Positions 1 through 64,000 of a stretch of DNA of 64,000 nucleotides are shown here, piece after piece (positions within the stretch are counted from its first letter, which is position 1; each line of letters starts with the position of its first letter). The notes beneath the pieces are model-generated. The model saw only the letters and a program-made list of their open reading frames with translations. It was not told where the DNA came from and searched no databases. The translations under genes and the position numbers were made by a program. This DNA is from a virus: IMG/VR virus record IMGVR_UViG_3300025880_000014, positions 2,458 through 66,457 of that record; one strand, 5' to 3'.

Positions 1-3000
1 CGCTATTCCTAAGTTTTTAAATTTATTGTATATTAATCTTTCTCTCCATCTATCTTCTATTTCATCTGAGTATAATCCAATAGTTTGTTGGGTTAATGTC
101 ACTTCAGCGTCCGATTGACTTCCTGGATGGTCTATTGGATAAGGTATAATAATACCTTCTAGATCCCCGCCTGTTCTAGCGTTAGCAAAATTACCAGGGG
201 CTGGACTTTGTAATAATCCTTCAACTATATTTAAATCTGGAATTAAGGTAGATTGTACTGTATAGATATCTGTGAAATCTACTACATCGTTAAACATTGG
301 ATTATATTCGCCATTCATTCTTCTTAGAACAGTAAAGTATCCACCATCTTCTCTTTCTTTTAATATTTTACCAATCTCTTCTGAACTTAATCTATAAGAT
401 CTTGGTCTGTCGCCGTCAATTGCAGTATCAAGCACTGAAGGTTTAACTACTTCAACACCGTCTTGTACTTCTAAAACAAAATCATCAATAAATTCTTGAT
501 CTGGAAAATTACCATCTACTCTAGTATAAAATACTTCTCCAAAATTATTAAATCTCTTTGCAAAGTTGTACGATACTATTTCTTCTAGTATATTTTTCCA
601 ACCCGCTGAACCAGTTCTCCAATATTTAAACACAGTACTTGTTGGTATATAGTCTAATAATTGTGGATCTAATGGAAATCCTCCAAAGACTGGACCATCC
701 TCTAACGTGAATGGGATAGGTAATCCAGAAACAATAATTTGATCGTCATTAATAATTGAAACCACCTTCATACATGCGTATTGAGTTTGTCCATTTGCTT
801 CATATGGAAAATATATCCATGAATATTTTCCATCTTCATTCAGCGTAATCTCTTTAGTAAATGCAGATGTTCCTCCACTTACTGCTAATTGACTTGCATA
901 TACTATAACTTCATCATTAGGATTTTGTGGCCAATCAGATCTACTTAAGTCTATTTCAAAAGATATATCTGTGTCAATAATACTATCAATAGGATCGCCG
1001 TTAACGTCTAATATTTCTTCTTTAATATCTTGTAATTCATAAACCGATGAACGATCTAAGTAATCTACTATATTTTCTTTAACATTTATTGTAATAACTA
1101 CACAAATAAATTTAAATGTGTCGTTTTTAATAACTCGATATTGTACTGAATTAGATTCTCCATCTTTCTCATATTGTAGCGTAACTCCAAATTTAAAAGA
1201 ATTAACATCTGTTGTTTTCTCAAATGAGGTAGGAGCACTTTTAATGAACTCCTTTCTTTTTTTATAAATATATCGCAATCCTCTAAATACTGTACTAGGT
1301 TCTAACTCAGACGTACCTCCGTTGAATTTAGTGTATAGCTTTTTAGATTTATCATCTATCCACATTCCGTCATTTTGATTAACTGCTCCATTCCATCTAA
1401 AGTACAGACTAAAATAATCTACTAAGGTAGATTTTAATTGACCTAAACTTATTCCTTCAGTTGTTGTAAAGCTCGTGAATGAGGATAATCCAGTGAGGGT
1501 ATTGTTATCATGAAAACTTGCTGGTATTTCGTTAAAATGGAAATGCTCCATATTTAAGTTATCATAATTTCTACCTGATTCTAATCTTATTTCAGGAGAA
1601 AGATTGTTAGGACCGAATGCTTCACTTATATTTAAAATATAAGGTAAATTTCTAGCGTTTGTACCATTCTTTAATGAATATTTCATAATGGTAGGTACTA
1701 TTCTACTTTTAAGAGAGGTTTCCTTTAACTCGTTTTCATGTAATCTATCATATTCTGAGCTAATGTTAGCAGCTGCCGCATTTTCTTCTATAGTCTCTTG
1801 ATATAATACGGGAGACAATCCTGCAAAATTATCAGAAGGCACATAACCTTCACCAAAAGATTCATACTCTAATTCTCCTAATTCTGAATTTTTAGTTGAA
1901 TAAAAATCAAAATCAAAATCTTTTATCGAATACGCACTAAATTTACCAAAACTAGGGGTAAACTTATTGTATAATTGAATTGTACCGTCACTTGGTATTT
2001 TAAATTCATTATTTAAAACAACTCTATACGTGTCTTTATTTGCATGGTCCTCTACAATATCTATTATTCTAAAGTATTTAGTTAAATTAGAATGCTTTAC
2101 ATATTGGCCTACGCTGGCTTCTCCTAATTCGCTAGCATCTACCAAGAAAGCAGCTCCTACTTTAGATCCGCCCGATGCGGTATATAATGACCAGTCATCA
2201 AATTGAGTACCTGTGTAATTTTGTAACCCTGTATGATCTTCTTTAGCAACTTCAATATTTATAAAATCAGAAGCATTTAAATCATATAGTCCGAATGATA
2301 ATCTATTTCTATTATCTCCATTTGCATAATCTTCAACAATAACAGATCTACCGTCTACTTTTGTTTTATAATTAGATATATCTGCAATCAGTCTACTAAT
2401 AGTTATTGCAACTTGCTCCAAAGTACCTTGGTTTGAAAACTTATTACCAGAGAAATTACCAGCAGGTAAGTTATCATCTGCTATTAATGTAAAATCATAA
2501 ATAACATGATTTGATATTTCAATCTCTGTTTTATCCCCAATATAAAATCTATCGTTTATTATTGGCCTGTTCGTTATTTCAAACTTTATAAATGGTTTGT
2601 TTATAATTTTTTTAGAAAGAGCTTGCAGTTTATTTTGTGCAATTGCATAATTAGTTGATTTTATTAAACTACTAATATCAATACTGCTAGTAACTGGTAT
2701 TTGTAAATTTTCTACCTTTTGATTGTTCTTTATATGTAAAAATGAATCTTCTCCTAAATTAATATAAGAAAGCGTAGGCAACTTTAGCTCAGCAGTTTTT
2801 GGTAACATATCCTCGTGAGTTATTCCCGCTCCGACAACGTCATATACCGTGTGTGTTGTATTTGGTTCAATACTTACAACGTTATTAGAAGATACTGAGT
2901 TAATATTAAAAGTACCTTCTTCAATATCATCAACATATAATCCAAAGTACCTGTAAATCTTATAATCTTCTGCTGAATAATCATCAAACATAAACTCAAG

Positions 3001-3795
3001 ATTAATTAAATTAGCTGAGATTACACCATGTCTTTCAAACCCTTTTGTAATTATTTCATTGGTGTTAATTTCTAAATTATCTTGCTGAATATAGTCTTCT
3101 GCAATAAAGTCTTTCTTAGAAACAAATCCGCCTTTAGTTGTATCGATTCCTTTGTATAATACGGCACAGTTGTCTGAAAAGTTAAATTCAATAGCAGACT
3201 CTGGCATGCCTTTATCAAATACATGTGAATGTAGATATCTTCCAATGTTACTTTTTCTAGTAAGATCAAATGCTTTAACAATTGTCGCAGATTCTAATAA
3301 CTCTAGAATTCTATCATTTTGACCGAGAGTATTTTCGTTGTATTTGTTTTTATAATCAACATCATCAACTCGATATACTATGAATTTTTTAGGGATTCTA
3401 CGGTCTAACCAGATAGGAGCAAAAAGCTTATACTGTTCGTCGTATAGCTTAGTTGAATTAAAACTTGCACCATAATTATATTGATCCTCATATTGAAATG
3501 AGTAATCTGAATATGGAGTAATGTCAGAGTATTTTTTTAATGTTTGAAACCTTTCGTCAACAGGTGCTCCTTTAAAAAATCGAGCAACATCATTTGAGTA
3601 AATTCCTGTATCTGAAACTTCAAACTTTTGATATTCTACCTTTGAAAGAACTTTGTTAGCCTTAAAGGCACCTAAAAACATATTCTCCGCAGAATCAACA
3701 ATTAACTTTAAATTGCTAGTTAACTTTGGGTTTGTTCTTAGTAGTGCGAATGAAGATTCCTCCTCTTTATTATTTGTGTTAAAATTTATAGCCAT
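1..3795 (-). CDS. Large virion structural protein, 3' end outside the window (>1265 aa; begins MAINFNTNNKEEESSFALLRTNPKLTSNLKL)
   Basis: ATG at 3795. I checked the first ~65 and last 20 codons in frame and found no stop. It is absent from the ORF track, consistent with running off the edge. It lies in the structural operon. Confidence 0.8.
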   Translation of the reverse strand, partial: MAINFNTNNKEEESSFALLRTNPKLTSNLKLIVDSAENMFLGAFKANKVLSKVEYQKFEVSDTGIYSNDVARFFKGAPVDERFQTLKKYSDITPYSDYSFQYEDQYNYGASFNSTKLYDEQYKLFAPIWLDRRIPKKFIVYRVDDVDYKNKYNENTLGQNDRILELLESATIVKAFDLTRKSNIGRYLHSHVFDKGMPESAIEFNFSDNCAVLYKGIDTTKGGFVSKKDFIAEDYIQQDNLEINTNEIITKGFERHGVISANLINLEFMFDDYSAEDYKIYRYFGLYVDDIEEGTFNINSVSSNNVVSIEPNTTHTVYDVVGAGITHEDMLPKTAELKLPTLSYINLGEDSFLHIKNNQKVENLQIPVTSSIDISSLIKSTNYAIAQNKLQALSKKIINKPFIKFEITNRPIINDRFYIGDKTEIEISNHVIYDFTLIADDNLPAGNFSGNKFSNQGTLEQVAITISRLIADISNYKTKVDGRSVIVEDYANGDNRNRLSFGLYDLNASDFINIEVAKEDHTGLQNYTGTQFDDWSLYTASGGSKVGAAFLVDASELGEASVGQYVKHSNLTKYFRIIDIVEDHANKDTYRVVLNNEFKIPSDGTIQLYNKFTPSFGKFSAYSIKDFDFDFYSTKNSELGELEYESFGEGYVPSDNFAGLSPVLYQETIEENAAAANISSEYDRLHENELKETSLKSRIVPTIMKYSLKNGTNARNLPYILNISEAFGPNNLSPEIRLESGRNYDNLNMEHFHFNEIPASFHDNNTLTGLSSFTSFTTTEGISLGQLKSTLVDYFSLYFRWNGAVNQNDGMWIDDKSKKLYTKFNGGTSELEPSTVFRGLRYIYKKRKEFIKSAPTSFEKTTDVNSFKFGVTLQYEKDGESNSVQYRVIKNDTFKFICVVITINVKENIVDYLDRSSVYELQDIKEEILDVNGDPIDSIIDTDISFEIDLSRSDWPQNPNDEVIVYASQLAVSGGTSAFTKEITLNEDGKYSWIYFPYEANGQTQYACMKVVSIINDDQIIVSGLPIPFTLEDGPVFGGFPLDPQLLDYIPTSTVFKYWRTGSAGWKNILEEIVSYNFAKRFNNFGEVFYTRVDGNFPDQEFIDDFVLEVQDGVEVVKPSVLDTAIDGDRPRSYRLSSEEIGKILKEREDGGYFTVLRRMNGEYNPMFNDVVDFTDIYTVQSTLIPDLNIVEGLLQSPAPGNFANARTGGDLEGIIIPYPIDHPGSQSDAEVTLTQQTIGLYSDEIEDRWRERLIYNKFKNLGIA

Positions 3796-3799
3796 TACT

Positions 3800-3846
3800 G
3801 GGACCTCTTTTTAGTTAAATTATATATCATAATTTTAAGAGGTCCC
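3800..3846 (-). promoter_or_regulatory. 10-bp inverted repeat (GGGACCTCTT / AAGAGGTCCC) covering the SD-like AAGAGGT of the 3795 gene, with a GATATATA motif in the loop
   Basis: Arms at 3800-3809 and 3837-3846; TATATATC at 3821-3828; AAGAGGT is 7 nt before the ATG on the minus strand. Confidence 0.55.
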
Positions 3847-3861
3847 TTTATCAGGTTATGT

Positions 3862-6800
3862 CTAAAATTCTTCTCTAATGTTAGGTAGTGAAAAATCAAC
3901 GTTTCTACCTCTAAACGGAGTATATTTACCGGTTGTTGTATAATTAGTTAACATTGATGACGTTATAGAATTTATATTTTTACCAGTCGCTCTATATTTA
4001 GAATATACTTCAATATCGAATTGGAAATCATTACCGTTTGAATCTACGATATCTATACCAATTACTTTAGAATATGTTAAATTTTGTAAAGTGTTAGTAA
4101 GTATACCTCCAACTCTACCTCTAGTAGTATCTTCTTCACCATAATAATCTGTCATTCTGTATTGATATACTAAATCAACCGTTATTGCGTTAGAGCTATT
4201 TCCTTCGATTATCTTTTTACCCCTTTTATTACTAGCATCAACTGTTAAGGCGTCTTTACCTAGCGGAGATATGTATAAGAAAGATCCACATGAATGTCCT
4301 CCTAATAAGTATTGATCATTCGGTTCAAATGAATTTTTTAAAGCAGTTCTTGTACCATACGTTAAATTTCCATTAGTAGCATCAATAATAGTCGGAGTTA
4401 ATTTAAATGCGGTTTGTTGTTTTCCATGTAAATCACTAGCTCTTCTAGGTGCTGTTTTAGGTAATCCAATTAGACCGTTTTTAGCGATATCTAGTGCTGT
4501 TAAACCATCAGTACCTTTTGCTTGTTGTGAATATGGGTGAGAGTCGTGAATAAATATTGCATTATCGTATAAAGATACTGTAACATTGTCCGGTGATATT
4601 AAATTACGATCAAGTTCAGTTTCACCGTTCCAGATAAAACTAGTATCCCCTTGCACGAACGTTCCCCATGCTTCTTGTTGTGCAGTTGTAAATGATTTTG
4701 ATCCGTTTGCAATATCAGTTACCCCTATTATTTTATATGCATCATTAATACCATATTCATATTTGTCATACCCTGAAGTATCACCTAAATCAATGTCTCC
4801 ATCACTACCATCAATGTCTCTTAAATAATGCCCATTGTCGTTTGCAAGATTCATAAACCTTGAATACATAAATTGACCTCTTAGTTGAGATGACTGTACC
4901 GGACTATCATTGAAATATGTTTCGTCAGATTCAGTAGCATCTAAATTTTGATAAACAACAGGTACTAAGTCGTATTTTCCTTCGGTTGTATAATATGTAT
5001 CTGCTGCTATTATTGGATCAACTGCCCCTGTTTGTCTTCCCCATACTTGAGTATCGGTAGAAGAGTATGCAGGTTGTTCAACATCTCCTAATATTCTTGC
5101 GATTAATTCTAAGTTAGACGCTTTAGTATTAGATAGATTTATTTTAAAGTTTTTAGTAACGATGAATCCTTTACCACCTGCTCCTGTTGGAATTTCATCA
5201 ATATAATATCCAGCAAATAGTTTAACTTTACTATTATTAGATACTGGCGTTACATTACCATCTTCATCGATTATTTGTACTAGTAATTCTCCAATAGTAC
5301 CGTCGATTTGAGCTCTTAAAGATTCTACTTCGTTTTGAAGTTCTAAAAGCTTATCATATACTGAAATTGGATTTTGCTCTCCTGTTAAAAAGCCTGACGC
5401 TAATGAAGAGGCATTGTGTGCAAAATATTTTTCGTTTACAGTAAATGAATCTCCAACGTGATCATATACACCAACTGATTCTAAGTCTTCTTTTAAAGAA
5501 ACTTTTAAATTGTCTAATTCGTTTTGTGAAATTAAGCCAGCTAGTGATTCTGTAGATAATTCACCTTCTGGGAATTCTACTTTAATAACATCAGTCCATT
5601 CACTTGTTATTGGATTAGCTGGGAAACCTGCTTCTGAAACAGATTTAACCATAATCTCAACAATTTCTCCAGATCTTATTGGTAAATCAATTGAATTAAA
5701 ATTAACTGCTTGTGCATCTTCTTCGCTTTCAACTATCCATTCATATTTACCGTCTTCGTTTAACTCTCTCTTTCTAACAGGTCCATCGACTTCGATCCAG
5801 TTTGAGAATGCTGCAGTCTTTTTAGTACCGTTAGTTGTGTCATCAAACGCGATTTGATCAATGTTTGATGTTTTTCCAGAAGTAGAAACGTATCTATATC
5901 TAGTTTTAAATTGAACTACTTCTTGCGAAAGCTCATCACCAACAGTCTTGGGTGCCGGAATAGGCCAGAATCCTCTAACTCTAAATTTTGGAGTAGCTGA
6001 AGAAATATCTGCCGATTCTGCTGCTGCCTTAATTTCAGAAACAATAGATGCAAATAATTTAACTTCAGATGCTTTTTCGTTTACAAGGGCTTTAAATTCA
6101 TTAAGTTGTTTATCTCTCTCAACCTTAGACTTAAATTTCTTAGTATTTAGTAGAGATTTTTTAACCTTAATAGCCTCATTAATATTCTTTAAACTTTGTT
6201 CAGCTGCTAATTTATCTGACTTAAGTTGTTTAATTTTTTTAGTTGTGGTGTTATCTGTTAAATGCTTGTTTATTTGGATAACTTTTAAATCATTAGTAGA
6301 AACTGCTGGAGAATCCGGCTTTATACCAACTGCTGCTGGTGGAATATAATCTACTTTAAGTGCTTTAATAAATTGCCCAAAATCAGCAACCTCATTTTTA
6401 TAATAAGATGCTAATGTTTTAATAGTACCGTCTTCGGCTGCTATTTGTAATTCGTTTGAATAAAAACCAATACCCGGAGAATATTCATTTGCCGGTATGT
6501 TTGATAAAGGATCAATTGGTTTGATAAATATTACTTGTCTTTCATCAAATCCTACCTTAATTTCAACGTCTAAGTCTGTGTCAATATCTCTATATACTGA
6601 TAACACATTTGAACCTACTTTAATCGATTCAAATCCTTCAATTAACTCTAATTCAATTTGTGATGTTGAACTATCAATAGATCTTACAATATATCTGGTC
6701 TTTAGCTCTCCAGAATTAACTACTAATGAATCAGAAACTTTTAAAACTTCAGTCTCTAGAAGTGTTTTAGATGCATCTGAGTATGTCAGTTTGTCAAGAG

Positions 6801-7521
6801 TAAATAACTTAACTGTTTTAGTTCGAGTGATACCATCAACAACTTGTGACTTCTGCTCATTAGATATTTTAGTCACATCAAAGTTACCAAAATACTGTAT
6901 TGATCTAATTGGCATTTCAATTACTTCTGAGTCTAAATAATATTTTAAACCGCCTTCTGTAATTTTATCTTGTAAAGCCTTATATGTAATTTCGCTTTCT
7001 CCTTTGTATAATTCATCAAAAGAATCAGAAGTATTTCCGTCAGTTGAATCAAAGATAAATCTTTCAATATAAACTCTTTCAGTTTCCACTGGAATCTGAC
7101 CGCTAACATCTAGTTTAACAGTTAATAGAGGATTTAAAAAGTCCTCAAAGAATTCATTTAATTTTGTATTAAATTGAGTAGGTGCTGCTAGTGATGTGAT
7201 TGGCTTAGAAGGACCTTTAAGTTTAGAAGTATATACTTTTCTATAAGAACCATCTTTTAATCTTACATTTGCTCCATTACCTTCAACACCAGAAATAGAC
7301 TCTAAATTTTTATTTAGTCTTTCAATTTCTCTTTTTAAATATCCAAACGCAGGAATCTGCACGGACTTAACTCCTTCGCCAGAAGGGTCCCATAAATCTA
7401 CAGTAACTGTTTCTTTATCAGTTGAGATCGCTTCATTAATACGATTGAAAGTTTCTAGTGAATTAGTGTTTAATTCTAGAAACTGTTCGAGTAATTGTGA
7501 TATTGAATTTTGTGCACTCAT
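3862..7521 (-). CDS. Large virion structural protein (1219 aa) with a central basic coiled coil
   Basis: ORF track; beta-rich with a Lys-rich helix at about aa 425-505; in the baseplate operon. Confidence 0.6.
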   Translation of the reverse strand: MSAQNSISQLLEQFLELNTNSLETFNRINEAISTDKETVTVDLWDPSGEGVKSVQIPAFGYLKREIERLNKNLESISGVEGNGANVRLKDGSYRKVYTSKLKGPSKPITSLAAPTQFNTKLNEFFEDFLNPLLTVKLDVSGQIPVETERVYIERFIFDSTDGNTSDSFDELYKGESEITYKALQDKITEGGLKYYLDSEVIEMPIRSIQYFGNFDVTKISNEQKSQVVDGITRTKTVKLFTLDKLTYSDASKTLLETEVLKVSDSLVVNSGELKTRYIVRSIDSSTSQIELELIEGFESIKVGSNVLSVYRDIDTDLDVEIKVGFDERQVIFIKPIDPLSNIPANEYSPGIGFYSNELQIAAEDGTIKTLASYYKNEVADFGQFIKALKVDYIPPAAVGIKPDSPAVSTNDLKVIQINKHLTDNTTTKKIKQLKSDKLAAEQSLKNINEAIKVKKSLLNTKKFKSKVERDKQLNEFKALVNEKASEVKLFASIVSEIKAAAESADISSATPKFRVRGFWPIPAPKTVGDELSQEVVQFKTRYRYVSTSGKTSNIDQIAFDDTTNGTKKTAAFSNWIEVDGPVRKRELNEDGKYEWIVESEEDAQAVNFNSIDLPIRSGEIVEIMVKSVSEAGFPANPITSEWTDVIKVEFPEGELSTESLAGLISQNELDNLKVSLKEDLESVGVYDHVGDSFTVNEKYFAHNASSLASGFLTGEQNPISVYDKLLELQNEVESLRAQIDGTIGELLVQIIDEDGNVTPVSNNSKVKLFAGYYIDEIPTGAGGKGFIVTKNFKINLSNTKASNLELIARILGDVEQPAYSSTDTQVWGRQTGAVDPIIAADTYYTTEGKYDLVPVVYQNLDATESDETYFNDSPVQSSQLRGQFMYSRFMNLANDNGHYLRDIDGSDGDIDLGDTSGYDKYEYGINDAYKIIGVTDIANGSKSFTTAQQEAWGTFVQGDTSFIWNGETELDRNLISPDNVTVSLYDNAIFIHDSHPYSQQAKGTDGLTALDIAKNGLIGLPKTAPRRASDLHGKQQTAFKLTPTIIDATNGNLTYGTRTALKNSFEPNDQYLLGGHSCGSFLYISPLGKDALTVDASNKRGKKIIEGNSSNAITVDLVYQYRMTDYYGEEDTTRGRVGGILTNTLQNLTYSKVIGIDIVDSNGNDFQFDIEVYSKYRATGKNINSITSSMLTNYTTTGKYTPFRGRNVDFSLPNIREEF

Positions 7522-7523
7522 AA

Positions 7524-9506
7524 TTATCTTATAATTTCAAGTTCGAATGTCTTGTTTATTTCGTCAACGCAAACTAATTCGATATATGGCTTATTACTTA
7601 ATAGATCGGTTGAGTTGATCGTATTTTTTAATACCCATTTATCTTTTTTACCTACGTATATATTAATTCCATTATTATCTAAGTCTAAAATAGGTGTTTT
7701 AAAAGCTAATTTAACAATATGTCCTAATTTAACAGGGATAACGCTGTCATCTAAGTATATATCCAAATCACTAGTGAACGTCTCTCCTTGCTCAGTGTAT
7801 ATTCTAATTAGATTATCATATCTCTTAAGTCTTGTCCATATCCCAATACCAGATGCAGCTTGTTGAGGATTCCAAGGTGATGTTTCACTTATTTTATCAA
7901 CAACAACATTTCCACTAGAATCGTATGTGTGTAATTCATTAAGACTATATCCGTTGTTTGTGTTTTGTATTTTTATTTTTTCCGGGTTACTTTTATCTAT
8001 TAAGATACCATTTCCAGCTGCAATAACGTCTGTGTTGTATTGAACTGCTGTTGGAATCTTACCACTGATAACCTGGTTTAATCTGTCATTTGTCTTAGAT
8101 ATAATATCTAAGATTGATCCAGCATTGCTAAAGTTTAATGATGCATCTTCGATAGATTGCTCTAATGCTTCTACTTTAACAGAGATAGAGCTTTGATCAA
8201 CTGAAGTCATCATTAAATTTTCTAAACTATCTAATCTGTTAGATATGATATTAAATCTATGACTAGCTTCTGCTAATATTTTAGCAGCATTTTCTAAAGA
8301 ACTTGTAGTATCAAAAAACAAATCCATCGAGAACGTTGTAAAGTCATTGATGTTTGTTTCAATACCTACATTATCTAAAGATGAATTAAACTTAACGTTT
8401 AATTTTAAAGCAAATGCATTTCCGTTTAGTCCAGTTACTTCGTTTGGCTTATATTTACTTAATTCAGGTAGATACCATCCCGTATTAGCAGGATCATATT
8501 TCCAGTTGTCTAATATAATAACACCATATAGGTTAGTTGTTCTATTTCCTGGGTTTGATTTAGAGTAAACATCATAGTATACTAAAATTGCATTGAATCT
8601 AAAATCTCCACCTCTTTTCGAGTAGTCTTGAATTGTACTTAACTTAGAGTCTGCATCAATTGCAGCATAAGATACTGGATTCCATTCAATTCCGTAATTG
8701 TATGTTGAATTCGGATCGATATTAATTGTACCGTTTTCAGAATCTGCAAGAGACTCTAATGAAATATTAGAATCTGGGTGAGCTTGACCATCTCTTCCGT
8801 TAATATAAGAACCTGGCTGATATGCGGTAGCTGTTGTGTTAAAGGTTGAATTTTTAAATAAAACTGTTGGAGTGTATCCAGCTGAAGTAGGAACATTAAT
8901 GAAAACTTCATTATAAGTATCACCGTTATAATTTTTATCATTAGTTACGTCTACATTTCCTAAGTATTTCACTACTTGGCCGTATTCAGATCCACTTTGA
9001 ATTGAATCATCTTCTTCAACTACTCTATTATAACCTGAAGTTGCTTCTTGCGAATTAGCAGGTCTTGTTCTAAATGCTCCAATTTCATTTAACCATTTAA
9101 AAAAGATTTTTTCTGAATCAGATGCATATATTGTGCTATCAAAATCGTCATCCGTTAAGATAAAATTCTCAAGGTTGAGCGCATAATTCTGGAACGTAGT
9201 AGCAAAATGGCGATTTGCGTTATCGTCCGGAGAAGTCGCATCATAATTAGGTGCAATCCCTGGTAAGCCGGTTACCGGGTCAACAGCAACTGGTCCACCC
9301 TCATGTAAATTACCGAATTGTATGTAATTGTTTGTTGAATTACCTGAAGGTTCTGCAACCACTGGTAAATCTAATAGAGCGAATTTCGAATATTCAAAAA
9401 CAACATCTGGATTATAGTATGCGCGTGTAAGATCTCTAGCAGCACTAGAAAAAGCGTACATAGTACCTCCCTGTTCTTGAGGAATTCTAATTAATGGTGT
9501 AGCCAT
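7524..9506 (-). CDS. Virion structural protein (660 aa) with a coiled-coil segment
   Basis: ORF track; 2-nt gap to the next gene; Asn/Ser/Thr-rich. Confidence 0.55.
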   Translation of the reverse strand: MATPLIRIPQEQGGTMYAFSSAARDLTRAYYNPDVVFEYSKFALLDLPVVAEPSGNSTNNYIQFGNLHEGGPVAVDPVTGLPGIAPNYDATSPDDNANRHFATTFQNYALNLENFILTDDDFDSTIYASDSEKIFFKWLNEIGAFRTRPANSQEATSGYNRVVEEDDSIQSGSEYGQVVKYLGNVDVTNDKNYNGDTYNEVFINVPTSAGYTPTVLFKNSTFNTTATAYQPGSYINGRDGQAHPDSNISLESLADSENGTINIDPNSTYNYGIEWNPVSYAAIDADSKLSTIQDYSKRGGDFRFNAILVYYDVYSKSNPGNRTTNLYGVIILDNWKYDPANTGWYLPELSKYKPNEVTGLNGNAFALKLNVKFNSSLDNVGIETNINDFTTFSMDLFFDTTSSLENAAKILAEASHRFNIISNRLDSLENLMMTSVDQSSISVKVEALEQSIEDASLNFSNAGSILDIISKTNDRLNQVISGKIPTAVQYNTDVIAAGNGILIDKSNPEKIKIQNTNNGYSLNELHTYDSSGNVVVDKISETSPWNPQQAASGIGIWTRLKRYDNLIRIYTEQGETFTSDLDIYLDDSVIPVKLGHIVKLAFKTPILDLDNNGINIYVGKKDKWVLKNTINSTDLLSNKPYIELVCVDEINKTFELEIIR

Positions 9507-9523
9507 TTACTTGTTTTATTTTT

Positions 9524-10069
9524 TTAGAATGTTAATGTCGTGTTAGCATGAGAAATTACATACCATAATGAATTAACTTGTCTTAGTGTTAATGTTCCGT
9601 TATCGTTAATTGTGAAGTTAGCTGAAACCCCCGCAACGTTAGATGCATCGATTTGAGTATCTTCATCTGCGATAAAAGTTACACATTGTCCTTCTACTCC
9701 TAATGCAACTACATTTACTCCTGTTAAAACAGAACCGTCTAAAACGTATGTTGATTTTGTGTAAGTTGAGGGCATAACTGATACTGCACCGGTAGATACA
9801 GAATAAATTAAACCTTCTTCTAAAGTTAATGATCCTTCGATTGTTGTCGGTTTTGATAATATAACTGAAGTTGAATCTGCAGATAATACACCAGAGATAT
9901 TTAATGATGATGCTGCAACCGCCCCGGTAAGGGTTAGTGTTTGAGTATTAACATCAAGTAAATTACCGATGCTAATCAGCTCGTCGTTCATCTGCTGAAA
10001 ATTATCGTTTAATACGATTCTTGACGAAGATAGACTATCTGTTCCTAAAATTGTTGTGATACTTGCCAT
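9524..10069 (-). CDS. Small beta-rich structural or fibre-associated protein (181 aa)
   Basis: N-terminal ITTILGTDSLSSSRIVLNDNF resembles phage fibre/baseplate anchor starts; operon context. Confidence 0.45.
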   Translation of the reverse strand: MASITTILGTDSLSSSRIVLNDNFQQMNDELISIGNLLDVNTQTLTLTGAVAASSLNISGVLSADSTSVILSKPTTIEGSLTLEEGLIYSVSTGAVSVMPSTYTKSTYVLDGSVLTGVNVVALGVEGQCVTFIADEDTQIDASNVAGVSANFTINDNGTLTLRQVNSLWYVISHANTTLTF

Positions 10070-10070
10070 T

Positions 10071-12794
10071 TTAAATAATTTTTAATATGTTTTTATTTAC
10101 TGTGTTTTTATTTCCGTTAGAATCCAATAAATCTAAAGATATTGTATAATATCCCTTGTCGCTAAACAAGTGAGTTAATATTGGATTACTATAATATATA
10201 TCTTCGATATTTAATGTATTGTTAGTTAATTTCCACTGTTGGCTAATTATTCCTGGCATGTTACTTAAATCATACGAAAATGTCATATGATTTAAAAGAT
10301 GCAATTCCGCCATACTATTTACTATATATGTGTCATCAAAACTAGGGTTATAACTTATAAAGTTAATCTCCTCGTTGATTGCATTCACAGAACTTAAAAA
10401 AGATATTGATTTAAAATCAAAACTCCTAGAAGGTTCTTTTCCAACTACTAATATATATTCACATTTATCTTCAGTACCGTCCGCATCTATGTCTTTTAAA
10501 ATTGGATTGTAATTAAATTTAGAAAACAATGGATGCTCTTCTGGATCTAAAGTTCTTAATTCAAACGCAACGTCATTCCATAAAGAGATTTCAGTATGTA
10601 AAGTTGGTAGTGTAGATGTAATTGTATATGAATCTTCGATAGAATCTCCAGTTATCGGATCTTCCTGTGTAATTGTTAAAACATCTCCTTGTATTACATT
10701 AGTTAAATCTATCTGAAAAGAAGAATTAATGTCTGCGCCGACTCTTGTCATTTTCCAAGTAATCTCCGGTCCGTCGTCCCATACATGCGCCTTAAGAGAT
10801 GCCCATTGATATGGGCCAGCAGTTTCACTAAAACCACTTGCACTACTAGAATCTAAATATCTCCTAACAGTTGACGCTGCTATTCCATACTGATTTTGAT
10901 CATATATGTAATTTGCACGATCCATTGTTAAATAATAAGTTCCAATTACTTCATCAACTGGCGTGATATTTTCTCTTGACCAATCCCAACTAGAACCAGC
11001 AGTATCCCATTTATGTTTATATTCTTTCCAGTCTAATTTTTTAGGTGCTAATTGAGTCAATCCATAAACTTCAACGTTTTTGTTTTTAACTTCAATCGCA
11101 TCTTTTAAAATCTTAGTACTTTTAACGTTATATAAATCGTATGCATTTGCCTCAACAGTATAAGTACCAACATAAGGTAAAGTCATTGGAAAATGCAAAT
11201 ATTCTTCGATAGGCCCTCTGAAAGATCTTAGATAATTCTTTGGTCCTCTTAATACCCATTCAATTTCGTAAACTCCACGATGCCACCAATTATCCCAAGT
11301 CAATAGGTGATTACCAGTATCTTCGGCATCCATAAAAGAAAATTCAGCAGCATCCCAGCTGTCTTCAATTCCTTCAATGTGTAAATTGATTGGGGCTCCA
11401 ATTGGAATTCCATCAATTGTGTTAAATGTATCTAAATTGCTATTGTAATATTCTGTATAAAAATCAGTAATAGATTCCGCGATAGTTAATTTATCTGAAG
11501 AACTAATAGAACCAAAGTCCTGTGCAAATCCTGTAAGTCTATAATCAACTTTACGTAAATCTTCTATAAATATATTTCTACCAGACGGCTCAATGACAGG
11601 GTTAAATTCAACCCCAGCGTCTTGTGTTTTAATAGATTGTTGGTTGTTCCAAACGTTTTGATTAAATTGAGAAAAGTAATCACCTTCACCTGTAATATCT
11701 ACAATCTTAGCTTGCAGTGGAAGATAATCTTTTTGTAATTTCTTTTTTAATCCGTATAATTTAATTAAAACTTCATCTGGTGAATAGTCAATAGTCTCCT
11801 GTACTGTTGGAATATCCCACTCATCTTGTAGCCCTGTTGGTGTATTTAATCGATACACTAAACTAAACCTTGAGGTTTTCTTTTGATTTGAGTTTGGTAA
11901 CTCTCCTCCTTTATTTTTGTCAGCTAAGAAACCAACAACATCTTGATTTGGAACAGCAACTGCTTTTAATTTTCCAAAGTTTTCAGATTGTTCATTGATA
12001 TTTAGCCAATATTCTTTTAGTGTGATTTTATCGTATCCAAAGAAATCAATTGCATTTAGCAGAGCTTTATACGTTCCAATAAATGGCTTGATTTGAGAAG
12101 CTTGTAAAAGTAATTCTTTACGCTTTTGATTTAATATAATAAAATCAGGAGATTGTTCTTGTATGTTAGAATCTTTAAAGATAAAATAATCTAAATCATC
12201 TAAGTTCATTCCCATGTTAGAAAGTAAAGTTCTTAGTCTTTCATCCTCTCCTTCGACTTCACCGTATACTTTAATTTGTGCAATCTCTCTAGTTTCAACA
12301 CCATCAACTAATTCAGTAATGCTTAAAGTTCTAATGTGAAAACCTTCATCACTAGAATTTAGTGCAACTTGTGCAGTTATTGGTGTGGCTTTTAAATTAT
12401 CTGTAACTACTTTTATATCGTTAGATGTTGAGGTTGAAGTAGTTGCCGGCAGTAGTTGACCTACTTGTGAATTATCTATTTGTATGTATAATTCTCCTGA
12501 ATCTTGCTTAGCACTATATAGAAATAAATCTTCGCTCGTATTATAGTCATCTTTAAATCTAAATTTAAAAGAAACTTCACCAGTAGATTCTGCAATTGGA
12601 GTTACGTGTAACTTTTCACCTAAAGGCCCTACGACTTCTTCTAATATATGTAAAGTTAATGTCTCATATAGCTCAGTAGAAACAACTGGTAAATATGAAA
12701 CCCCTTTCCAAATATTTAATTCATTGTCATAAATTAAATTTAAGTCATTAGATTCACTATCAAAAAATCTTAGATTGCTATAAGTGTTTGCCAT
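10071..12794 (-). CDS. Baseplate-associated structural protein (907 aa) with Ig/PKD-like segments
   Basis: PKD-like motifs (GTYTVEANAYD; GYYTISLDLLDSNGN); downstream of the gp6-like gene. Confidence 0.5.
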   Translation of the reverse strand: MANTYSNLRFFDSESNDLNLIYDNELNIWKGVSYLPVVSTELYETLTLHILEEVVGPLGEKLHVTPIAESTGEVSFKFRFKDDYNTSEDLFLYSAKQDSGELYIQIDNSQVGQLLPATTSTSTSNDIKVVTDNLKATPITAQVALNSSDEGFHIRTLSITELVDGVETREIAQIKVYGEVEGEDERLRTLLSNMGMNLDDLDYFIFKDSNIQEQSPDFIILNQKRKELLLQASQIKPFIGTYKALLNAIDFFGYDKITLKEYWLNINEQSENFGKLKAVAVPNQDVVGFLADKNKGGELPNSNQKKTSRFSLVYRLNTPTGLQDEWDIPTVQETIDYSPDEVLIKLYGLKKKLQKDYLPLQAKIVDITGEGDYFSQFNQNVWNNQQSIKTQDAGVEFNPVIEPSGRNIFIEDLRKVDYRLTGFAQDFGSISSSDKLTIAESITDFYTEYYNSNLDTFNTIDGIPIGAPINLHIEGIEDSWDAAEFSFMDAEDTGNHLLTWDNWWHRGVYEIEWVLRGPKNYLRSFRGPIEEYLHFPMTLPYVGTYTVEANAYDLYNVKSTKILKDAIEVKNKNVEVYGLTQLAPKKLDWKEYKHKWDTAGSSWDWSRENITPVDEVIGTYYLTMDRANYIYDQNQYGIAASTVRRYLDSSSASGFSETAGPYQWASLKAHVWDDGPEITWKMTRVGADINSSFQIDLTNVIQGDVLTITQEDPITGDSIEDSYTITSTLPTLHTEISLWNDVAFELRTLDPEEHPLFSKFNYNPILKDIDADGTEDKCEYILVVGKEPSRSFDFKSISFLSSVNAINEEINFISYNPSFDDTYIVNSMAELHLLNHMTFSYDLSNMPGIISQQWKLTNNTLNIEDIYYSNPILTHLFSDKGYYTISLDLLDSNGNKNTVNKNILKII

Positions 12795-13066
12795 TATCTA
12801 AAGTTTTTATAATCTTTTTTAGTTGTAAATGATTTGAATCCTTTTAAATAAGTTACCGAACCAACTAGATCCGATAATACCTTTTGGATTAAAACTATAA
12901 AATCATTCATTCTATTATTTCTAACAATATAAGGAGAAATAGATTTTCTTAGCATGTTATTTGTATAATCATTACCTAAGTTTTTGCGATTATCCATCGC
13001 ACTCTCTCGAATACTATAATTCCTTTTCTGTCTGCTCTTAAATAGATTTTGTATTAATGATGCCAT
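12794..13066 (-). CDS. Small basic hypothetical protein (90 aa)
   Basis: ORF track; 1-nt stop/start overlaps with both neighbours. Confidence 0.6.
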   Translation of the reverse strand: MASLIQNLFKSRQKRNYSIRESAMDNRKNLGNDYTNNMLRKSISPYIVRNNRMNDFIVLIQKVLSDLVGSVTYLKGFKSFTTKKDYKNFR

Positions 13067-14886
13067 TATAGTGCTTTTCTATTTTTAGCTTGTATTTTAG
13101 AAAATATTGTGTTTGGTACTGCGGGTTCATCAAAGTAAATTGATAGTGCAGCCTGTTCTCCTAGTTTAGCATCGTCTGGGATTTCAACTCCATCACGATC
13201 TAACCAACCTCCTCTAAATAAGGCAACTTCTTCTTTACCTAATAAAATATCTCCAAAAGAATCTAAATTAATAACATCCTCTGGTAAAGCAGCATTAGGT
13301 TCAAAACTTATCTTTCTTTCAGTAACTGTTCTCTTAAAGAAAACATATTTTTGTTTTCCATTACCAATGTCTTCTAATATAGGAGTTGATGGTGTTACCA
13401 TAACTTTCTCTAGAGTGTAGTATCCTTGTCTCCTTGCATCTTCTTCTACTTTCGAGATAAATCTTACATTTACGGAATCAATCCCCTCAATGCTCTCTAA
13501 AAGGGCTATGATGTCTGACTTTGGTAAACGATCTCTTCTTGTTATATTAATTAAATAGTCTGATATTTTAGATCTGATTTCAGAATACAGTGCTGGTTTA
13601 TTATAACCTTCAAAATATCTAACCTTTACATCCATACTAAAATATTGAACATCTGGCTCAACGATCTTAACTTCAGTTGTTACCATTTGTTGGCCACTAT
13701 TTTCAAGTAATTCTAAGAATCCATTCTTTTCATCACTTGAGAAAAAGAATTCATCTAATTCTAAGTTAAAGTAATCTTTATTCTTAGTTAATTTTCTAGC
13801 AGTATCGGGTAGCATGAATAAATAAATCACGTTATCATCGTCAATGTATCCGTCATCTGTTGTATTGTATGCATCTAAATAAGAGAACATTCCGTATCTT
13901 GATAGAAAGTGCTCGAATGCTTCTGGGTTTGCCAATACAAATGAGTGAGATTGCAATGGGGCAATTAATTTAGTTAATTCAGTAGGTTCTGGATCTGCTC
14001 CCATTTTAGGTGCCGCAGTAAAAGATGATTCTAATAACTCATTTAAGTCATAAGTTTCTCCTAAAGAATCAAATCCTTCAGTTATAAATTTAAAAGTAAG
14101 ATCCTTTGATCCTGTTAAATTACCCTTTGCTCCGTCAGTAATTAAATATTCTACATCAATAGAAGAACCAGAGGCTGGAATTTCACCAAAAGAACCATTT
14201 CCAAAATAAATATCTAATCCTCCGTTGATTCCAGTTTTAACTAAATATCCTTTGGTACCAACTTTCATATCGTATAGTGAATCATATTTAGTCCATAGTT
14301 CACTGTTAACACTAACTCTAACTGAATGGTGATCTGTGTTTTTCTTAGTAATTACATTGAATGATTGTAATTTTTCACCAGTTGCTGTTATTGTTTGAGT
14401 TTCTATTTTACCTTGGGTTACTGGAATATAAATATAGTTAACATTACTTTTTTCAATTCTAAATTGATCGTTGTTTGTCTTTAAAATATATTCTAAACCA
14501 TTAGACGTACATTTTATAATAGAATTTTGTGGTATGTTAAGAGCGTCTCCTGCAATATCAGTAGCTGCTGTCGTGTTTAATCTTATTTTTATTTCACCGT
14601 ATGCACTTGCTCCTCTAAATGCGTCGTGCCCTGCTAATCTAGCAAGTCCATAAATAGATTCATTATTTTGTGCAGTTAATATATTTTGTTCAACCGTTGC
14701 GTCTTCTATGTAGAAGAAAATAAGTTTAGTTATTTCAGATAATACATCTAATACTTGAGAGAATGGAGACGCTGTTGTGAATAATTCGCCAGTCCTTCCA
14801 TATAAACGAGAAATATATGACCTCGTATCTGAGATCATTTCGTTTGCTCTTAATCTAGTTGCATTTAAAAATTTAAATTCAGCCAT
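13066..14886 (-). CDS. Baseplate wedge protein (T4 gp6 / baseplate J-like)
   Basis: EQNILTAQ..SIYGLARLAG, LDIYFGNGSFGEIP, IDVEYLITDGAKGN and GADPE motifs typical of gp6; next to a gp25-like gene. Confidence 0.72.
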   Translation of the reverse strand: MAEFKFLNATRLRANEMISDTRSYISRLYGRTGELFTTASPFSQVLDVLSEITKLIFFYIEDATVEQNILTAQNNESIYGLARLAGHDAFRGASAYGEIKIRLNTTAATDIAGDALNIPQNSIIKCTSNGLEYILKTNNDQFRIEKSNVNYIYIPVTQGKIETQTITATGEKLQSFNVITKKNTDHHSVRVSVNSELWTKYDSLYDMKVGTKGYLVKTGINGGLDIYFGNGSFGEIPASGSSIDVEYLITDGAKGNLTGSKDLTFKFITEGFDSLGETYDLNELLESSFTAAPKMGADPEPTELTKLIAPLQSHSFVLANPEAFEHFLSRYGMFSYLDAYNTTDDGYIDDDNVIYLFMLPDTARKLTKNKDYFNLELDEFFFSSDEKNGFLELLENSGQQMVTTEVKIVEPDVQYFSMDVKVRYFEGYNKPALYSEIRSKISDYLINITRRDRLPKSDIIALLESIEGIDSVNVRFISKVEEDARRQGYYTLEKVMVTPSTPILEDIGNGKQKYVFFKRTVTERKISFEPNAALPEDVINLDSFGDILLGKEEVALFRGGWLDRDGVEIPDDAKLGEQAALSIYFDEPAVPNTIFSKIQAKNRKAL

Positions 14887-14903
14887 TGTTTATTTTTATA
14901 ATT

Positions 14904-15257
14904 TTATATATAGACTCCTAATTGGAATCTAGAATCTACTGTAATATCTAAAAAGACTACGTGGTTTGCCACATCATCGACTACTTCAATACCAACACTA
15001 ACGTTATATTTAGAAGCTAGTGGTATAAATTCAGCTATTTGATTATCAATAACTGTTTTTAATTGATAGTCATTATATCTTAACTCATATACATAATCTT
15101 CTAAGTTTGCTCCAAAATTAGGTTGCCCTAATACTTCTCCCTTTCTAGTGAAAAGCATTGTTTGTATCTGCGTTAACAACATTGACAATTCACTGTCCTG
15201 TTGCATTACATCAGATTTATAGTTAGGTTCCCCAATATTTTTTACGTAAAACTCCAT
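14904..15257 (-). CDS. Baseplate wedge / sheath initiator (gp25, GPW-like)
   Basis: QIQTMLFTRKGEVLGQPNFGANLEDYVYE matches the gp25 signature; 117 aa. Confidence 0.85.
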   Translation of the reverse strand: MEFYVKNIGEPNYKSDVMQQDSELSMLLTQIQTMLFTRKGEVLGQPNFGANLEDYVYELRYNDYQLKTVIDNQIAEFIPLASKYNVSVGIEVVDDVANHVVFLDITVDSRFQLGVYI

Positions 15258-15273
15258 ATGATTATATATACGT

Positions 15274-16104
15274 TTAAGAATGCATCATCCAATCCGTTCC
15301 TTCGTCTCCTTTTATTTCTTCAATTATTGCTTCTAATTCTCCTTCTCCTAATCCCTGTATAAGATCTGCATTTACTTGAATATTTCCAGGTAATGTAAAT
15401 CCGAATATTCCTAGTTTTTGACCTAAAGAAACTTTGATCTTTGCTGCACAATATCTAAAGAATGCTTCATCTCCAAAGAGAGCGCATTCCGGAATAGTTT
15501 CGTAAACTTCAAGTATAATATCTCTTTTAGGTGTTTCTCCTGTGAATTTAAGTTCGTGTGTTAATTGGTTATAATTAAAACTAATTGGGTTATCTATGAT
15601 TTGTCTAGCAAGATCATAAAAACTTTCGTTAATTACATATGATTGTAGGTTTTCTGCAGCTGCTGCTGTGTTTGCACCGCCATATGTTCCTTGCATCATC
15701 ATTCTTTCCATACTGAAATCTCCTTTTTGAAAATCAATATCGCTTGAACCTCCCCATCTTGAACCAGTTTCTGAACAACCATACACTGAGTATATTTCGT
15801 TTCCGCCAGTTGATGGGTCCATTCCTGGTAGTGTAAAAGATCTTGTTGCTTTAAATTTGTCAGACTCAAATAGAGCGTGAGGTAAAACCACAAAACTTTC
15901 TTTGACAGAATATTCATAGTTTTTATAAAACCATTTTTTAGCTCTTTTAACTATGTTTTGAACTTCCTTTTTTGGTAAATTCATTGGGATCATACAAGAA
16001 CCTGTAACATCATCGGCTAATTCTAATACAAATGTATTAAAACAATCATTTCCTGGTTCTATGTCGTCTAGCCATGATTCTTGACCTACAAAAATATTAC
16101 TCAT
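15274..16104 (-). CDS. Neck protein (T4 gp13-like)
   Basis: C-terminal YCAAKIKVSLGQKLGIFGFTLPGNIQVNA resembles the gp13 C-terminus. Confidence 0.65.
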   Translation of the reverse strand: MSNIFVGQESWLDDIEPGNDCFNTFVLELADDVTGSCMIPMNLPKKEVQNIVKRAKKWFYKNYEYSVKESFVVLPHALFESDKFKATRSFTLPGMDPSTGGNEIYSVYGCSETGSRWGGSSDIDFQKGDFSMERMMMQGTYGGANTAAAAENLQSYVINESFYDLARQIIDNPISFNYNQLTHELKFTGETPKRDIILEVYETIPECALFGDEAFFRYCAAKIKVSLGQKLGIFGFTLPGNIQVNADLIQGLGEGELEAIIEEIKGDEGTDWMMHS

Positions 16105-16121
16105 TTTTATTATTTTATTTT

Positions 16122-17414
16122 TTAAACTTCGTTGTATAGGATCTTTTCAGTTCCTTTAAACTTTGCTAATTTTTTATCGTATCTTCCTTCTCTAAATATA
16201 CCGTCTTCCATAGTACCTTTTAAGATACCATCACCATATATATAACCGTCTTTTACCGTAACACTCTGGTGAATATAACTGCTTTTTACTTTAGATGAAA
16301 CAATTTCACAATTGTCATAAAAATTACAATCATGAATATCTGAACCTTCTATTTTACATCTAAATAGATCACAGTAAAATAACTCACCACGAATATCACA
16401 CTCGATAAAATCATATCTTTCTAATTCAACACAATATTTTAATTCACCTTTATTAACTTGAATTTTACCGGTATCTGAATCATAATTAATATGCCCCTTA
16501 ACAAGAGAACCATGTGTAAATAATCTAATTACCCTTTCTTTAATATTTTGCCAATGTAGGTCTAAAATCTGAGCATCTTTTCTTAAATCAACCGTAAACT
16601 CTACGTTTTTCCAGTTTTTTTCAATTGCTCTCCAATTAGATCTAGCGTCGATAATTCTTTTGTTCTCAGCCAATATCCTTCTTAACTCTATTGCATTAAG
16701 TTGTGTGAAATGATTATCTTCAGTCGAATTCCAAAGTTGTATTAGAAATTGATCTAACATGTGTAGGATTGATGATGTTTTCTTTTCCCAATCAGCTCCT
16801 CCAATATATCTAAACTCTAAATAATTTTTATGTCTTTTATCGAAGTTGATTCCATAGTATTTAGAATCAGGGTAGATGAAGTTTTGTGAGTGTATATGTT
16901 CTCCGTTAAAAAAACTCATACCTGATTTTGGAAGTACAAATTTTATAGATTTAGCATATGCTGAATCTTCTCTTTCCGGAAAGAATTTAAAAACCTTGTC
17001 CTCTTTAAAATCTAATATAAATTTAAGAACATTCATTTTAGAAATTCTGTTCTTTTCTTTTATCTGATTTTTATCAAAAGATAGGTTTAAGTGAATTGAT
17101 GATCTGTCGTTAGTGTAACCATTTTCTTCAATCCATCTGCATACATTAATGATCATCAGTCGAGCAGCGTAATATGGAAGTGCACCAGTAACAAGCTCCA
17201 TTAGCTTTTCACCACCACTCATATCAGGCTCTATTTTAAACTCATCTGCTGTAACTTCAAAATCGCTATGCGCCTTTGCTTCAACTCTTATTTTTTTACC
17301 AATAAGCTTTGCAAGTTCTTTTGCAGTTTCGTCAATTGTCTTATTAGAATAGAATTCAAATTCTACTCCAACCAGACATTTTTTTAGTATTTCTGAATCG
17401 TTAAATGTGTTCAT
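16122..17414 (-). CDS. Putative amidoligase (COOH-NH2 ligase type 2) with a C-terminal beta-helix-like repeat
   Basis: GVEFEF, EPD..G...ELVT, SIHLNLS, KYYGINF, LEFRYIGG motifs; C-terminal Cys/Ile 5-residue repeats. Confidence 0.7.
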   Translation of the reverse strand: MNTFNDSEILKKCLVGVEFEFYSNKTIDETAKELAKLIGKKIRVEAKAHSDFEVTADEFKIEPDMSGGEKLMELVTGALPYYAARLMIINVCRWIEENGYTNDRSSIHLNLSFDKNQIKEKNRISKMNVLKFILDFKEDKVFKFFPEREDSAYAKSIKFVLPKSGMSFFNGEHIHSQNFIYPDSKYYGINFDKRHKNYLEFRYIGGADWEKKTSSILHMLDQFLIQLWNSTEDNHFTQLNAIELRRILAENKRIIDARSNWRAIEKNWKNVEFTVDLRKDAQILDLHWQNIKERVIRLFTHGSLVKGHINYDSDTGKIQVNKGELKYCVELERYDFIECDIRGELFYCDLFRCKIEGSDIHDCNFYDNCEIVSSKVKSSYIHQSVTVKDGYIYGDGILKGTMEDGIFREGRYDKKLAKFKGTEKILYNEV

Positions 17415-17478
17415 CCTAGAATATATGTTAAACTTAAGTTAGTTTATATATTCAAGATATATTATGATAATATTGAAA

Positions 17479-17709
17479 CTATCTTTCTAGAATCACAAAA
17501 TCACCGAACGCATCATCAAAAACTTGAATTAGATTTTCATAATCTCCACTTTGCATTTGTTTCAGTAGATCTTCATATGGCTTATCTAGGTCTTGTGAAA
17601 ACTTTTTAGCATATGCAAGTAATGAAAACGCATTGCCGTCCGGTCCAGTTAAATCAATAATGATAGGTCCTCCTTGGTGTTTATGTATTTTCTTTCTAAT
17701 CATCTCCAA
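17479..17709 (-). CDS. Small hypothetical phage protein (76 aa)
   Basis: ORF track; IIIDLTGPDGNAF motif; overlaps the upstream ORF. Confidence 0.6.
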   Translation of the reverse strand: MEMIRKKIHKHQGGPIIIDLTGPDGNAFSLLAYAKKFSQDLDKPYEDLLKQMQSGDYENLIQVFDDAFGDFVILER

Positions 17710-18043
17710 GTAAATTAGTTGCTATAATAAAATTAGAAATCTCATCTTCAGTTATATTATCTATCAATGGGAATATTTCATCAATATCTTCACGGCCTAC
17801 CCATCCAATAACATCATCATTAATTCCCGGCTTTACTAGTTTAGTAAAAAAAGGTATATTATCTTTATGTAATATTGCAATCTCAAAAGAAGAATGTTCT
17901 TTTTCAGAATTTAAATCTTCTCTTGGCGTACAGTATGCTGTTTTACCAGCAGCAACACTCAATATTAATCCGTTATCGAAGTGATGTGTTGCGTTTATTC
18001 CTCCCCATCCTAATTTTCTAAATTTTAATTCTTTAAATTTCAT
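17696..18043 (-). CDS. Hypothetical protein (115 aa)
   Basis: ORF track; A-rich leader. Confidence 0.6.
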   Translation of the reverse strand: MKFKELKFRKLGWGGINATHHFDNGLILSVAAGKTAYCTPREDLNSEKEHSSFEIAILHKDNIPFFTKLVKPGINDDVIGWVGREDIDEIFPLIDNITEDEISNFIIATNLLGDD

Positions 18044-18054
18044 GTTTTAATTTT

Positions 18055-18276
18055 TTAAAGTTCAAAGTTTTCTTGAAGTTCTTTGATTAATTTTTTGATC
18101 TCACTCTTATTAAGGGTGATATGTGTGAAGAAGTCTTCTTGTGCTCTCATTGTTAATTGGAGTTTCATACCTTCTTTACCTCCACTGAATCTTGTCAATG
18201 ACATTTCAGTGTTTTCCATTTCGTTTGTCTTTTGACTGTGAAATTGACCTTTAAGTGATTTTAGTTCGGTTGACAT
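18055..18276 (-). CDS. Hypothetical protein (73 aa; start corrected to MSTELKSLK)
   Basis: The track start at 18312 lies inside the promoter motif at 18301-18332; the ATG at 18276 is 25 nt downstream of it. Confidence 0.6.
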   Translation of the reverse strand: MSTELKSLKGQFHSQKTNEMENTEMSLTRFSGGKEGMKLQLTMRAQEDFFTHITLNKSEIKKLIKELQENFEL

Positions 18277-18300
18277 ATCTATTACGTTTTTAATTATAAT

Positions 18301-18332
18301 TAAATATAACACTTTTTATTGATATAAAAAAA
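18301..18332 (-). promoter_or_regulatory. Putative early promoter, class 1: TTTTTTTATATCA-N10-TTATATTTA (copy 1)
   Basis: Same bipartite motif at 35546-35577 and 39494-39525; resembles the Bacteroidota -33 TTTG / -7 TAnnTTTG promoter. Confidence 0.7.
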
Positions 18333-18375
18333 CTTTTGGGCAATTATTTTGTAATTTATAATGATTATAAATAAG

Positions 18376-18406
18376 AAAGGCCCAAACATAAAATGAATGG
18401 GCCTTT
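18376..18406 (-). terminator. Intrinsic terminator after the bS1 gene
   Basis: AAAGGCCCA / TGGGCCTTT stem followed by a U-rich tract on the minus strand. Confidence 0.6.
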
Positions 18407-18428
18407 AGTTTATAAAAATAAAGTCGTC

Positions 18429-19697
18429 TTAGATTTTCAAGAAAATCTTTCTAGAGTCTGGATCGATTCTAGTAACCTGTACTGTGATATTATCTCCAGG
18501 TTTAATAGTTTCTAAATCTATAACATCTTCAATTTCTGAAATATGTAATAGCCCAGCAACTCCTTTTTCAATGTCTACAAAGATACCATAGTCTTTTACT
18601 GCTCGAACTGTTCCAACAATTTCACTTGGTGTTTTGATTCTATCAGTAATACCATCCCATAAGTCAACAACTGGTTTAGCATCAATCTGAGTTAAGATAA
18701 TCTTTTCGTTAGATACTACTTCTTTAATCTTAAAGTTAATATCATCTCCTGGTTTGATTTCTCTAGCTCGGTGTGCTTTTAATAGTTCAGGAGTTAGATC
18801 ATTTACGTGAATCATTCCAGTTAAACATTCATCAAACTCTACAAATACTCCGTATTTTGCAGAACCTGTAACTTTACCAGTAAGATCTTGTGTTAGATTT
18901 TCCTTTAGTGCTTCAATTTTAGAAGGAATCATTGCTTTTAAGTATTCTCTGTGAGATACTACAATAGTTCCTCTTTTTTCTGAAAAACTAACTGGCACAA
19001 CATACATATTCCCGCCTACAATAGATTCAAAATCCGCTAATTTGTTGATTCCAGCTAAAGAGCCTGGCATGAAACAATCAACCCCCTGTACAGTAACGAT
19101 GTAACCTCCGCCTGGTATCATTTGAGAAACTGTCCCCATATAACCAGTGTTACCTTCGTCAATTGAAGCCATGATTTCTTTAACTACCGCTGATTTAATA
19201 CCTGCACTAATAGATCCTAATACAAATCCTCGGCCTCCGCCCATCTGAGTAACTTGAATTTTAACCTCAGCATCTGGTACAAATAATTCTCTAACGCTTG
19301 CTTCTTCTTTTAGTACATTAACATATACATTTTCACGATATCCAATATCGACTGATACCCATTCTTGATTTATACTATAAATAGTACCTGCATATATTTC
19401 ACCAACCTCAACTTTCATCTGAGCTGGTTTAGATGCTTCATATCCGTTAAGTAAATCTACGAAATCTTGTGCGTATGGTTCATGTGAGTATACATTAAAC
19501 CTACCTGTGTTTTTAAGGCTTTTATTTATCTTTCTAGATCTAGAAGGACAATCTGCCTCATGTGCATCCCAATCAAATTTTTCAACTGGAACATTAGCAT
19601 TTTTTAAATATGCTAATTTGTCTTTTTGTTTTGTTTCTTGAGCTACTGGTTCTTCTTTAGCCAGCCTTACTCTTTTTGTTTTAACGTCTGTGGACAT
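18429..19697 (-). CDS. rpsA: Phage-encoded ribosomal protein bS1 (four S1/OB domains, 422 aa)
   Basis: S1 repeats (GYIVTVQGVDCFMPGS, YGVFVEF..LTGMIHVNDL, YGIFVDIEKGVAGLLHISEI). LKNANVPVEKFDWDAHE resembles the Bacteroidota bS1 N-terminus. Confidence 0.9.
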   Translation of the reverse strand: MSTDVKTKRVRLAKEEPVAQETKQKDKLAYLKNANVPVEKFDWDAHEADCPSRSRKINKSLKNTGRFNVYSHEPYAQDFVDLLNGYEASKPAQMKVEVGEIYAGTIYSINQEWVSVDIGYRENVYVNVLKEEASVRELFVPDAEVKIQVTQMGGGRGFVLGSISAGIKSAVVKEIMASIDEGNTGYMGTVSQMIPGGGYIVTVQGVDCFMPGSLAGINKLADFESIVGGNMYVVPVSFSEKRGTIVVSHREYLKAMIPSKIEALKENLTQDLTGKVTGSAKYGVFVEFDECLTGMIHVNDLTPELLKAHRAREIKPGDDINFKIKEVVSNEKIILTQIDAKPVVDLWDGITDRIKTPSEIVGTVRAVKDYGIFVDIEKGVAGLLHISEIEDVIDLETIKPGDNITVQVTRIDPDSRKIFLKI

Positions 19698-19755
19698 TCT
19701 TTTTTTAATTTAAATTGTTAATAGTGAATAAATAATTATAGTTTATATATACTTT

Positions 19756-21582
19756 TTAAAACGCAACTGGCATGAAACCAATCATAGGGATTGGACCACC
19801 CGGCGTTGAAATTCCTCCCAAGTATAAAAATTTTAATTGTAATAGGTGTTTAGCACATGCGGCAGCAACCGCAGTTGCAACTAATTTTGCGGCGACTGGT
19901 GTTGATGCCTGTACCTCAAAAAACTTACCATTGTTCCATGCTCTTCTTAAATCATTTGCTAACATTGATTTACTACCGTAATATATTGGAGCAAACGTGC
20001 CACCTAAAGGAGCAGTTATATTACACGGAGGTATTGGCGGTGTTTTTTTAAATGGTTGTAAAGCGGCTGATTGCCAATATTTAATAATAGCACCTGCCAT
20101 TATTTCATACGGATCTTCTCCTTCTTCCTCAATCTCTTGTTTGTTTATCTCCTCTAAATATCTAGCCCATTTTTTCTGAGTTTCCCACCATCTCTTTCTT
20201 TCCTTTTTGTATAGCGCTACTTTATTACGATTTCTTGCAAAGATCTGTGCAATATTGTTATATGCGGAGTTATATTTATCTATTGACGGAACATATGTAA
20301 ATGTTGTTATCAATTTTATTTTTATATCTTCCGGGATGTCATCAGGCCTTTGCTCATGATCTTCTTGAAATATATATTGATTAATAGAATCATCCGCTGG
20401 TATAGGTGGGATAATATTATTTTTAGTTAGAGCATGTGCAACATTACCTCTTTTTATTATTGCGCCTCTTTCCGCTTTTTCAGCAGCTCTCCACTTTGAT
20501 TCTATTTCTTTTATTCTATCATATACTTCTCGGCTCAATGAAGTACTTTGGCCTAATCTATTACTATTTAAAGTATCTACCCATTGTTTAAAATCATAAG
20601 TACCATCATTACTTAAAAGTATTCTATTTGCAAGTGCATCTATTTTCTCTTCTTTAGTTAAATCAGGGACTGTGTTTCTAACTGGTTTAGTAATACTTTC
20701 TGGATAATCAGCAGCGTCTCCTTGTAGTTTAGTATCAATATCGCTTAACTTTTCTAAAACCCCTCCATCACCTATAGTTATTGATTTAGTTCTATTAATT
20801 TTTTTTATTGAAGTTTCTCCAGATAGATCTAATATTTCTTTAAAAGAATATGTATATTTACCTGGCTCCTGTGGAACATTTAACGATGTGAAAGCCTCAG
20901 CTCCAACGCCAGCCCCGCTTCCTGAACCTGCCGAAAGTCCTCCCGATCCAACACTCCCTATTGTTAATAAAGGTTGTTCGATTTCGTTTATGGTATATCT
21001 TATCTTAAAAGATTGTTCAGGGTTAAATTTTTTAATGATAAACCTGACAACATAATTATGAGTTTGTGAATTTATATCTGAACTTGCTTTAGTAACTACA
21101 CTAAAATCTATATCCCCATCATTTGTAGTGTCATTTGGGTCCTCCTCTGGATATGGAACCGGACATGTTGATTTATATAATGGATAAAAGTTAAACTTCT
21201 GTAGAGTGTCTGTGTTCTCTAGGGTCCATTTTTCGATCTCGCAATGTGCGTCGAATGTTAAATCGGCTTCTGGTAATATTTCTGTAATAGACTGATACTG
21301 TGATAAAGATTTTCTGTCTTCTAGTGATGTAGTGTAATCAGTGTATAACTTTTTAAATGCTTTGTCAAATCCTGCCTCTAATACAGTCTTTATTCCTGCA
21401 TTACTGTGTGTATTTCCAAATGGTGTTTGTGCAGTTGCAACAGCGTTAACGTATTCATCAGCAAGAAACTTTGCAAAGTCTCCAATTCCTGGAGTATCTG
21501 GGGGTAATCCCATACTCTTTGCACTTCTGCTTGCTAATTTTGCAGATACATTATTAATAAATAAAGGCCATTTTGCCGGCAT
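19756..21582 (-). CDS. Spike- or baseplate-associated protein (608 aa) with a Gly-rich linker
   Basis: Directly downstream of the gp5-like gene; contains a GSVGSGGLSAGSGSGAGVG linker. Confidence 0.4.
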   Translation of the reverse strand: MPAKWPLFINNVSAKLASRSAKSMGLPPDTPGIGDFAKFLADEYVNAVATAQTPFGNTHSNAGIKTVLEAGFDKAFKKLYTDYTTSLEDRKSLSQYQSITEILPEADLTFDAHCEIEKWTLENTDTLQKFNFYPLYKSTCPVPYPEEDPNDTTNDGDIDFSVVTKASSDINSQTHNYVVRFIIKKFNPEQSFKIRYTINEIEQPLLTIGSVGSGGLSAGSGSGAGVGAEAFTSLNVPQEPGKYTYSFKEILDLSGETSIKKINRTKSITIGDGGVLEKLSDIDTKLQGDAADYPESITKPVRNTVPDLTKEEKIDALANRILLSNDGTYDFKQWVDTLNSNRLGQSTSLSREVYDRIKEIESKWRAAEKAERGAIIKRGNVAHALTKNNIIPPIPADDSINQYIFQEDHEQRPDDIPEDIKIKLITTFTYVPSIDKYNSAYNNIAQIFARNRNKVALYKKERKRWWETQKKWARYLEEINKQEIEEEGEDPYEIMAGAIIKYWQSAALQPFKKTPPIPPCNITAPLGGTFAPIYYGSKSMLANDLRRAWNNGKFFEVQASTPVAAKLVATAVAAACAKHLLQLKFLYLGGISTPGGPIPMIGFMPVAF

Positions 21583-21610
21583 GATTATATTGTTTTATAG
21601 ACTATATATC

Positions 21611-22330
21611 TTATTTACCTGTCTGTTGATATTTGATGTGATCCCTTTTTAACTCGTTAACAATGTATGGTGTCGGAAATAATGGAGGCCCAGTAGGCCC
21701 TGTCCCCGTTGGGTGAAAGTGTCGATTGTAATCATCTAGTAATTTGTTTAACCATTTCTCTAAAGAAACTCCTCGAACGGCTGGTTCGCTTTCGTCTGCT
21801 CCGCCTTCTCCAGTGTTGCTTAAGAATATATCACCAGAATCTAAAAATATTTTTTGATCGGTTGAGATCTTAATAATACCTTCTTCGTCTATTTGAATTA
21901 GCGGACGCTCTTTGGCTCCAGATCCTCTTGTGATTACCAACCCATCTTCAGGAGAATGATAAATCCTAACATTACGTTCAGCGTCATACACTAAACTGAC
22001 AACATCATGTGCTGCCCCTGAAGGATCTAATATATCTTCTTTTAATTCTTTGTTTTGATTGATTTGAAACCAATATTCAGGGTGATATATGTTACCGTTA
22101 TCAAAACGAACTGCTACAATATCTCCAATTCTCGGAACATGGTGAGAACCAACTAAGTCCCTATTCATAGGGGTTGCCCATGGGATAGATTCAGTTTCTA
22201 ATAAGTCGAACTTACCATAAACTTTAACTCGGCATCTACTTAAATTTGAAGGATCTACATTATCAACTACCTCACCTAACCAGTGAGTTTCTCTAATATT
22301 ATCTTTTTCTAATTCCTTGTCTCTTGCCAT
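21611..22330 (-). CDS. Baseplate central spike (gp5/VgrG N-terminal OB domain)
   Basis: GEVVDNVDP....RCRVKVYG, PWATP, VPRIGDIVAVRFDNGNIYHP; C-terminal HFHPTGTGPTGPP tip motif. Confidence 0.78.
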   Translation of the reverse strand: MARDKELEKDNIRETHWLGEVVDNVDPSNLSRCRVKVYGKFDLLETESIPWATPMNRDLVGSHHVPRIGDIVAVRFDNGNIYHPEYWFQINQNKELKEDILDPSGAAHDVVSLVYDAERNVRIYHSPEDGLVITRGSGAKERPLIQIDEEGIIKISTDQKIFLDSGDIFLSNTGEGGADESEPAVRGVSLEKWLNKLLDDYNRHFHPTGTGPTGPPLFPTPYIVNELKRDHIKYQQTGK

Positions 22331-23511
22331 TATTCATATATATTACCAAGTGATTTTGCCGCTGCTGTGTTTAGCGCATCACCTATTGTTTGACCTTGAT
22401 CTACTAAACCATGTACGTTATCCGCAATTGCGGTTTGTACGTTATTTGCGTTTACTTTAGGATTTGCTATATTATCAACACCTTGTACAAAATCCTTGTA
22501 TAAATTGTCAACAACAGCGTTTACCCTACCTATTGTAGCGTTTCTTGCTTGTTGCTTTAGTTCATTAACCTTATTGATTGATGCATTTTTTAAATCTCCA
22601 ACTGCTCTATCTGCAAATGCGGTTCCTTTTTGTACGGCTTGATCTTTTAACCAATCTCCGACACTATTAATTTCTTTATTTTCAGAATCAGGTGCCGGCG
22701 ATAAATCGTCTGTATTATAAGTAGATTCTACAATACCATTCAATACTCTAGCTTCCATATCATATAGTGCTTCATATCTTATTGATATTTCGCCAGTTGC
22801 GGCTTCAGATGTTGTTTTCTGTAAATCTGCAAATAGTGTTGTTCCTGATTTTAAATCAAATTCACAGAACTTAAGAGCAAACATAAAGTAAGGTTTTGCA
22901 CCTGTGCCTGAAATTCCGGCATTTGCATTTTTTACACCAACTTTAGGTTTAAAGTTATCTGGGAATCCTCCTAGATCAGCTCCGCTTAATGAAGGCGAAG
23001 ACATGTTTTTAATAGATCTAACTTCAGTGACATAAATATACATTCTAAATTTTCTTAAGTTAGTCGGTAAAACGTATGACCATTTTCTTTCATCGAAAAC
23101 AGCCTTTCTATATAAGTGCATTAAACCAGATATTGTCAGGTTAATTGACTCTAAAGTTCCTATAGTTATTGTAGAATCATCCCCTCCAAGATAAGGATTT
23201 AACGGATCATATTGCTGTATTTTTTCTAAGCCTGCTAAACTTTGCCAGAACCAAGGCATTTCGTTATTAATAAGCTTTAAAGCTTTTTTAAAGTTTTGAA
23301 GTGCTTCTAGTTTTTCTCCGTAATATTCAGAAGTTTCACCATCAGCTGCTAATTTTTTTAAAAAATCCTCGGCAGGCTGAGATAATAAGGGTGAATTGGC
23401 AGCGTCCGCAAAGTCAAACAACATAAGGAACGACATATAAGTCGGGTCTTGGTATTGTTGACTGGCTCTTTTACCTTTTCTAAAATCTGATATTTTCTTG
23501 AAATCTGACAT
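22330..23511 (-). CDS. Tail-tube-like / baseplate tube-initiation protein
   Basis: Lies between the hub-like and spike genes; beta-rich core; assignment from context. Confidence 0.35.
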   Translation of the reverse strand: MSDFKKISDFRKGKRASQQYQDPTYMSFLMLFDFADAANSPLLSQPAEDFLKKLAADGETSEYYGEKLEALQNFKKALKLINNEMPWFWQSLAGLEKIQQYDPLNPYLGGDDSTITIGTLESINLTISGLMHLYRKAVFDERKWSYVLPTNLRKFRMYIYVTEVRSIKNMSSPSLSGADLGGFPDNFKPKVGVKNANAGISGTGAKPYFMFALKFCEFDLKSGTTLFADLQKTTSEAATGEISIRYEALYDMEARVLNGIVESTYNTDDLSPAPDSENKEINSVGDWLKDQAVQKGTAFADRAVGDLKNASINKVNELKQQARNATIGRVNAVVDNLYKDFVQGVDNIANPKVNANNVQTAIADNVHGLVDQGQTIGDALNTAAAKSLGNIYE

Positions 23512-23542
23512 ATAGTATTTATCTTGTTTTTGTAAGAGCCTT

Positions 23543-25036
23543 TTATTGTATATTGTTTATTCTACTCGGCCACTCTCTACGTAAAAGAGTTAAATGTTGT
23601 CTAATAGTACCTGCCTTATAAACATACTTAATAGCCCCAACAATGTAAAATCCACTTAAGAATTCATCAACCACCGTTGAATAACCTGCAACGGCATCAT
23701 CTGGGTCAGCTGCAGGTGCAGCATCAAATCCTAGTTCGTCTTTTGTTTTTTTCACAGCAGCATCTAGACCTATTTGATTTTGAGTTTCATGGAATATTGC
23801 CACCGGTATTCTTTGATATCTGTATATCGCAGGGTTCCATGTTTCTAGCTCCACCTCTAAAGTCATTTTATCTAACTCCTGTAGGTTTTGTTGATTGTGT
23901 ATCCCGGCAAAGTTGTAATTTAAGTGTGTATTCGAAGTCTCAGGATCACTGTTTCTCCTACCTACATATTTATACTTTATTTCTTGTTTGTATCTCTCCT
24001 CATCCCTACGACCTTTCAGGGGCTCAACAATATCCTTTAGTTTATCGGTTGTTAATGGCTCAATATCAAAGTTAACTAATCCTTCTTCAGAATCGTTTTC
24101 AAAGTACTGTAATACTCTTTTGTATCCATTTCTTTTAGCTATTGTGCCAGCATTATTTTTAAGAGAATACTTATCAATGTATAAATTCGTTCCCTGTAAT
24201 TCGTTTTTAGTCGACAGGATTAAAGTAGACTCTATTTCATTGGTAGTATTGGTAGCGTCCGATCCTTTTGTATCGTTTAAGTCCGTGTCAAGGGCTAATA
24301 AGGCATCTTCAAAATCATCAGATGCATTTAACATTACATTTAAATCAACATAAGTTAAATAATAAAAAGGATCAATGCAAAAAGTTTGGAAAGAATCATC
24401 ATTAACATACGAGTGTTTTACTAAATCAGTCATAGTATCTAAAATAGGTTCGAAAGTTGTAACGCAATTCATTTCATCATCAGTTGAATCTATATTAGAT
24501 GCAAAACCTATTTTTAAATCGGTTGCTATTTTTTCTAAATGATCCATTGTAGTTCCTTTGCCGTATGACTTACATTGTTCTGCATTCAGTCCAGGTATTT
24601 TTATTTCTCCGGTAAAAAAATACTTACCCCCACCAGATCCTCTGGCTACCCCGTTGACTGGCGGTGATTCAACATTAGTAATATCGAAATCTATTCTAAT
24701 ATCTTTGTAATCATTCTTAGGCCTTGCTGCTAATCTGACGGTGATCACATCACCATCTCTTGGAAACGACTCCACGTTAAAATTAGATTCATTATCAATT
24801 ATCCCTAACGCTATTGTTGGAACAACTCCTTCTAATGAAATTTCAAATGATTTTATATCTTCTCTACTAAATCTTTTTCCATTAATGATTATCAATGGAT
24901 ATTCAACCCCCATTTCTCGAGTACTGTTAGAATCTCCTGGATTATCAGCATCAACTTCACCTTCTGATTTAAATTTATATTTATCCAGCTCTATTGTAGG
25001 TTCTAACCTGGTTAAAATTTTACCTTCTAATGCCAT
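23543..25036 (-). CDS. Baseplate hub protein (gp27-like)
   Basis: Lies between the gp53-like and gp5-like genes; ends FLSGFYIVGAIKYVYKAG..RQHLTLLRR as in hub proteins. Confidence 0.45.
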   Translation of the reverse strand: MALEGKILTRLEPTIELDKYKFKSEGEVDADNPGDSNSTREMGVEYPLIIINGKRFSREDIKSFEISLEGVVPTIALGIIDNESNFNVESFPRDGDVITVRLAARPKNDYKDIRIDFDITNVESPPVNGVARGSGGGKYFFTGEIKIPGLNAEQCKSYGKGTTMDHLEKIATDLKIGFASNIDSTDDEMNCVTTFEPILDTMTDLVKHSYVNDDSFQTFCIDPFYYLTYVDLNVMLNASDDFEDALLALDTDLNDTKGSDATNTTNEIESTLILSTKNELQGTNLYIDKYSLKNNAGTIAKRNGYKRVLQYFENDSEEGLVNFDIEPLTTDKLKDIVEPLKGRRDEERYKQEIKYKYVGRRNSDPETSNTHLNYNFAGIHNQQNLQELDKMTLEVELETWNPAIYRYQRIPVAIFHETQNQIGLDAAVKKTKDELGFDAAPAADPDDAVAGYSTVVDEFLSGFYIVGAIKYVYKAGTIRQHLTLLRREWPSRINNIQ

Positions 25037-25037
25037 T

Positions 25038-25529
25038 TTATAATATTATAGTGTCTCCGTTAATATCAATATTCTTGTCTCCGTCCTTTAAGATGTTAGG
25101 TGGAAGGATCTGCTTTGATCCATTTTCTTTTTGAGCAGCTTTCTTTTTTAAGTATTCTGCTCGCTTAGCGTCCTTAATTGTTAATCTTTTAGAATTAACA
25201 AATTGATCTTTAATAGAATCTTCCTTAGTGTCTCCCTCTCCTTTAATTGTTTTCCAAGCTCTAAATACTATATCGCGAGATGGTATATTTAAAACGTCTC
25301 CTTCATTTATTGAAAACGGGTTTGAGATATTATTAAATTTTAAAATAAGTTCCGCGTAATCTGCAATATTAAAATATTTAATAGATATCATATCTATTCT
25401 ACATATCTCTTCTGAGGATACCTCATGAACTGCAACTACAGGCGTGTTTTTCGGAAATAATACAACGGGTTCTGTTATTCTTAACTTACCGTCTTTTATT
25501 TTTTTATTTTGTATAGATTTAAAATTCAT
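25038..25529 (-). CDS. Baseplate wedge gp53 / LysM-like protein
   Basis: RIDMISIKYF....YAELILKFNNISNPFSINEGDVLNIP is a LysM-like motif. Confidence 0.65.
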   Translation of the reverse strand: MNFKSIQNKKIKDGKLRITEPVVLFPKNTPVVAVHEVSSEEICRIDMISIKYFNIADYAELILKFNNISNPFSINEGDVLNIPSRDIVFRAWKTIKGEGDTKEDSIKDQFVNSKRLTIKDAKRAEYLKKKAAQKENGSKQILPPNILKDGDKNIDINGDTIIL

Positions 25530-25530
25530 A

Positions 25531-27279
25531 TTAACCGTTTGAATGTTTTCTTAATTCTCCATCGAGACTTGATTTTTGAGTTTTACCATAAGCATTAACA
25601 TCAACTGTTGCGTTAGCATCTATTCCGTCAGCTGGCTGAATGTAGAATCGGCCTCTACCTGTGTTAAACATACTTTCTATTTCTGCCTTATCTCTTGGCC
25701 TTGCTGGTTTTAGTGTAATCTCGACAACCATTCTTTCTGGAAAATCCTGTAATCCCATAGGACCTTCGAAATTAATTGCAGTATCAGTACATGCTAAATT
25801 ACCAATAACACAAATAGGATTTAATGGATTACCTATTGTAACATGCCATTGACCTGTCGAATCTCCAGATAATAGTGCAGCAACAGCTTGTCCTCCTTGT
25901 GGAGAATTAAACATTTTCATCATACTACCCGACATTAAGTTATTAATAGTCTTTCCAATTCCACCTTCTTTTACAAAATCTTTAATACCTGCGGTGATAT
26001 CGCCGAACATATCCCCAGTATTCTTGCCTGATAAATCAGATACAACAGATTTCATATATCCCATATAATCTCCGCTCTTTAACAGATCATTTTTACCTAA
26101 AGGTCTTGCAACAGATCCATCCCCAATATACCTAACATCCCCACCCCAGAAAGGTGCGTTGTTATAAGTTAGTGCTAGTATATTAGCCAGTTGATCTAAC
26201 ATTAATACTTTAGGATTTGCTCCTCCTAGATCTCTAAGCTCATATTCAAACTTTAGTTTAAATTCTTGATTAAACTCAAGGCCCTGTTCTCTGACCATTG
26301 TTTTCTTAATAACATTTAAAGGACCAAACACATGATTTGGGTATGTGTTGCTAAATGAATCGTAGCCTGCATCTCCATTATCTAATCTTTCTTGTTGTTC
26401 CTGTGATCTACCTGATGCAGCGTTACTAGCCGCTTTCAGAATTTTATTATTATTAATAAATCCTCCAGCTGTACCAGATCTTGCCTTCTGTTGTGATTGT
26501 ACAGTTTGAACTTCAGCCTCTGCGTTTTTCCAATTAAAACCATGTGAGAAATTTAAGATATCTGACATATTATTTCCAGTTGCTTCACTCAGCCATGTGA
26601 CTGCTCTTGCGATATCAGGCTCTTGTGTGTTAGCTCCGTTTAATCCTAAAGGACTAATAATATCATCTGGGCTCGGTGACGAAAATCTTCTTAAAGTTAT
26701 CATCATATTGTTAGGTATCTTACCAAAGTATTTTGCCATTGCAAAATCAGAATATTGGTATCGATAACCATTACCTCCACTAGCGTCTGTTAATTCAATA
26801 ATTTTAGATGCGGTCGGGTTAACTAAAGTTCTAGGATCTATTTTATTAAAAAACTTACTTTTACCATCTGCTTTTCCTCCTTCTCCGTTAAGCGGAGTAC
26901 CTCTAAAGTTAACTAAAGAGTATTTATTAAATAAAGAATATGGGCGTTTCCCTAGGGTTATATTGGCATTTCCATTCCCATCTTTGTGCTTATATGATTC
27001 AACGTCTTGATTATAGAAAACTCCACTATTTCTAGTACCTCTGTTTTCTTGAGTTGGGGTACCTTTAGTTGCTGCTACGTTTAAACTAGAATCTTCTTCA
27101 ATAGAAGACTTTAGAGAATTTTCATCATTCCTAGTTTTTAATTGAGCATTAACCCCGTCTGGATTTTCAATATCGAACAATTTATTAAGTCCGTCCTTTA
27201 CGGCGTTAGTTCCTAATTCTGATATGTTTGTGATTGCGTCGTTTGAGTTGTTTATACCCCCGCTGATGTCTAAGCTCAT
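25531..27279 (-). CDS. Baseplate/tube-associated structural protein (582 aa)
   Basis: First gene of the hub-spike operon; C-terminal WHVTIGNPLNPI..IGNL...DFPERMVVEITLKPARPRD. Confidence 0.4.
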   Translation of the reverse strand: MSLDISGGINNSNDAITNISELGTNAVKDGLNKLFDIENPDGVNAQLKTRNDENSLKSSIEEDSSLNVAATKGTPTQENRGTRNSGVFYNQDVESYKHKDGNGNANITLGKRPYSLFNKYSLVNFRGTPLNGEGGKADGKSKFFNKIDPRTLVNPTASKIIELTDASGGNGYRYQYSDFAMAKYFGKIPNNMMITLRRFSSPSPDDIISPLGLNGANTQEPDIARAVTWLSEATGNNMSDILNFSHGFNWKNAEAEVQTVQSQQKARSGTAGGFINNNKILKAASNAASGRSQEQQERLDNGDAGYDSFSNTYPNHVFGPLNVIKKTMVREQGLEFNQEFKLKFEYELRDLGGANPKVLMLDQLANILALTYNNAPFWGGDVRYIGDGSVARPLGKNDLLKSGDYMGYMKSVVSDLSGKNTGDMFGDITAGIKDFVKEGGIGKTINNLMSGSMMKMFNSPQGGQAVAALLSGDSTGQWHVTIGNPLNPICVIGNLACTDTAINFEGPMGLQDFPERMVVEITLKPARPRDKAEIESMFNTGRGRFYIQPADGIDANATVDVNAYGKTQKSSLDGELRKHSNG

Positions 27280-27335
27280 ATATATTATTACTATTGTTTT
27301 TATACCTAGTAAGTATATATATTAAGATTAATCTA

Positions 27336-27926
27336 CTACCCTTTTAAGTTATCGTATTCTGGGCCCATTGGTCGAAATAATAATTTATTGAAGTATTCTG
27401 GATCTGTAGGAACTCTATCACCTAGGAACTTTTTAAGGTGAGCCTCAAAGACACCTTTAGATTCATAATAGTATTTACCTTTAGAATAAGAACGTCTTGA
27501 GGATTTCTCGTATAGCTCTCTGATTTCTTTTTCAATTAAAAAGTCTTGAATATTAAGGTAAAGTTCTTGGATTTGATTAAAAGTTTTAGCACACATTACT
27601 GAATCTATTGTAATCATATACGTTTCAGCGTTTGCGTCTAAATATTTTTGAAGCTCTTTTTTATTTTTGATGCTTGTTCGGTTAAATCCAAACTGAGTTG
27701 TACCTCCTTCAAAATTTTTATCAAATTTCATGCCAAAGAAATATCTTTTAAGAAAATTAATATCATCGTAAAACTTAACGATTCTAACCTTATATTTAGG
27801 CATAGTCTCGTCAAACTTAACGTCATATATTAATACTCTAACTGGAAATACTATATTTGAATATCTAGAGTTTGAAATAAGAGCATGTACATATTCACCT
27901 TTATTAAATAAACGGTGTCTAATCAT
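27336..27926 (-). CDS. Hypothetical protein (196 aa)
   Basis: ORF track. Confidence 0.6.
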   Translation of the reverse strand: MIRHRLFNKGEYVHALISNSRYSNIVFPVRVLIYDVKFDETMPKYKVRIVKFYDDINFLKRYFFGMKFDKNFEGGTTQFGFNRTSIKNKKELQKYLDANAETYMITIDSVMCAKTFNQIQELYLNIQDFLIEKEIRELYEKSSRRSYSKGKYYYESKGVFEAHLKKFLGDRVPTDPEYFNKLLFRPMGPEYDNLKG

Positions 27927-28326
27927 TATCTATAAATTTAACAAAATCAAATTGATTTAAAATATTCTTGCTTGGCACTCTGTCCATATTTAAGGAATTA
28001 AGAACAAACTTAATTTCCCTATCAGTATAACTAGAGACCATTTCTTTAAAGTTAGATATAACTGTAGCGTCTAAATCTCTGAATGTATATACTATTGTTG
28101 AAGTTTTTTTCTTTTCAGAATTCATTGCAGTTTTGAAAGAATTCATGATATTTAAACCTATCACAGAATCGCTAGGTTCATTACTATATGGATCTGCTTT
28201 AATAAGTTTATTCTTAATTATAGAAAAGTCGATAACAGTCAATTGCGGATCTTCAATAGCTCTTACGAACTTGTTAAAATCTCTCTTTGACTGATACCAA
28301 ACACATTCTATATTTAAGTTATCCAT
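27919..28326 (-). CDS. Hypothetical protein (135 aa)
   Basis: ORF track; overlaps both neighbours. Confidence 0.6.
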   Translation of the reverse strand: MDNLNIECVWYQSKRDFNKFVRAIEDPQLTVIDFSIIKNKLIKADPYSNEPSDSVIGLNIMNSFKTAMNSEKKKTSTIVYTFRDLDATVISNFKEMVSSYTDREIKFVLNSLNMDRVPSKNILNQFDFVKFIDND

Positions 28327-28633
28327 TGTTTATTTGTTCAAGATTCGATATTCGAGCCTTGAGATTCTTTATTTTAAAGGAAATTTCCTTTTCAGTTGGT
28401 TTGTAATTATCTCCCCAATCAGTCTCTACTTTAATTTGATTTTTAGAATTAGAATTACCAAACTCTAATCCCAAATCAATACATAGCTCTTCTATGAATT
28501 TAATTTTATTTAAAGCGGAATCAAATTCATATACGGTAGTTGATTCATATTCTTGACCACCTCCGTTTATATTGTCATCATGGACGCTTTTAATAACCCC
28601 ATTGTCCGCCAGTGTTATTTTAATTTGCTGCAT
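28319..28633 (-). CDS. Hypothetical protein (104 aa)
   Basis: ORF track. Confidence 0.6.
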   Translation of the reverse strand: MQQIKITLADNGVIKSVHDDNINGGGQEYESTTVYEFDSALNKIKFIEELCIDLGLEFGNSNSKNQIKVETDWGDNYKPTEKEISFKIKNLKARISNLEQINNG

Positions 28634-29012
28634 TTTTTCTAGCTAATAAAGATTGTTGAGCTTCTTTTCTTAATACATTAGCCTGCTTCTTATCGGCTCT
28701 GTATGTTTCTGAATCTTTAATTGCTGTTAAGGTCCATGCCTCTTCTAATTTTGCGATTTCTTCGGTATTATATCCTATCGTCGCCCAGTTTACTTTTAAT
28801 TTATTTAAACTTGCCGTTAGCTGTTCTTCAATAGAATCTAATCTTCTGTTTTCATTAGCACTTTCCATTGCTCGACCATCTTCTGCCATCTTATTGTGCC
28901 ATGCGATCCCTTGTTCTGAAAATCTACCAAACATGTTTTTAATTTTTAAAAAACCTGCTCTTTTGAATTCTCCTCTTCTTTGTCTTCTTGATCCTGATGC
29001 TCCTTTTGCCAT
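28620..29012 (-). CDS. Basic helical hypothetical protein (130 aa)
   Basis: ORF track; Arg-rich N-terminus. Confidence 0.6.
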   Translation of the reverse strand: MAKGASGSRRQRRGEFKRAGFLKIKNMFGRFSEQGIAWHNKMAEDGRAMESANENRRLDSIEEQLTASLNKLKVNWATIGYNTEEIAKLEEAWTLTAIKDSETYRADKKQANVLRKEAQQSLLARKNAAN

Positions 29013-29058
29013 TATGTTCTTTGTATTATATTGTTAAATATTATTTATCTTGATTTTA

Positions 29059-29595
29059 TTAACCGTAGTATTCTGATAAAAAATCAGTAACACTTGATCT
29101 AATGTATTCTTGTAATTTATCCATTTCAATTTGCGATAAAGCAACCCCCGTAATTTCTTCATTCAAATCTTGCTCTTCCATACCTTCACCTAACATACTA
29201 TATAATTGGGGTGTTGGGATATTAAGATTTATTTGAATAGGAATATTTACAACATTCTTCTTACTCATCTTTAAGATCATCTTACCCATAATTGAAGGCT
29301 CCTTAGTTTGTGTAGGTTCCTGTGCAATAGGTTGTGTAGGTTTCTGTACAGACGGCTGGGGCGTATGTTGTACATTACTTTTATTAGAGCTTGATCCTAC
29401 TCGCATAGGAGCCGGAAATGGTACGTTTCCATCAATGACTGGTTCTAAAAACTCAGACAAAACGCTTTTAAAAATACGAGTACCGTTCGTGAAATTTACG
29501 AATTCGCCTTCTTCAGATAGAACATCTACAACTTCTCCAAAGTTGTCACCTTTTTTCCATTGATACTGTTTTAACTTATCTTGCACTTCTTTCAT
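29059..29595 (-). CDS. Hypothetical protein (178 aa) with a Pro/Gln linker
   Basis: ORF track; class 2 promoter upstream. Confidence 0.6.
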   Translation of the reverse strand: MKEVQDKLKQYQWKKGDNFGEVVDVLSEEGEFVNFTNGTRIFKSVLSEFLEPVIDGNVPFPAPMRVGSSSNKSNVQHTPQPSVQKPTQPIAQEPTQTKEPSIMGKMILKMSKKNVVNIPIQINLNIPTPQLYSMLGEGMEEQDLNEEITGVALSQIEMDKLQEYIRSSVTDFLSEYYG

Positions 29596-29611
29596 TTTAA
29601 ATTATTTAATA

Positions 29612-29640
29612 GTTATATTAAAAAAATCTGTTTTGTTTAT
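29612..29640 (-). promoter_or_regulatory. Putative class 2 promoter ATAAAC-N17-TATAAC
   Basis: One of five sites with RTAAAC-N17-TATAAH at exact spacing. Confidence 0.55.
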
Positions 29641-29825
29641 TTTAAAGATCCCATGAACTCTATTCCAAACTTATTTATATAATCCATTGATTCAGTAGGG
29701 CCTATGATCGCGTCTGGGTTCGCTATGTATATTTTAAAGAACATATCGTCTCCTACTGTTTTTCTTTTTAGCTCTAGTTCCTTTAATTCCGGTACGTATC
29801 TTTTATTAAATCCCATTCCATGCAT
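29637..29825 (-). CDS. Small hypothetical protein (62 aa)
   Basis: ORF track; start uncertain, overlaps the end of dCMP deaminase. Confidence 0.45.
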   Translation of the reverse strand: MHGMGFNKRYVPELKELELKRKTVGDDMFFKIYIANPDAIIGPTESMDYINKFGIEFMGSLK

Positions 29826-30318
29826 TTACTTGTTCAACAATAATATTAGCTTGTTGTAATAACTCAACTCCACTCATATCTCTATAATCTTCTGTATAAT
29901 ATACTTTTGAAATTCCAGCCTGTATAATTAATTTAGCACATCCAAAACATGGGCATGTTGTTGTGTATAATTCAGCGCCTTCGCAACTCATAGTCGATTT
30001 TGCAACTTTCATAATTGCATTTGATTCTGCGTGAAGAACTTCAGGTTTTGTTATTGCATTATGTTTGTGACATATGCCATTATCGCATTCATACCCTTGA
30101 TCCATTAAATCTAGAGCGTGGTCTGGACTTTCATAATGCCTAATATCGGTTTCTTCACAGGCGTTATTAAATCCATGTGGCATTCCATTATAACCGAATG
30201 AAATTACTTGATGGTCTTTTACAATGACACAGCCGACCTTACGTCGTTCAGCATAACTCAGTTTTGAAAACTGATACGCGGTTTGCATGTATACTAATTC
30301 AATTGGTATCTTTGGCAT
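29806..30318 (-). CDS. dCMP deaminase
   Basis: Zn-binding HAE and PCxxC motifs (HAESNAI, CPCFGC); RRKVGCVIVKD..ISFGYNG. Confidence 0.93.
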   Translation of the reverse strand: MPKIPIELVYMQTAYQFSKLSYAERRKVGCVIVKDHQVISFGYNGMPHGFNNACEETDIRHYESPDHALDLMDQGYECDNGICHKHNAITKPEVLHAESNAIMKVAKSTMSCEGAELYTTTCPCFGCAKLIIQAGISKVYYTEDYRDMSGVELLQQANIIVEQVNAWNGI

Positions 30319-30335
30319 ATTATTATATTATAATA

Positions 30336-30364
30336 TTTATACTAATTAGTGCGGCATTGTTTAC
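30336..30364 (-). promoter_or_regulatory. Putative class 2 promoter GTAAAC-N17-TATAAA
   Basis: 18 nt upstream of the dCMP deaminase ATG. Confidence 0.55.
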
Positions 30365-30395
30365 AAAAAAAAGCCCGGATTTCTCCAGGCTTTTA
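30365..30395 (-). terminator. Intrinsic terminator (GCCUGGA-GAAA-UCCGGGC + U9)
   Basis: GNRA-loop hairpin with a poly-U tract after the acidic core protein gene. Confidence 0.85.
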
Positions 30396-30417
30396 GTTTT
30401 ATATTTAATTAAATTAA

Positions 30418-31221
30418 TTACTCTACGTCTTCAGCGTCTTCTGCTGAATCAGATTCTTTCATTTCATTAATTTTAGTAGTATATGATTCGATCATTGAAT
30501 TACAAGCTGCTTCATATGTTTCAGTTGAATAATCTTCTTTCATTTCTTTAAGAGCTCCAGCTGCTAATGCTGCAACTAACGCTGCGTTTTCAGCCATGTA
30601 AGATTCTACAGTGTGAGAGTCGTGTGCGTCTTCTTCCCATGCTTTAGCTTCGTTTTTACAAGATTCATAAGCTTCTTTTAACATCGATGCTACTGCTATT
30701 GCAGCTGCAGGATTTTCGTTTACTTCTTCAGTCTCTTCAGATTCTTCTACTTTGTAAGTTTCTCCTTCGAATTCGAATTCATCTTCACCAGCTTCTTTAG
30801 CTTTTCTAACTGCGTCTCCGAATGCATTACCTTCTTCAACCTCTTCAACTTCTTCGTCAGCCTCTTCAACTTCTTCTTCGTTTAAAGATTTTACTCTAAC
30901 TGTTGCAGTTTCTTCTGATTCTTCGATATACTCTGATAAACCAGCGTCATCCCATCCGTATTGAGAATCTGCTAATACTGTTTCAAGATCTTCTCTTTTT
31001 CCTGTTAGTTCAACTTCTGGAAATCCTGAAGGACCGTCTTGGTCGATAACTTCCATAGAAACATTGTTCTTTTTAAGTAATTTTGCAAGACCTTTTGATT
31101 TTGGATCAACTGCGTCCATTACTACTGAAGCTTCTTGTACTTCTTGGTTGGTTGCTGTTTCTTGGGCAGCGTTTGCTTGTTTTTCAGCAACATACTGTTC
31201 AAATGATTTTAATTTTGCCAT
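30418..31221 (-). CDS. Highly acidic prohead core / internal protein with a capsid-targeting-like leader
   Basis: Begins MAKLKSFEQYVAE; Glu-rich with many [LIV]-x-E sites; strong GAA/GCT/TTC codon bias; own terminator. Confidence 0.55.
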   Translation of the reverse strand: MAKLKSFEQYVAEKQANAAQETATNQEVQEASVVMDAVDPKSKGLAKLLKKNNVSMEVIDQDGPSGFPEVELTGKREDLETVLADSQYGWDDAGLSEYIEESEETATVRVKSLNEEEVEEADEEVEEVEEGNAFGDAVRKAKEAGEDEFEFEGETYKVEESEETEEVNENPAAAIAVASMLKEAYESCKNEAKAWEEDAHDSHTVESYMAENAALVAALAAGALKEMKEDYSTETYEAACNSMIESYTTKINEMKESDSAEDAEDVE

Positions 31222-31271
31222 AATATAATTTATTTTAATTGTTTTTTATTATTAATCTATATATCTATGAA

Positions 31272-32303
31272 TTAAATGATGATTTCTTTGCCATCAATAA
31301 CGTCTTGATAGTTAACTCGGCATTTAGATCTTTTAATTTGATCTTCATTCTCTTCTAGGTTAATTTTATAAATAGGTCTAATATACTCTTCATTTAAGTA
31401 TGTTTTAAACTCTCTTGGTAGTTCCTCTTTGTAAAAATCCTCGTATATTGCAACATAAACCCTAGCCATTTTATCTGCGGCCATTCCTGAGGCTGAATTG
31501 ATCTCAGCAACCCAGCATTCGCCGGATTTATCTACCATTAGATCAATTGACCAAAGTCCAAGTTTTAATTTTTCTCTAACTGTTTTACAAATATCAGTTA
31601 TTTTATCCATGAAATCTAACTTACTCATATCTTGATCTACATAAGTAAATTCGGTTTTTTCACCAGATTTTTTATCTTTAATTTCATTTTCAGTTGCTGA
31701 TACTCTTTCATGTACTAATATAACATTATCATTTACTAATAAAATTCTAAACTCTGTATCTAAGTCTTTAGCTTCTGAATAGTTTTGAAATTCACCTTTA
31801 CTTTTTTCTAAGTCTTCATAAGTATCAAAAATTTCAATACCCATTCCGGAGTGCCCGTCGTCTGGTTTTGCAATTACTGGAAATTCTAAATCTTTTGCAT
31901 CTTCTTTTTTGTATACGGCCTTTGGTATAAAATCTGAATCGCCAAACATTTTATAAAAGTCAGTTTTATTACCGCTAATCTTCATAGCTTCGGGTACATT
32001 GTACATATCATCTTCTGATATATTATACTTCTCTAGAAAATCTAAGCCTTCTTTTGAATTTCCGCCATAATAAATAAGAGGTAGTTTTGAATTAACTTCC
32101 AAGTCTTTTCCATAATCTCCTTTTGCGTAAAAAGCGTTATAAAGCTCTTTTAAACAAATCTCATTTACTTCGCCGTAAATACTATTGTTTGTGCCAGTAA
32201 GTCCTTTTACCTCTTTTCCTGCTAATATAAAATTAACTTTTTTTAGATAATCTTTATTAGACTTTTCAAATAGAAATTTCTCAAAGAGTTTAACTTTTTT
32301 CAT
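31272..32303 (-). CDS. ATP-grasp ligase (RimK-like) with a capsid-targeting-like leader
   Basis: FPVIAKPDDGHSGMGI, EFRILLV, IDLMVD...WVAEINSASG; leader MKKVKLFEKFLFE. Confidence 0.8.
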   Translation of the reverse strand: MKKVKLFEKFLFEKSNKDYLKKVNFILAGKEVKGLTGTNNSIYGEVNEICLKELYNAFYAKGDYGKDLEVNSKLPLIYYGGNSKEGLDFLEKYNISEDDMYNVPEAMKISGNKTDFYKMFGDSDFIPKAVYKKEDAKDLEFPVIAKPDDGHSGMGIEIFDTYEDLEKSKGEFQNYSEAKDLDTEFRILLVNDNVILVHERVSATENEIKDKKSGEKTEFTYVDQDMSKLDFMDKITDICKTVREKLKLGLWSIDLMVDKSGECWVAEINSASGMAADKMARVYVAIYEDFYKEELPREFKTYLNEEYIRPIYKINLEENEDQIKRSKCRVNYQDVIDGKEIII

Positions 32304-32317
32304 TATAATCTTTTTAT

Positions 32318-32665
32318 TTATAGCATATATATCTTAATTCTAAGATCGGTTGTTCCTTTTATGATTCTGTGTATATTTCCTTTAGGAATCTTAAGGTCGA
32401 TCCCTGTAATTAATGGAGTTGGCAATTCATTGTCATATTGAAATCTCCAGTCAGAATCTTCTAATACTTCAATGACCCTATCCTCAGGGTCGCTGTGCCA
32501 TTTATATAAGTGTTCTGGATAACTTGGATCGAATGTTCTTATAACATAACCATCATATTGCTCTTCAACGAAGGGCTTGGTTTGATCATTAATGTTAGCT
32601 ATCAATTCTTCCATTGACATGCTACCGCATTTACAAGATTTACATTTACAATCTTTGTTTACCAT
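32318..32665 (-). CDS. Cupin-like protein with a Cys-rich N-terminus (start corrected to MVNKDCKC)
   Basis: KWHSD..DR.IEVL....W.FQ.D..LP and IPKGNIHRIIKG pattern; the ATG overlaps the upstream stop. Confidence 0.5.
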   Translation of the reverse strand: MVNKDCKCKSCKCGSMSMEELIANINDQTKPFVEEQYDGYVIRTFDPSYPEHLYKWHSDPEDRVIEVLEDSDWRFQYDNELPTPLITGIDLKIPKGNIHRIIKGTTDLRIKIYML

Positions 32666-33198
32666 GGTTGATCTGATTTTAAACCTAATTGCTTTCCAAA
32701 AAGAGTTGGTCCATAACATGCCCAGAATCCAGCTTTCATTGGATCCATCTTTGTGGCTTTATCACAACCATGTCGAGCCCAAAAACTAGCTGCTTTTCCA
32801 GGATCATCATTTTTAACAGAAAGATTTGGATCTCCCCATTCAACCTTTTTAGCGATGATGTTTCCTTCTTTGTCTTTTCTACCTCCGTCTCGATATACAA
32901 TAAACTTTTTACCTCCACCTCTTTCAGGTGAATCTAATTTAACTTTGATTGTTTTTCCGCCACGTGGAGTATAGACTGCTGGTTTACCTACATCAAGATT
33001 TTTAGCCATCCAGCCTGAAGGTCCTTTTAGAACAATGTTGTTTTTGTCCCAGTATTCTTTAACCTCTTCGAATAATTTAGAATATGCATCGCTGCCTAAT
33101 CTAAAAAAAGAATTAGTTAAATCTAAATCTTCATTAAGATGTGCCTTTAATTCCGGTGAAACCTTTTCCCAAGCTTCGAATGTTTTTATAAATTTCAT
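32659..33198 (-). CDS. DUF6321-like phage protein with a leader (start corrected to MKFIKTFEAWE)
   Basis: KKVEWGDPNLSVKNDDP.KAASFWARHGC..AGFWAC; the ATG at 33198 follows the upstream stop at 33203. Confidence 0.5.
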   Translation of the reverse strand: MKFIKTFEAWEKVSPELKAHLNEDLDLTNSFFRLGSDAYSKLFEEVKEYWDKNNIVLKGPSGWMAKNLDVGKPAVYTPRGGKTIKVKLDSPERGGGKKFIVYRDGGRKDKEGNIIAKKVEWGDPNLSVKNDDPGKAASFWARHGCDKATKMDPMKAGFWACYGPTLFGKQLGLKSDQPW

Positions 33199-33202
33199 AT
33201 TT

Positions 33203-33508
33203 CTACTTTTCCATGTTATCAATTAAATCCTGTCGGTCTAATTGCTTATAAACTTCTTTACGAACTTTTTCCATTTTCTCAGCATATTTTGGATCGTCAT
33301 TACGATTAAATACAACTTGTTGAGTTAGTGAACCACTGATCTTCTTAACATCACCTTTACGAGTCTTTATTAACCATGCTGCTAAATCTTTAATACCTAA
33401 GTCTTTAAATCTACCCTCAGCTTCAGGTGCATCTGACTGATAAAAATCTGGAGCTCCTGGTGGTTTTTTCTCTGTAATAAACTGTTCGAATAATTTAATG
33501 CGGTTCAT
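33203..33508 (-). CDS. Small basic protein with leader MNRIKLFEQFITE
   Basis: ORF track; shared N-terminal motif. Confidence 0.6.
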   Translation of the reverse strand: MNRIKLFEQFITEKKPPGAPDFYQSDAPEAEGRFKDLGIKDLAAWLIKTRKGDVKKISGSLTQQVVFNRNDDPKYAEKMEKVRKEVYKQLDRQDLIDNMEK

Positions 33509-33509
33509 A

Positions 33510-33857
33510 TTAATTAGGGTATTTTACCATTGTATTTCTTGTTAGACTCTTATCGTTATTTTTTACAAATCCTAAATCTTTATAAAAACTAGTAAGTCTA
33601 CTAATTGAAGTGGCTCCAAAATCTTTAGATGGTGTTAGAAATATAGGCTTGCCTTCTTTGTTTGCAAAATCTATAATTAATTTCATTACTTTAGTTCCGA
33701 TGCCCTCTCCTCTTTTTTCTTTGGGTATTTCAATTCTAGATAATTCTAAATATCTTTCAGTATTATATAAATCTAATACAACTCCAAATTCATCTTCTAA
33801 ATGTTGGAGTGCCATTTCTTCATTTAAAAATTCCTCGAATAATTTAACCCTTTTCAC
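33510..33857 (-). CDS. GNAT acetyltransferase with a leader (GTG start, MKRVKLFEEFLNE)
   Basis: Motif A KEKRGEGIGTKVM and LTSFYKDLGF; the GTG at 33857 is 1 nt after the upstream TAA. Confidence 0.8.
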   Translation of the reverse strand: MKRVKLFEEFLNEEMALQHLEDEFGVVLDLYNTERYLELSRIEIPKEKRGEGIGTKVMKLIIDFANKEGKPIFLTPSKDFGATSISRLTSFYKDLGFVKNNDKSLTRNTMVKYPN

Positions 33858-33858
33858 G

Positions 33859-34323
33859 TTAATCTTCTTTTGATTTAAATGGTAACTTTTTATCGTGACC
33901 TCCGTCTCTAACTTCTTTAGCGACGTCTTTGTCAGCACCTCCCCAAGTTCCTTTTCCTTTTTCTAAGAATGCATTTATTCTAGCGTATCCCCATCCTTCT
34001 TGCGTCATACCTGGATGGTGTCCGCTGTTCCAAGCGTCCATTCCGCGTCTCATTATAATTCTCAATAATGGTACAGGTACTCCACTTTCCTTTGATTTAT
34101 TCTTGATTCCGGTTTCTACAGCCTTGCCTTTGAGTGGGCTTCTGTCTCCTTTAGCTTTTTCTGCTTCATTAACAGATTCTCCTAAAATTGGAGTATTATC
34201 ATAACCACATTCGTGACATATATAAGGTTCTTTTCCACCTTCATCTAATCTCCACGACCAATCGCAACCTTCACAAGATACTTTGTTGGCTGAAAACTCT
34301 TCAAATAGTTTAATATATTTCAT
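33859..34323 (-). CDS. Zn-ribbon + DUF5824-like protein with leader MKYIKLFEEF
   Basis: CEGC...CHEC; RRGMDAWNSGHHPGMTQEGWGYARINAFL. Confidence 0.5.
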   Translation of the reverse strand: MKYIKLFEEFSANKVSCEGCDWSWRLDEGGKEPYICHECGYDNTPILGESVNEAEKAKGDRSPLKGKAVETGIKNKSKESGVPVPLLRIIMRRGMDAWNSGHHPGMTQEGWGYARINAFLEKGKGTWGGADKDVAKEVRDGGHDKKLPFKSKED

Positions 34324-34346
34324 GATTGATTTTTCTTGATTTATAT

Positions 34347-34354
34347 TATATATC
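34347..34354 (-). promoter_or_regulatory. Putative late promoter GATATATA heading the leader-peptide cluster
   Basis: 24 nt upstream of the ATG; ATATATA recurs upstream of at least 16 other starts (see findings). Confidence 0.55.
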
Positions 34355-35282
34355 AGGATAAAACTAGATCATTTAAATATTCTTTACGATATTTGATTAA
34401 GGCAAGTTCTTTTGCTTTTACTTCTAATTCAATGTCAAGATCCATATTGTATGTTTCAATCTTTTCGTATATGTAGTCAGCATGTGCTCGTAAGATAACT
34501 GAATCATCCTCGTGCAGTTTTTTTGAAGATGAGTAGTGGCATAGCTGTCGAATACCTGCGGGCCAAGTTGATGCTGCTAATTTAAGAGCATCTTCTTCGG
34601 GCATTGGATCTTCGTAGCACCTGTGGTGGTGGTAATCGAACGTAATTGGAGTGCCAATTTTTTCGTAGATGTCATATAGATCTTGTACGGAATATTGTGC
34701 TGGTTTGTCGTCATTTTCTAGAACTAATCTAGCTTGAGCAGATGGACTTAGTCTTTTAAAATTCTCGACAAAACGTTGTTTTGCAGCTTCTTTGTCGCCA
34801 TAAGAACCCCCGACATGGATATTCATAGAATATGTGTGATTTTGTGGTAGTCCCATTGTATCTAATATAAGAGCAGACTGATCTAATTCTCGGATAGCAG
34901 CTGTAACAACCTTTGGAGTTGGGCTTGGTAAAACACAAAACTGACCTGGGTGAAAACCTACACGTTGGCCGTATTTTTGAACAAGCGTGCCAGCGCCTTT
35001 AAGTAAATTAGATATTGTTTGCCAATTAGGTAAATCAGATAATTCATACTCACTCATCCAAGGAAACATAGAGCTACTCATACGATAAACATTAATGCCT
35101 TGTTTGTGATTCCACTTTATAATCTCAATAAGATCTCGTACATTTGCTTCGGCCAATTCTCCGGCGTATTTGCTACCTTTAGCTGTGAATGTTCGTTTAA
35201 TCATTGATCGACCGATCTTGATGTCGTGATCTTTTTGTAGTGTTAAATTAATGCAACAGTATCCGTAGTTTGCTTTTCCCAT
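34353..35282 (-). CDS. uvsE: UV damage endonuclease (UvsE/UVDE)
   Basis: GYCCIN, YRMSS, HPGQF, LENDD, FDYHHH, HADYI and ELEVKAKE motifs. Confidence 0.93.
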   Translation of the reverse strand: MGKANYGYCCINLTLQKDHDIKIGRSMIKRTFTAKGSKYAGELAEANVRDLIEIIKWNHKQGINVYRMSSSMFPWMSEYELSDLPNWQTISNLLKGAGTLVQKYGQRVGFHPGQFCVLPSPTPKVVTAAIRELDQSALILDTMGLPQNHTYSMNIHVGGSYGDKEAAKQRFVENFKRLSPSAQARLVLENDDKPAQYSVQDLYDIYEKIGTPITFDYHHHRCYEDPMPEEDALKLAASTWPAGIRQLCHYSSSKKLHEDDSVILRAHADYIYEKIETYNMDLDIELEVKAKELALIKYRKEYLNDLVLS

Positions 35283-35291
35283 GTTTGTTAT

Positions 35292-35537
35292 TTATATGTT
35301 ATATAGTAATTCTTTGATTTTGTTTACAAATCTTTCAGCATCACATGCCTCGTCTAGCGTAAAAACGTCTAGATCTTGAAATAATAATCCAGTGCCTGTG
35401 TTTACAAATACGATGTCACCGACAACTTCAACGTCCACAACCTCGTGGATCGTCATATCCTCTAAGTATATTATTTTAGAGGTGGTTAGAATTCTATCCA
35501 TCCTTTGTCGAGTATTCATCATTTTGGTACTATTCAT
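35292..35537 (-). CDS. Small hypothetical protein (up to 81 aa)
   Basis: ORF track; downstream of a class 1 promoter; start may be M6 or M7. Confidence 0.55.
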   Translation of the reverse strand: MNSTKMMNTRQRMDRILTTSKIIYLEDMTIHEVVDVEVVGDIVFVNTGTGLLFQDLDVFTLDEACDAERFVNKIKELLYNI

Positions 35538-35545
35538 TTATATAG

Positions 35546-35577
35546 TAAATATAATCAATATAAATGATATAAAAAAA
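35546..35577 (-). promoter_or_regulatory. Putative early promoter, class 1 (copy 2)
   Basis: TTTTTTTATATCA-TTTATATTGA-TTATATTTA. Confidence 0.7.
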
Positions 35578-35632
35578 TATAAAGTGATTTATTTTCACAA
35601 AAAGTCCTATTTATAATGATTCTAAATAAGAC

Positions 35633-35653
35633 AAAAAAAGGGACCGAAGTCCC
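35633..35653 (-). terminator. Intrinsic terminator GGGAC-UUCG-GUCCC + U7
   Basis: C(UUCG)G tetraloop hairpin with poly-U. Confidence 0.9.
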
Positions 35654-35677
35654 TGATTGCTCGACTGGCAGTCAAGC

Positions 35678-36022
35678 TTATTTCCAAAATAATTGTATTC
35701 CTATAATGCAACATGCTAATAATAAACATATTGCTGTTTTTGTTGTAATTCCCTCGTCTAATAAATAATATGTTAGGGCGGTAAAGGTTATGATTCCACA
35801 GGTAAATCCAATAAACCTGCCAGGCCATATTTGACCATCATAATATTCTGCTATAAATCTAGTTGCAAGTATAAACATGTAACTAATTAAAGTACCTCCA
35901 ATTATCGAAATGGTTAATGGATTCTTTTTAAACCATGGCCATACGAATTGTCCGTTAGTTTGAATCCATATCATGGACTGTCCTAACGCGAATAGTAAAA
36001 CGCCTGCTAATAAGCCTCTCAA
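35678..36022 (-). CDS. Small four-TM membrane protein (DMT/EamA-like)
   Basis: Four hydrophobic segments in 114 aa; TTG start overlapping the RNase HII stop. Confidence 0.55.
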   Translation of the reverse strand: MRGLLAGVLLFALGQSMIWIQTNGQFVWPWFKKNPLTISIIGGTLISYMFILATRFIAEYYDGQIWPGRFIGFTCGIITFTALTYYLLDEGITTKTAICLLLACCIIGIQLFWK

Positions 36023-36657
36023 AACAATTCTCCGGTTGTGGTTAATAAATGCGAGATGAAACTATGCCTGTGATGTTCATTAGGTCCTGATTCTTTAATA
36101 GCATTTATATGTTGTTTGGTTCCATATCCTTTATTTGAATTCCAACCATACTGCATAAACTCTTCTTTTTCGCTTAATTCTTTCATAAGAGAATCTCGGC
36201 TTGTTTTAGCTAAAATTGAAGCAGCTGCTATCGAAGTATATTTGTTATCTCCACCTACGATTGTTTCAAATGGAATTCCATGATACCCGTGGAATTGATC
36301 GCCGTCTACTAAAATAAAATCAAACTTATGAGCATGTTCGTCAAGATTAGATAGACACTTATACATTCCTTGCATAGTTGCTCTAAGTATGTTTGTGTTT
36401 TCAATGTCTTCAACATTGACATGTTCAACGTGGAACGCGATCGCATTATTTAATACAATGTCAAGCGCAGTTTTCCTGTCTTTTTCATTTAGAAGCTTTG
36501 AGTCTTTAATTAATGGGTGAGTAAATCCGTGTGGCATTATACATGCTGCAACCGTGACAGGCCCTGCCAGCGCTCCGCGACCTGCTTCATCTATTCCAAC
36601 CTCTATGATATTTCTATCTTCGTTGAGAAATCCTTTAAGTAATATGTGTTTAGACAT
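36019..36657 (-). CDS. rnhB: Ribonuclease HII (start corrected to MSKHILLKG)
   Basis: GIDEAGRGALAGPV, DSKLL, VDG, SIAAASILAK, KGYGTKQH; a class 2 promoter lies inside the track's N-terminal extension. Confidence 0.93.
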   Translation of the reverse strand: MSKHILLKGFLNEDRNIIEVGIDEAGRGALAGPVTVAACIMPHGFTHPLIKDSKLLNEKDRKTALDIVLNNAIAFHVEHVNVEDIENTNILRATMQGMYKCLSNLDEHAHKFDFILVDGDQFHGYHGIPFETIVGGDNKYTSIAAASILAKTSRDSLMKELSEKEEFMQYGWNSNKGYGTKQHINAIKESGPNEHHRHSFISHLLTTTGELF

Positions 36658-36676
36658 TTCTATTTGGTATTTAAGT

Positions 36677-36705
36677 ATTATACCTAAATATTTCAAATAG
36701 TTTAC
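36677..36705 (-). promoter_or_regulatory. Putative class 2 promoter GTAAAC-N17-TATAAT
   Basis: 20 nt upstream of the corrected rnhB ATG. Confidence 0.6.
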
Positions 36706-37422
36706 TTATTCATTGTCTAATTTCCATCTGTCATATCTTTCAACAACATCAATTAAGATCTTAGCTCTTACAATATCTTTTTGTGTAAATTGGTGGTGAC
36801 CTATTCCTTTGATCCCTTTCATTAGTTCAGTAAACGGCTCAATACCTGCCGAGTTCTTTGAAATATCGTACTGACTCACATCACCTGTTACGATCACTTT
36901 AGAGGTCTTTCCCATTCTGGTAACAAATAACATAAGTTGTTTAAACGTGGCGTTCTGTGCCTCATCAAGTATCATGAGTGAGTCATCATAGGTATCACCT
37001 CTCATAAATGCCAAGGGTCTAAATTGAATAATTTCAGATTGGACTAATTGTTCGGTTAATACCGGTCCGACTATTTTTGTTAAATTAGATATGTATGATT
37101 GCATGTATGGATCTATCTTTTCTCCGATATCTCCAGGAAGAAACCCTAGTTTCTCACCAGCCTCTTGGATAGGCTTACATAAAATAATGTTTTTAATTTT
37201 GTTGTCTGCGAATAGTTTTAATGCAGCATAACATGCTGTAAATGTTTTTGAAGTTCCGGCAGGACCTGAGCAAAAGGTTATTTCATTTTCTAATATATTT
37301 TGTAAATACGCTTTTTGTGATTGCCTTAATTGCGCTTTTATGTCTGCTGGTTTAATAACGACTTTACGTCTATTGATTCTGTTGTTTCCGTTTCCGTTGT
37401 TGTTATCAGAATTCTTCTTCAT
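36706..37422 (-). CDS. phoH: PhoH-family ATPase
   Basis: GPAGTSKT (Walker A variant), LGFLPGD..EKIDPY, PLAFMRG, ILDEAQN, TGDVSQ. Confidence 0.93.
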   Translation of the reverse strand: MKKNSDNNNGNGNNRINRRKVVIKPADIKAQLRQSQKAYLQNILENEITFCSGPAGTSKTFTACYAALKLFADNKIKNIILCKPIQEAGEKLGFLPGDIGEKIDPYMQSYISNLTKIVGPVLTEQLVQSEIIQFRPLAFMRGDTYDDSLMILDEAQNATFKQLMLFVTRMGKTSKVIVTGDVSQYDISKNSAGIEPFTELMKGIKGIGHHQFTQKDIVRAKILIDVVERYDRWKLDNE

Positions 37423-37441
37423 ATATTATATGTATTTATGT

Positions 37442-37699
37442 TTAGTCCCCTGCCATTATAACAAGTTCTTTTAATTTCATCAATTTATCACACTTCTCAT
37501 ATTCCTCTAATCCTTCAAAATATTCTACTAAAATATCAATAAATTCACTTCTTTGCCCGATCCCATGTGGAATCTCGATTATGTCGTTTCCCTCTTTGAA
37601 AACAACAAACCTATTTACAGTTTTTGTAAAGTTTCGTGTAATTGTATAATATGAAGATCTCATCAAAGAGTCTCTGTCTTCTCCTAAAATATCTTTCAT
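37442..37699 (-). CDS. Small protein with a C-terminal UVR-like motif (YFEGLEEYEKC)
   Basis: Motif shared with 37992-38246 and 39210-39470. Confidence 0.55.
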   Translation of the reverse strand: MKDILGEDRDSLMRSSYYTITRNFTKTVNRFVVFKEGNDIIEIPHGIGQRSEFIDILVEYFEGLEEYEKCDKLMKLKELVIMAGD

Positions 37700-37809
37700 T
37701 TGATTGTTTCTATTTTTACCTTTTTCCGGTATACATTATATATTAAATAGTGTCACGGGATACTACCCATTACGTGAAAAAAAATATAATGATATTATAT
37801 TATCAAATG

Positions 37810-37998
37810 CTATTCTGGATTTTTGAATTTTTGCTCTACGTATTTTGCTTTTTGGATTTTAGCACGCTTTGCTATTGACGGTTTTGTATATTGTTTACCA
37901 TCGCGAAGAGCTTGAGTTTGCCCTGTATTTCTTACTTTATATTTATATGACTTTAAAGCCTTTTCTATGTTTCCTTTTTCTACCTTGATTATTAACAT
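37810..37998 (-). CDS. rpsU: Phage-encoded ribosomal protein bS21 (Bacteroidota type)
   Basis: MLIIKV..GNIEKALKSYK.K...TG....LR..KQYTKPS..KRAKIQKAKY follows the Flavobacteriia bS21 pattern. Confidence 0.92.
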   Translation of the reverse strand: MLIIKVEKGNIEKALKSYKYKVRNTGQTQALRDGKQYTKPSIAKRAKIQKAKYVEQKFKNPE

Positions 37999-38246
37999 TG
38001 TATCTTGTCGATAATTTTTTTAATATTAGAGCATTTCTCATATTCTTCTAATCCTATGAAAAAGTTTAAAATATTGTTAAGTGCATTTACTTTTTCTTCA
38101 GGATCTGTTTCGCTCTTAAGAGCTTTTTCTTCTCCATTAACAACTGCATTATAAATCATGTTCATCATTGTTTCCTTTGAATCTTCTTTAAGGATTTCAA
38201 TTCTATTTGAATCATTTTTTTCGGGAGTATCTCCTAAATCATGCAT
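37992..38246 (-). CDS. Small protein with a C-terminal UVR-like motif (FFIGLEEYEKC)
   Basis: Translationally coupled between dnaJ and rpsU. Confidence 0.55.
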   Translation of the reverse strand: MHDLGDTPEKNDSNRIEILKEDSKETMMNMIYNAVVNGEEKALKSETDPEEKVNALNNILNFFIGLEEYEKCSNIKKIIDKIQC

Positions 38247-39030
38247 TGCTTAATTTTTTAATTTGTTTAACGTGCTCTAACTGTTCTTCTGTTAGTTCAA
38301 TATTAGATGTTCTTAATTTAATCATTAAGTTACCATACTGATTTGTATTATATATCGGAAATCCCATGCCCATAATTCTCAAAACTTTACCGTCATTAGA
38401 ATTACTAGGTACTTTTACCTTAACACTATTAACTTTAGTGGTGACTTTAAATTCTCCACCTAGTAAAATATCATAAAATGGTAAAGTATAATCTATCCAA
38501 ATATCTCCATTGGTTACGATCATTTCAGAATCTGGCATAATATTCATTATCAATATAACATCTCCATTTGGAGCAGATGAATTGACCGGGTGCGGCATGC
38601 CTTTTCCTTTTAATTTAAGTTTAGCACCTTCGTGAATTCCTTTAGGTATATTGACTTTAAATGTAGATTGCCCGGTATCGATTCTCTTGGTAGTTCCGTG
38701 ATATACTTCCTCTAATGTTATACCAAGTCTAATCGTGATATCAGATCCTTTAGCGCTTTGATTAAACGCATTATCAAACATATTAGAAAAGTCTCCTCCG
38801 AATTGATTGTAGAAATTATCGAAGTTACCTGACCTGAAAGTATTTTTAAGATCATACTCCTTTTTCTTGGTAGAATCACTTAAAGTCTCATATGCCTGTG
38901 AGATATTTTTAAATCGCTCTTCAGATCCTCCAATATCAGGGTGGTGTACTTTAACAAGGTTTCTATATGCCTTCTTAATGTCTGACTGGTTTGCGTCAGA
39001 TTTTAAACCAAGAACCTCGTAGTAGTCCAT
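38239..39030 (-). CDS. dnaJ: DnaJ/CbpA-type co-chaperone (J domain + C-terminal domain, no Zn finger)
   Basis: DYYEVLGL...IKKAYR.L....HPD; KGSDI.I.L.ITLEEVYHG; IPKGIHEG.KL.LKGKG. Confidence 0.92.
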   Translation of the reverse strand: MDYYEVLGLKSDANQSDIKKAYRNLVKVHHPDIGGSEERFKNISQAYETLSDSTKKKEYDLKNTFRSGNFDNFYNQFGGDFSNMFDNAFNQSAKGSDITIRLGITLEEVYHGTTKRIDTGQSTFKVNIPKGIHEGAKLKLKGKGMPHPVNSSAPNGDVILIMNIMPDSEMIVTNGDIWIDYTLPFYDILLGGEFKVTTKVNSVKVKVPSNSNDGKVLRIMGMGFPIYNTNQYGNLMIKLRTSNIELTEEQLEHVKQIKKLSNA

Positions 39031-39194
39031 TACTTGGATTCTTTAAGAGGGTTTGGCTTTTGATTTTTTGTAGCTTTTTTAGCTTCTTTAATTTCATTTC
39101 TTTTTAAATTAACTTCTCTCTTTTCAGAGTTTTCCATTAATTTAGCGATCTTTTCTAAAGCTATTGCTATTCTTTCTACTTGCTGTTCAGTCAT
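39030..39194 (-). CDS. Small basic protein missing from the ORF track (54 aa, MTEQQVERIAIALEKIAKLM...KESK)
   Basis: Translated by hand; its TAA overlaps the dnaJ ATG (TAATG). Confidence 0.65.
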   Translation of the reverse strand: MTEQQVERIAIALEKIAKLMENSEKREVNLKRNEIKEAKKATKNQKPNPLKESK

Positions 39195-39209
39195 AGTGTA
39201 TTATATATC

Positions 39210-39470
39210 TTACTTAAATAATTCAATCTCTCTTTTAAGATTTGCACACTTTTCATACTCTTCAATCTCTTCAAAGTAAAACATGGTCTCTTCTATAATG
39301 TGCCTGATCATATCAGGATCCCGTGTTTTATCCTTATCGATTCCATGTTTAACTATAGCTTCATAGTTTGCACGTGCAAGGCGGTCCTTGAGGTTATCCA
39401 GATGCTCTTGATCCTGGATTTCAATTCCACCTTCTTCGTTAAATTCCGGTTCAAATTCAAAATTATCCAT
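39210..39470 (-). CDS. Small acidic protein with a C-terminal UVR-like motif (YFEEIEEYEKC)
   Basis: First gene after class 1 promoter copy 3. Confidence 0.55.
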   Translation of the reverse strand: MDNFEFEPEFNEEGGIEIQDQEHLDNLKDRLARANYEAIVKHGIDKDKTRDPDMIRHIIEETMFYFEEIEEYEKCANLKREIELFK

Positions 39471-39493
39471 AGTGTTTGTTTATTTGTTATAAG

Positions 39494-39525
39494 TAAATAT
39501 AAACCTTTTATTTGATATAAAAAAA
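39494..39525 (-). promoter_or_regulatory. Putative early promoter, class 1 (copy 3)
   Basis: TTTTTTTATATCA-AATAAAAGGT-TTATATTTA. Confidence 0.7.
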
Positions 39526-39552
39526 TCCTGGTGAAAAAACTTTCAATTATTT

Positions 39553-40275
39553 TTAAATAATTGGCATGCTAGATATTTTCAATAAGATATTCATAGTTGC
39601 AAGAACATCTTTTTCACAGTAGTCTTTAATTCTTTCCAATCCTCCTTGCCAATATACTCTATTAACGTCTGATCCTGAGATATCATCTTTAGGCGTTGGG
39701 ATTCCAAGAACATTACATAAAATTCCAAGAGATGCTCCATTATATCCTCCAAATTTCCAAACCTCTAAAGTATCTAATAGGCAGTTTTCCCACGGCTTTT
39801 GTTTGTGTAGGTGTAATTTAGTCGTAGGCATAATTCCGTTTATCAAACACCTTTTAATAATCCAAGGAGCATCGAACTTTTTAATGTTATGCCCTGTTAG
39901 TTTTACGTTTTGATTTTTGTTAAAGACTGCAATTAAAATTTGGTTAAATTCAGATAGTAATGTATGTTCATCATCTCCATAAAAAGATTTAATCTTAGAT
40001 TGTATTGGCATTCCAATTTCGTCAAACTGAATTTGACCAATTGATATTGTAACTATCTTTCCGAATTCTGGATGTAGTGATGCGTTTGACTGATAAAAAT
40101 CTTCATCGCTCAAATCAGCTTTTTCTTTTTCATATGATTTAATCTGTTCTGCCTTTTGGAGCCATAAATCATATAGACCTTTACCAAACTTTTTTAAATC
40201 TTCTAATGTTTCGTATTGAGCAGTTGTCTCAATATCTAAGAATAACATTTCTTTTAACTCAGATTGACTATACAT
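39553..40275 (-). CDS. Stand-alone DEDDy 3'-5' exonuclease (PolB exonuclease-like)
   Basis: LFLDIET, GHNIKKFD, YCEKDV. Confidence 0.85.
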   Translation of the reverse strand: MYSQSELKEMLFLDIETTAQYETLEDLKKFGKGLYDLWLQKAEQIKSYEKEKADLSDEDFYQSNASLHPEFGKIVTISIGQIQFDEIGMPIQSKIKSFYGDDEHTLLSEFNQILIAVFNKNQNVKLTGHNIKKFDAPWIIKRCLINGIMPTTKLHLHKQKPWENCLLDTLEVWKFGGYNGASLGILCNVLGIPTPKDDISGSDVNRVYWQGGLERIKDYCEKDVLATMNILLKISSMPII

Positions 40276-40504
40276 TTCTTATTAATTCGTTACGGGTTAA
40301 TGCTATTTGTCGAATGCTTACAGGATATTTGGTGCCATCTGTTGTAATAAATGAACAGAATTTTTCACCATAGTGTTTTGATAGACTTTTAGATTCTGCG
40401 TAGAATGTTCCGTGTAAAACAGAACCTGCAAAACTAAAGTAGTATTTCTCTCCTATTTTAGGAGATTTTACTGTAATGCTTCTTTGTATTTTTTTCTTTG
40501 CCAT
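40268..40504 (-). CDS. Hypothetical protein (78 aa)
   Basis: ORF track; class 2 promoter upstream. Confidence 0.6.
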   Translation of the reverse strand: MAKKKIQRSITVKSPKIGEKYYFSFAGSVLHGTFYAESKSLSKHYGEKFCSFITTDGTKYPVSIRQIALTRNELIRNV

Positions 40505-40510
40505 ATACTT

Positions 40511-40539
40511 ATTATATATGGAAATCTAAAAAAGTTTAT
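40511..40539 (-). promoter_or_regulatory. Putative class 2 promoter ATAAAC-N17-TATAAT
   Basis: Exact 17-nt spacer. Confidence 0.55.
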
Positions 40540-40769
40540 AGTTCCATCCAACTAGAATGTTCCCTAACCTCCCTAATCATTGTATATACCTCATAGTTGA
40601 CGTTTATCTCTAGGAACCCTCCAGAAATAGTTTCTGGAAGGTCTTTAGGATTAATCCAATATTCCGGTAGCTTATCTGTTCTCTTATTAATAAAATCAAA
40701 TAGAGCATCTACCTCCATATGGTGGACGTATAATGTGATATGCATGCAGTTCATGTTTGGATATGCCAT
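40536..40769 (-). CDS. Hypothetical protein (77 aa)
   Basis: ORF track. Confidence 0.55.
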   Translation of the reverse strand: MAYPNMNCMHITLYVHHMEVDALFDFINKRTDKLPEYWINPKDLPETISGGFLEINVNYEVYTMIREVREHSSWMEL

Positions 40770-40776
40770 AGCTTAA

Positions 40777-41370
40777 TTATTTGTAATGTCCTCCTCCTAG
40801 CCATAAGACAAAAGATTTTCTAGTACCTTTAGTTACGGGTTTAACTGAGTGTAACATATAACTTGGAAATAAGACTACATTTCCTTTTCCTCGAGGAGCG
40901 GTCAATACATTTGTATCTAGAGATTCTCCACCTAGCCAAAAGCATAAATCTCCACCTTCGTATTCATTACTATCAGACAATTGAACAGTAATAGATACCT
41001 TTCTAATAGATAAATTCTTATCTCCAACGTCTTGGTGCCAATCATATTTACCAAACTCAGACGCTTCATATTCAGTATATTGAATTAGCTCAGGAGCAGT
41101 ATGTAAATCGAAATTCCATAGGGTTTGATTTGCTTCAGTTGCCATGGCAATTAATTTTTCATAAAGCCATGCCCATTCTTCGCTCTGTGGAATCCATTTA
41201 ATATTAGATTTTCTGTCTTCTGTTTCTCCACCTTGAGTTTCTGCTCGAACGTATTCAATATTAGCAACCCCTTGCTCAATACTTCTTAATTCTTCAGCTG
41301 AAAATCCTTGATCAAACCAGTAATACTGTTGAGCTTCGTTTTGTTTTGGTTCAAATGTAAAATTATTCAT
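40777..41370 (-). CDS. 2OG-Fe(II) dioxygenase (prolyl hydroxylase / PKHD-like)
   Basis: YDWHQD...RKVSITVQLS...YEGGDL...LFPSYMLHSVKPVTKGTRKS, giving HxD...H...R. Confidence 0.9.
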   Translation of the reverse strand: MNNFTFEPKQNEAQQYYWFDQGFSAEELRSIEQGVANIEYVRAETQGGETEDRKSNIKWIPQSEEWAWLYEKLIAMATEANQTLWNFDLHTAPELIQYTEYEASEFGKYDWHQDVGDKNLSIRKVSITVQLSDSNEYEGGDLCFWLGGESLDTNVLTAPRGKGNVVLFPSYMLHSVKPVTKGTRKSFVLWLGGGHYK

Positions 41371-43216
41371 CTTCTCTATATGTTATATTTACTGCACCTT
41401 CTTCTTCACCAAATCTAGATCTTGCGTTAATAGGCCATTGTGGATCCTCTTCATATGCCCAATCATGCTGACCTAATTCTTCAAATCTTTCTTTAATTCT
41501 TTCATTATATCTTGAAGCGATTGTACGTGTTCTTCTTTGTATATCTGCTCTAGATAGATCATGTGTATTTCTATGACCTTGATTACTATATAAAAATTGA
41601 ATATAGCTTAACTTAGGTATCTTACACATGATAGTGTTTAAGAATGTTCTAATAATTAATTCGTAATCATCAACAACTGTTAAACTTCTATTATGTCCTC
41701 CGATTGCAAAGTATGTAGATCTTCTCCACGCTCTAATGTGATTAGGAACTCCAACAATGTGTCTAATTGTTTTTGGATTAATATTCTGTTGATTTGCAGG
41801 ACTTAGCATTCTACCTTGATATTCTTCTTCTCTATAATTACCATATCCTAATGCAAAACCAGGACCGTATTTTTGATTTTCCCATTGTTCATTTACTTCT
41901 GCAGTATCACCGTAAAAGAATCCGCATTCAGGGTGTTTTTGTGCGGCGTTATGTAAATCCTGTGCGCATGTTACTGCGAGTAAATCATCGTGATCTAGTT
42001 CTGCGATAATATATCCTCTAGCCATTGCGTTTGCTCTCCACTTGACCTCTCCGATAATCCCACCTGATTTTTCTCTAAAATCGTATAGCTTAACTCTAGG
42101 GTCATTTGCTGCAATCTGCTCGGCAATCTTAAGTGTTTTACCACCATCAGTTGAATCGTTCATTAATACCCATTCCCAGTTGTCATACGTTTGAGCAGCG
42201 ACTGAGTTATATGTGTTTATTAACTTTTCACCTGTGTTATATATTGGAGTTGTAAAAGATATCATGCTATGATCGTCCATATTTGTCGGATCTAACATTG
42301 CATTTTCAGAAACATTATACGCAATATCTCCTACATTTTTTAAATCATTATCATTATCTATATTGATCCATTTTCTCCTAAATTGAAGAGGTAGTTTTGA
42401 TAGATATCTAAAATCAGAAGAACTCTTTCCTCGAGTTACTATTGCATCTGGTTTAAAACTGGATATTTTTTTTCTAATATCAGTATCATCCTTTGCATAT
42501 TTAACCTCTAAGTTGTCATCCTCGTAATCAAGTATTTTAGTAGTTTTCATTACTGGTTCTCCAGGTCCTATATATAAAATCCTAGGTAGTTTAGGTGTTG
42601 ACACTTTTTCTAATTCATTGTAATATGAAAGAATTTCATTAATCCAAACGAATGTATCTGGGTGGTTCTTATATACTTCTTCGATAAAGTAACCATCTGC
42701 TGCATAATCTGCTGTGAAACCATATTTTTCAAAAAGCTCTGATCTAAATAATATTTGAGCTATGTCTGTTTTTCTGAAACCAGTAGATTCTGGAGTAGAT
42801 TCTCTGTATTTTAATCCGGTAAAATCTTTACCATCAACTGCTTGTCCAACCATTATGATTTTCTTTTCAGAATTTACAGGTAGCATTACGAAATCCTCGA
42901 CTCTTTGATAAAATTCAGGATGCATTATATTGTCGTCATCTAATAAATAAAACCACGAATGATCTAAGCTCCTTATTAGACTGGTTGTTTCAGGGTACAT
43001 CATCCCGCCATGTTGTCCTTTAATAAAATGTATTGTTGTATTTGACTGATCTAAAATAGATAATAGATTCGCATCAATATCCTTCAGAGCACCTGTGTCA
43101 AACATAATGTGCCAATGTACCTCTACTCCTCTTGTTTTAGAAGTATCGAATACAGTTGGTTGTATTTTTAATAAATTAGATGTTCTAGTACATCTTGTGA
43201 TTACGTTAATTTTCAT
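41363..43216 (-). CDS. Tandem GT-A (GT2-like) glycosyltransferase, two catalytic domains
   Basis: N-domain FYLLDDDN and ADYAADG; C-domain SFTTPIYNT, WEWVLMNDST, ELDHDD, VVDDYEL. Confidence 0.85.
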   Translation of the reverse strand: MKINVITRCTRTSNLLKIQPTVFDTSKTRGVEVHWHIMFDTGALKDIDANLLSILDQSNTTIHFIKGQHGGMMYPETTSLIRSLDHSWFYLLDDDNIMHPEFYQRVEDFVMLPVNSEKKIIMVGQAVDGKDFTGLKYRESTPESTGFRKTDIAQILFRSELFEKYGFTADYAADGYFIEEVYKNHPDTFVWINEILSYYNELEKVSTPKLPRILYIGPGEPVMKTTKILDYEDDNLEVKYAKDDTDIRKKISSFKPDAIVTRGKSSSDFRYLSKLPLQFRRKWINIDNDNDLKNVGDIAYNVSENAMLDPTNMDDHSMISFTTPIYNTGEKLINTYNSVAAQTYDNWEWVLMNDSTDGGKTLKIAEQIAANDPRVKLYDFREKSGGIIGEVKWRANAMARGYIIAELDHDDLLAVTCAQDLHNAAQKHPECGFFYGDTAEVNEQWENQKYGPGFALGYGNYREEEYQGRMLSPANQQNINPKTIRHIVGVPNHIRAWRRSTYFAIGGHNRSLTVVDDYELIIRTFLNTIMCKIPKLSYIQFLYSNQGHRNTHDLSRADIQRRTRTIASRYNERIKERFEELGQHDWAYEEDPQWPINARSRFGEEEGAVNITYREDE

Positions 43217-43227
43217 TTAATGTGGTT

Positions 43228-44160
43228 TTATTGTTCAATGTCAAAAAAGAACATGTGGAAAAATCTTGCATTATCAATTGCATCTCCAAAGTATTCAGTT
43301 GCTGCGTGTAATTGCGATGAGTTAAATATTACTAGTCTATTATATACGTTTCCAATATCATCAATCTTTTCAAATTGAGTTCCATCGTAGAAGTTCATTT
43401 CTTTATTAGTACCTCTGAATGTATCTACGTATTCATCTCCCATTCTAGATTCTTGACCCGGAAACGATGAAATTCCTGTAACTTTACTTCGATACATTGC
43501 AGTTCCTGTTTGTGGAGGTGCGTCTGGGGTTAAGTAAACCATTGCAGCATACATTTGACTATCTACATGGTATACTATAGGTTGATCTGCTGTACAGAAT
43601 TGAAATACACCATTAGCGTATCCACCATTGTTCCAGTTTGTTATTTTTCTACCTAATACTTCTTCAAGTTTTTCCTTAGTGCCATCTATAATATATCTAG
43701 ATTGAGATCTTTGTCCTTTGTGATATTTAGACGGTAAAAACTCTAAATTATTCATAGCATATTCTCTGACTAAATCAGGATCTGCATAGAAATTATCAAC
43801 AACAATAACGTCTTTATCTGTTTTATTAAATCCAGATGAAGAAGCTGGCCATTTTGCTAAAGAAATAAGTTCAACTGGCGCTGCATTATTTAAACTAATC
43901 CATAGTTTTTTCGTAATATCTTCGTGTAGAATCATTATATTAAATCCTACATTTTCCGGAATTGTTCCTTTATAAAAAGAAAAAACATCTGGCCTTTTTT
44001 CCCATTCAATATTCAAGGATTTTCCATCTAATAGAACGTCAGTTACTATAGTATCTTTAGTTATTGAACCTACCCATCCTCTTGCGTACCAATATCCATC
44101 GGTGCCTTTTTTAATAGAATCAATGTTTAATTTTACATTGTTTAAATTAGTTTCGTGCAT
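43228..44160 (-). CDS. 2OG-Fe(II) dioxygenase-like protein (DUF6445-like) with an extra N-terminal domain
   Basis: VVDNFYADPD.VRE, YHVD...AAMVYLTP...GT, YNRLVIF...LHA, R.FHMFF. Confidence 0.75.
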   Translation of the reverse strand: MHETNLNNVKLNIDSIKKGTDGYWYARGWVGSITKDTIVTDVLLDGKSLNIEWEKRPDVFSFYKGTIPENVGFNIMILHEDITKKLWISLNNAAPVELISLAKWPASSSGFNKTDKDVIVVDNFYADPDLVREYAMNNLEFLPSKYHKGQRSQSRYIIDGTKEKLEEVLGRKITNWNNGGYANGVFQFCTADQPIVYHVDSQMYAAMVYLTPDAPPQTGTAMYRSKVTGISSFPGQESRMGDEYVDTFRGTNKEMNFYDGTQFEKIDDIGNVYNRLVIFNSSQLHAATEYFGDAIDNARFFHMFFFDIEQ

Positions 44161-44177
44161 TACTTTAAATTTTAATA

Positions 44178-44206
44178 ATTATACATTAAATGTTTGATTT
44201 GTTTAT
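44178..44206 (-). promoter_or_regulatory. Putative class 2 promoter ATAAAC-N17-TATAAT (overlapping an ATATATA late-type motif)
   Basis: 18 nt upstream of the oxygenase ATG, just after the terminator. Confidence 0.6.
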
Positions 44207-44213
44207 ATATTAC

Positions 44214-44244
44214 AAAAAAAAGGATCCCAATGGGATCCTTTTTT
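44214..44244. terminator. Bidirectional intrinsic terminator A8-GGATCCC-AAT-GGGATCC-T6
   Basis: Perfect stem flanked by A and T tracts, after collagen A. Confidence 0.85.
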
Positions 44245-44265
44245 AATATTAAGTATGTGAGTTGA

Positions 44266-46860
44266 TTATATTTGCCCTTTGAGGCCTCCACCAGCGCCTC
44301 CGGTTTGCGTAACTAATCCATTAACGAATGTGACATTGTGTCCCGTACTAAAGTAAATGGTTTCACTAATCCCACTAGTTGGTCCGTTAGTTCCTTGAGA
44401 TCCTCGAGGACCCTTTACTCCCGCAGGACCAAGTTGGCCCGTATTTCCAGTAAATCCTTTATAACCTTGTGCTCCATTGGTACCTTTAGCTCCTGGAGCT
44501 CCTTTAGCTCCTTGAGAACCATTATTACCCTTAAGACCCTGTGGCCCTCTTGGTCCGGTGCTACCATTTAGTCCTTTATAACCTGTTGGTCCTACTAGCC
44601 GTGCTCCTTGTGGTCCTCTATATCCAACTCCTAGACTACTACCAGTAGTTCCTTGGAATCCTCGAACTGTTCCAGTTGGTCCTTTATAGCCGGTAAGTCC
44701 TTTAAATCCTGTATAGCCTGTAATAGTAGATCCAGTGGTTCCTTTTAAACCCTGTGGCCCGACATATCCTTGAACTCCTTTTGGACTTGCTCCAGTATTA
44801 CCTTGTGCTCCTTGAGGTCCAGTATATCCTTTTGCTCCTCCTGGTTGTGATCCTTTAAGACCTTGATCTCCCTGAACACCAATAAATCCAATATACCCCT
44901 TAGGCATTGCTCCTTTAGCACCCTGATTTCCTTGGGCTCCTTGTGGTCCTCTATGTCCAGTTGGAGAATCTCCAATCGGTCCGGTGTTACCATTTAGTCC
45001 TTTATAACCTGTAACTCCTTTATATGAGGTTGGACGTACACCTTGAGTTCCCTGTGGTCCTCTTGGTCCAGTGCTTCCGGTTGGTTGTGCTCCTTTATCT
45101 CCTTGAGTACCTTGTGCTCCTTGTGGTCCTCTTGATCCTCCGGGCTGTGCTCCTTTATTTCCTTGGAATCCTCTTGGTCCTGTTACTCCAATAAATCCTT
45201 TTGGCTGAGCTCCTGTATATCCTTGAACTCCTTGAGCTCCTTGAACTCCTCTAAATCCTGTTGGATTTGCTCCTTGGAAACCTCTTTCTCCATTAATTCC
45301 TGTGTAACCGGTTGCTCCTGTTGGTGAAGATCCTTGAACTCCTCTATAACCAGTTGCTCCAATAAATCCAATATACCCCTTTGGCATTGCTCCTTTTAAT
45401 CCTTGGAAACCTCTTGGTCCTGTTGGTCCAGTTGGCGAAGTTGGTCTAGCTCCTTGGAAACCTCTTGGTCCCGTATTTCCAGGATCACCGATAATTGCGT
45501 CATATGCAGGTCCTGTTGGTCCTGTATATCCTGTTGGTCCGTTTGGTCCTATGTGTCCTTTTGGACTTGCTCCGATATTACCCTGTGCTCCTTGAGATCC
45601 TTTAAGACCAGTATATCCCTTTGGACTTGGTCCTGTATATCCTGTTGGTCCGTTTACTCCTTTATCTCCTTGGAATCCTCTATTAGTACTTCCTTGAGAT
45701 CCTCTAATACCCTGTACTCCTTGAAACCCTCTTGGTCCTGTTGGTGAATTACCAATAGCTCCTTGAAAACCTCTTGGTCCAGGATCTCCTGTTTGAGCAG
45801 CTGGCGTACTTCCAGTATTTCCTTGAAAACCTCTTTCTCCGTTTAATCCTTTGTCTCCAACTGGATTTGCTCCTTGTGCTCCTTTAAAACCAGGATAACC
45901 TTCAGCTCCTTGAAAACCTTTTGGACTATTTCCAACGTCTCCTTGAAAACCTCTATCTCCGTTTAATCCTTTGTCTCCAACTGGATTTGCTCCTTGTGCT
46001 CCTTTAAAACCAGGATGACCTTCAGCTCCTTGGAAACCTTTTGGTGAATCACCAACATTTCCTTGAAAACCTCTGTCTCCAGTTTGTCCTACTTGTGCAG
46101 TTTGAGTTGAACCCTGTGCTCCTTTTAGTCCGGTAGCACCCTGTGAACCTTTATGTCCTTTTTGATTTGTACCTGCAGAACCTTGAAATCCTACATGTCC
46201 AACAAAACCAGTTGCTCCACCTGGATTTAAACCCGTAGTACCTTGATCTCCTTGAAAACCTCTGAAACCAGTTGCTCCTGTTAATTGATCTCCCTGAAAC
46301 CCTCTTGGTCCATCAGGTCCAATATCACCAACGTAAGCTGTAATTACATTACCCTGTGATCCAGTTGAACCTTGATCTCCTTTTATTCCTTTAAGACCAT
46401 TAGTTATTTTACCTGCATCTCCATCTGTTCCTTGATTTCCTCTAAAACCTTCTGGTCCTTCTGGTGAATCTCCAATTGTTCCTTGGAATCCTCTAAAACC
46501 TTGATCAGCAGTACCTTTATTTCCTTGAAAACCTCGATCTCCTTGAAAACCTATATTACCTTCATAACCTTGATGTCCTTGTGGACTGTCTCCTTGAAAA
46601 CCTCTGAAACCAGTATCTCCAACAGGTTCTAAACCTGCAGATCCTTGAACTCCTTTATCTCCTTGAAAACCTCTATCTCCTTGAAAACCTTGAGCTCCAA
46701 CAATACCTTGAAAACCTTGATCTCCTTGAAAACCTTGAGCTCCAACAATACCTTGGTCTCCCTGGTCTCCTTTCAATTCAGGATAGTTATTAGCATCAAA
46801 GTTACCAGTATGTAAGGGAGTTTCTCCCCCTACAAGTGATCCTGTATTTAATTTTGCCAT
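44266..46860 (-). CDS. Collagen-like fibre protein, chain A (864 aa), with periodic interruptions
   Basis: Gly-X-Y from aa 31 to about 828, with 34 one-residue-short interruptions. Confidence 0.9.
45841..46080. repeat. 120-bp tandem duplication in collagen A (40 aa = 14 triplet equivalents)
   Basis: 45841-45960 vs 45961-46080: 110/120 identical by manual comparison. Confidence 0.9.
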
Positions 46861-46900
46861 GTTATTTTTATTCTTTTTTTATATATAATTAACTTATTGG

Positions 46901-49558
46901 TTATTGGATAAATCCGTTTGAAACAATATAGCCTGTTCCATTATCGTCTGTGAAAAATCCGTTAAAACCATTACCTATAGATCCACTTCCATGATAACCT
47001 TGTGGTCCTCTTGGTCCTGTTGGTCCATATCCGACTGGTCCCATACTTCCAGTTAATCCTCTTGCTCCTGCTGTTCCAGCTCCTCCGCCAGATCCTTGGA
47101 ATCCTCTTGGTCCTGTTGATCCATTTGCTCCTTGATATCCGACTGATCCTACTATCTGATTTCCTTGTGCTCCTGTTGCACCCTGGGCTCCTGGTATTCC
47201 TGTATATCCTTGAGGTCCTCTTGCTCCTTGAACTCCGTTTGGTCCTTTATATCCTGTTGGTCCATTATTACCTTGTGGTCCTCTTGACCCCGTTGGTCCT
47301 GTTGAACCTGTAGCTCCCTGTGGTCCCGTATTTCCTTGTGATCCCTGTGGACCAGTTGGTCCTTTATAACCTCCACCTCCGGCGGATCCGGATCCTCCTT
47401 GATATCCTCTTGGTCCTGTATTACCAGTGGCTCCTTGTGCACCTTGGAATCCTGATATTCCTTTGTTTCCAGTGGCTCCTTGTGTTCCTCTATCTCCCAC
47501 TGCCGAAGTAGTTCCAGTAAGTCCTTTATTACCAATAAATCCAGTATAACCTTTTGCTCCAGTTACTCCTTGTGCTCCAGTTGATCCCTGTGCTCCTTGA
47601 TTTCCTTTAGCTCCAGTATTTCCCTGTGCTCCTGTTAATCCAGTTGCTCCTTTTAATCCAGTATATCCAGTTACTCCCTGTGCTCCTTGATTTCCTTGTG
47701 ATCCGTTAACTCCTGTTTTACCAATAAATCCAGTATAACCTGTTGCTCCAGTTCCTCCTTGTGAACCGTTAACTCCAGGATAACCAGTTGGTCCCGTTGG
47801 TCCTTGATTTCCAACGGCTCCAGTTCCTCCAGTTGCTCCTTTAGCTCCAACAAGTCCAGTATATCCTTTTGGTCCGGTTGCACCCTGTGCTCCTGTAAAT
47901 CCAGTAGGTCCTGTTGAACCTTTAGCTCCCTGTGCTCCTTGTGCTCCTTTTACATTAGTAAATCCTTGAGGTCCCGTTGGCCCTTGAGGACCGGTGTTAC
48001 CAACCGCAGATGTTGTTCCTGTTAATCCTTTAAAACCAGTAGCTCCTTTTGCTCCTTGTGCTCCTTGTACTCCTGTTAATCCTTTAAAACCAGTAGCTCC
48101 TTTTGCTCCTTGTGCTCCTTGTGCTCCTTTAGGTCTTTGAGATCCCTGAGGTCCCTGAGCTCCTTTTGCTCCTTGAGAACCTTTATTACCAGTAGCTCCT
48201 TTAGCTCCTATTGCTCCCTGGAATCCTCTTTCACCAAGTGAACCTTGATTTCCGATAACACCCTGGGGTCCAGTTGATCCCTGTGCTCCTTGATTTCCTT
48301 TTACTCCTTCAAATCCTGTTGAACCAACAATTCCTATATAACCAGTATCTCCTTTGAAACCGGTAAATCCTGTAGATCCTTTAGCACCCTGTGCTCCAGT
48401 AACTCCTTGGAATCCCTTTGGTCCCGTAACTCCTTGTGGTCCTCTTCCACCAGCTCCGCCAGTTAATCCTTGATAACCAGTTGCTCCAATATTACCTTTA
48501 GCTCCTTGATTTCCTTTAGCTCCAGTATCTCCTTTAAGTCCGTTAGATCCTGTAATACCAACATACCCAGTAGAACCTGTAGCTCCTGTTGCTCCTTGAT
48601 AACCAGTTGCTCCAATATTACCTTTAGCTCCTTGATTTCCTTTAGCTCCAGTATCTCCTTTAAGTCCGTTAGATCCTGTAATACCAACATACCCAGTAGA
48701 ACCTGTAGCTCCAGTATCTCCTTGATAACCTGTTGCTCCAGTAGATCCTTGCGCTCCTTGAGATCCAGTACTTCCTTTATCTCCTAAAAGACCTTGAAAT
48801 CCTCTTTCACCAGGATCTCCTGGTAAAGAATCCGAAGCAGTTGCTCCTTTAAATCCTTTTTGTCCTGTTGAACCTTTAGCTCCCTGAGATCCTTTAACTC
48901 CATTAGTTCCAGGTAATCCTTCAAAACCGGTAGATCCTTTAGATCCCTGTGCTCCATCAACTCCGGTAAATCCTTTTAAACCGGTTGAACCTTGTGATCC
49001 TTTATTTCCTTTAACTGATGTTGCTCCTTTTGCTCCTTGGAATCCTCTTTCTCCAGTATCTCCTTGTGTACCTTGTGTACCTTTAATACCGACAGAACCT
49101 TGACTTCCTTGAAAACCTCTTTCTCCGTTAATTCCTTTTACACCCTGTGCTCCAGTAAAACCTTGGAATCCTTGAAGTCCAATAGAACCTTGATCGCCGA
49201 CTTGTCCTTGATAACCATTAGAACCATTAGGACCTAATATACCTGTTATTCCTTTTTCTCCTCTAATTCCAGTAGCTCCGGTAAAACCTTGAAGACCAGT
49301 AGATCCTTGATTACCTTTACTACCAGTAGATCCTTGATCACCTTGACTACCTTGATAACCCCCAGTTCCAACGAAACCTTGATTACCTGTATCACCTTGA
49401 TGACCGACACTACCGTCGGATCCAACAGATCCTTGGGATCCTTGAGATCCCAATTCACCGTTCGGTCCAATAAGCTGAGGAAAATTCGTGCTATTAAGGT
49501 TACCACTGTGTAATACGAGATTACCGTCTAACGTAGTACCTAAGATAAATTTTGCCAT
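46901..49558 (-). CDS. Collagen-like fibre protein, chain B (885 aa)
   Basis: Gly-X-Y from aa 31 to about 859 (277 triplet equivalents). Confidence 0.9.
48017..48124. repeat. 54-bp tandem duplication in collagen B ([15 protein letters not shown])
   Basis: Identical run starting at 48017 and 48071. Confidence 0.8.
48471..48722. repeat. 126-bp tandem duplication in collagen B (14 triplets)
   Basis: 48471-48596 vs 48597-48722: 123/126 identical. Confidence 0.9.
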
Positions 49559-49593
49559 GTTATTATTTTTATATTTTTATTTGTTTTATATTG

Positions 49594-52467
49594 TTATCCA
49601 ATATTTACACCGTTTTGGATAGTACGTACTCCACGCGTATGAAATATTTGACCGCTAAATCCTCCGGTTGCATTATTACCTTGATAACCCTGTGGTCCTC
49701 TTGCTCCGGTACCAGATCCACCCTGGACTCCTTGATAACCTTGTGGTCCTCTTGCAGGTGCAGGCTGTCCTCCAGCGCCTTGATAACCTTGAGGTCCTGA
49801 TGTTGCGGAAGCTCCTTTTGCTCCTTGTGTTCCTTGTGCTCCTGTTGCTCCTTTTAAACCTTGAGGTCCTCTTGGTCCTGCACCACCATTAAGTCCTACA
49901 TAACCTTGTGCTCCACGTGCTCCAACGTTTCCGTTTGCACCTTGTACTCCTTGAGGTCCTGTATATCCTTGAACTCCTTGAGCTCCCTGGGTTCCTTGAG
50001 CTCCTCTTACAGTACCTGCAGGTCCAATAAAACCTTTAAGTCCGGTTGAACCTTGTGGTCCTCTTACTCCCTGTGGCCCTGTTGGTCCTGTATATCCTTT
50101 TGGTCCTGTTGCTCCTTGGAATCCTCTGTGACCTGGCGCACCACTATAACCTTGTGGTCCAGTTAGTCCTTTATAACCCTGTACTCCTTGAGTTCCTCTT
50201 GCAGCCGCAGTTCCCTGTGGTCCAGTTATTCCTTTATCACCAGTAGCTCCTTGTGGTCCTCTTGGTCCAGTAGATCCTTTAAAACCTGTATCTCCTTTTG
50301 CTCCTTGTGCTCCTCTAATTCCTTGTGGTCCAAGATCTCCAGTAGGTCCAGTTGCTCCTTTAGGTCCGATATATCCGATATATCCTTTTGGTCCAGTTGC
50401 TCCTTGAGGTCCTTTAATTCCTTTTGCTCCAGTTGCTCCTTGATTACCCTTTGGTCCAGTTATTCCCTGAACTCCTTTTGCTCCTTGAACACCAATTGTT
50501 CCCTGAGCTCCTTGAGGTCCAGTATTTCCTTGAGGTCCTCTAATAGTTCCAGTACTTCCGGTTGCTCCTTGAAAACCTTTATTACCAGTAGCTCCGGTTG
50601 CTCCTTGATTACCTTTAATTCCTTGGAATCCTCTGTCTCCAGTTGCTGCAGTAGATCCTTTAAGACCTTGTGCTCCTCTAACTCCTTGATTTCCTTGGAA
50701 TCCTCTTGGTGCAGCAGTTCCCTGTGCTCCAGTATTTCCTTGAAATCCAATCTTTCCAGTTGGTCCTAAATCACCAATTGCTCCGGTATTTCCTTGAACT
50801 CCAATAAATCCTTTATCTCCTTTAATTGCACTTGGTGCGATATATCCAGTATCTCCCTGGAATCCTCTGTCTCCAGTTGCTCCTTGATTACCCTGTGCTC
50901 CTGTTACTCCAGTATATCCTTTTGCACCAGTAGTACCTTTAGCTCCTTGGAATCCTCTTGGTCCGCTAGATCCTTGATGTCCTCTTTCACCAGCATCTCC
51001 TTGAACTCCTTTTGAACCTTGTGGTCCAACTGCTCCAACAGATCCCTGTGCTCCTATTATTCCAGTGTTTCCTTGAACTCCAGTTGCTCCAGTTGCTCCT
51101 TTATCTCCAGTTGCTCCTTGAGGTCCTGTATAACCTTTTGCTCCTTGTGCTCCAAGAGGTCCTGTTAAACCTTTAGCTCCTTGATCTCCTTTGAAACCTT
51201 GATCTCCTTTAAGACCAACATTTCCAATAACACCTTGGTTTCCTTGAAAACCTCTTGGACCAGTGTTACCCTGTGCTCCAGTTGATCCTTTTAAACCTTT
51301 AGCTCCTTGATCTCCTTTGAAACCTTGATCTCCTTTAAGACCAACATTTCCAATAACACCTTGGTTTCCTTGAAAACCTCTTGGACCAGTGTTACCCTGT
51401 GCTCCAGTTGATCCTTTTAAACCTTTAGCTCCCTGTGATCCTTTAAAACCTCTTTCACCAATGATACCATCGGCTCCAGTAGATCCTTGATAACCTGTTG
51501 CTCCAGTAGATCCTTGTGTTCCTATTACTTTATTAATACCAGCGTCTCCTTGAGTTCCTTGATTTCCTTGAAAACCTCTGTCTCCTACGGGTCCGTTAAT
51601 ACCTGTTGTTCCTTTAATTCCTTTGTCTCCTTGGAATCCTCTGGCTCCATTTGAACCATTATTTCCTTTTGCTCCTTGAGGTCCTGTAAATCCAACGTCT
51701 CCTTGTGCTCCTCTGTTTCCATCAAGTCCTTTATAACCTGTTGCTCCAGTTGAACCTTTAAAACCTTGATCTCCGATTACTCCATCAGAACCTTGATCAC
51801 CTTTATAACCGGTAACCCCTTGATTTCCCTGAACTCCAATAGGTCCAGTAACTCCTTTGTTTCCGATAGATCCTTGGAATCCTCTGGCACCGTCTACGCC
51901 TGTTAAACCCTTAGTACCTTGAGTACCTTTAGTTCCTTGGTTTCCTTGGAATCCTCTTTCACCTTGATTTCCAACAATACCTTTAGATCCTTGAAATCCT
52001 CTTTCACCTTTAGCCCCAGTAGTACCTGAAATACCAATATCTCCTACTAATCCTTTACTACCACGTGATCCTTCACTACCAGTATCTCCTACTAATCCAG
52101 TATTTCCGAGAGAACCTTTATCTCCACGAAAACCTTCATCACCGGTATTTCCTTTTACTCCTTTTAAAGAAGAGAAATCACTAGGTGTAAAATTACCAGG
52201 TCTTAATATTAGATTGCCACCGATTGTTGAATCAGCCTTAAAGCTTCCGCCACCATCAAAAATACCACCCGCTATAATTGCGGAATCAGTACTCCTAATA
52301 GTTAACACATTCCCCGCAGGGAATGTGTTTAACTCTTCTAGGTAAGACGGCGTATAGACGATAGCTGAATCTTGGTCAATTCCTGCTCTGTTCGAGTTTT
52401 CATCGATCTGAGCCTGGAATTCTCCGGTAGATTGTACTAGTTTTATCGCTATTTTATTAAATGCCAT
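49594..52467 (-). CDS. Collagen-like fibre protein, chain C (957 aa) with a 102-aa N-terminal domain
   Basis: Gly-X-Y from aa 103 to about 932 (276 triplet equivalents). Confidence 0.9.
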   Translation of the reverse strand: MAFNKIAIKLVQSTGEFQAQIDENSNRAGIDQDSAIVYTPSYLEELNTFPAGNVLTIRSTDSAIIAGGIFDGGGSFKADSTIGGNLILRPGNFTPSDFSSLKGVKGNTGDEGFRGDKGSLGNTGLVGDTGSEGSRGSKGLVGDIGISGTTGAKGERGFQGSKGIVGNQGERGFQGNQGTKGTQGTKGLTGVDGARGFQGSIGNKGVTGPIGVQGNQGVTGYKGDQGSDGVIGDQGFKGSTGATGYKGLDGNRGAQGDVGFTGPQGAKGNNGSNGARGFQGDKGIKGTTGINGPVGDRGFQGNQGTQGDAGINKVIGTQGSTGATGYQGSTGADGIIGERGFKGSQGAKGLKGSTGAQGNTGPRGFQGNQGVIGNVGLKGDQGFKGDQGAKGLKGSTGAQGNTGPRGFQGNQGVIGNVGLKGDQGFKGDQGAKGLTGPLGAQGAKGYTGPQGATGDKGATGATGVQGNTGIIGAQGSVGAVGPQGSKGVQGDAGERGHQGSSGPRGFQGAKGTTGAKGYTGVTGAQGNQGATGDRGFQGDTGYIAPSAIKGDKGFIGVQGNTGAIGDLGPTGKIGFQGNTGAQGTAAPRGFQGNQGVRGAQGLKGSTAATGDRGFQGIKGNQGATGATGNKGFQGATGSTGTIRGPQGNTGPQGAQGTIGVQGAKGVQGITGPKGNQGATGAKGIKGPQGATGPKGYIGYIGPKGATGPTGDLGPQGIRGAQGAKGDTGFKGSTGPRGPQGATGDKGITGPQGTAAARGTQGVQGYKGLTGPQGYSGAPGHRGFQGATGPKGYTGPTGPQGVRGPQGSTGLKGFIGPAGTVRGAQGTQGAQGVQGYTGPQGVQGANGNVGARGAQGYVGLNGGAGPRGPQGLKGATGAQGTQGAKGASATSGPQGYQGAGGQPAPARGPQGYQGVQGGSGTGARGPQGYQGNNATGGFSGQIFHTRGVRTIQNGVNIG
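51165..51432. repeat. 126-bp perfect tandem duplication in collagen C (14 triplets)
   Basis: 51165-51290 vs 51291-51416: 126/126 identical, plus a 16-bp third partial copy. Confidence 0.9.
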
Positions 52468-52521
52468 ATCTTTGTTTTTATTATTTTTTAGTTACTCCTG
52501 TTTTATTTATTCCAATTAATA

Positions 52522-55500
52522 TTAATCGAATGAGAATGTAATGTCTCCATTTGCATCTCTTTCAATTCTTGCCGTTGGGTTACCGTTAGCATCTTCGAAA
52601 TAAATAGCTTTATCATTGGCGATTGTTATTGAATCTCCATCAAATGCTCCAGTTTCTCCTTGGAATCCTTGATCTCCTTTAGCTCCAGTTAAACCCTGTG
52701 CTCCAGTATCTCCTTTGAAACCTTGATCTCCTTTGAATCCTTGGTCTCCTTTAGCTCCAGTTAAACCCTGTGCTCCAGTATCTCCTTTGAAACCTTGATC
52801 TCCTTTGAATCCTTGGTCTCCTTTAATACCTTGAATACCATCGTCTCCTTTAGTACCTTGAACTCCTTGAATACCTTGAATACCATCGTCTCCTTTGAAT
52901 CCTTGATCTCCTTTTAAACCAGTATCTCCTTTGAAACCTTGATCTCCTTTAAGACCTTGAATACCTTGAATACCATCGTCTCCTTTAGTACCCTGAACTC
53001 CAATAACTCCTTGTTCCCCTTGGAAACCTTGAATACCTTGCTCTCCAGTATCTCCTTTGAAACCTTGATCTCCTTTAAGACCTTGAATACCTTGAATACC
53101 ATCGTCTCCTTTAGTACCTTGAACTCCTTGAATACCTTGAATACCATCGTCTCCTTTGAATCCTTGATCTCCTTTTAAACCAGTATCTCCTTTGAAACCT
53201 TGATCTCCTTTTAAACCAGTATCTCCTTTGAAACCTTGATCTCCTTTAAGACCTTGAATACCTTGAATACCATCGTCTCCTTTAGTACCCTGAACTCCAA
53301 TAACTCCTTGTTCCCCTTGGAAACCTTGAATACCTTGCTCTCCAGTATCTCCTTTGAAACCTTGATCTCCTTTGAAACCTTGATCTCCTTTAGCTCCTAA
53401 AGTACCTGATTCTCCTTGGAAACCTTGATCTCCTTTAAGACCTTGAATACCTTGAATACCATCGTCTCCTTTAAGACCTGTATCTCCTTTAAGACCAGTT
53501 TCTCCTTGGAATCCTTGATCTCCTTTAGCTCCAGTATCTCCCTGGAAACCTTGAATACCTTGTTCTCCTTGATCTCCTTTAAGACCATCAATACCTTGGA
53601 AACCTTGATCTCCTTTAGCTCCAGTATCTCCTTGGAAACCTTGATCTCCTTGGAAACCTTGGAAACCTTGATCACCCTGTGCTCCAATTTTCATTGGTGT
53701 GAAAGATACAATAATTTGACCATTTGCTGATGGGATGTTCGCTGCGTACGCGTCGTTAGTCATGTGTTCCGCAGAAGAAGTACCACCATCGTAATTACTG
53801 TTTGAACCACCAACTCTTACCATGTCTACTCTAAGATCTCCTCTTCCGGCAGAACCTAAAATAATGGAAGCGTTTGATGCTTCATATAAATGATATTTAC
53901 TAGAGTCTCCATTCTTAGAAACTTTTACGTAAATTCTATCGTAACCATCAGATACCATATTTGTAAATAAAGAATTCATGTGGTTGATATCTTGCAATCC
54001 GTTTGCGATATCTGAGAACCACCATTCTTGAGAACCTCCATAAATAAATGAAGATGCTTCAGTATGTCCTAATTGATTAACGTTTGTGTATTTATTATCT
54101 GAGAAGGTAATACCATCATAAACAACTGATAAACCACCAGCGTTACCTACAGTACCTTGGAATCCTTGATCTCCTTGATCTCCTTTAAGACCTTGGAAAC
54201 CTTGATCTCCTTGGAAACCTTGGAAACCTTGATCTCCAGTTTCTCCTTGAATACCTTGTTCTCCTTGATCTCCTTTAAGACCAGTATCTCCTTGGAAACC
54301 TTGATCACCTTGGAAACCTTGATCACCTTGGAAACCTTGGAAACCTTGATCTCCTTTAGCTCCTAATGTACCATCAACTCCTTGGAAACCTTGATCTCCT
54401 TTAGCTCCAGTATCTCCTTGGAATCCTTGATCTCCTTTAGTACCCTGAACTCCGATAACTCCTTGTTCTCCAGTATCTCCTTTGAAACCTTGAATACCTT
54501 GCTCTCCAGTATCTCCTTTGAAACCTTGATCTCCTTTAAGACCTTGAATACCTTGCTCTCCTGTATCTCCTTTAGTACCCTGAACTCCAATAACTCCTTG
54601 TTCCCCTTGGAAACCTTGAATACCTTGCTCTCCTGTATCTCCTTTAAGACCAGTTTCTCCTTGGATACCTTGGATACCTTGTTCTCCAGTATCTCCTTTA
54701 AAACCTTGATCTCCTTTAAGACCTTGAATACCTTGAATACCATCGTCTCCTTTAAGACCTGTATCTCCTTTAAGACCAGTTTCTCCTTGGATACCTTGGA
54801 TACCTTGTTCTCCAGTATCTCCTTTAAAACCTTGATCTCCTTTAAGACCTGTATCTCCTTTAAGACCAGTTTCTCCTTGGATACCTTGCTCTCCTGTATC
54901 TCCTTTAAAACCTTGATCTCCTTTAAGACCTTGAATACCTTGTTCTCCAGTGTCTCCTTTGAATCCTTGATCTCCTTTAAGACCAGTTTCTCCTTGGATA
55001 CCTTGGATACCTTGTTCTCCAGTATCTCCTTTAAGACCAGTTTCTCCTTGGATACCTTGAATACCTTGTTCTCCAGTATCTCCTTTAGTACCCTGAACTC
55101 CAATAACTCCTTGTTCCCCTTGGAAACCTTGAATACCTTGCTCTCCTGTATCTCCTTTAAGACCTGTATCTCCTTGGAATCCTTGATCTCCTTTAAGACC
55201 AGTTTCTCCTTGGATACCTTGGATACCTTGTTCTCCAGTATCTCCTTTGAAACCTTGATCTCCTTTAAGACCTTGAATACCTTGTTCTCCAGTATCTCCT
55301 TTAAAACCTTGATCTCCTTTAAGACCTTGAATACCTTGCTCTCCTGTATCTCCTTTAAGACCTGTATCTCCTTGGAATCCTTGATCTCCTTTAAGACCAG
55401 TTTCTCCTTGGATACCTTGTTCTCCAGTATCTCCTTTAAGACCAGTTTCTCCTTGGATACCTTGAATACCTTGTTCTCCAGTATCTCCTTTAGTACCTAC

Positions 55501-56361
55501 AGTACCTTGAACTCCGATAACTCCTTGTTCCCCTTGGAAACCTTGAATACCTTGTTCTCCAGTGTCTCCTTTGAATCCTTGATCTCCTTTAAGACCAGTT
55601 TCTCCTTGGATACCTTGGATACCTTGTTCTCCAGTATCTCCTTTAAGACCAGTTTCTCCTTGGATACCTTGAATACCTTGTTCTCCAGTATCTCCTTTAA
55701 AACCTTGATCTCCTTTAAGACCTTGAATACCTTGTTCCCCAGTATCTCCTTTAGTACCTACAGTACCTTGAACTCCGATAACTCCTTGTTCCCCTTGGAA
55801 ACCTTGAATACCTTGATCTCCTTTAAGACCAGTTTCTCCTTGAATACCTTGTTCTCCTTGATCTCCTTGGATACCTTGGTCTCCTTGGATACCTTGATCT
55901 CCTTTTAATCCTTGATCTCCTTTAATACCTTGAATACCATCGTCTCCTTTGAAACCTTGATCTCCTTGAAGACCTTGATCTCCTGTATCTCCTTTAGTAC
56001 CTACAGTACCTTGAACTCCGATAACTCCTTGTTCCCCTTGGAAACCTTGAATACCTTGATCTCCTTTAAGACCAGTTTCTCCTTGAATACCTTGTTCTCC
56101 TTGATCTCCTTTAAGACCAGTTTCTCCTTTAAGACCAGTTTCTCCTTTGAAACCTTGATCTCCTTTAATACCTTGAATACCTTGTTCACCGGTATCTCCT
56201 TTAAAACCTTGATCTCCTTGAAGACCTTGATCTCCTTGAAAACCTTGAACCCCATCAATACCCTGATCTCCTTGGAAACCTTGATCTCCTTGTGTACCTT
56301 GATATCCGGATCCTTGATCTCCCTGAGGACCTGCGGTAGAAATATATGCTGAATATGCCAT
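52522..56361 (-). CDS. Collagen-like protein D (1279 aa): two Gly-X-Y tracts (about aa 11-741 and 893-1240) around a ~150-aa globular insert
   Basis: Built from GDQ/GFQ/GLK/GDT/GEQ/GIQ modules; almost Pro-free. Confidence 0.9.
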   Translation of the reverse strand: MAYSAYISTAGPQGDQGSGYQGTQGDQGFQGDQGIDGVQGFQGDQGLQGDQGFKGDTGEQGIQGIKGDQGFKGETGLKGETGLKGDQGEQGIQGETGLKGDQGIQGFQGEQGVIGVQGTVGTKGDTGDQGLQGDQGFKGDDGIQGIKGDQGLKGDQGIQGDQGIQGDQGEQGIQGETGLKGDQGIQGFQGEQGVIGVQGTVGTKGDTGEQGIQGLKGDQGFKGDTGEQGIQGIQGETGLKGDTGEQGIQGIQGETGLKGDQGFKGDTGEQGIQGFQGEQGVIGVQGTVGTKGDTGEQGIQGIQGETGLKGDTGEQGIQGETGLKGDQGFQGDTGLKGDTGEQGIQGLKGDQGFKGDTGEQGIQGLKGDQGFKGDTGEQGIQGIQGETGLKGDQGFQGDTGLKGDTGEQGIQGFQGEQGVIGVQGTKGDTGEQGIQGIQGETGLKGDTGEQGIQGIQGETGLKGDQGFKGDTGEQGIQGLKGDQGFKGDTGEQGIQGETGLKGDTGLKGDQGFKGDTGEQGIQGIQGETGLKGDTGLKGDDGIQGIQGLKGDQGFKGDTGEQGIQGIQGETGLKGDTGEQGIQGFQGEQGVIGVQGTKGDTGEQGIQGLKGDQGFKGDTGEQGIQGFKGDTGEQGVIGVQGTKGDQGFQGDTGAKGDQGFQGVDGTLGAKGDQGFQGFQGDQGFQGDQGFQGDTGLKGDQGEQGIQGETGDQGFQGFQGDQGFQGLKGDQGDQGFQGTVGNAGGLSVVYDGITFSDNKYTNVNQLGHTEASSFIYGGSQEWWFSDIANGLQDINHMNSLFTNMVSDGYDRIYVKVSKNGDSSKYHLYEASNASIILGSAGRGDLRVDMVRVGGSNSNYDGGTSSAEHMTNDAYAANIPSANGQIIVSFTPMKIGAQGDQGFQGFQGDQGFQGDTGAKGDQGFQGIDGLKGDQGEQGIQGFQGDTGAKGDQGFQGETGLKGDTGLKGDDGIQGIQGLKGDQGFQGESGTLGAKGDQGFKGDQGFKGDTGEQGIQGFQGEQGVIGVQGTKGDDGIQGIQGLKGDQGFKGDTGLKGDQGFKGDTGLKGDQGFKGDDGIQGIQGVQGTKGDDGIQGIQGLKGDQGFKGDTGEQGIQGFQGEQGVIGVQGTKGDDGIQGIQGLKGDQGFKGDTGLKGDQGFKGDDGIQGIQGVQGTKGDDGIQGIKGDQGFKGDQGFKGDTGAQGLTGAKGDQGFKGDQGFKGDTGAQGLTGAKGDQGFQGETGAFDGDSITIANDKAIYFEDANGNPTARIERDANGDITFSFD
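52650..53685. repeat. Low-complexity repeats (second collagen tract of D)
   Basis: Repeated ccttgaataccatcgtctcc and aaaccttgatctcc blocks. Confidence 0.85.
54150..56330. repeat. Low-complexity minisatellite of 9-bp-multiple modules (first collagen tract of D)
   Basis: Recurrent near-identical blocks such as ccttgatctcctttaagacc and ccttgttctccagtatctcc. Confidence 0.85.
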
Positions 56362-56389
56362 AGTTTAATTTACTTTATTTTTATTTTTA

Positions 56390-57154
56390 TTAGTCTAATG
56401 AGTTTTTCTCGTATACTATATCGAAAAGATCTCCTCCTCCGATTTCATATCCTGCGAAATTTGAATTCCAAAACAGTTCATCACCAGCTTCTAAATCTGC
56501 AACAGATTTGGCAGTGATACCTGCGTTGTTAGAGAAATATACATCTCCTGTTTTTTCTCCGTAAGTTTCAGTAACAGCTACACCGTTAATATAAACCTGT
56601 ACAGTTGAATCTGCGAAAGGAGTATAGTCTAATGTAATACCTGTTGCCGATTCATCTCCGTTAGATGCAAGAGGTGTTAAATCAGCCTGTGTGTATTCAG
56701 AACCCTGTGCTACCTGAGTTGGACCTAAACTTGGTCTCCATGGTAGAACTTGTGCTTTTGTTGCTGAAATCGCTTGTAAAACTGGATTGCTGTATGCATA
56801 CGCTGGATCAGAAGCATCTACAAACGCTGCGATAGAACCTGAATCAGATTCATCAACTACGTAAAAAGTACCTGGAGTTAAATTCCAAGTCGATACTTCA
56901 ATGTTACCAATTTGTACTGCAATAAAATTAGAATCATCAGTAGCTTCTTCAACTACTAATCTTCCCAATTTGTCGGCAGTTTTAGAATCTGCTAAAACCC
57001 AAGAACCGTTAAAGAATGCAATAACATTCCCTGCTGCAAAACCATGAGCAGCTTGTTCATAACTTGATTTTAAAGATCCTGATGCCAGTTGAGAATCGAT
57101 AGACTCTAACTTTGTCTGTAAGCCTTCGATTTGCTTAATTTTTAATTGTGACAT
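56390..57154 (-). CDS. Fibre-associated structural protein (254 aa)
   Basis: C-terminal domain paralogous to that of 61921-63147; heads the collagen operon. Confidence 0.55.
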   Translation of the reverse strand: MSQLKIKQIEGLQTKLESIDSQLASGSLKSSYEQAAHGFAAGNVIAFFNGSWVLADSKTADKLGRLVVEEATDDSNFIAVQIGNIEVSTWNLTPGTFYVVDESDSGSIAAFVDASDPAYAYSNPVLQAISATKAQVLPWRPSLGPTQVAQGSEYTQADLTPLASNGDESATGITLDYTPFADSTVQVYINGVAVTETYGEKTGDVYFSNNAGITAKSVADLEAGDELFWNSNFAGYEIGGGDLFDIVYEKNSLD

Positions 57155-57279
57155 AGATTTTTAATTTTTTTTATTTTTTTATAATTTAAAAGAGGCTTTT
57201 TAACCTAATTTATCAATTCTATATATCATGATTAAAGAGGCGTAATGTCTATATACCTCCATAATATGGTAATATAATT

Positions 57280-57882
57280 ATGATAATAATTATGATAAAT
57301 AGTATAATGAATAGTATTACTAAGAAGATAGTTAGAGATTACATATATTTTAGAGAAACATTAGATGACGTAAAATCTATTTCTAGTGATGCGGAAGGTA
57401 TGTTCAGAGACGCAATGCACGAGCATAACGAGGTTGCACTAACAGCTCTCACTCCACCGGAAGGAGCACCTCCTATTAAAAAAATTGATGAAGAACTTGT
57501 TGTAAAATTTGAAGACAAGCTCTTTAAAAAGCTTTTTAGAAAGATAGCGGTATTATGCCATCCAGATAAATTAGATGATTCCTACTCTGAAAGAGAAGCT
57601 GCATTTTTAAAAAAATGCTATGAAGATCTTAATACTTCTAACCAAACATATGATTGGGGATTGTTGTTAAAGGTTGCTATGGAACTGGATGTTGAAATTC
57701 CGGAATTGAGCGATGAGCAATTTATTAATATTAATAATAATATAGAATCTATTAAAAATACTATTAACCAGTTTGAAGGATCTATGGCTTATAAATGGTA
57801 TACCCTCTCTGACACTGATGCCAAGAAAGGGTATTTAGAAAGCTGTGCTTCTATATTTATGAATAGTTTAAAGAATCGTTAA
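57280..57882 (+). CDS. Divergent J-domain protein (internal HPD motif)
   Basis: KKLFRKIAVLCHPDKL...FLKKCYEDLN; only substantial plus-strand gene; start may be M6 or M10. Confidence 0.65.
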   Translation: MIIIMINSIMNSITKKIVRDYIYFRETLDDVKSISSDAEGMFRDAMHEHNEVALTALTPPEGAPPIKKIDEELVVKFEDKLFKKLFRKIAVLCHPDKLDDSYSEREAAFLKKCYEDLNTSNQTYDWGLLLKVAMELDVEIPELSDEQFININNNIESIKNTINQFEGSMAYKWYTLSDTDAKKGYLESCASIFMNSLKNR

Positions 57883-58661
57883 ACGTCCCACTTATCAGTT
57901 AGATGGCATCTTACATAAACAGGTGCCTGATACGCAATACCATTAGGATATTCTGATTGCAATCTCGTATAAAAGTCTACATCTTCTGACGTGTCTTTAG
58001 AGATAACATCTCTCCATTTTGTTGATAAATTAGCTTTGTGCATAAATAACCAGGGTGCCATTATCTGTCTGCCTGGTTTTATTTGAATTGGCTTCCATGC
58101 CTCTGGTAAACCTTCTATCTGAATTGCCGGTGTTTCTGAAGGATCTAATATAGCATTCCCATTAGTTAGCTCAGTTGAAACGGACTCATGATCAAACCAT
58201 GAGGTATTTATCCACCAATCTTTTTCTGGGTTTGCGTTAAAATATAAAAGAGATGTCATCGTTGCATTTGGCATTAAAAAATCATCTGAATCCATATACA
58301 TTACAACGTGGCCGGTTGCTGCAGCTGCACCTAGTCTTCTACCGAATCCTCTATAATATCTTCCTTTATCTTCTATTTCCTCGTACATTTGAGGAGTATC
58401 TGTTCTATCGAAATATATTAGTTTTATATTTGGTGTGTTCTTGTGTGATCTATTAAATAGTTGATGTGTTTTATTACACCCATCTGCTACTATAATAAGT
58501 TCGCAGTTTTTATATGTTTGGTTTTGAAAACTTTCGACTGCCCTGTGAAATTTACCAATAGGATCTTTTCTTGAATTTTCGTAGTTTTCTAGGTTTACTT
58601 GCATCACTATAGATATTTTTATCTTGTTTAGTGATTCGAATATTTCTTTAAAATTGCTCAT
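57879..58661 (-). CDS. GT-A (GT2-like) glycosyltransferase
   Basis: RAVESFQNQTYKNCELIIVADG, VVMYMDSDD, SEDVDF. Confidence 0.85.
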   Translation of the reverse strand: MSNFKEIFESLNKIKISIVMQVNLENYENSRKDPIGKFHRAVESFQNQTYKNCELIIVADGCNKTHQLFNRSHKNTPNIKLIYFDRTDTPQMYEEIEDKGRYYRGFGRRLGAAAATGHVVMYMDSDDFLMPNATMTSLLYFNANPEKDWWINTSWFDHESVSTELTNGNAILDPSETPAIQIEGLPEAWKPIQIKPGRQIMAPWLFMHKANLSTKWRDVISKDTSEDVDFYTRLQSEYPNGIAYQAPVYVRCHLTDKWDV

Positions 58662-59857
58662 TATTTATATAGGTTTGTTTTCCAATTATATTCATAAGAT
58701 AATTCATGTGTTCCTGGTTTAAATAAATTATCTATTAACTTTTTATATGTATCTACGAGATCTACGTTAGTTGACAAATAACGGTCTAATACTTTTTTAC
58801 TGTTTTCATTATATTGATCTAGATTATTGTCATGTTCCTCAAGTGCCAATTTTAATTGATCGGCTCCTTGTGATATATTAAATCCTTCATAATAATATCC
58901 TGCATCCTTTATCATGTCTGCGTTGTGCACTATAGGGTACCCGAAATAGAGTGCGTCTAGGTATGCATAGTTTAATGGGTTTTCCCATTGGTGTGATAAG
59001 ACTATGTCTGTTTCACTTGCTAAGAACGTCGATACTGGGTACCTTCCAACATACTTTATTTTGTTATCTGGAGAGTTAACTATGTCGAAATTCTTAATCA
59101 TCGCTAAATAGTATTTATTCTTTAGTAATTTCTTGCCAGATCCTATGTATATTTGTTTAAACGCGTTTTTACCAGATTCTCTAAAAACTCTTTCAGCAAT
59201 CATGATAGTCATCAATGAATATTTAACAACATTTATATTTGGTTCCATTACAGATAGCTTTTTATCTTTAGCATCCTTTGGAATATATCCCGGAATCAAT
59301 TTGCCGGCACGTTTTAGTAATTTATTAAATTCATCAAGCGGCTCAGGGTCCCATATGAAAGGAACTGTTTTTATCTGAGAATCCTCTTGTCTGTATATTG
59401 TTTTAAAGTATTCTAGGTTTTGATATTCCTGTTGAGGTATTACCCATGTTTCGTCGTGGCCTCCGTCCCATGAAGGAACCATTGACTCGGTAATTGTATC
59501 AAACATTACTCGTTCCATGTCAACTACATAACTATTTCCACATTGGTATTTTACTACTTTTAAATTTGGATTTTTGCTTTTCATTAAAGATATCCTACTT
59601 GTAGGCAAAGAAGCACCTACCATAAACATTAAGTCTATCTCATTCTCCATCGCTGTGAATTTTGCGATTTTATATTTATTATAATCCCAGTTTACTTTAG
59701 TTAAATCAGAAACATTCTTAGCTGCGTCTAAAATATAAACATCAAGTCCTTCTATTTGGTTTAACATTTTAGATAGGTTCAGCGCATTTAATTTAATGCC
59801 GTTGATCCACATGCTTTCATATTCCTTTGTTAGAGATATTATAATTCCTACTTTCAT
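58661..59857 (-). CDS. DUF2827-like protein (predicted GT-B glycosyltransferase)
   Basis: WINGI..NA, VPFIWDP, VMEPNINVVK, VLSHQWENPLNYAYLDALYFGYPIVHN. Confidence 0.65.
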   Translation of the reverse strand: MKVGIIISLTKEYESMWINGIKLNALNLSKMLNQIEGLDVYILDAAKNVSDLTKVNWDYNKYKIAKFTAMENEIDLMFMVGASLPTSRISLMKSKNPNLKVVKYQCGNSYVVDMERVMFDTITESMVPSWDGGHDETWVIPQQEYQNLEYFKTIYRQEDSQIKTVPFIWDPEPLDEFNKLLKRAGKLIPGYIPKDAKDKKLSVMEPNINVVKYSLMTIMIAERVFRESGKNAFKQIYIGSGKKLLKNKYYLAMIKNFDIVNSPDNKIKYVGRYPVSTFLASETDIVLSHQWENPLNYAYLDALYFGYPIVHNADMIKDAGYYYEGFNISQGADQLKLALEEHDNNLDQYNENSKKVLDRYLSTNVDLVDTYKKLIDNLFKPGTHELSYEYNWKTNLYK

Positions 59858-59889
59858 AAATTATACTTTATTTATTATATCTATATATT

Positions 59890-59922
59890 TAAAAAAGAAA
59901 GGGTCCCCGTTAGAGGACCCTT
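59890..59922 (-). terminator. Intrinsic terminator after the coiled-coil fibre gene
   Basis: AAGGGUCCUC-UAAC-GGGGACCCUU followed by UCUUUUUUU. Confidence 0.85.
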
Positions 59923-59962
59923 AATTTAAAAACTATGAATTAATACTTTCGTATTTTTCTTC

Positions 59963-61735
59963 TTAGTGTTGGTAAACGAATACTACTTCGTCTTGTGCAT
60001 CAATCACATAACCTGGGTTAGCTAAAGTAACTTGTGGTCCTGCAACTGTTTGAACAAATACTCTGTGCCCGTTAACGAATACATCTACTAAAGATGCTTG
60101 GTCTTCCTGTACAGGGTTTGCTAAAGTATAAACGAATCCAGCTCCTGGGAATGTTTCAGTAGCCATTTGATCATCTTCGATGATAGCAGCTTCTAATACA
60201 TCTAATCTACCGTCTTGAACTGATTGCTCAGCGTTAGTAGAAGCGATTTCAGCAGCTAGTGCAGAATCAATTCTTGTAACGTCAGCGTTAGTAGCAGCGA
60301 TTTCAGCGTTTAACTGAGCTTGTAAGTCAGCATCGGCGTCTCCTCTTAATTGAGCCTCAGCAGCCATTTCAGCGTCATGCTTAGCTTCTAATGAAGTAAA
60401 GTCTGCGTTAGTAGCAGCGATTTCAGCAGTTAATGCAGCTTCTACACCAGATACTCTAGTATCGATTGAAGTGAATTCTGCAGTGATAGCTCCTTCTAAA
60501 GAAATAACATCAGAATTAGTAGCAGTGATTTCAGCTTGTAAAGCATTATCGATTCTAGTAACATCAGAGTTAGTAGCAGCGATTTCAGCAGATAAAGCAG
60601 AATTGATACTAGTGATATCAGAATCAGTAGCAGCGATTTCAGCGTTTAAGTTAGAAATTACTACAGCTAAAGCGTCATCATTTACAGTATCAACAGCGTT
60701 GATTAAAGAAACAACCTCAACGAATGTATCTTTGTCAGCGTCAGCAGCTAATAAGATTGCGTCGATTCTTGCGTTTTCTGCATCAATGTTAGCTTGTAAC
60801 GTTGAGTCAGCAGCAGCATAAGCAGCTTCAACTCTTACGAAGTCAGAATTAGTAGATGCAATTTCTGCAGCTAATTCTCCTTCAACTCTTGTAAAGTCAG
60901 AGTTTGTAGCAGCGATTTCAGCTTGTAAAGCAGAATCAATACTTGTAACGTCTCCATTAGTAGCTAAAATTTCTGCAGCTAAAGCAACTTCTAAAGAATC
61001 AACTGAATCAACTAAGTCTCCAGATACTGCACCTAATCTTAAGTCAATAGAAGTAACATCAGAATTAGTAGATGCGATTTCATTGTCTAAAGCAGATTGT
61101 AAAGCAGTGTCAGCTAGTGCTCTTGCTGATTCCTCAGCAGCCATTTCAGCGTCATGCTTAGCCTCTAATGAAGTGAAGTCAGAGTTAGTAGCTGCAATCT
61201 CTGCAGATAATTCTCCTTCAACTCTTGTAAAGTCAGAGTTTGTTGCAGCGATCTCTTGAGAGATTGCTAAGTTAATGCTTGTGAAATCTGCGTTAGTTGC
61301 AGAGATCTCATTGTTTAAGTCAACGATTACCGCTCCTAAAGCGTTATCATTTTCTAAATCAACAGCATTGATTAAAGAAACAACCTCAACGAATGTATCT
61401 TTATCAGCATCAGCTGCTAATAAGATTGCGTCGATTCTTGCATTTTCTGCATCAATGTTAGCTTGTAACGTTGATTCAGCGCCTGTCGCTCTAGTTTGTT
61501 CAGCAGATAAATCTCCTTCTAATCTAGTAACGTCTGCGTTTGTAGCTGATACTTCACCAGCTAAAGCAACTTCTAAAGAGTCAATTGATGCGTCTAATTC
61601 AGTTTGAGCTGCAACGATCTCATCACCAACGTACTTTGCGATGTCAGATGTGTTTGCAATCTCAAAAGAAGATGTAGCTGCCCAGTTTACTGTGCTTAAG
61701 AAATCCTTAATTTGTTTTGAACGAATTTGTGCCAT
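59963..61735 (-). CDS. Acidic coiled-coil fibre/whisker protein (590 aa) with 18-residue repeats
   Basis: About 14 xEIxxTNxD repeats; duplicated DADKDTFVEVVSLINAVD segment; strong codon bias; own promoter motif and terminator. Confidence 0.7.
   Translation of the reverse strand: MAQIRSKQIKDFLSTVNWAATSSFEIANTSDIAKYVGDEIVAAQTELDASIDSLEVALAGEVSATNADVTRLEGDLSAEQTRATGAESTLQANIDAENARIDAILLAADADKDTFVEVVSLINAVDLENDNALGAVIVDLNNEISATNADFTSINLAISQEIAATNSDFTRVEGELSAEIAATNSDFTSLEAKHDAEMAAEESARALADTALQSALDNEIASTNSDVTSIDLRLGAVSGDLVDSVDSLEVALAAEILATNGDVTSIDSALQAEIAATNSDFTRVEGELAAEIASTNSDFVRVEAAYAAADSTLQANIDAENARIDAILLAADADKDTFVEVVSLINAVDTVNDDALAVVISNLNAEIAATDSDITSINSALSAEIAATNSDVTRIDNALQAEITATNSDVISLEGAITAEFTSIDTRVSGVEAALTAEIAATNADFTSLEAKHDAEMAAEAQLRGDADADLQAQLNAEIAATNADVTRIDSALAAEIASTNAEQSVQDGRLDVLEAAIIEDDQMATETFPGAGFVYTLANPVQEDQASLVDVFVNGHRVFVQTVAGPQVTLANPGYVIDAQDEVVFVYQH
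60690..61480. repeat. About 120-bp dispersed direct repeat (60690-60811 and 61359-61480; offset 669 bp)
   Basis: Encodes STLQANIDAENARIDAILLAADADKDTFVEVVSLINAVD twice. Confidence 0.85.
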
Positions 61736-61920
61736 ATTATTTATTATATTATATTTTGGCCTAACAACATTATTATCGTTAGTGATTTATATATTCAAGT
61801 GAAACGATATACTTTGTCATTTTTTGACGTAATATGTTAATAGAATTTAGAAAATTGGGTTTTTCCCATTTTCCCTATTAAAGATAAGGTATACGTGTGC
61901 GCGGATGAATTATTATATTA

Positions 61921-63147
61921 TTATCTTAGATCGTCAGATTTTGCTTCGTAGATTAAATTAATCTCATCTCCTATTTCTAAGTCGTATCCTGCAATCTCTC
62001 CATTCCAATATAATTGATCTCCTGATCTAATCTCTTCAACACTTGCAGCCGCTAATCCGTTATTACCTGAAAAGTATGCATCTTTATCTTTGGCTCCATC
62101 ACCAACCTCAACACTAAGTCCATTTACTTCAACCATAACATAAGAATCTTGATATGGTGAATGTGTTATTAGTATTCCTGTTGCAGAATGATTTCCTACA
62201 GATGCTGATGGGTTTATATTCTTATCAACGTAAGTTAATATACCGTCTGGTAATACTGAAGCCGATGTAATTCCATGTGCATCCATGCTATATGATATTG
62301 ATTGACCAACTTGCCACGTGCTTTGAGTTACGCCTGGCCCGGTTGAAGCCATTTCCAGTGATACGTTTATTTTTACTCCATCTAAATTATCTGCGTCTCC
62401 ACCGCCTACGTTAAGATCTAATCTCTCCCATGATTCTACTCGATAGATTGCATACATATTAGTTTCTGCAATATCATTTATAGTAATGATACCATTAATA
62501 TTATCACCTGATATTCTTTTAGTTAAAAAGTTTTCTAATCCAGATATTCTTATTCCATTTTTATCTAGATTTCTAAATATAATGGAATCTACTAGAGCAG
62601 GATCTTGTGAACTCATAGATACCATTCCACGATCTGATGGATCTGATCCATCAACATATTCTATTTGGAATTCTGCTTCAATTGGACCTCTTTCGATAAT
62701 TGTAGTAGTTCCAGTTGGCGTTTCTTCTGTTCCATTATCTACATTAGGATTATTTATAACCTCACCTATTAAAATTCTTGGGAATACATAGTTTTTAGGC
62801 TGTGGATAATAGTTCTCGTAATATACACTTACCTGTGCAAAAAGTTGACCAGGCGACATGTGTGTTGAGTTAGCTTCGTTAATTTCAAAAGTAAGTTTAC
62901 CTGTATCATTTGTTAAATCAACGTCTAAATCAACTGAAACACCTGATATTGAAGGTCTTGAGAATTGTAAAGCTTTTTTATCTTCAACAAATATCGCAAC
63001 ATTAAATGATGTTGGTTGATTTAAGTTTAATATTGAACCTATATAATCCTTATACAGTATAATTTCGTATGTTTGAGAATTACCTTGAATGAAGTTTGAT
63101 TCACCGTCAATAAATGCTATTATGTCGTCCTTTGCTACGTAAGCCAT
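61921..63147 (-). CDS. Structural protein (408 aa), C-terminal domain paralogous to 56390-57154
   Basis: SATGILITHSPYQDSYVMVEVNG...YFS...GDQLYWNGEIAGYDL...LIYE. Confidence 0.55.
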   Translation of the reverse strand: MAYVAKDDIIAFIDGESNFIQGNSQTYEIILYKDYIGSILNLNQPTSFNVAIFVEDKKALQFSRPSISGVSVDLDVDLTNDTGKLTFEINEANSTHMSPGQLFAQVSVYYENYYPQPKNYVFPRILIGEVINNPNVDNGTEETPTGTTTIIERGPIEAEFQIEYVDGSDPSDRGMVSMSSQDPALVDSIIFRNLDKNGIRISGLENFLTKRISGDNINGIITINDIAETNMYAIYRVESWERLDLNVGGGDADNLDGVKINVSLEMASTGPGVTQSTWQVGQSISYSMDAHGITSASVLPDGILTYVDKNINPSASVGNHSATGILITHSPYQDSYVMVEVNGLSVEVGDGAKDKDAYFSGNNGLAAASVEEIRSGDQLYWNGEIAGYDLEIGDEINLIYEAKSDDLR

Positions 63148-63189
63148 TTCTGTTAAATATTTTTTATATATATTCGTGTAAATTTAACT

Positions 63190-63876
63190 CTATTTTGTTA
63201 ATTTACTATATAGTGAGTATCTGACAACTGGCAATATACATCCTTCTAAGTCATCATTTAATTTGTAATCTACCCTCCAGAATCTACTTTCGTCAGATTT
63301 TAATTTTGACTCAGCAACATACTCTACCATTTCTTCGACTCCGTTTAATTTAACATCTACCTCTTTTAATTGCATATCCCTCCATTCCCCTATTAATCTA
63401 TATGGATTAATATAAGAATAAGTTAATATATTATTATGGTTTTTGTTTATTAAGAAAACTTCTCCCTTTGTTTTCGTAGGCATTTTATATGGAATCTCTG
63501 TAATTAGCAACTTAGACATCATAGATCTCCATTTAACTCGAATCATTCTAAATAAAGATTCAAATTCTTCAATTGCTATTTCAACTAAATTGTATATGTG
63601 GAAGATTTCATCCTGCTCGTCGGGATATTCGTAATCAAGAGACATTGTATCTAGATTGATTCCTTTAAGAACCTTTAACCTATCGTCTATTTCGTTCTTT
63701 TGGTTTTTAAGTATGTATAGATCTTCTAGCTGATATTCAACCTCAATAAGAGCCTCGTGTAGAAATCCGGCTTTGATAATTGATTTTATTTTTTGAGTTG
63801 CCCCTAAAAGTTTATATCTTTTTAATTCAAAGTCGAATGGTAATTCAGTTAGCCAATTTTTTTCTAATACGTTCAT
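63190..63876 (-). CDS. Hypothetical protein (228 aa)
   Basis: ORF track. Confidence 0.6.
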   Translation of the reverse strand: MNVLEKNWLTELPFDFELKRYKLLGATQKIKSIIKAGFLHEALIEVEYQLEDLYILKNQKNEIDDRLKVLKGINLDTMSLDYEYPDEQDEIFHIYNLVEIAIEEFESLFRMIRVKWRSMMSKLLITEIPYKMPTKTKGEVFLINKNHNNILTYSYINPYRLIGEWRDMQLKEVDVKLNGVEEMVEYVAESKLKSDESRFWRVDYKLNDDLEGCILPVVRYSLYSKLTK

Positions 63877-63927
63877 GAATATATTTATTCATCTTTATTC
63901 TGTATCTTTATAAAAATTGGATTTATA

Positions 63928-63999
63928 TTATAAAGTTTTTTTGTTGAAGTTTTTTTGTTGCTGTAGATTATCTTTATTAGGTTTTCCTGTATCTAGAGT
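63928..63999 (-). CDS. Possible 3' end of a gene entering from beyond the window (...TLDTGKPNKDNLQQQKNFNKKTL*)
   Basis: 23 open codons ending in TAA; too short to be sure. Confidence 0.3.
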   Translation of the reverse strand, partial: TLDTGKPNKDNLQQQKNFNKKTL

Positions 64000-64000
64000 A

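What the first reader, a model, noticed from the sequence alone, without database searches (positions are those of the whole stretch)
44377..46770. Chain A drops one residue every 7 triplets: a possible programmed curved or coiled fibre
Seen in sequence: from triplet 35 to 245, chain A is interrupted at every multiple of 7 (31 consecutive lattice points). The usual unit is 5 triplets + G-x-x-P-[K/T] = 20 aa (GDSPK, GANPV, GASPK, GAMPK, GAQPT), sometimes an 8-residue form; the last (GTVR, 245) is 4 residues. All Gly replacements in B and those in C up to triplet 218 sit at 7n+1 or 7n+2, as do B's Gly-rich soft spots (113-114, 183, 191, 231-233). Exceptions are C's GTIR at 180 and the last ~25 triplets. 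Established knowledge: in the 7/2 triple-helix model one chain returns to the same azimuth every 7 triplets. Inference: a chain shortened once per turn would bend the rod repeatedly in one plane, giving an arc, loop or spring, or would display the Pro kinks along one face.
Basis: partly seen in the sequence, partly recalled or inferred. Interest (0 to 1): 0.8.

Follow-up and report, generated by a model that had tools for sequence, protein, structure and literature searches.

The report
Phage collagen with periodic glycine skips
In a marine giant phage, one of three neighbouring collagen-like chains lacks a glycine at every seventh triplet, and the three chains fit together as one mixed triple helix in which this 6-nm lattice of nodes holds nearly every other irregularity; this collagen design has not been described, and its effect on fibre shape is still unmeasured.

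Summary
Chain A (44266-46860, minus strand) keeps a strict 20-residue lattice over 640 residues: six Gly-X-Y plus a two-residue break, usually P-K or P-T. That gives 31 of 31 lattice points. The rows are diverged, so this is not a recent DNA repeat.

New evidence shows that A, B and C form one heterotrimer:
- Cross-chain Lys/Arg-Asp/Glu pairing peaks only for B to C (+1), C to A (+1) and A to B (+2). That is the signature of B leading, C middle, A trailing. It appears in six clusters.
- The signal exists only if each A break counts as one triplet level, so 20 residues of A run beside 21 of B and C.
- B and C breaks coincide with A nodes, and B and C composition is periodic in phase with them.
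- Thirteen related marine contigs keep the lattice, and chain lengths co-vary from 162 to 281 triplet levels.

The proposed curvature is untested. Seven triplets is the true repeat of a 7/2 helix, but Pro-poor helices lean towards 10/3, where the kinks would cancel.

The scan has earlier notes of candidate heterotrimeric collagens and periodic-break collagens on other DNA. I did not check those notes.

The parts
44266..46860 (-). Gene for chain A (864 aa), the trailing chain that carries the periodic one-residue skips
   Evidence: ORF and translation; Pfam Collagen PF01391, E 2.9e-67; register from charge pairs
44659..46578 (-). Strict 20-residue lattice of chain A, residues 95-734, 32 rows. 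Consensus row: G-[YFH]-x-G-[FY]-x-G-[PA]-[QR]-G-F-Q-G-x-x-G-[AS]-[SQN]-P-[KT]
46459..46464 (-). First node of the unbroken 7-slot series (P-E, residues 133-134, slot 36)
44662..44664 (-). Last lattice point (the extra R of GTVR, residue 733, slot 246); here the break is +1 instead of -1
46771..46860 (-). 30-residue leader of chain A ([30 protein letters not shown]). It is paralogous in A, B and C, so triplet numbering starts at homologous points in the three chains
44269..44376 (-). Short C-terminal non-collagen end of A (..[10 protein letters not shown]..); B and C end in similar motifs. Candidate trimerisation or distal knob
   Evidence: complex prediction gave no verdict
46901..49558 (-). 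Gene for chain B (885 aa), the leading chain. Its Gly replacements lie at slots 51, 71-72, 149, 163, 169 and 219. At node phases 1-2 it has small residues and no aromatics
49594..52467 (-). Gene for chain C (957 aa), the middle chain. Its Gly replacements lie at slots 71, 148-149, 162, 169 and 218. Pro at X is enriched at node phase 1, and K/R at Y is absent at phase 7
45490..45504 (-). Example of a node broken in all three chains (slots 148-149): A = YDAII. The partners are B = RPK at 48128-48136 and C = APSAIK at 50821-50838
45817..46085 (-). 120-bp tandem duplication in A (two 20-aa rows = 14 slots). The matching 126-bp duplications lie in B (48467-48761) and C (51146-51451). All three occupy slots 85-98 and 99-112
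   Evidence: L003/L074 lack it in all three genes
40777..44160 (-). Context only: DUF6445 protein (43228-44160), GT2 glycosyltransferase (41363-43216) and 2OG-Fe(II) oxygenase (40777-41370) directly downstream of A. They are candidate collagen-modifying enzymes
   Evidence: Pfam hits; any role at the nodes is untested

Best explanation
SHOWN. B (leading), C (middle) and A (trailing) build one ABC collagen triple helix of about 280 triplet levels, roughly 0.24 um long. In chain A the glycine of every seventh triplet is missing (...G-x-[S/N/Q]-P-[K/T]-G...). Register is nevertheless kept, so at each node five residues of A are drawn taut over six residue levels, and 20 residues of A run beside 21 of B and C. 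The nodes are built sites: C tends to have Pro at X there, and B has small residues and no aromatics. Nearly all other irregularities of B and C sit at nodes. These are Gly replacements and, in relatives, some inserted globular domains.

INFERRED. Seven triplets is one full turn of a chain in a 7/2-type triple helix, so the nodes would all lie on one side of the rod. Each node is asymmetric, with one chain short. Small kinks or twist defects would therefore add up in phase, as phased A-tracts do in DNA. The fibre would then have an intrinsic arc or superhelical shape instead of being a straight rod.

My odds: heterotrimer and register 0.9; taut-node reading 0.8; period set by helix geometry 0.5; intrinsic curvature or coiling about 0.3.
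For: 1. Lattice: 31/31 nodes.

2. Register: for Y-position K/R against X-position D/E across chains, the window gives C to A at +1 = 24 (null 6.6 +/- 2.6), B to C at +1 = 17 (5.2 +/- 2.4) and A to B at +2 = 9 (2.7 +/- 1.6). Each ranks 1 of 121 shifts. Same-chain counts at +1 are not enriched (A 1, B 4, C 8). The same trio appears in L001, L003, L006, L008 and L082, and permuted in L027. This is the published i/i+2, i/i+2, i/i+5 rule for leading, middle and trailing chains (PMC11923368).

3. Taut node: the signal vanishes if a 2-residue break is counted as 0 levels (best 13 at an arbitrary shift). Under slot counting the pairs run from slot 1 to 221.

4. B/C breaks coincide with A nodes: window 11/12 (p 3e-5), L003 13/14, L076 12/15, L082 9/11, L008 5/6. 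In L077-79 one 6-slot unit shifts A's phase, and the B/C breaks follow it.

5. Periodic composition in the unbroken chains: C Pro at X at phase 1 is 10/25 against 17/174 (p 3.5e-4; L082 1.6e-4). B aromatics at phases 1-2 are 1/53 against 30/145 (L082 0/39 against 38/106). C K/R at Y at phase 7 is 0/29 against 52/170.

6. Lengths (C/B/A, in slots) match within a cluster and range widely between clusters: 279/280/281, 265/266/267, 267/263/265, 222/223/225, 193/188/188, 198/192/192, 166/165/162. A 14-slot duplication sits at the same slots in all three genes.

7. For the inferred step: the true repeat of 7/2 is 7 triplets or 6 nm (PMC3933592). In L027 the nodes are 14 slots apart, with one chain +1 and another -1 at the same level, which is wedge-like. 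Collagen breaks are known to bend helices: MBL GQG by 11-85 degrees, and the C1q kink from one extra residue (PMC9898670). One-chain breaks barely soften collagen IV (local persistence length 83 against 105 nm; bioRxiv 10.1101/2020.09.27.315929), so flexibility alone is a poor reason for them. In-phase kinks of 3-10 degrees at 31 nodes would give arcs of radius 115-34 nm.
Against: - No structure, image or simulation was available, so the curvature rests on geometry alone.
- The chains are imino-poor (Pro 4-7.5%, no G-P-P). Such helices tend to a 10/3-like twist (PMC3933592). Nodes would then be about 108 degrees apart and the rod would stay straight.
- A node may itself change the local twist, so exact commensurability is not assured.
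- The L077-79 lineage tolerates one 6-slot unit, so global phase coherence is not indispensable.
- From memory, the crystal structure of a homotrimeric peptide with a one-residue deletion (Bella et al. 2006) was straight.
- The period could be an inherited module size, frozen by the need to keep three genes matched.
- Contig L075 has the 14-slot duplication in B and C but not in A.
- Complex prediction on the C-terminal ends gave no verdict.
Confidence: 0.35

Rival explanations
1. Straight segmented rod. The heterotrimer and the node lattice are real, but the nodes are distributed around the axis (10/3-like twist, about 108 degrees per node), so their kinks cancel. Their role is local. They are the designated weak points where Gly replacements and domain insertions can be housed. 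They also lock the register and disfavour A-containing homotrimers, because A3 would be broken in all three chains every 18 residues.
For: Imino-poor composition together with the known trend to 10/3 (PMC3933592). Geometry shows cancellation at -108 degrees per node. B/C irregularities, and some insertions, sit at nodes. A 6-slot phase slip is tolerated in L077-79.
Against: It gives no reason for a strict period, or for the period being exactly the 7/2 true repeat; irregular spacing would serve as well, as in collagen IV. B3 and C3 homotrimers are not excluded by this device. The register is already specified by the charge pairs.
Confidence: 0.3
2. Frozen module history. The 7-slot period is only the size of an ancestral 60/63-bp unit that was amplified long ago. 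Since then any indel must be matched in three genes, so the lattice persists without a structural meaning of its own.
For: Changes in length come as whole units in all three genes (14 slots). Homotrimer-type collagens of related phages (D-type, with a C-terminal chaperone domain) vary freely in triplet number: 78/85/87 and 250/260/281.
Against: The rows have diverged to 17% identity, yet the node motif (Pro 21/32) and the phase-locked composition of B and C are kept in clusters whose neighbouring gene is only 55-72% identical. When a node is lost, a full triplet replaces it (L006 slot 85, L076 slot 218). Both points indicate selection on the nodes.
Confidence: 0.15
3. Periodic modification or docking sites. 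The exposed P-K/P-T dipeptide at each node is a site for hydroxylation and glycosylation by the adjacent oxygenases and glycosyltransferase, or for a decorating protein, presented every 6 nm.
For: A DUF6445 protein, a GT2 glycosyltransferase and a 2OG-Fe(II) oxygenase lie directly downstream of A. K or T occupies the last node position in 20 of 32 rows, followed by Gly; X-Lys-Gly is the animal lysyl-hydroxylase context (my knowledge).
Against: Thr and Lys at Y are abundant all along the three chains, so the nodes are not special in that respect. V, G, R, N and E also occur at that position.
Confidence: 0.12
4. Three separate homotrimeric fibres (A3, B3, C3) of equal length; A3 would be a chain of 18-residue helical segments with flexible breaks.
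For: Known prokaryotic and phage collagen-like proteins are described as homotrimers (PMC8968730).
Against: Same-chain charge pairing is absent, while cross-chain pairing is rank 1 of 121 in the exact leading/middle/trailing pattern. B and C composition is periodic in phase with A's breaks although B and C are unbroken there. The matched duplication sits at the same slots in all three genes.
Confidence: 0.04

Closest known systems
Complement C1q collagen stalk (A, B, C chains)
   Same: Three different chains from neighbouring genes form one triple helix. At one level the chains carry different irregularities (an extra residue in one chain), and the stalk kinks there (PMC9898670; chain details from my knowledge). 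The L027-type nodes (+1 / 0 / -1) resemble this closely.
   Different: C1q has one such site in about 80 residues. Here there are 31 sites on a strict 7-triplet lattice over about 190 nm, and the usual node is a Gly deletion in one chain only. There is no C1q head domain and no sequence relationship beyond Gly-X-Y.
Type IV collagen (interrupted heterotrimers)
   Same: Long heterotrimeric helix with some 20 breaks, partly matched between chains. Breaks affecting 1, 2 or 3 chains differ in mechanical effect.
   Different: Its breaks are irregularly spaced and of many lengths. No lattice, no single 'skipping' chain and no global curvature was seen. It is an animal matrix protein with NC1 chain selection.
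MBL / collectin GQG interruption
   Same: A short break in Gly-X-Y produces a measurable bend of 11-85 degrees.
   Different: It is a homotrimer with a single site, and the break is present in all three chains.
Prokaryotic and phage collagen-like fibre proteins (Scl2, BclA, E. coli prophage EPclA-D, mycobacteriophage and cyanophage tail-fibre collagens)
   Same: Pfam Collagen repeats in a phage fibre gene, poor in Pro and rich in Thr and Gln.
   Different: Those are described as homotrimers (PMC8968730). The 120 best database matches show no periodic breaks. The D-type collagens of related phages are unbroken and vary freely in length.
Phased A-tracts in DNA; skip residues and stutters in coiled coils (analogy of mechanism only)
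   Same: A small local defect repeated at the helical repeat adds up to a global bend or a changed supercoil (my knowledge).
   Different: These are different polymers. For collagen no natural phased-defect system is known to me.

Membership tests
Collagen triple-helix repeat proteins (Pfam PF01391) | Long runs of Gly-X-Y that match the Collagen model above its cut-off | tested here: met
   A 222.7 bits, B 377.2, C 386.6 (cut-off 27.2); runs listed
Heterotrimeric (ABC) collagens | Three distinct chains with collagen domains of matched length | tested here: met
   279/280/281 slots in the window. Lengths co-vary between 162 and 281 slots in nine clusters. One exception, L075.
Heterotrimeric (ABC) collagens | Interchain contacts that fit one chain order and register: K/R(Y) to D/E(X) at i+2, i+2, i+5 | tested here: met
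   B to C +1, C to A +1, A to B +2, each rank 1/121; same-chain pairing is not enriched. Rule taken from PMC11923368.
Heterotrimeric (ABC) collagens | Non-collagen chain-selection or trimerisation domain shown to form the mixed trimer | tested here: inconclusive
   Paralogous 30-aa leaders and short C-terminal motifs exist. Complex prediction scored 0.30, under the mark of 0.34, so no verdict.
Heterotrimeric (ABC) collagens | Physical 1:1:1 assembly | not testable with these tools
   Needs co-expression or virion proteomics.
Interrupted collagens of the type IV kind | Short breaks of the Gly-X-Y repeat inside a continuing helix, register kept across them | tested here: met
   Breaks of 2 or 5 residues. 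Charge-pair register persists across at least 29 nodes only under one-slot counting.
Interrupted collagens of the type IV kind | Irregular spacing and variable length of breaks | tested here: not met
   Strict 7-slot period, 31/31 nodes. This is the point of difference.
7/2-symmetry triple helix (required by the curvature reading) | Chain returns to the same azimuth every 7 triplets (true repeat 6 nm) | not testable with these tools
   The period matches (PMC3933592). The composition is imino-poor, which favours a 10/3-like twist.
Kinked defence-collagen stalks (C1q, MBL) | A measured bend at the break | not testable with these tools
   Only geometry was computed.

The most novel reading that the evidence does not exclude
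The lattice is a curvature code. One chain of a natural ABC collagen is shortened once per supercoil turn so that some 31 small kinks add in phase. The 0.24-um phage fibre would then be an arc, hoop or spring of defined radius (tens of nm to about 100 nm) rather than a rod. Relatives would tune the shape by healing nodes (14-slot spacing), by shifting the phase (a 6-slot unit) or by pairing a -1 chain with a +1 chain. This would be the first natural example of programmed shape in a collagen triple helix, and a design rule for curved collagen materials.
Probability: 0.28. Interest if true: 0.9.

Novelty: new variant of a known kind. Interest (0 to 1): 0.72.

Why it matters
Collagen triple helices are treated as rods whose breaks are irregular soft spots, and prokaryotic and phage collagens are described as homotrimers (PMC8968730). 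This locus differs in four ways. It offers a natural ABC heterotrimer whose chain order can be read from the sequence. It has a strictly periodic defect in a single chain. The two other chains are adapted to that defect. And it comes with a set of natural variants: nodes healed, the phase shifted, +1/-1 nodes, and domains inserted at nodes.

Together these make an open question directly testable: what a one-chain, one-residue deletion does to the geometry of a triple helix, and whether such defects can be phased to shape a fibre. The result would bear on models of collagen IV and C1q breaks, on the design of heterotrimeric and curved collagen materials, and on how giant marine phages build very long host-searching fibres.

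Tried and rejected
- Megablast of the locus against GenBank phages gave no match.
- tblastn and the word-indexed protein search with chain A returned only generic collagen matches. I used these as background, not as relatives.
- The alignment of all leaders (A1) was too divergent for a scan.
- The B-leader scan added one locus, L072, which holds no collagen gene. The scan with C's N-terminal domain found only near-identical relatives.
- Complex prediction of the C-terminal ~100 residues of B, C and A scored 0.30, under the mark of 0.34. This is no verdict and is not evidence either way.
- I laid Logan contigs of four marine runs on the locus to look for variants with or without the duplications. 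The contigs break at the repeats, so nothing can be said about indel variants. The run search does show the sequence in marine metagenomes of about a dozen studies.
- Recent tandem amplification as the cause of the period is rejected.
- The loop-out reading, in which each 2-residue break costs no level and A slips a triplet, is rejected.
- Three homotrimers is rejected as unlikely.
- I first recalled that imino-poor helices favour 7/2.
- I did not build an elastic-network or atomic model. Without reliable parameters it would not have been evidence.
Full report
WHAT IS THERE

The window is part of a 71.6-kb IMG/VR virus record that CheckV rates about 24% complete. All genes lie on the minus strand, at about 32% G+C. 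The baseplate wedge protein is closest to uncultured huge phages; Prevotella Lak megaphages and Tenacibaculum phages are also among the records hit. The phage is therefore probably a jumbo myovirus of marine Bacteroidota. The sequence recurs in marine metagenomes of about a dozen studies.

Four collagen-like genes lie in tandem:
- D, 52522-56361
- C, 49594-52467
- B, 46901-49558
- A, 44266-46860

All four match Pfam Collagen. Downstream of A lie a DUF6445 protein, a GT2 glycosyltransferase and a 2OG-Fe(II) oxygenase.

Cut at its breaks, chain A reads 6 Gly-X-Y + 2 residues, over and over. In rows of 20 from residue 95 to 734:
- Gly is invariant at columns 7, 10 and 13 (32/32).
- Gly is nearly invariant at columns 4 and 16 (31/32), and present at column 1 in 26/32 rows.
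- Column 19 is Pro in 21 rows, and column 20 is K or T in 20 rows.

No insertion or deletion leaves the lattice in 640 residues. The longer five-residue breaks are a two-residue break followed by a triplet whose Gly is replaced by Ala or Ser.

I counted each short break of n residues as round(n/3) triplet levels ('slots'). On that count A is broken at slots 36, 43 ... 246, which is 31 of 31 points at 7n+1. Four conserved N-terminal breaks lie at 17, 22, 31 and 36. B's and C's Gly replacements sit at 7n+1 or 7n+2 up to slot 219.

The period is not a young DNA repeat. TRF sees only short 60-bp arrays and one 120-bp duplication. The rows share 17% identity outside Gly. Among 120 unrelated collagen-like proteins, none has more than two equal spacings in a row.

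THE THREE CHAINS FORM ONE HELIX, AND A IS ITS TRAILING CHAIN

In a triple helix, a Y-position Lys of the leading or middle chain pairs with an Asp or Glu two residues on in the next chain. The trailing chain pairs five residues on in the leading chain (PMC11923368). I counted K/R at Y in one chain against D/E at X in another for all shifts from -60 to +60 slots. The window gives:

| Pair | Shift | Count | Null |
|---|---|---|---|
| B to C | +1 | 17 | 5.2 +/- 2.4 |
| C to A | +1 | 24 | 6.6 +/- 2.6 |
| A to B | +2 | 9 | 2.7 +/- 1.6 |

Each is the top of 121 shifts, and the same-chain counts are at or below background. The same trio appears in L001, L003, L006, L008 and L082. It appears in part in L004, L076 and L079, and with a permuted gene order in L027.

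The order is therefore B leading, C middle, A trailing. This test does not depend on the break positions.

A REALLY IS ONE RESIDUE SHORT PER SEVEN TRIPLETS

The C-to-A signal exists only if each two-residue break of A counts as one level. If it counts as none, so that A loops out and slips, no shift stands out (best 13, at shift -60). Under slot counting the pairs run from slot 1 to slot 221, and 13 of them lie beyond slot 70 against a null mean of 3.5. The five residues G-x-y-P-K of A therefore lie beside six residues of B and of C. This requires a nearly extended stretch of A; that step is inference from chain geometry.

THE NODES ARE BUILT SITES THAT ORGANISE THE ROD

B/C breaks coincide with an A break (same or next slot) far more often than the chance fraction of about 0.3:

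| Cluster | Coincident breaks |
|---|---|
| Window | 11 of 12 (p 3e-5) |
| L003 | 13 of 14 |
| L076 | 12 of 15 |
| L082 | 9 of 11 |
| L008 | 5 of 6 |

The misses are mostly single-residue insertions (R, Q, T, K) in C, which form a separate class.

Even where B and C are unbroken, their composition follows A's lattice:
- C has Pro at X at phase 1: 10/25 against 17/174, and 11/21 against 17/128 in L082.
- B lacks aromatics at phases 1-2: 1/53 against 30/145, and 0/39 against 38/106 in L082. Small residues are enriched there.
- C has no K/R at Y at phase 7: 0/29, 0/21 and 0/18 in three clusters.

In relatives, globular domains inserted into B (L006, L008) start at slot 85 = 7x12+1.

COMPARATIVE EVIDENCE

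Scans with the DUF6445 neighbour and with A's leader gave 13 further contigs with an A/B/C or X/Y/Z cluster. These represent about nine distinct versions, whose neighbouring gene is 96% to 54% identical. Every A orthologue keeps the lattice.

Total lengths (C/B/A, in slots) match within a cluster and differ between clusters:

| Cluster | C / B / A |
|---|---|
| Window | 279 / 280 / 281 |
| L003 | 265 / 266 / 267 |
| L004 | 267 / 263 / 265 |
| L076 | 267 / 261 / 263 |
| L079 | 222 / 223 / 225 |
| L082 | 224 / 222 / 227 |
| L006 | 193 / 188 / 188 |
| L008 | 198 / 192 / 192 |
| L027 | 166 / 165 / 162 |

Further points:
- The window's 14-slot duplication occupies slots 85-98 and 99-112 in all three chains. 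L003 and L074 lack it in all three.
- When a node is lost, a whole triplet replaces it, giving a spacing of 14 (L006, L076, L077).
- In L077-79 one unit has 6 slots. The lattice continues in the new phase, and the homologous B/C breaks (aptatk, aat) sit in that new phase. B/C breaks therefore follow A's nodes, not an absolute count from the N-terminus.
- In L027 the nodes are 14 slots apart. One chain has 13 triplets + 4 residues, a second has 13 triplets + 2 at the same levels, and the third is unbroken. That is +1 / -1 / 0.
- By contrast, the D-type collagens of related phages carry a C-terminal chaperone-like domain and are presumably homotrimers. They have unbroken runs of 78 to 281 triplets that vary freely between near-identical phages.

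One exception is unexplained. Contig L075 has the duplication in B and C but not in A, and the charge-pair peak moves to -13 after slot 98. This is either a collapsed repeat in the assembly or a genuine unmatched state. The offset is still a multiple of 7.

HOW IT MAY WORK

The following are shown: the heterotrimer, the register, the lattice, the taut node, and the adaptation of B and C. What the lattice does is inferred.

- Seven triplets or 6 nm is the true repeat of the 7/2 helix (PMC3933592).
- A node is asymmetric, and the L027 nodes are wedge-like.
- Collagen breaks are known to bend helices: MBL by 11-85 degrees, and C1q (PMC9898670).
- One-chain breaks hardly soften collagen IV (83 against 105 nm), so plain flexibility is a weak motive.
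- Kinks of 3, 6 or 10 degrees at 31 in-phase nodes give arcs of radius 115, 57 or 34 nm.

Against it:
- The chains hold 4-7.5% Pro and no G-P-P.
- Imino-poor helices tend to a 10/3-like twist. Nodes would then follow each other at about -108 degrees and the rod would remain straight.
- The node may also alter the local twist, and one lineage tolerates a phase slip.

I therefore put about 0.3 on an intrinsically curved or coiled fibre and about 0.3 on a straight segmented rod whose nodes serve as register locks and housings for defects. Smaller odds go to a frozen module size or to periodic modification sites.

COMPARISON AND NOVELTY

The closest known systems are C1q and type IV collagen. C1q is an ABC heterotrimer with chain-specific irregularities at one level and a kink. 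Type IV collagen is a heterotrimer with many irregular breaks. Neither has a lattice, a single skipping chain, or partner chains tuned to it.

Prokaryotic and phage collagen-like proteins are described as homotrimers (PMC8968730). I found no paper that describes a periodic one-chain Gly deletion.

Earlier notes of this scan report candidate heterotrimeric collagens in other genomes, a '7/6/5' triad like L027, and homotrimer-type collagens with periodic breaks. One of those has a 29-residue unit, which would be ten slots minus one. These are unchecked leads.

I class the finding as a new variant of a known kind.

Noticed in passing
L006:8947-9507, L004:9258-9887 and the end of the A orthologue in L076: Some A orthologues carry a C-terminal extension of about 165-190 aa that starts with Cys (L006) and ends in ..THN. 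It gives weak, sub-threshold Pfam hits to intein/Hint domains (E 0.002-0.1). It may be an autoprocessing or ligating end that the window's own chain A lacks.
   Followed up: partly
L006:5707-6222, L008:6430-6879, L008:4745-5257: Globular domains of 150-170 aa are inserted into chain B (after 84 triplets, at a lattice slot) or chain C of relatives. The L008 B insert has a weak, sub-threshold hit to carbohydrate-binding module CBM_4_9 (E 8e-4). They may be beads on the fibre that bind host glycans.
   Followed up: partly
window 44377-52161 (collagen domains of A, B, C): The motif R-G-F-[QK] recurs 17 times in A, 5 in B and 13 in C, about one per 7-slot row across the trimer. In A it sits mostly in the middle of the unit (columns 9-12). 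Its meaning is unknown; a cation-pi clamp, a chaperone site and a receptor site are all possible.
   Followed up: partly
L075:2464-10570: In this metagenome contig B and C carry the 14-slot duplication but A does not (A 262 slots against 279 and 278). The charge-pair register shifts by 14 after slot 98. This is either a collapsed repeat in the assembly or a real unmatched intermediate.
   Followed up: partly
window 49594-52467 (chain C: GTIR, residue 643; GTVR, residue 821); also chain A residue 733: A second class of break exists: single extra residues (mostly Arg) after a triplet (+1). These do not sit on A's lattice (slots 181 and 240 of C), and they recur in orthologues (R, V, Q, T, K).
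   Followed up: no
window 46459-46622 (chain A residues 80-134): The N-terminal part of A has a conserved pattern of breaks at slots 17, 22, 31 and 36. These form two pairs 14 slots apart and offset by 5. The pattern is kept in all orthologues except L008, whose first 42 triplets are unbroken.
   Followed up: partly
window 52522-56361; L011-L061 (single giant collagen genes): Collagen D and the giant collagens of related phages (up to 1989 aa) have unbroken runs of up to 281 triplets with almost no Pro and an embedded globular bead. In the relatives there is also a C-terminal intramolecular-chaperone-like end (..DARLKDN..). Their triplet numbers differ between near-identical phages.
   Followed up: partly
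window 44266-52467: Near-identical sequence is present in marine metagenome runs of about a dozen studies from 2014-2025, so this phage lineage is widespread and persistent.
   Followed up: partly

Follow-up and report, generated by a model that had tools for sequence, protein, structure and literature searches.

The long tail fibre of phage T4 consists of gp34, gp35, gp36 and gp37, with the N-terminus of gp36 at the knee; gp35-like connector proteins are monomeric. Animal heterotrimeric collagens carry non-collagenous selection domains of roughly 35-250 amino acids, such as the type I C-propeptide, type IV NC1, type IX NC2 and the C1q heads. A still smaller device, the foldon of T4 fibritin, is a 27-amino-acid beta-hairpin homotrimerisation domain with a [D/N]-G turn that has been used to nucleate collagen peptides. 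Within the triple helix itself, KGE and KGD sequences are a rule of stabilisation, and the Hartgerink group has reportedly designed ABC collagen heterotrimers in which axial Lys-Asp pairs impose a single register. Prokaryotic and phage collagens are described in reviews as homotrimers (PMC8968730). One of them, EPclA of an Escherichia coli O157 prophage, is a collagen-like fibre with PfN, PCoil and PfC domains (PMC3368898).

Here we analyse a stretch of 64,000 nucleotides (the window) from the IMG/VR virus record IMGVR_UViG_3300025880_000014, in which four collagen genes lie in the order D-C-B-A (Table 1). We call related loci with this layout W-type. All four products match the Pfam family Collagen (PF01391), with scores of 223-581 bits where the cut-off is 27.2. 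Chains A, B and C, which are evident paralogues, match no other Pfam family at E<=0.01; across Pfam and PHROGs their matches are driven by collagen only, and their ends match nothing. The Pfam search found no S74 domain, coiled coil or PfC in them. The gaps between the A, B and C genes are free of terminators and their leaders are alike and A-rich; scans for sigma-70 promoters and terminators returned no more sites than in shuffled sequence.

Table 1. Collagen genes of the window and the parts of their products.
Feature	Positions	Strand	Basis
Chain A ORF	44266-46860	-	Translation; strings quoted in the original prediction present
Chain B ORF	46901-49558	-	Translation; strings quoted in the original prediction present
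Chain C ORF	49594-52467	-	Translation; strings quoted in the original prediction present
Chain D, own ends, length uncoupled from A/B/C	52522..56361	-	Translation, comparison of relatives
Chain A N motif, residues 1-30, MAKL..GS.VGG...LH.GNF...NYP..K, up to first rod Gly	46771..46860	-	Alignment; profile match to T4 gp36 start
Chain B N motif, residues 1-30, B signature LNSTN[FY]P in all lineages	49469..49558	-	Alignment
Chain C N motif, residues 73-102, internal	52162..52251	-	Alignment
Chain C N-terminal extension, residues 1-72	52252..52467	-	Kept in 7 lineages
Chain A rod, 798 residues, 278 triplet-equivalents; putative trailing chain	44377..46770	-	Lattice, charge register
Chain B rod, 829 residues, 277 triplet-equivalents; putative leading chain	46982..49468	-	Lattice, charge register
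Chain C rod, 830 residues, 279 triplet-equivalents; putative middle chain	49672..52161	-	Lattice, charge register
Chain A C-terminal peptide, 36 aa, ...F.NGLVT turn then Gly-rich tail	44269..44376	-	Alignment
Chain B C-terminal peptide, 26 aa, GFNG.F.DD......V.NGFI	46904..46981	-	Alignment
Chain C C-terminal peptide, 25 aa, G[FY]SG.I......TI.NGVNIG	49597..49671	-	Alignment

The original prediction held that motifs shared by the ends of A, B and C act like miniature non-collagenous (NC) domains in heterotrimer selection. Its starting observation, a segment that aligns without gaps up to the first glycine of each rod, is borne out and lies far above chance. This N motif is 30 residues long in all three chains, its last residue directly preceding the first rod Gly; over 31 columns A and B are 42% identical and A and C 32%, with N20 and G31 invariant. 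Each chain has its own version, kept across seven diverged lineages (54% identity between orthologues versus 36% between chain types). Chain C, for example, has Arg or Thr in place of the His.

What is this motif? A profile built from 18 collagen-fibre copies only was run against the whole T4 genome and gave a single match (E 1.6e-6), at the beginning of gene 36. In the T4-like Cronobacter phage GAP161 it matched the starts of gp37 (3.4e-6) and gp36 (2.3e-4) and nowhere else, and over 1100 phage records have it by tblastn, at Met1 of genes for distal tail fibres. The form MA.LK.G.T.GG...[LW]H.GN[FL] is found in the three chains, at Met1 in A and B and internally in C; in a more distant type of triple, L036, it stands at the start of all three chains. 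Kinship with T4 gp36 is limited to the N-terminal 21 residues. The Pfam family of the gp36 body (Phage_T4_gp36, PF03903, T4 residues 56-195) is unmatched by A, B and C, and the profile found no meaningful match in the PDB, where T4 gp36 has no matching solved chain. In T4 gp36, and in gp36 and gp37 of RB43/GAP161-type phages, the same Met1 motif belongs to a trimeric distal fibre, at its proximal end. The locus differs from T4 in that a collagen rod, not the beta structure of gp36, begins nine residues after the motif, that the motif is present on three different chains and lies behind an extension in C, and that W-type contigs have no gp35-like match. Judged by these matches, the N motif is a joint of the gp36 type, generic to the N-termini of distal tail fibres in myoviruses.

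The idea that the motif selects chains as a collagen NC domain does has to be given up. It does occur in triples of genes, but it also heads single-gene collagen fibres in 8 of 19 IMG/VR contigs, and a chain with a Peptidase_S74 homotrimer chaperone. Since these and T4 gp36 are certain or probable homotrimers, the motif alone selects nothing.

If the motif does not choose the partners, what ties A, B and C together? Across eight related loci rod length varies between about 550 and 836 residues, yet in most of them B and C have rods equal to within 0-2 residues. From the first Gly to the C-terminal turn Gly, A/B/C measure 817/851/850, 777/809/809, 713/746/747, 653/683/681 and 554/574 (plus a 172-residue insert)/576; additional metagenome sets have C/B/A rods of 835/836/759 and 668/667/641. 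Indels are coordinated across the three chains (-40/-42/-42 and -60/-63/-63). Chain D varies from 180 to 1279 amino acids among relatives. Chain A lacks one residue at every seventh triplet, and it matches B and C in triplet-equivalents, not in residues. Breaks in B and C coincide (p 1.5e-4 to 2e-3); 23 of the 35 unique B/C breaks fall on A's seven-triplet lattice (p 5.6e-6), and the breaks of all three chains lie on one such lattice with its origin at the first glycine. Part of the lattice could be an inheritance from an ancestor made of repeats. One lineage, G002, has B and C spans that are 11 residues apart, and its charge signal, described below, is weaker (z 5.0). An apparent counter-example with a shorter A, in locus L050, proved to be the G001 gene cut by the contig end, at 99.9% identity. 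Two-gene relatives, in which an S74-chaperone chain X accompanies a second chain Y, have equal rods as well (720/719, 693/694, 705/706 and 488/491), so equal rod length alone is no proof of a mixed helix.

We also scored axial pairs, in which a Lys or Arg in the Y position faces an Asp or Glu in the X position on the next chain. Pairs peak at offsets of +1 triplet from B to C, +1 from C to A and +2 from A to B, starting at triplet 0. In six W-type genomes the register BCA scores 45, 38, 63, 22, 36 and 29, where shuffles average 15.6, 14.5, 39.1, 9.0, 10.3 and 7.7 (z 5.0-9.4). It tops the six heterotrimer registers and all homotrimer scores (0-56) in all six genomes. Same-chain KGD/KGE pairs are not enriched and mostly fall under background. 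In the L036 type, where counts are small, the best register is CAB and not BCA; the cyclic order is identical. We dropped net-charge complementarity as an account because all three chains are net basic; the signal is confined to position-specific axial pairs. The pattern suggests that B leads, C lies in the middle and A trails. It reaches into the motif itself: in seven of seven lineages the chain C motif closes with L-K ahead of the first Gly, the chain A rod opens with GDQ in six of seven, and in the B-C-A register that Lys would pair with the Asp of A's first triplet. The matched rods, the coordinated indels, the lattice and the charge code share one origin, the triplet that directly follows the motif, so that the motif marks a shared zero of the register. 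The geometry is that of the Hartgerink designs, with partners one triplet further along on the following chain, or two from trailing to leading; here, however, the rod is natural, about 277 triplets long, with 29-63 pairs, net basic chains and periodic single-residue gaps in one chain. Much of chain selection appears to be written in the rod itself. The code is missing from the distal third, beside the C-terminal peptides, which is Pro-rich and free of acidic residues and of the charge pattern.

The original prediction also noted a beta-hairpin-like N-G motif at the C-terminus of A, B and C. The x-N-G-x turn is real and conserved: its Gly is invariant in 11 aligned copies from five lineages, although in two lineages chain C has G-G in place of N-G. 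By itself the turn is a low-information pattern, and the peptides carry a second, upstream [FY]-[NS]-G element. Orthologous peptides are 30% identical versus 16-19% between chain types, the B peptide being best conserved (42% between orthologues), and all three types are found again in the distant L033/L036 triple. A profile of the 11 peptides against all PDB sequences returned unrelated chains only (E>0.4), with no detectable sequence similarity to the foldon. In size, in C-terminal position on a phage fibre and in a candidate hairpin with a [D/N]-G turn they resemble the foldon, but here there are three distinct versions. Being chain-type specific, conserved in the distant triple and adjacent to Pro-rich, charge-free rod, the peptides plausibly serve as a trimerising or selecting, foldon-like knot. 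A functional analogy with animal NC domains may hold for them: these too are terminal non-collagen segments on three distinct, register-locked chains. The phage ends differ in being only 25-36 residues long, with much of the specificity in rod charge pairs, and no terminal domain homologous to COLFI, C4 or C1q is found in A, B and C (Pfam, E<=0.01). EPclA and the S74-chaperone fibres likewise hold a collagen rod between small non-collagen assembly domains, but they are homotrimers whose larger end domains are unrelated to those described here.

An N-terminal extension had been noted on chain C only, as a candidate single attachment point. It is indeed confined to C, though 72 rather than about 80 residues long, and all W-type relatives keep it. 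Among 1.8 billion proteins an HMM of the C N-terminus gave eight matches, six of them fragments of C-type chains and two spurious repeat proteins; a word-based protein search gave none. An AF2 monomer model of C residues 1-103 reached only pLDDT 40, too low to be informative, and hhalign detected no relation between the extension and a gp35-like protein. Directly upstream of the N-motif collagen genes of single-gene and L036-type relatives lies a gene of the gp35 family (phrog_1154, E 1e-6 to 1e-9). No phrog_1154 or gp35-like match occurs in this record or in four W-type contigs (up to 175 kb), which are incomplete, so that such a gene could lie elsewhere. Because gp35-like knee genes are found where the extension is absent, and vice versa, it is a plausible candidate for a single-copy, built-in connector. 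Chain D was said to have neither terminal motif. It has no N motif, but its own C-terminal end also holds an N-G turn; its conserved ends are MAYSAYISTAGPQG... and ...NGDITFSF. D-like proteins end like gp34, and D is a separate collagen protein, probably the proximal half-fibre and gp34 analogue.

That A, B and C belong together is almost certain. Do they share one helix? They could instead make three separate homotrimeric distal fibres, branched from one knee or side by side, that share a gp36-type docking motif and a small C-terminal cap as generic ends and have lengths made equal by function. The N motif is generic and heads homotrimer-type fibres too, GAP161-type phages carry two motif fibres, one with an S74-like tail, and in the two-gene relatives the rod of the S74-chaperone chain is matched in length by that of its partner; moreover, the prokaryotic collagens so far described are all homotrimers (PMC8968730). 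Yet such an arrangement leaves unexplained why inter-chain pairs peak only at the one-residue-staggered B-C-A offsets, why B and C agree to 0-2 residues, and why A matches in triplet-equivalents rather than residues; nor are the same-chain KGD/KGE pairs that would stabilise homotrimers enriched. We consider it unlikely.

A serial fibre, D-C-B-A, would consist of homotrimeric segments, the C-terminal peptide of each plugging into the next N motif in gene order. Every segment has a start and an end motif, W-type gene order is fixed with an extra tail or Hint-like domain only on A, the last gene, and T4 long tail fibres are themselves serial segments (PMC3004832). This reading has no need for equal lengths, coordinated indels, a common lattice or in-register inter-chain pairs; the L036-type order is B, C, A, and the S74-like chaperone tail on GAP161 gp36 implies that its motif-bearing fibres probably dock on the knee and not on each other. 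It is very improbable. A third alternative is that the terminal similarity is left over from duplication, the rod alone directing assembly while the ends are idle in selection and trimerisation. The strength of the rod charge code, the low information of the C-terminal pattern and the paralogy of the chains would all fit. But the chain-specific ends persist in lineages whose rod lengths are as much as about 280 residues apart, and the distant second triple has them too; the charge code is missing from the distal third, beside the C-terminal peptides, and the N motif is conserved family-wide as far as T4. We regard idle ends as improbable.

The heterotrimer that the original prediction presupposed is, by contrast with these readings, strongly supported by the computed evidence of matched rods, coordinated indels, lattice and B-C-A charge register. 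We put at about 0.6 the probability that A, B and C form a 1:1:1 heterotrimeric collagenous distal tail fibre, docked by the motif, registered by charge and closed by the peptides. Such a fibre would be about 240 nm long. Residues 1-21 of the motif would act as a T4 gp36-type joint, three copies meeting at the proximal end, where they would attach the fibre to the knee or proximal element and set the first Gly of each chain in one triplet layer. With its second half (..N[YF]P..[KI]) the motif would run straight into the helix, its last residue joining the inter-chain charge code from C Lys to A Asp. The N-terminal 60% of the rod would largely determine which chains combine and in what register. 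At the distal end the three paralogous peptides, with two N-G turns and alternating hydrophobics, most likely form a small three-chain beta knot that closes the tip and adds selectivity there, like a hetero-specific foldon. The chain C extension, one per fibre, probably replaces the monomeric gp35-like connector of relatives without it. Docking, the fold of the knot, the direction of folding and the role of the extension we infer from these patterns. More tentatively, the fibre might be a natural non-animal ABC collagen whose composition and register are set by a 30-residue gp36-type start, a proximal Lys/Arg-Asp/Glu code and three complementary peptides; no smaller hetero-specific domain for collagen trimerisation would then be known.

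In biomaterials, making recombinant collagen heterotrimers with a defined register is a standing problem, and the short end modules and charge code would be usable test objects. The register is readable from sequence, and natural variants of differing length number in the dozens. The nameless N-terminal motif of gp36 emerges as a portable docking module used from T4 to marine jumbo phages. The locus fits the plan of the T4 long tail fibre, with D as the probable proximal half, a gp36-type joint and ABC as the likely distal half. Heterotrimeric collagen has been held to be an animal invention; the three neighbouring genes described here, from an uncultured marine phage and with counterparts across its family, most likely encode one with mixed chains.

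The window belongs to an IMG/VR virus record (71.6 kb, 24% complete by CheckV, GC ~32%) and carries a myovirus baseplate gene. Its collagen genes D, C, B and A lie head to tail, separated by A-rich spacers of 35-54 nt in which no terminators were found. Pfam Collagen is the sole Pfam match of all four. The Y position of their Gly-X-Y rods very often holds Lys, so the three genes downstream, for a DUF6445 protein, a 617-aa GT2 protein and a 2OG-Fe(II) oxygenase, are likely a collagen hydroxylation and glycosylation set; DUF6445 and GT follow chain A in every W-type (window-like) and L036-type locus seen.

Features of the collagen locus in the window
Feature	Position	Strand	Description
D	52522-56361	-	collagen gene, 1279 aa
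Insert in D	53680-54129		globular
C	49594-52467	-	collagen gene, 957 aa
B	46901-49558	-	collagen gene, 885 aa
A	44266-46860	-	collagen gene, 864 aa
Rods	44377-52161		polar in all three chains: N-terminal half Asp/Glu-rich and Pro-poor, C-terminal third rich in X-position Pro and nearly acid-free
DUF6445, GT2, oxygenase	40777-44160		follow chain A

Relatives were collected with the N-terminus of C and with a pair of degenerate DNA patterns describing the N motif, the segment shared by A, B and C that ends at the first rod Gly. Eight further IMG/VR contigs have the W-type layout D-C-B-A-DUF6445-GT, two (L033, L036) a distant second triple, and eight just one N-motif collagen gene, whose product ends in a globular domain. 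A metagenome scan (64 marine stretches) yielded more of each kind, plus a two-gene type (L067:1198-6220, L094:3875-7529, L099:4065-8922, also L061 and L101). There, chain X combines the N motif with an uninterrupted rod and a Peptidase_S74 chaperone; in chain Y the N motif is a variant, the rod carries one-residue deletions and the 63-aa tail is Cys-rich. The second triple (L036:4363-9415, minus strand; also L033) lies behind a gp35-like gene and has rods of 489/480/478 residues. An extra residue appears every 43 residues in one chain, a residue is missing every 41 in another and the third is unbroken, with breaks at coinciding places (168/170, 211/211, 254/252 and so on).

Do A, B and C share one helix? 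In a collagen helix whose chains are staggered by one residue, the established KGE/KGD geometry brings a Y-position Lys/Arg into contact with an X-position Asp/Glu one triplet on in the next chain; because of this stagger, the wrap-around offset from trailing to leading chain is two triplets further on. Offset scans gave sharp peaks only at B->C +1, C->A +1 and A->B +2, that is, with B leading, C in the middle and A trailing (BCA). In every W-type genome scored, BCA ranked top among the six heterotrimer registers and exceeded every homotrimer score (0-56). The best L036-type register, CAB, has the same cyclic order, on small counts. Paralogy is ruled out as the source of the pattern, since it would enrich same-chain pairs; same-chain +1 pairs are below background in most genomes and enriched in none.

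BCA charge-pair scores, and spans in residues between the first Gly and the C-terminal turn Gly, in the window and relatives
Locus	BCA score	Shuffle mean	z	A	B	C
Window	45 (of 73 acidic X residues)	15.6 (sd 3.3)	8.8	817	851	850
L009, L010				817	852	850
L011	38	14.5	7.3	777	809	809
G002	63	39.1	5.0	769	801	812
G001	36 (of 48)	10.3	9.4	713	746	747
L021	29 (of 39)	7.7	9.0	653	683	681
L014	22	9.0	5.1	554	574 (+172-aa insert)	576

Equal length alone is no proof of a mixed helix, since the X and Y rods of the two-gene relatives agree within 1-13 residues (720/719, 693/694, 705/706, 488/491, 705/718) even though X carries the S74 homotrimer chaperone. The chains might instead form separate homotrimers of matched length. 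Such homotrimers do not predict the charge register, however, and it is this register that discriminates between the models. A serial plug-and-socket chain would account for the shared ends and the gene order, but explains none of the in-register signals, the charge pattern included. That the ends are inert leftovers of duplication is unlikely because they are conserved. A single heterotrimer of A, B and C is well supported in silico. We found no literature description of heterotrimeric phage collagen or of a gp36 motif on collagen; the phage collagen fibres studied so far have other end domains (PMC3368898).

The rods also change together. L011 lacks one tandem unit per gene (-40, -42 and -42 residues), and L021 differs from G001 by -60, -63 and -63; copies of a duplicated unit share 93-100% identity within one chain, and the units of different chains are unrelated. 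Two metagenome loci have C/B/A rods of 835/836/759 and 668/667/641 residues, while D (180-1279 aa) is uncoupled from A, B and C. Breaks in B and C coincide, partly at lineage-specific places (permutation p 1.5e-4 in the window, 1.9e-3 in G001, 1.4e-3 in L021, 0.12 in G002). With the first Gly as origin and triplet-equivalents as the unit (A/B/C 278/277/279 in the window), A lacks one residue at every multiple of 7 triplets, and positions 0 or 1 mod 7 hold 23 of the 35 unique B/C breaks (10 expected, p 5.6e-6). Length steps are also multiples of 7 triplets: the window and L011 differ by 14, G001 and L021 by 21 (40 and 60 residues in chain A). Since the 7/2 collagen helix has an axial repeat of seven triplets, selection may act on how the two rod ends are set rotationally. 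Some single chains are interrupted by a globular insert of ~150-180 aa. The insert in B of L014 (5701-6231) falls precisely on a lattice point (triplet 84); others occur in C of L086/L074 and in D of the window, and none matched a Pfam family.

The original prediction, that A, B and C align without gaps just before the first Gly, is confirmed over 31 residues through that Gly, with every quoted string present in the translations. Lattice and charge code work only with this Gly as zero in all three chains, which argues that the alignment is structurally meaningful and that the motif is a shared register point. Charge pairs begin at triplet 0; in 7/7 lineages C has 'L-K' immediately ahead of the first Gly, and in 6/7 A starts its rod with 'G-D-Q', which gives the predicted C->A pair spanning the junction. 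The motif has chain-specific versions (B with LNSTN[FY]P, C without His), with 54% identity among orthologues versus 36% between chain types.

Its proposed role as a collagen-specific chain selector is not borne out. A tblastn search with a single-gene copy matched >1100 phage records, always at the very start of a distal tail-fibre gene. The T4 gp36 N-terminus can be aligned with A, B and C, and a profile built solely from 18 collagen-fibre N motifs hit the whole T4 genome once, at the gene 36 start (E 1.6e-6, positions 1-21), and GAP161 twice, at the gp37 and gp36 starts. The motif lies outside Pfam PF03903 (gp36 residues 56-195); no deposited structure of T4 gp36 was found. In single-gene loci and in L033/L036, the N-motif collagen gene has a gp35-family gene (phrog_1154) as its immediate upstream neighbour, as fits a gp36-type identity. 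These matches and this neighbour argue for a generic docking joint, so that we read the motif as gp36-type joint and register origin in one. Occurrence mainly in single-collagen loci, named beforehand as contrary evidence, holds in part: single-gene (eight contigs) and triple loci both carry the motif. In Cronobacter phage GAP161 (L030:791-5211), 'gp36' (715 aa, S74-like chaperone tail) and gp37 (736 aa) both begin with a MADLK motif. This double start, seen in RB43/GAP161-type T4-like phages, suggests that two distal fibres dock alternatively on one knee.

No gp35-like gene was found in W-type contigs, one of them 175 kb, and these loci are exactly those whose C has an N-terminal extension. 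As predicted, C alone carries one, though of 72 residues rather than ~80; it is conserved and confined to this phage group, and a monomer model gave no fold.

At the other end, 36 (A), 26 (B) and 25 (C) residues follow the rod, each with the expected x-N-G-x turn. The charge pairs occupy triplets 0-160; in every chain and lineage the distal third is almost free of acidic residues and rich in X-position Pro. Any selectivity there must come from the C-terminal peptides. Their skeleton is [FY]-[NS]-G-x-hydrophobic, followed after 7-9 residues by hydrophobic-x-hydrophobic-x-N-G-hydrophobic-hydrophobic, with 30% identity among orthologues versus 16-19% between chain types; B-like, C-like and A-like versions recur in the distant L036 triple. 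They matched no solved structure. A foldon-like three-chain knot with a putative role in selection and trimerisation is plausible. In two relatives (L014:8920-9507, plus strand; L029:173-841, minus strand) chain A continues beyond its ...NGLVT turn into a ~150-aa domain that begins C[LI]..GT and ends ...ANGIVTHN. It seems like a mini-intein/Hint domain without C-extein nucleophile (Pfam intein N- and C-block matches were below threshold) and could serve in cutting or covalent transfer of the fibre tip.

D lacks the shared ends, as predicted: it begins MAYSAYISTAGPQG and ends ...NGDITFSF. D and D-like collagen proteins (L033, L034, L018, L023) have the C-terminal pattern [ND]-G-x-[ILVM]-x-F-x-[FVIY], closely resembling the end of T4 gp34 (...KTVKFEWVE), and where a gp35-like gene is present, the D-like genes lie upstream of it. 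D probably represents the proximal half-fibre.
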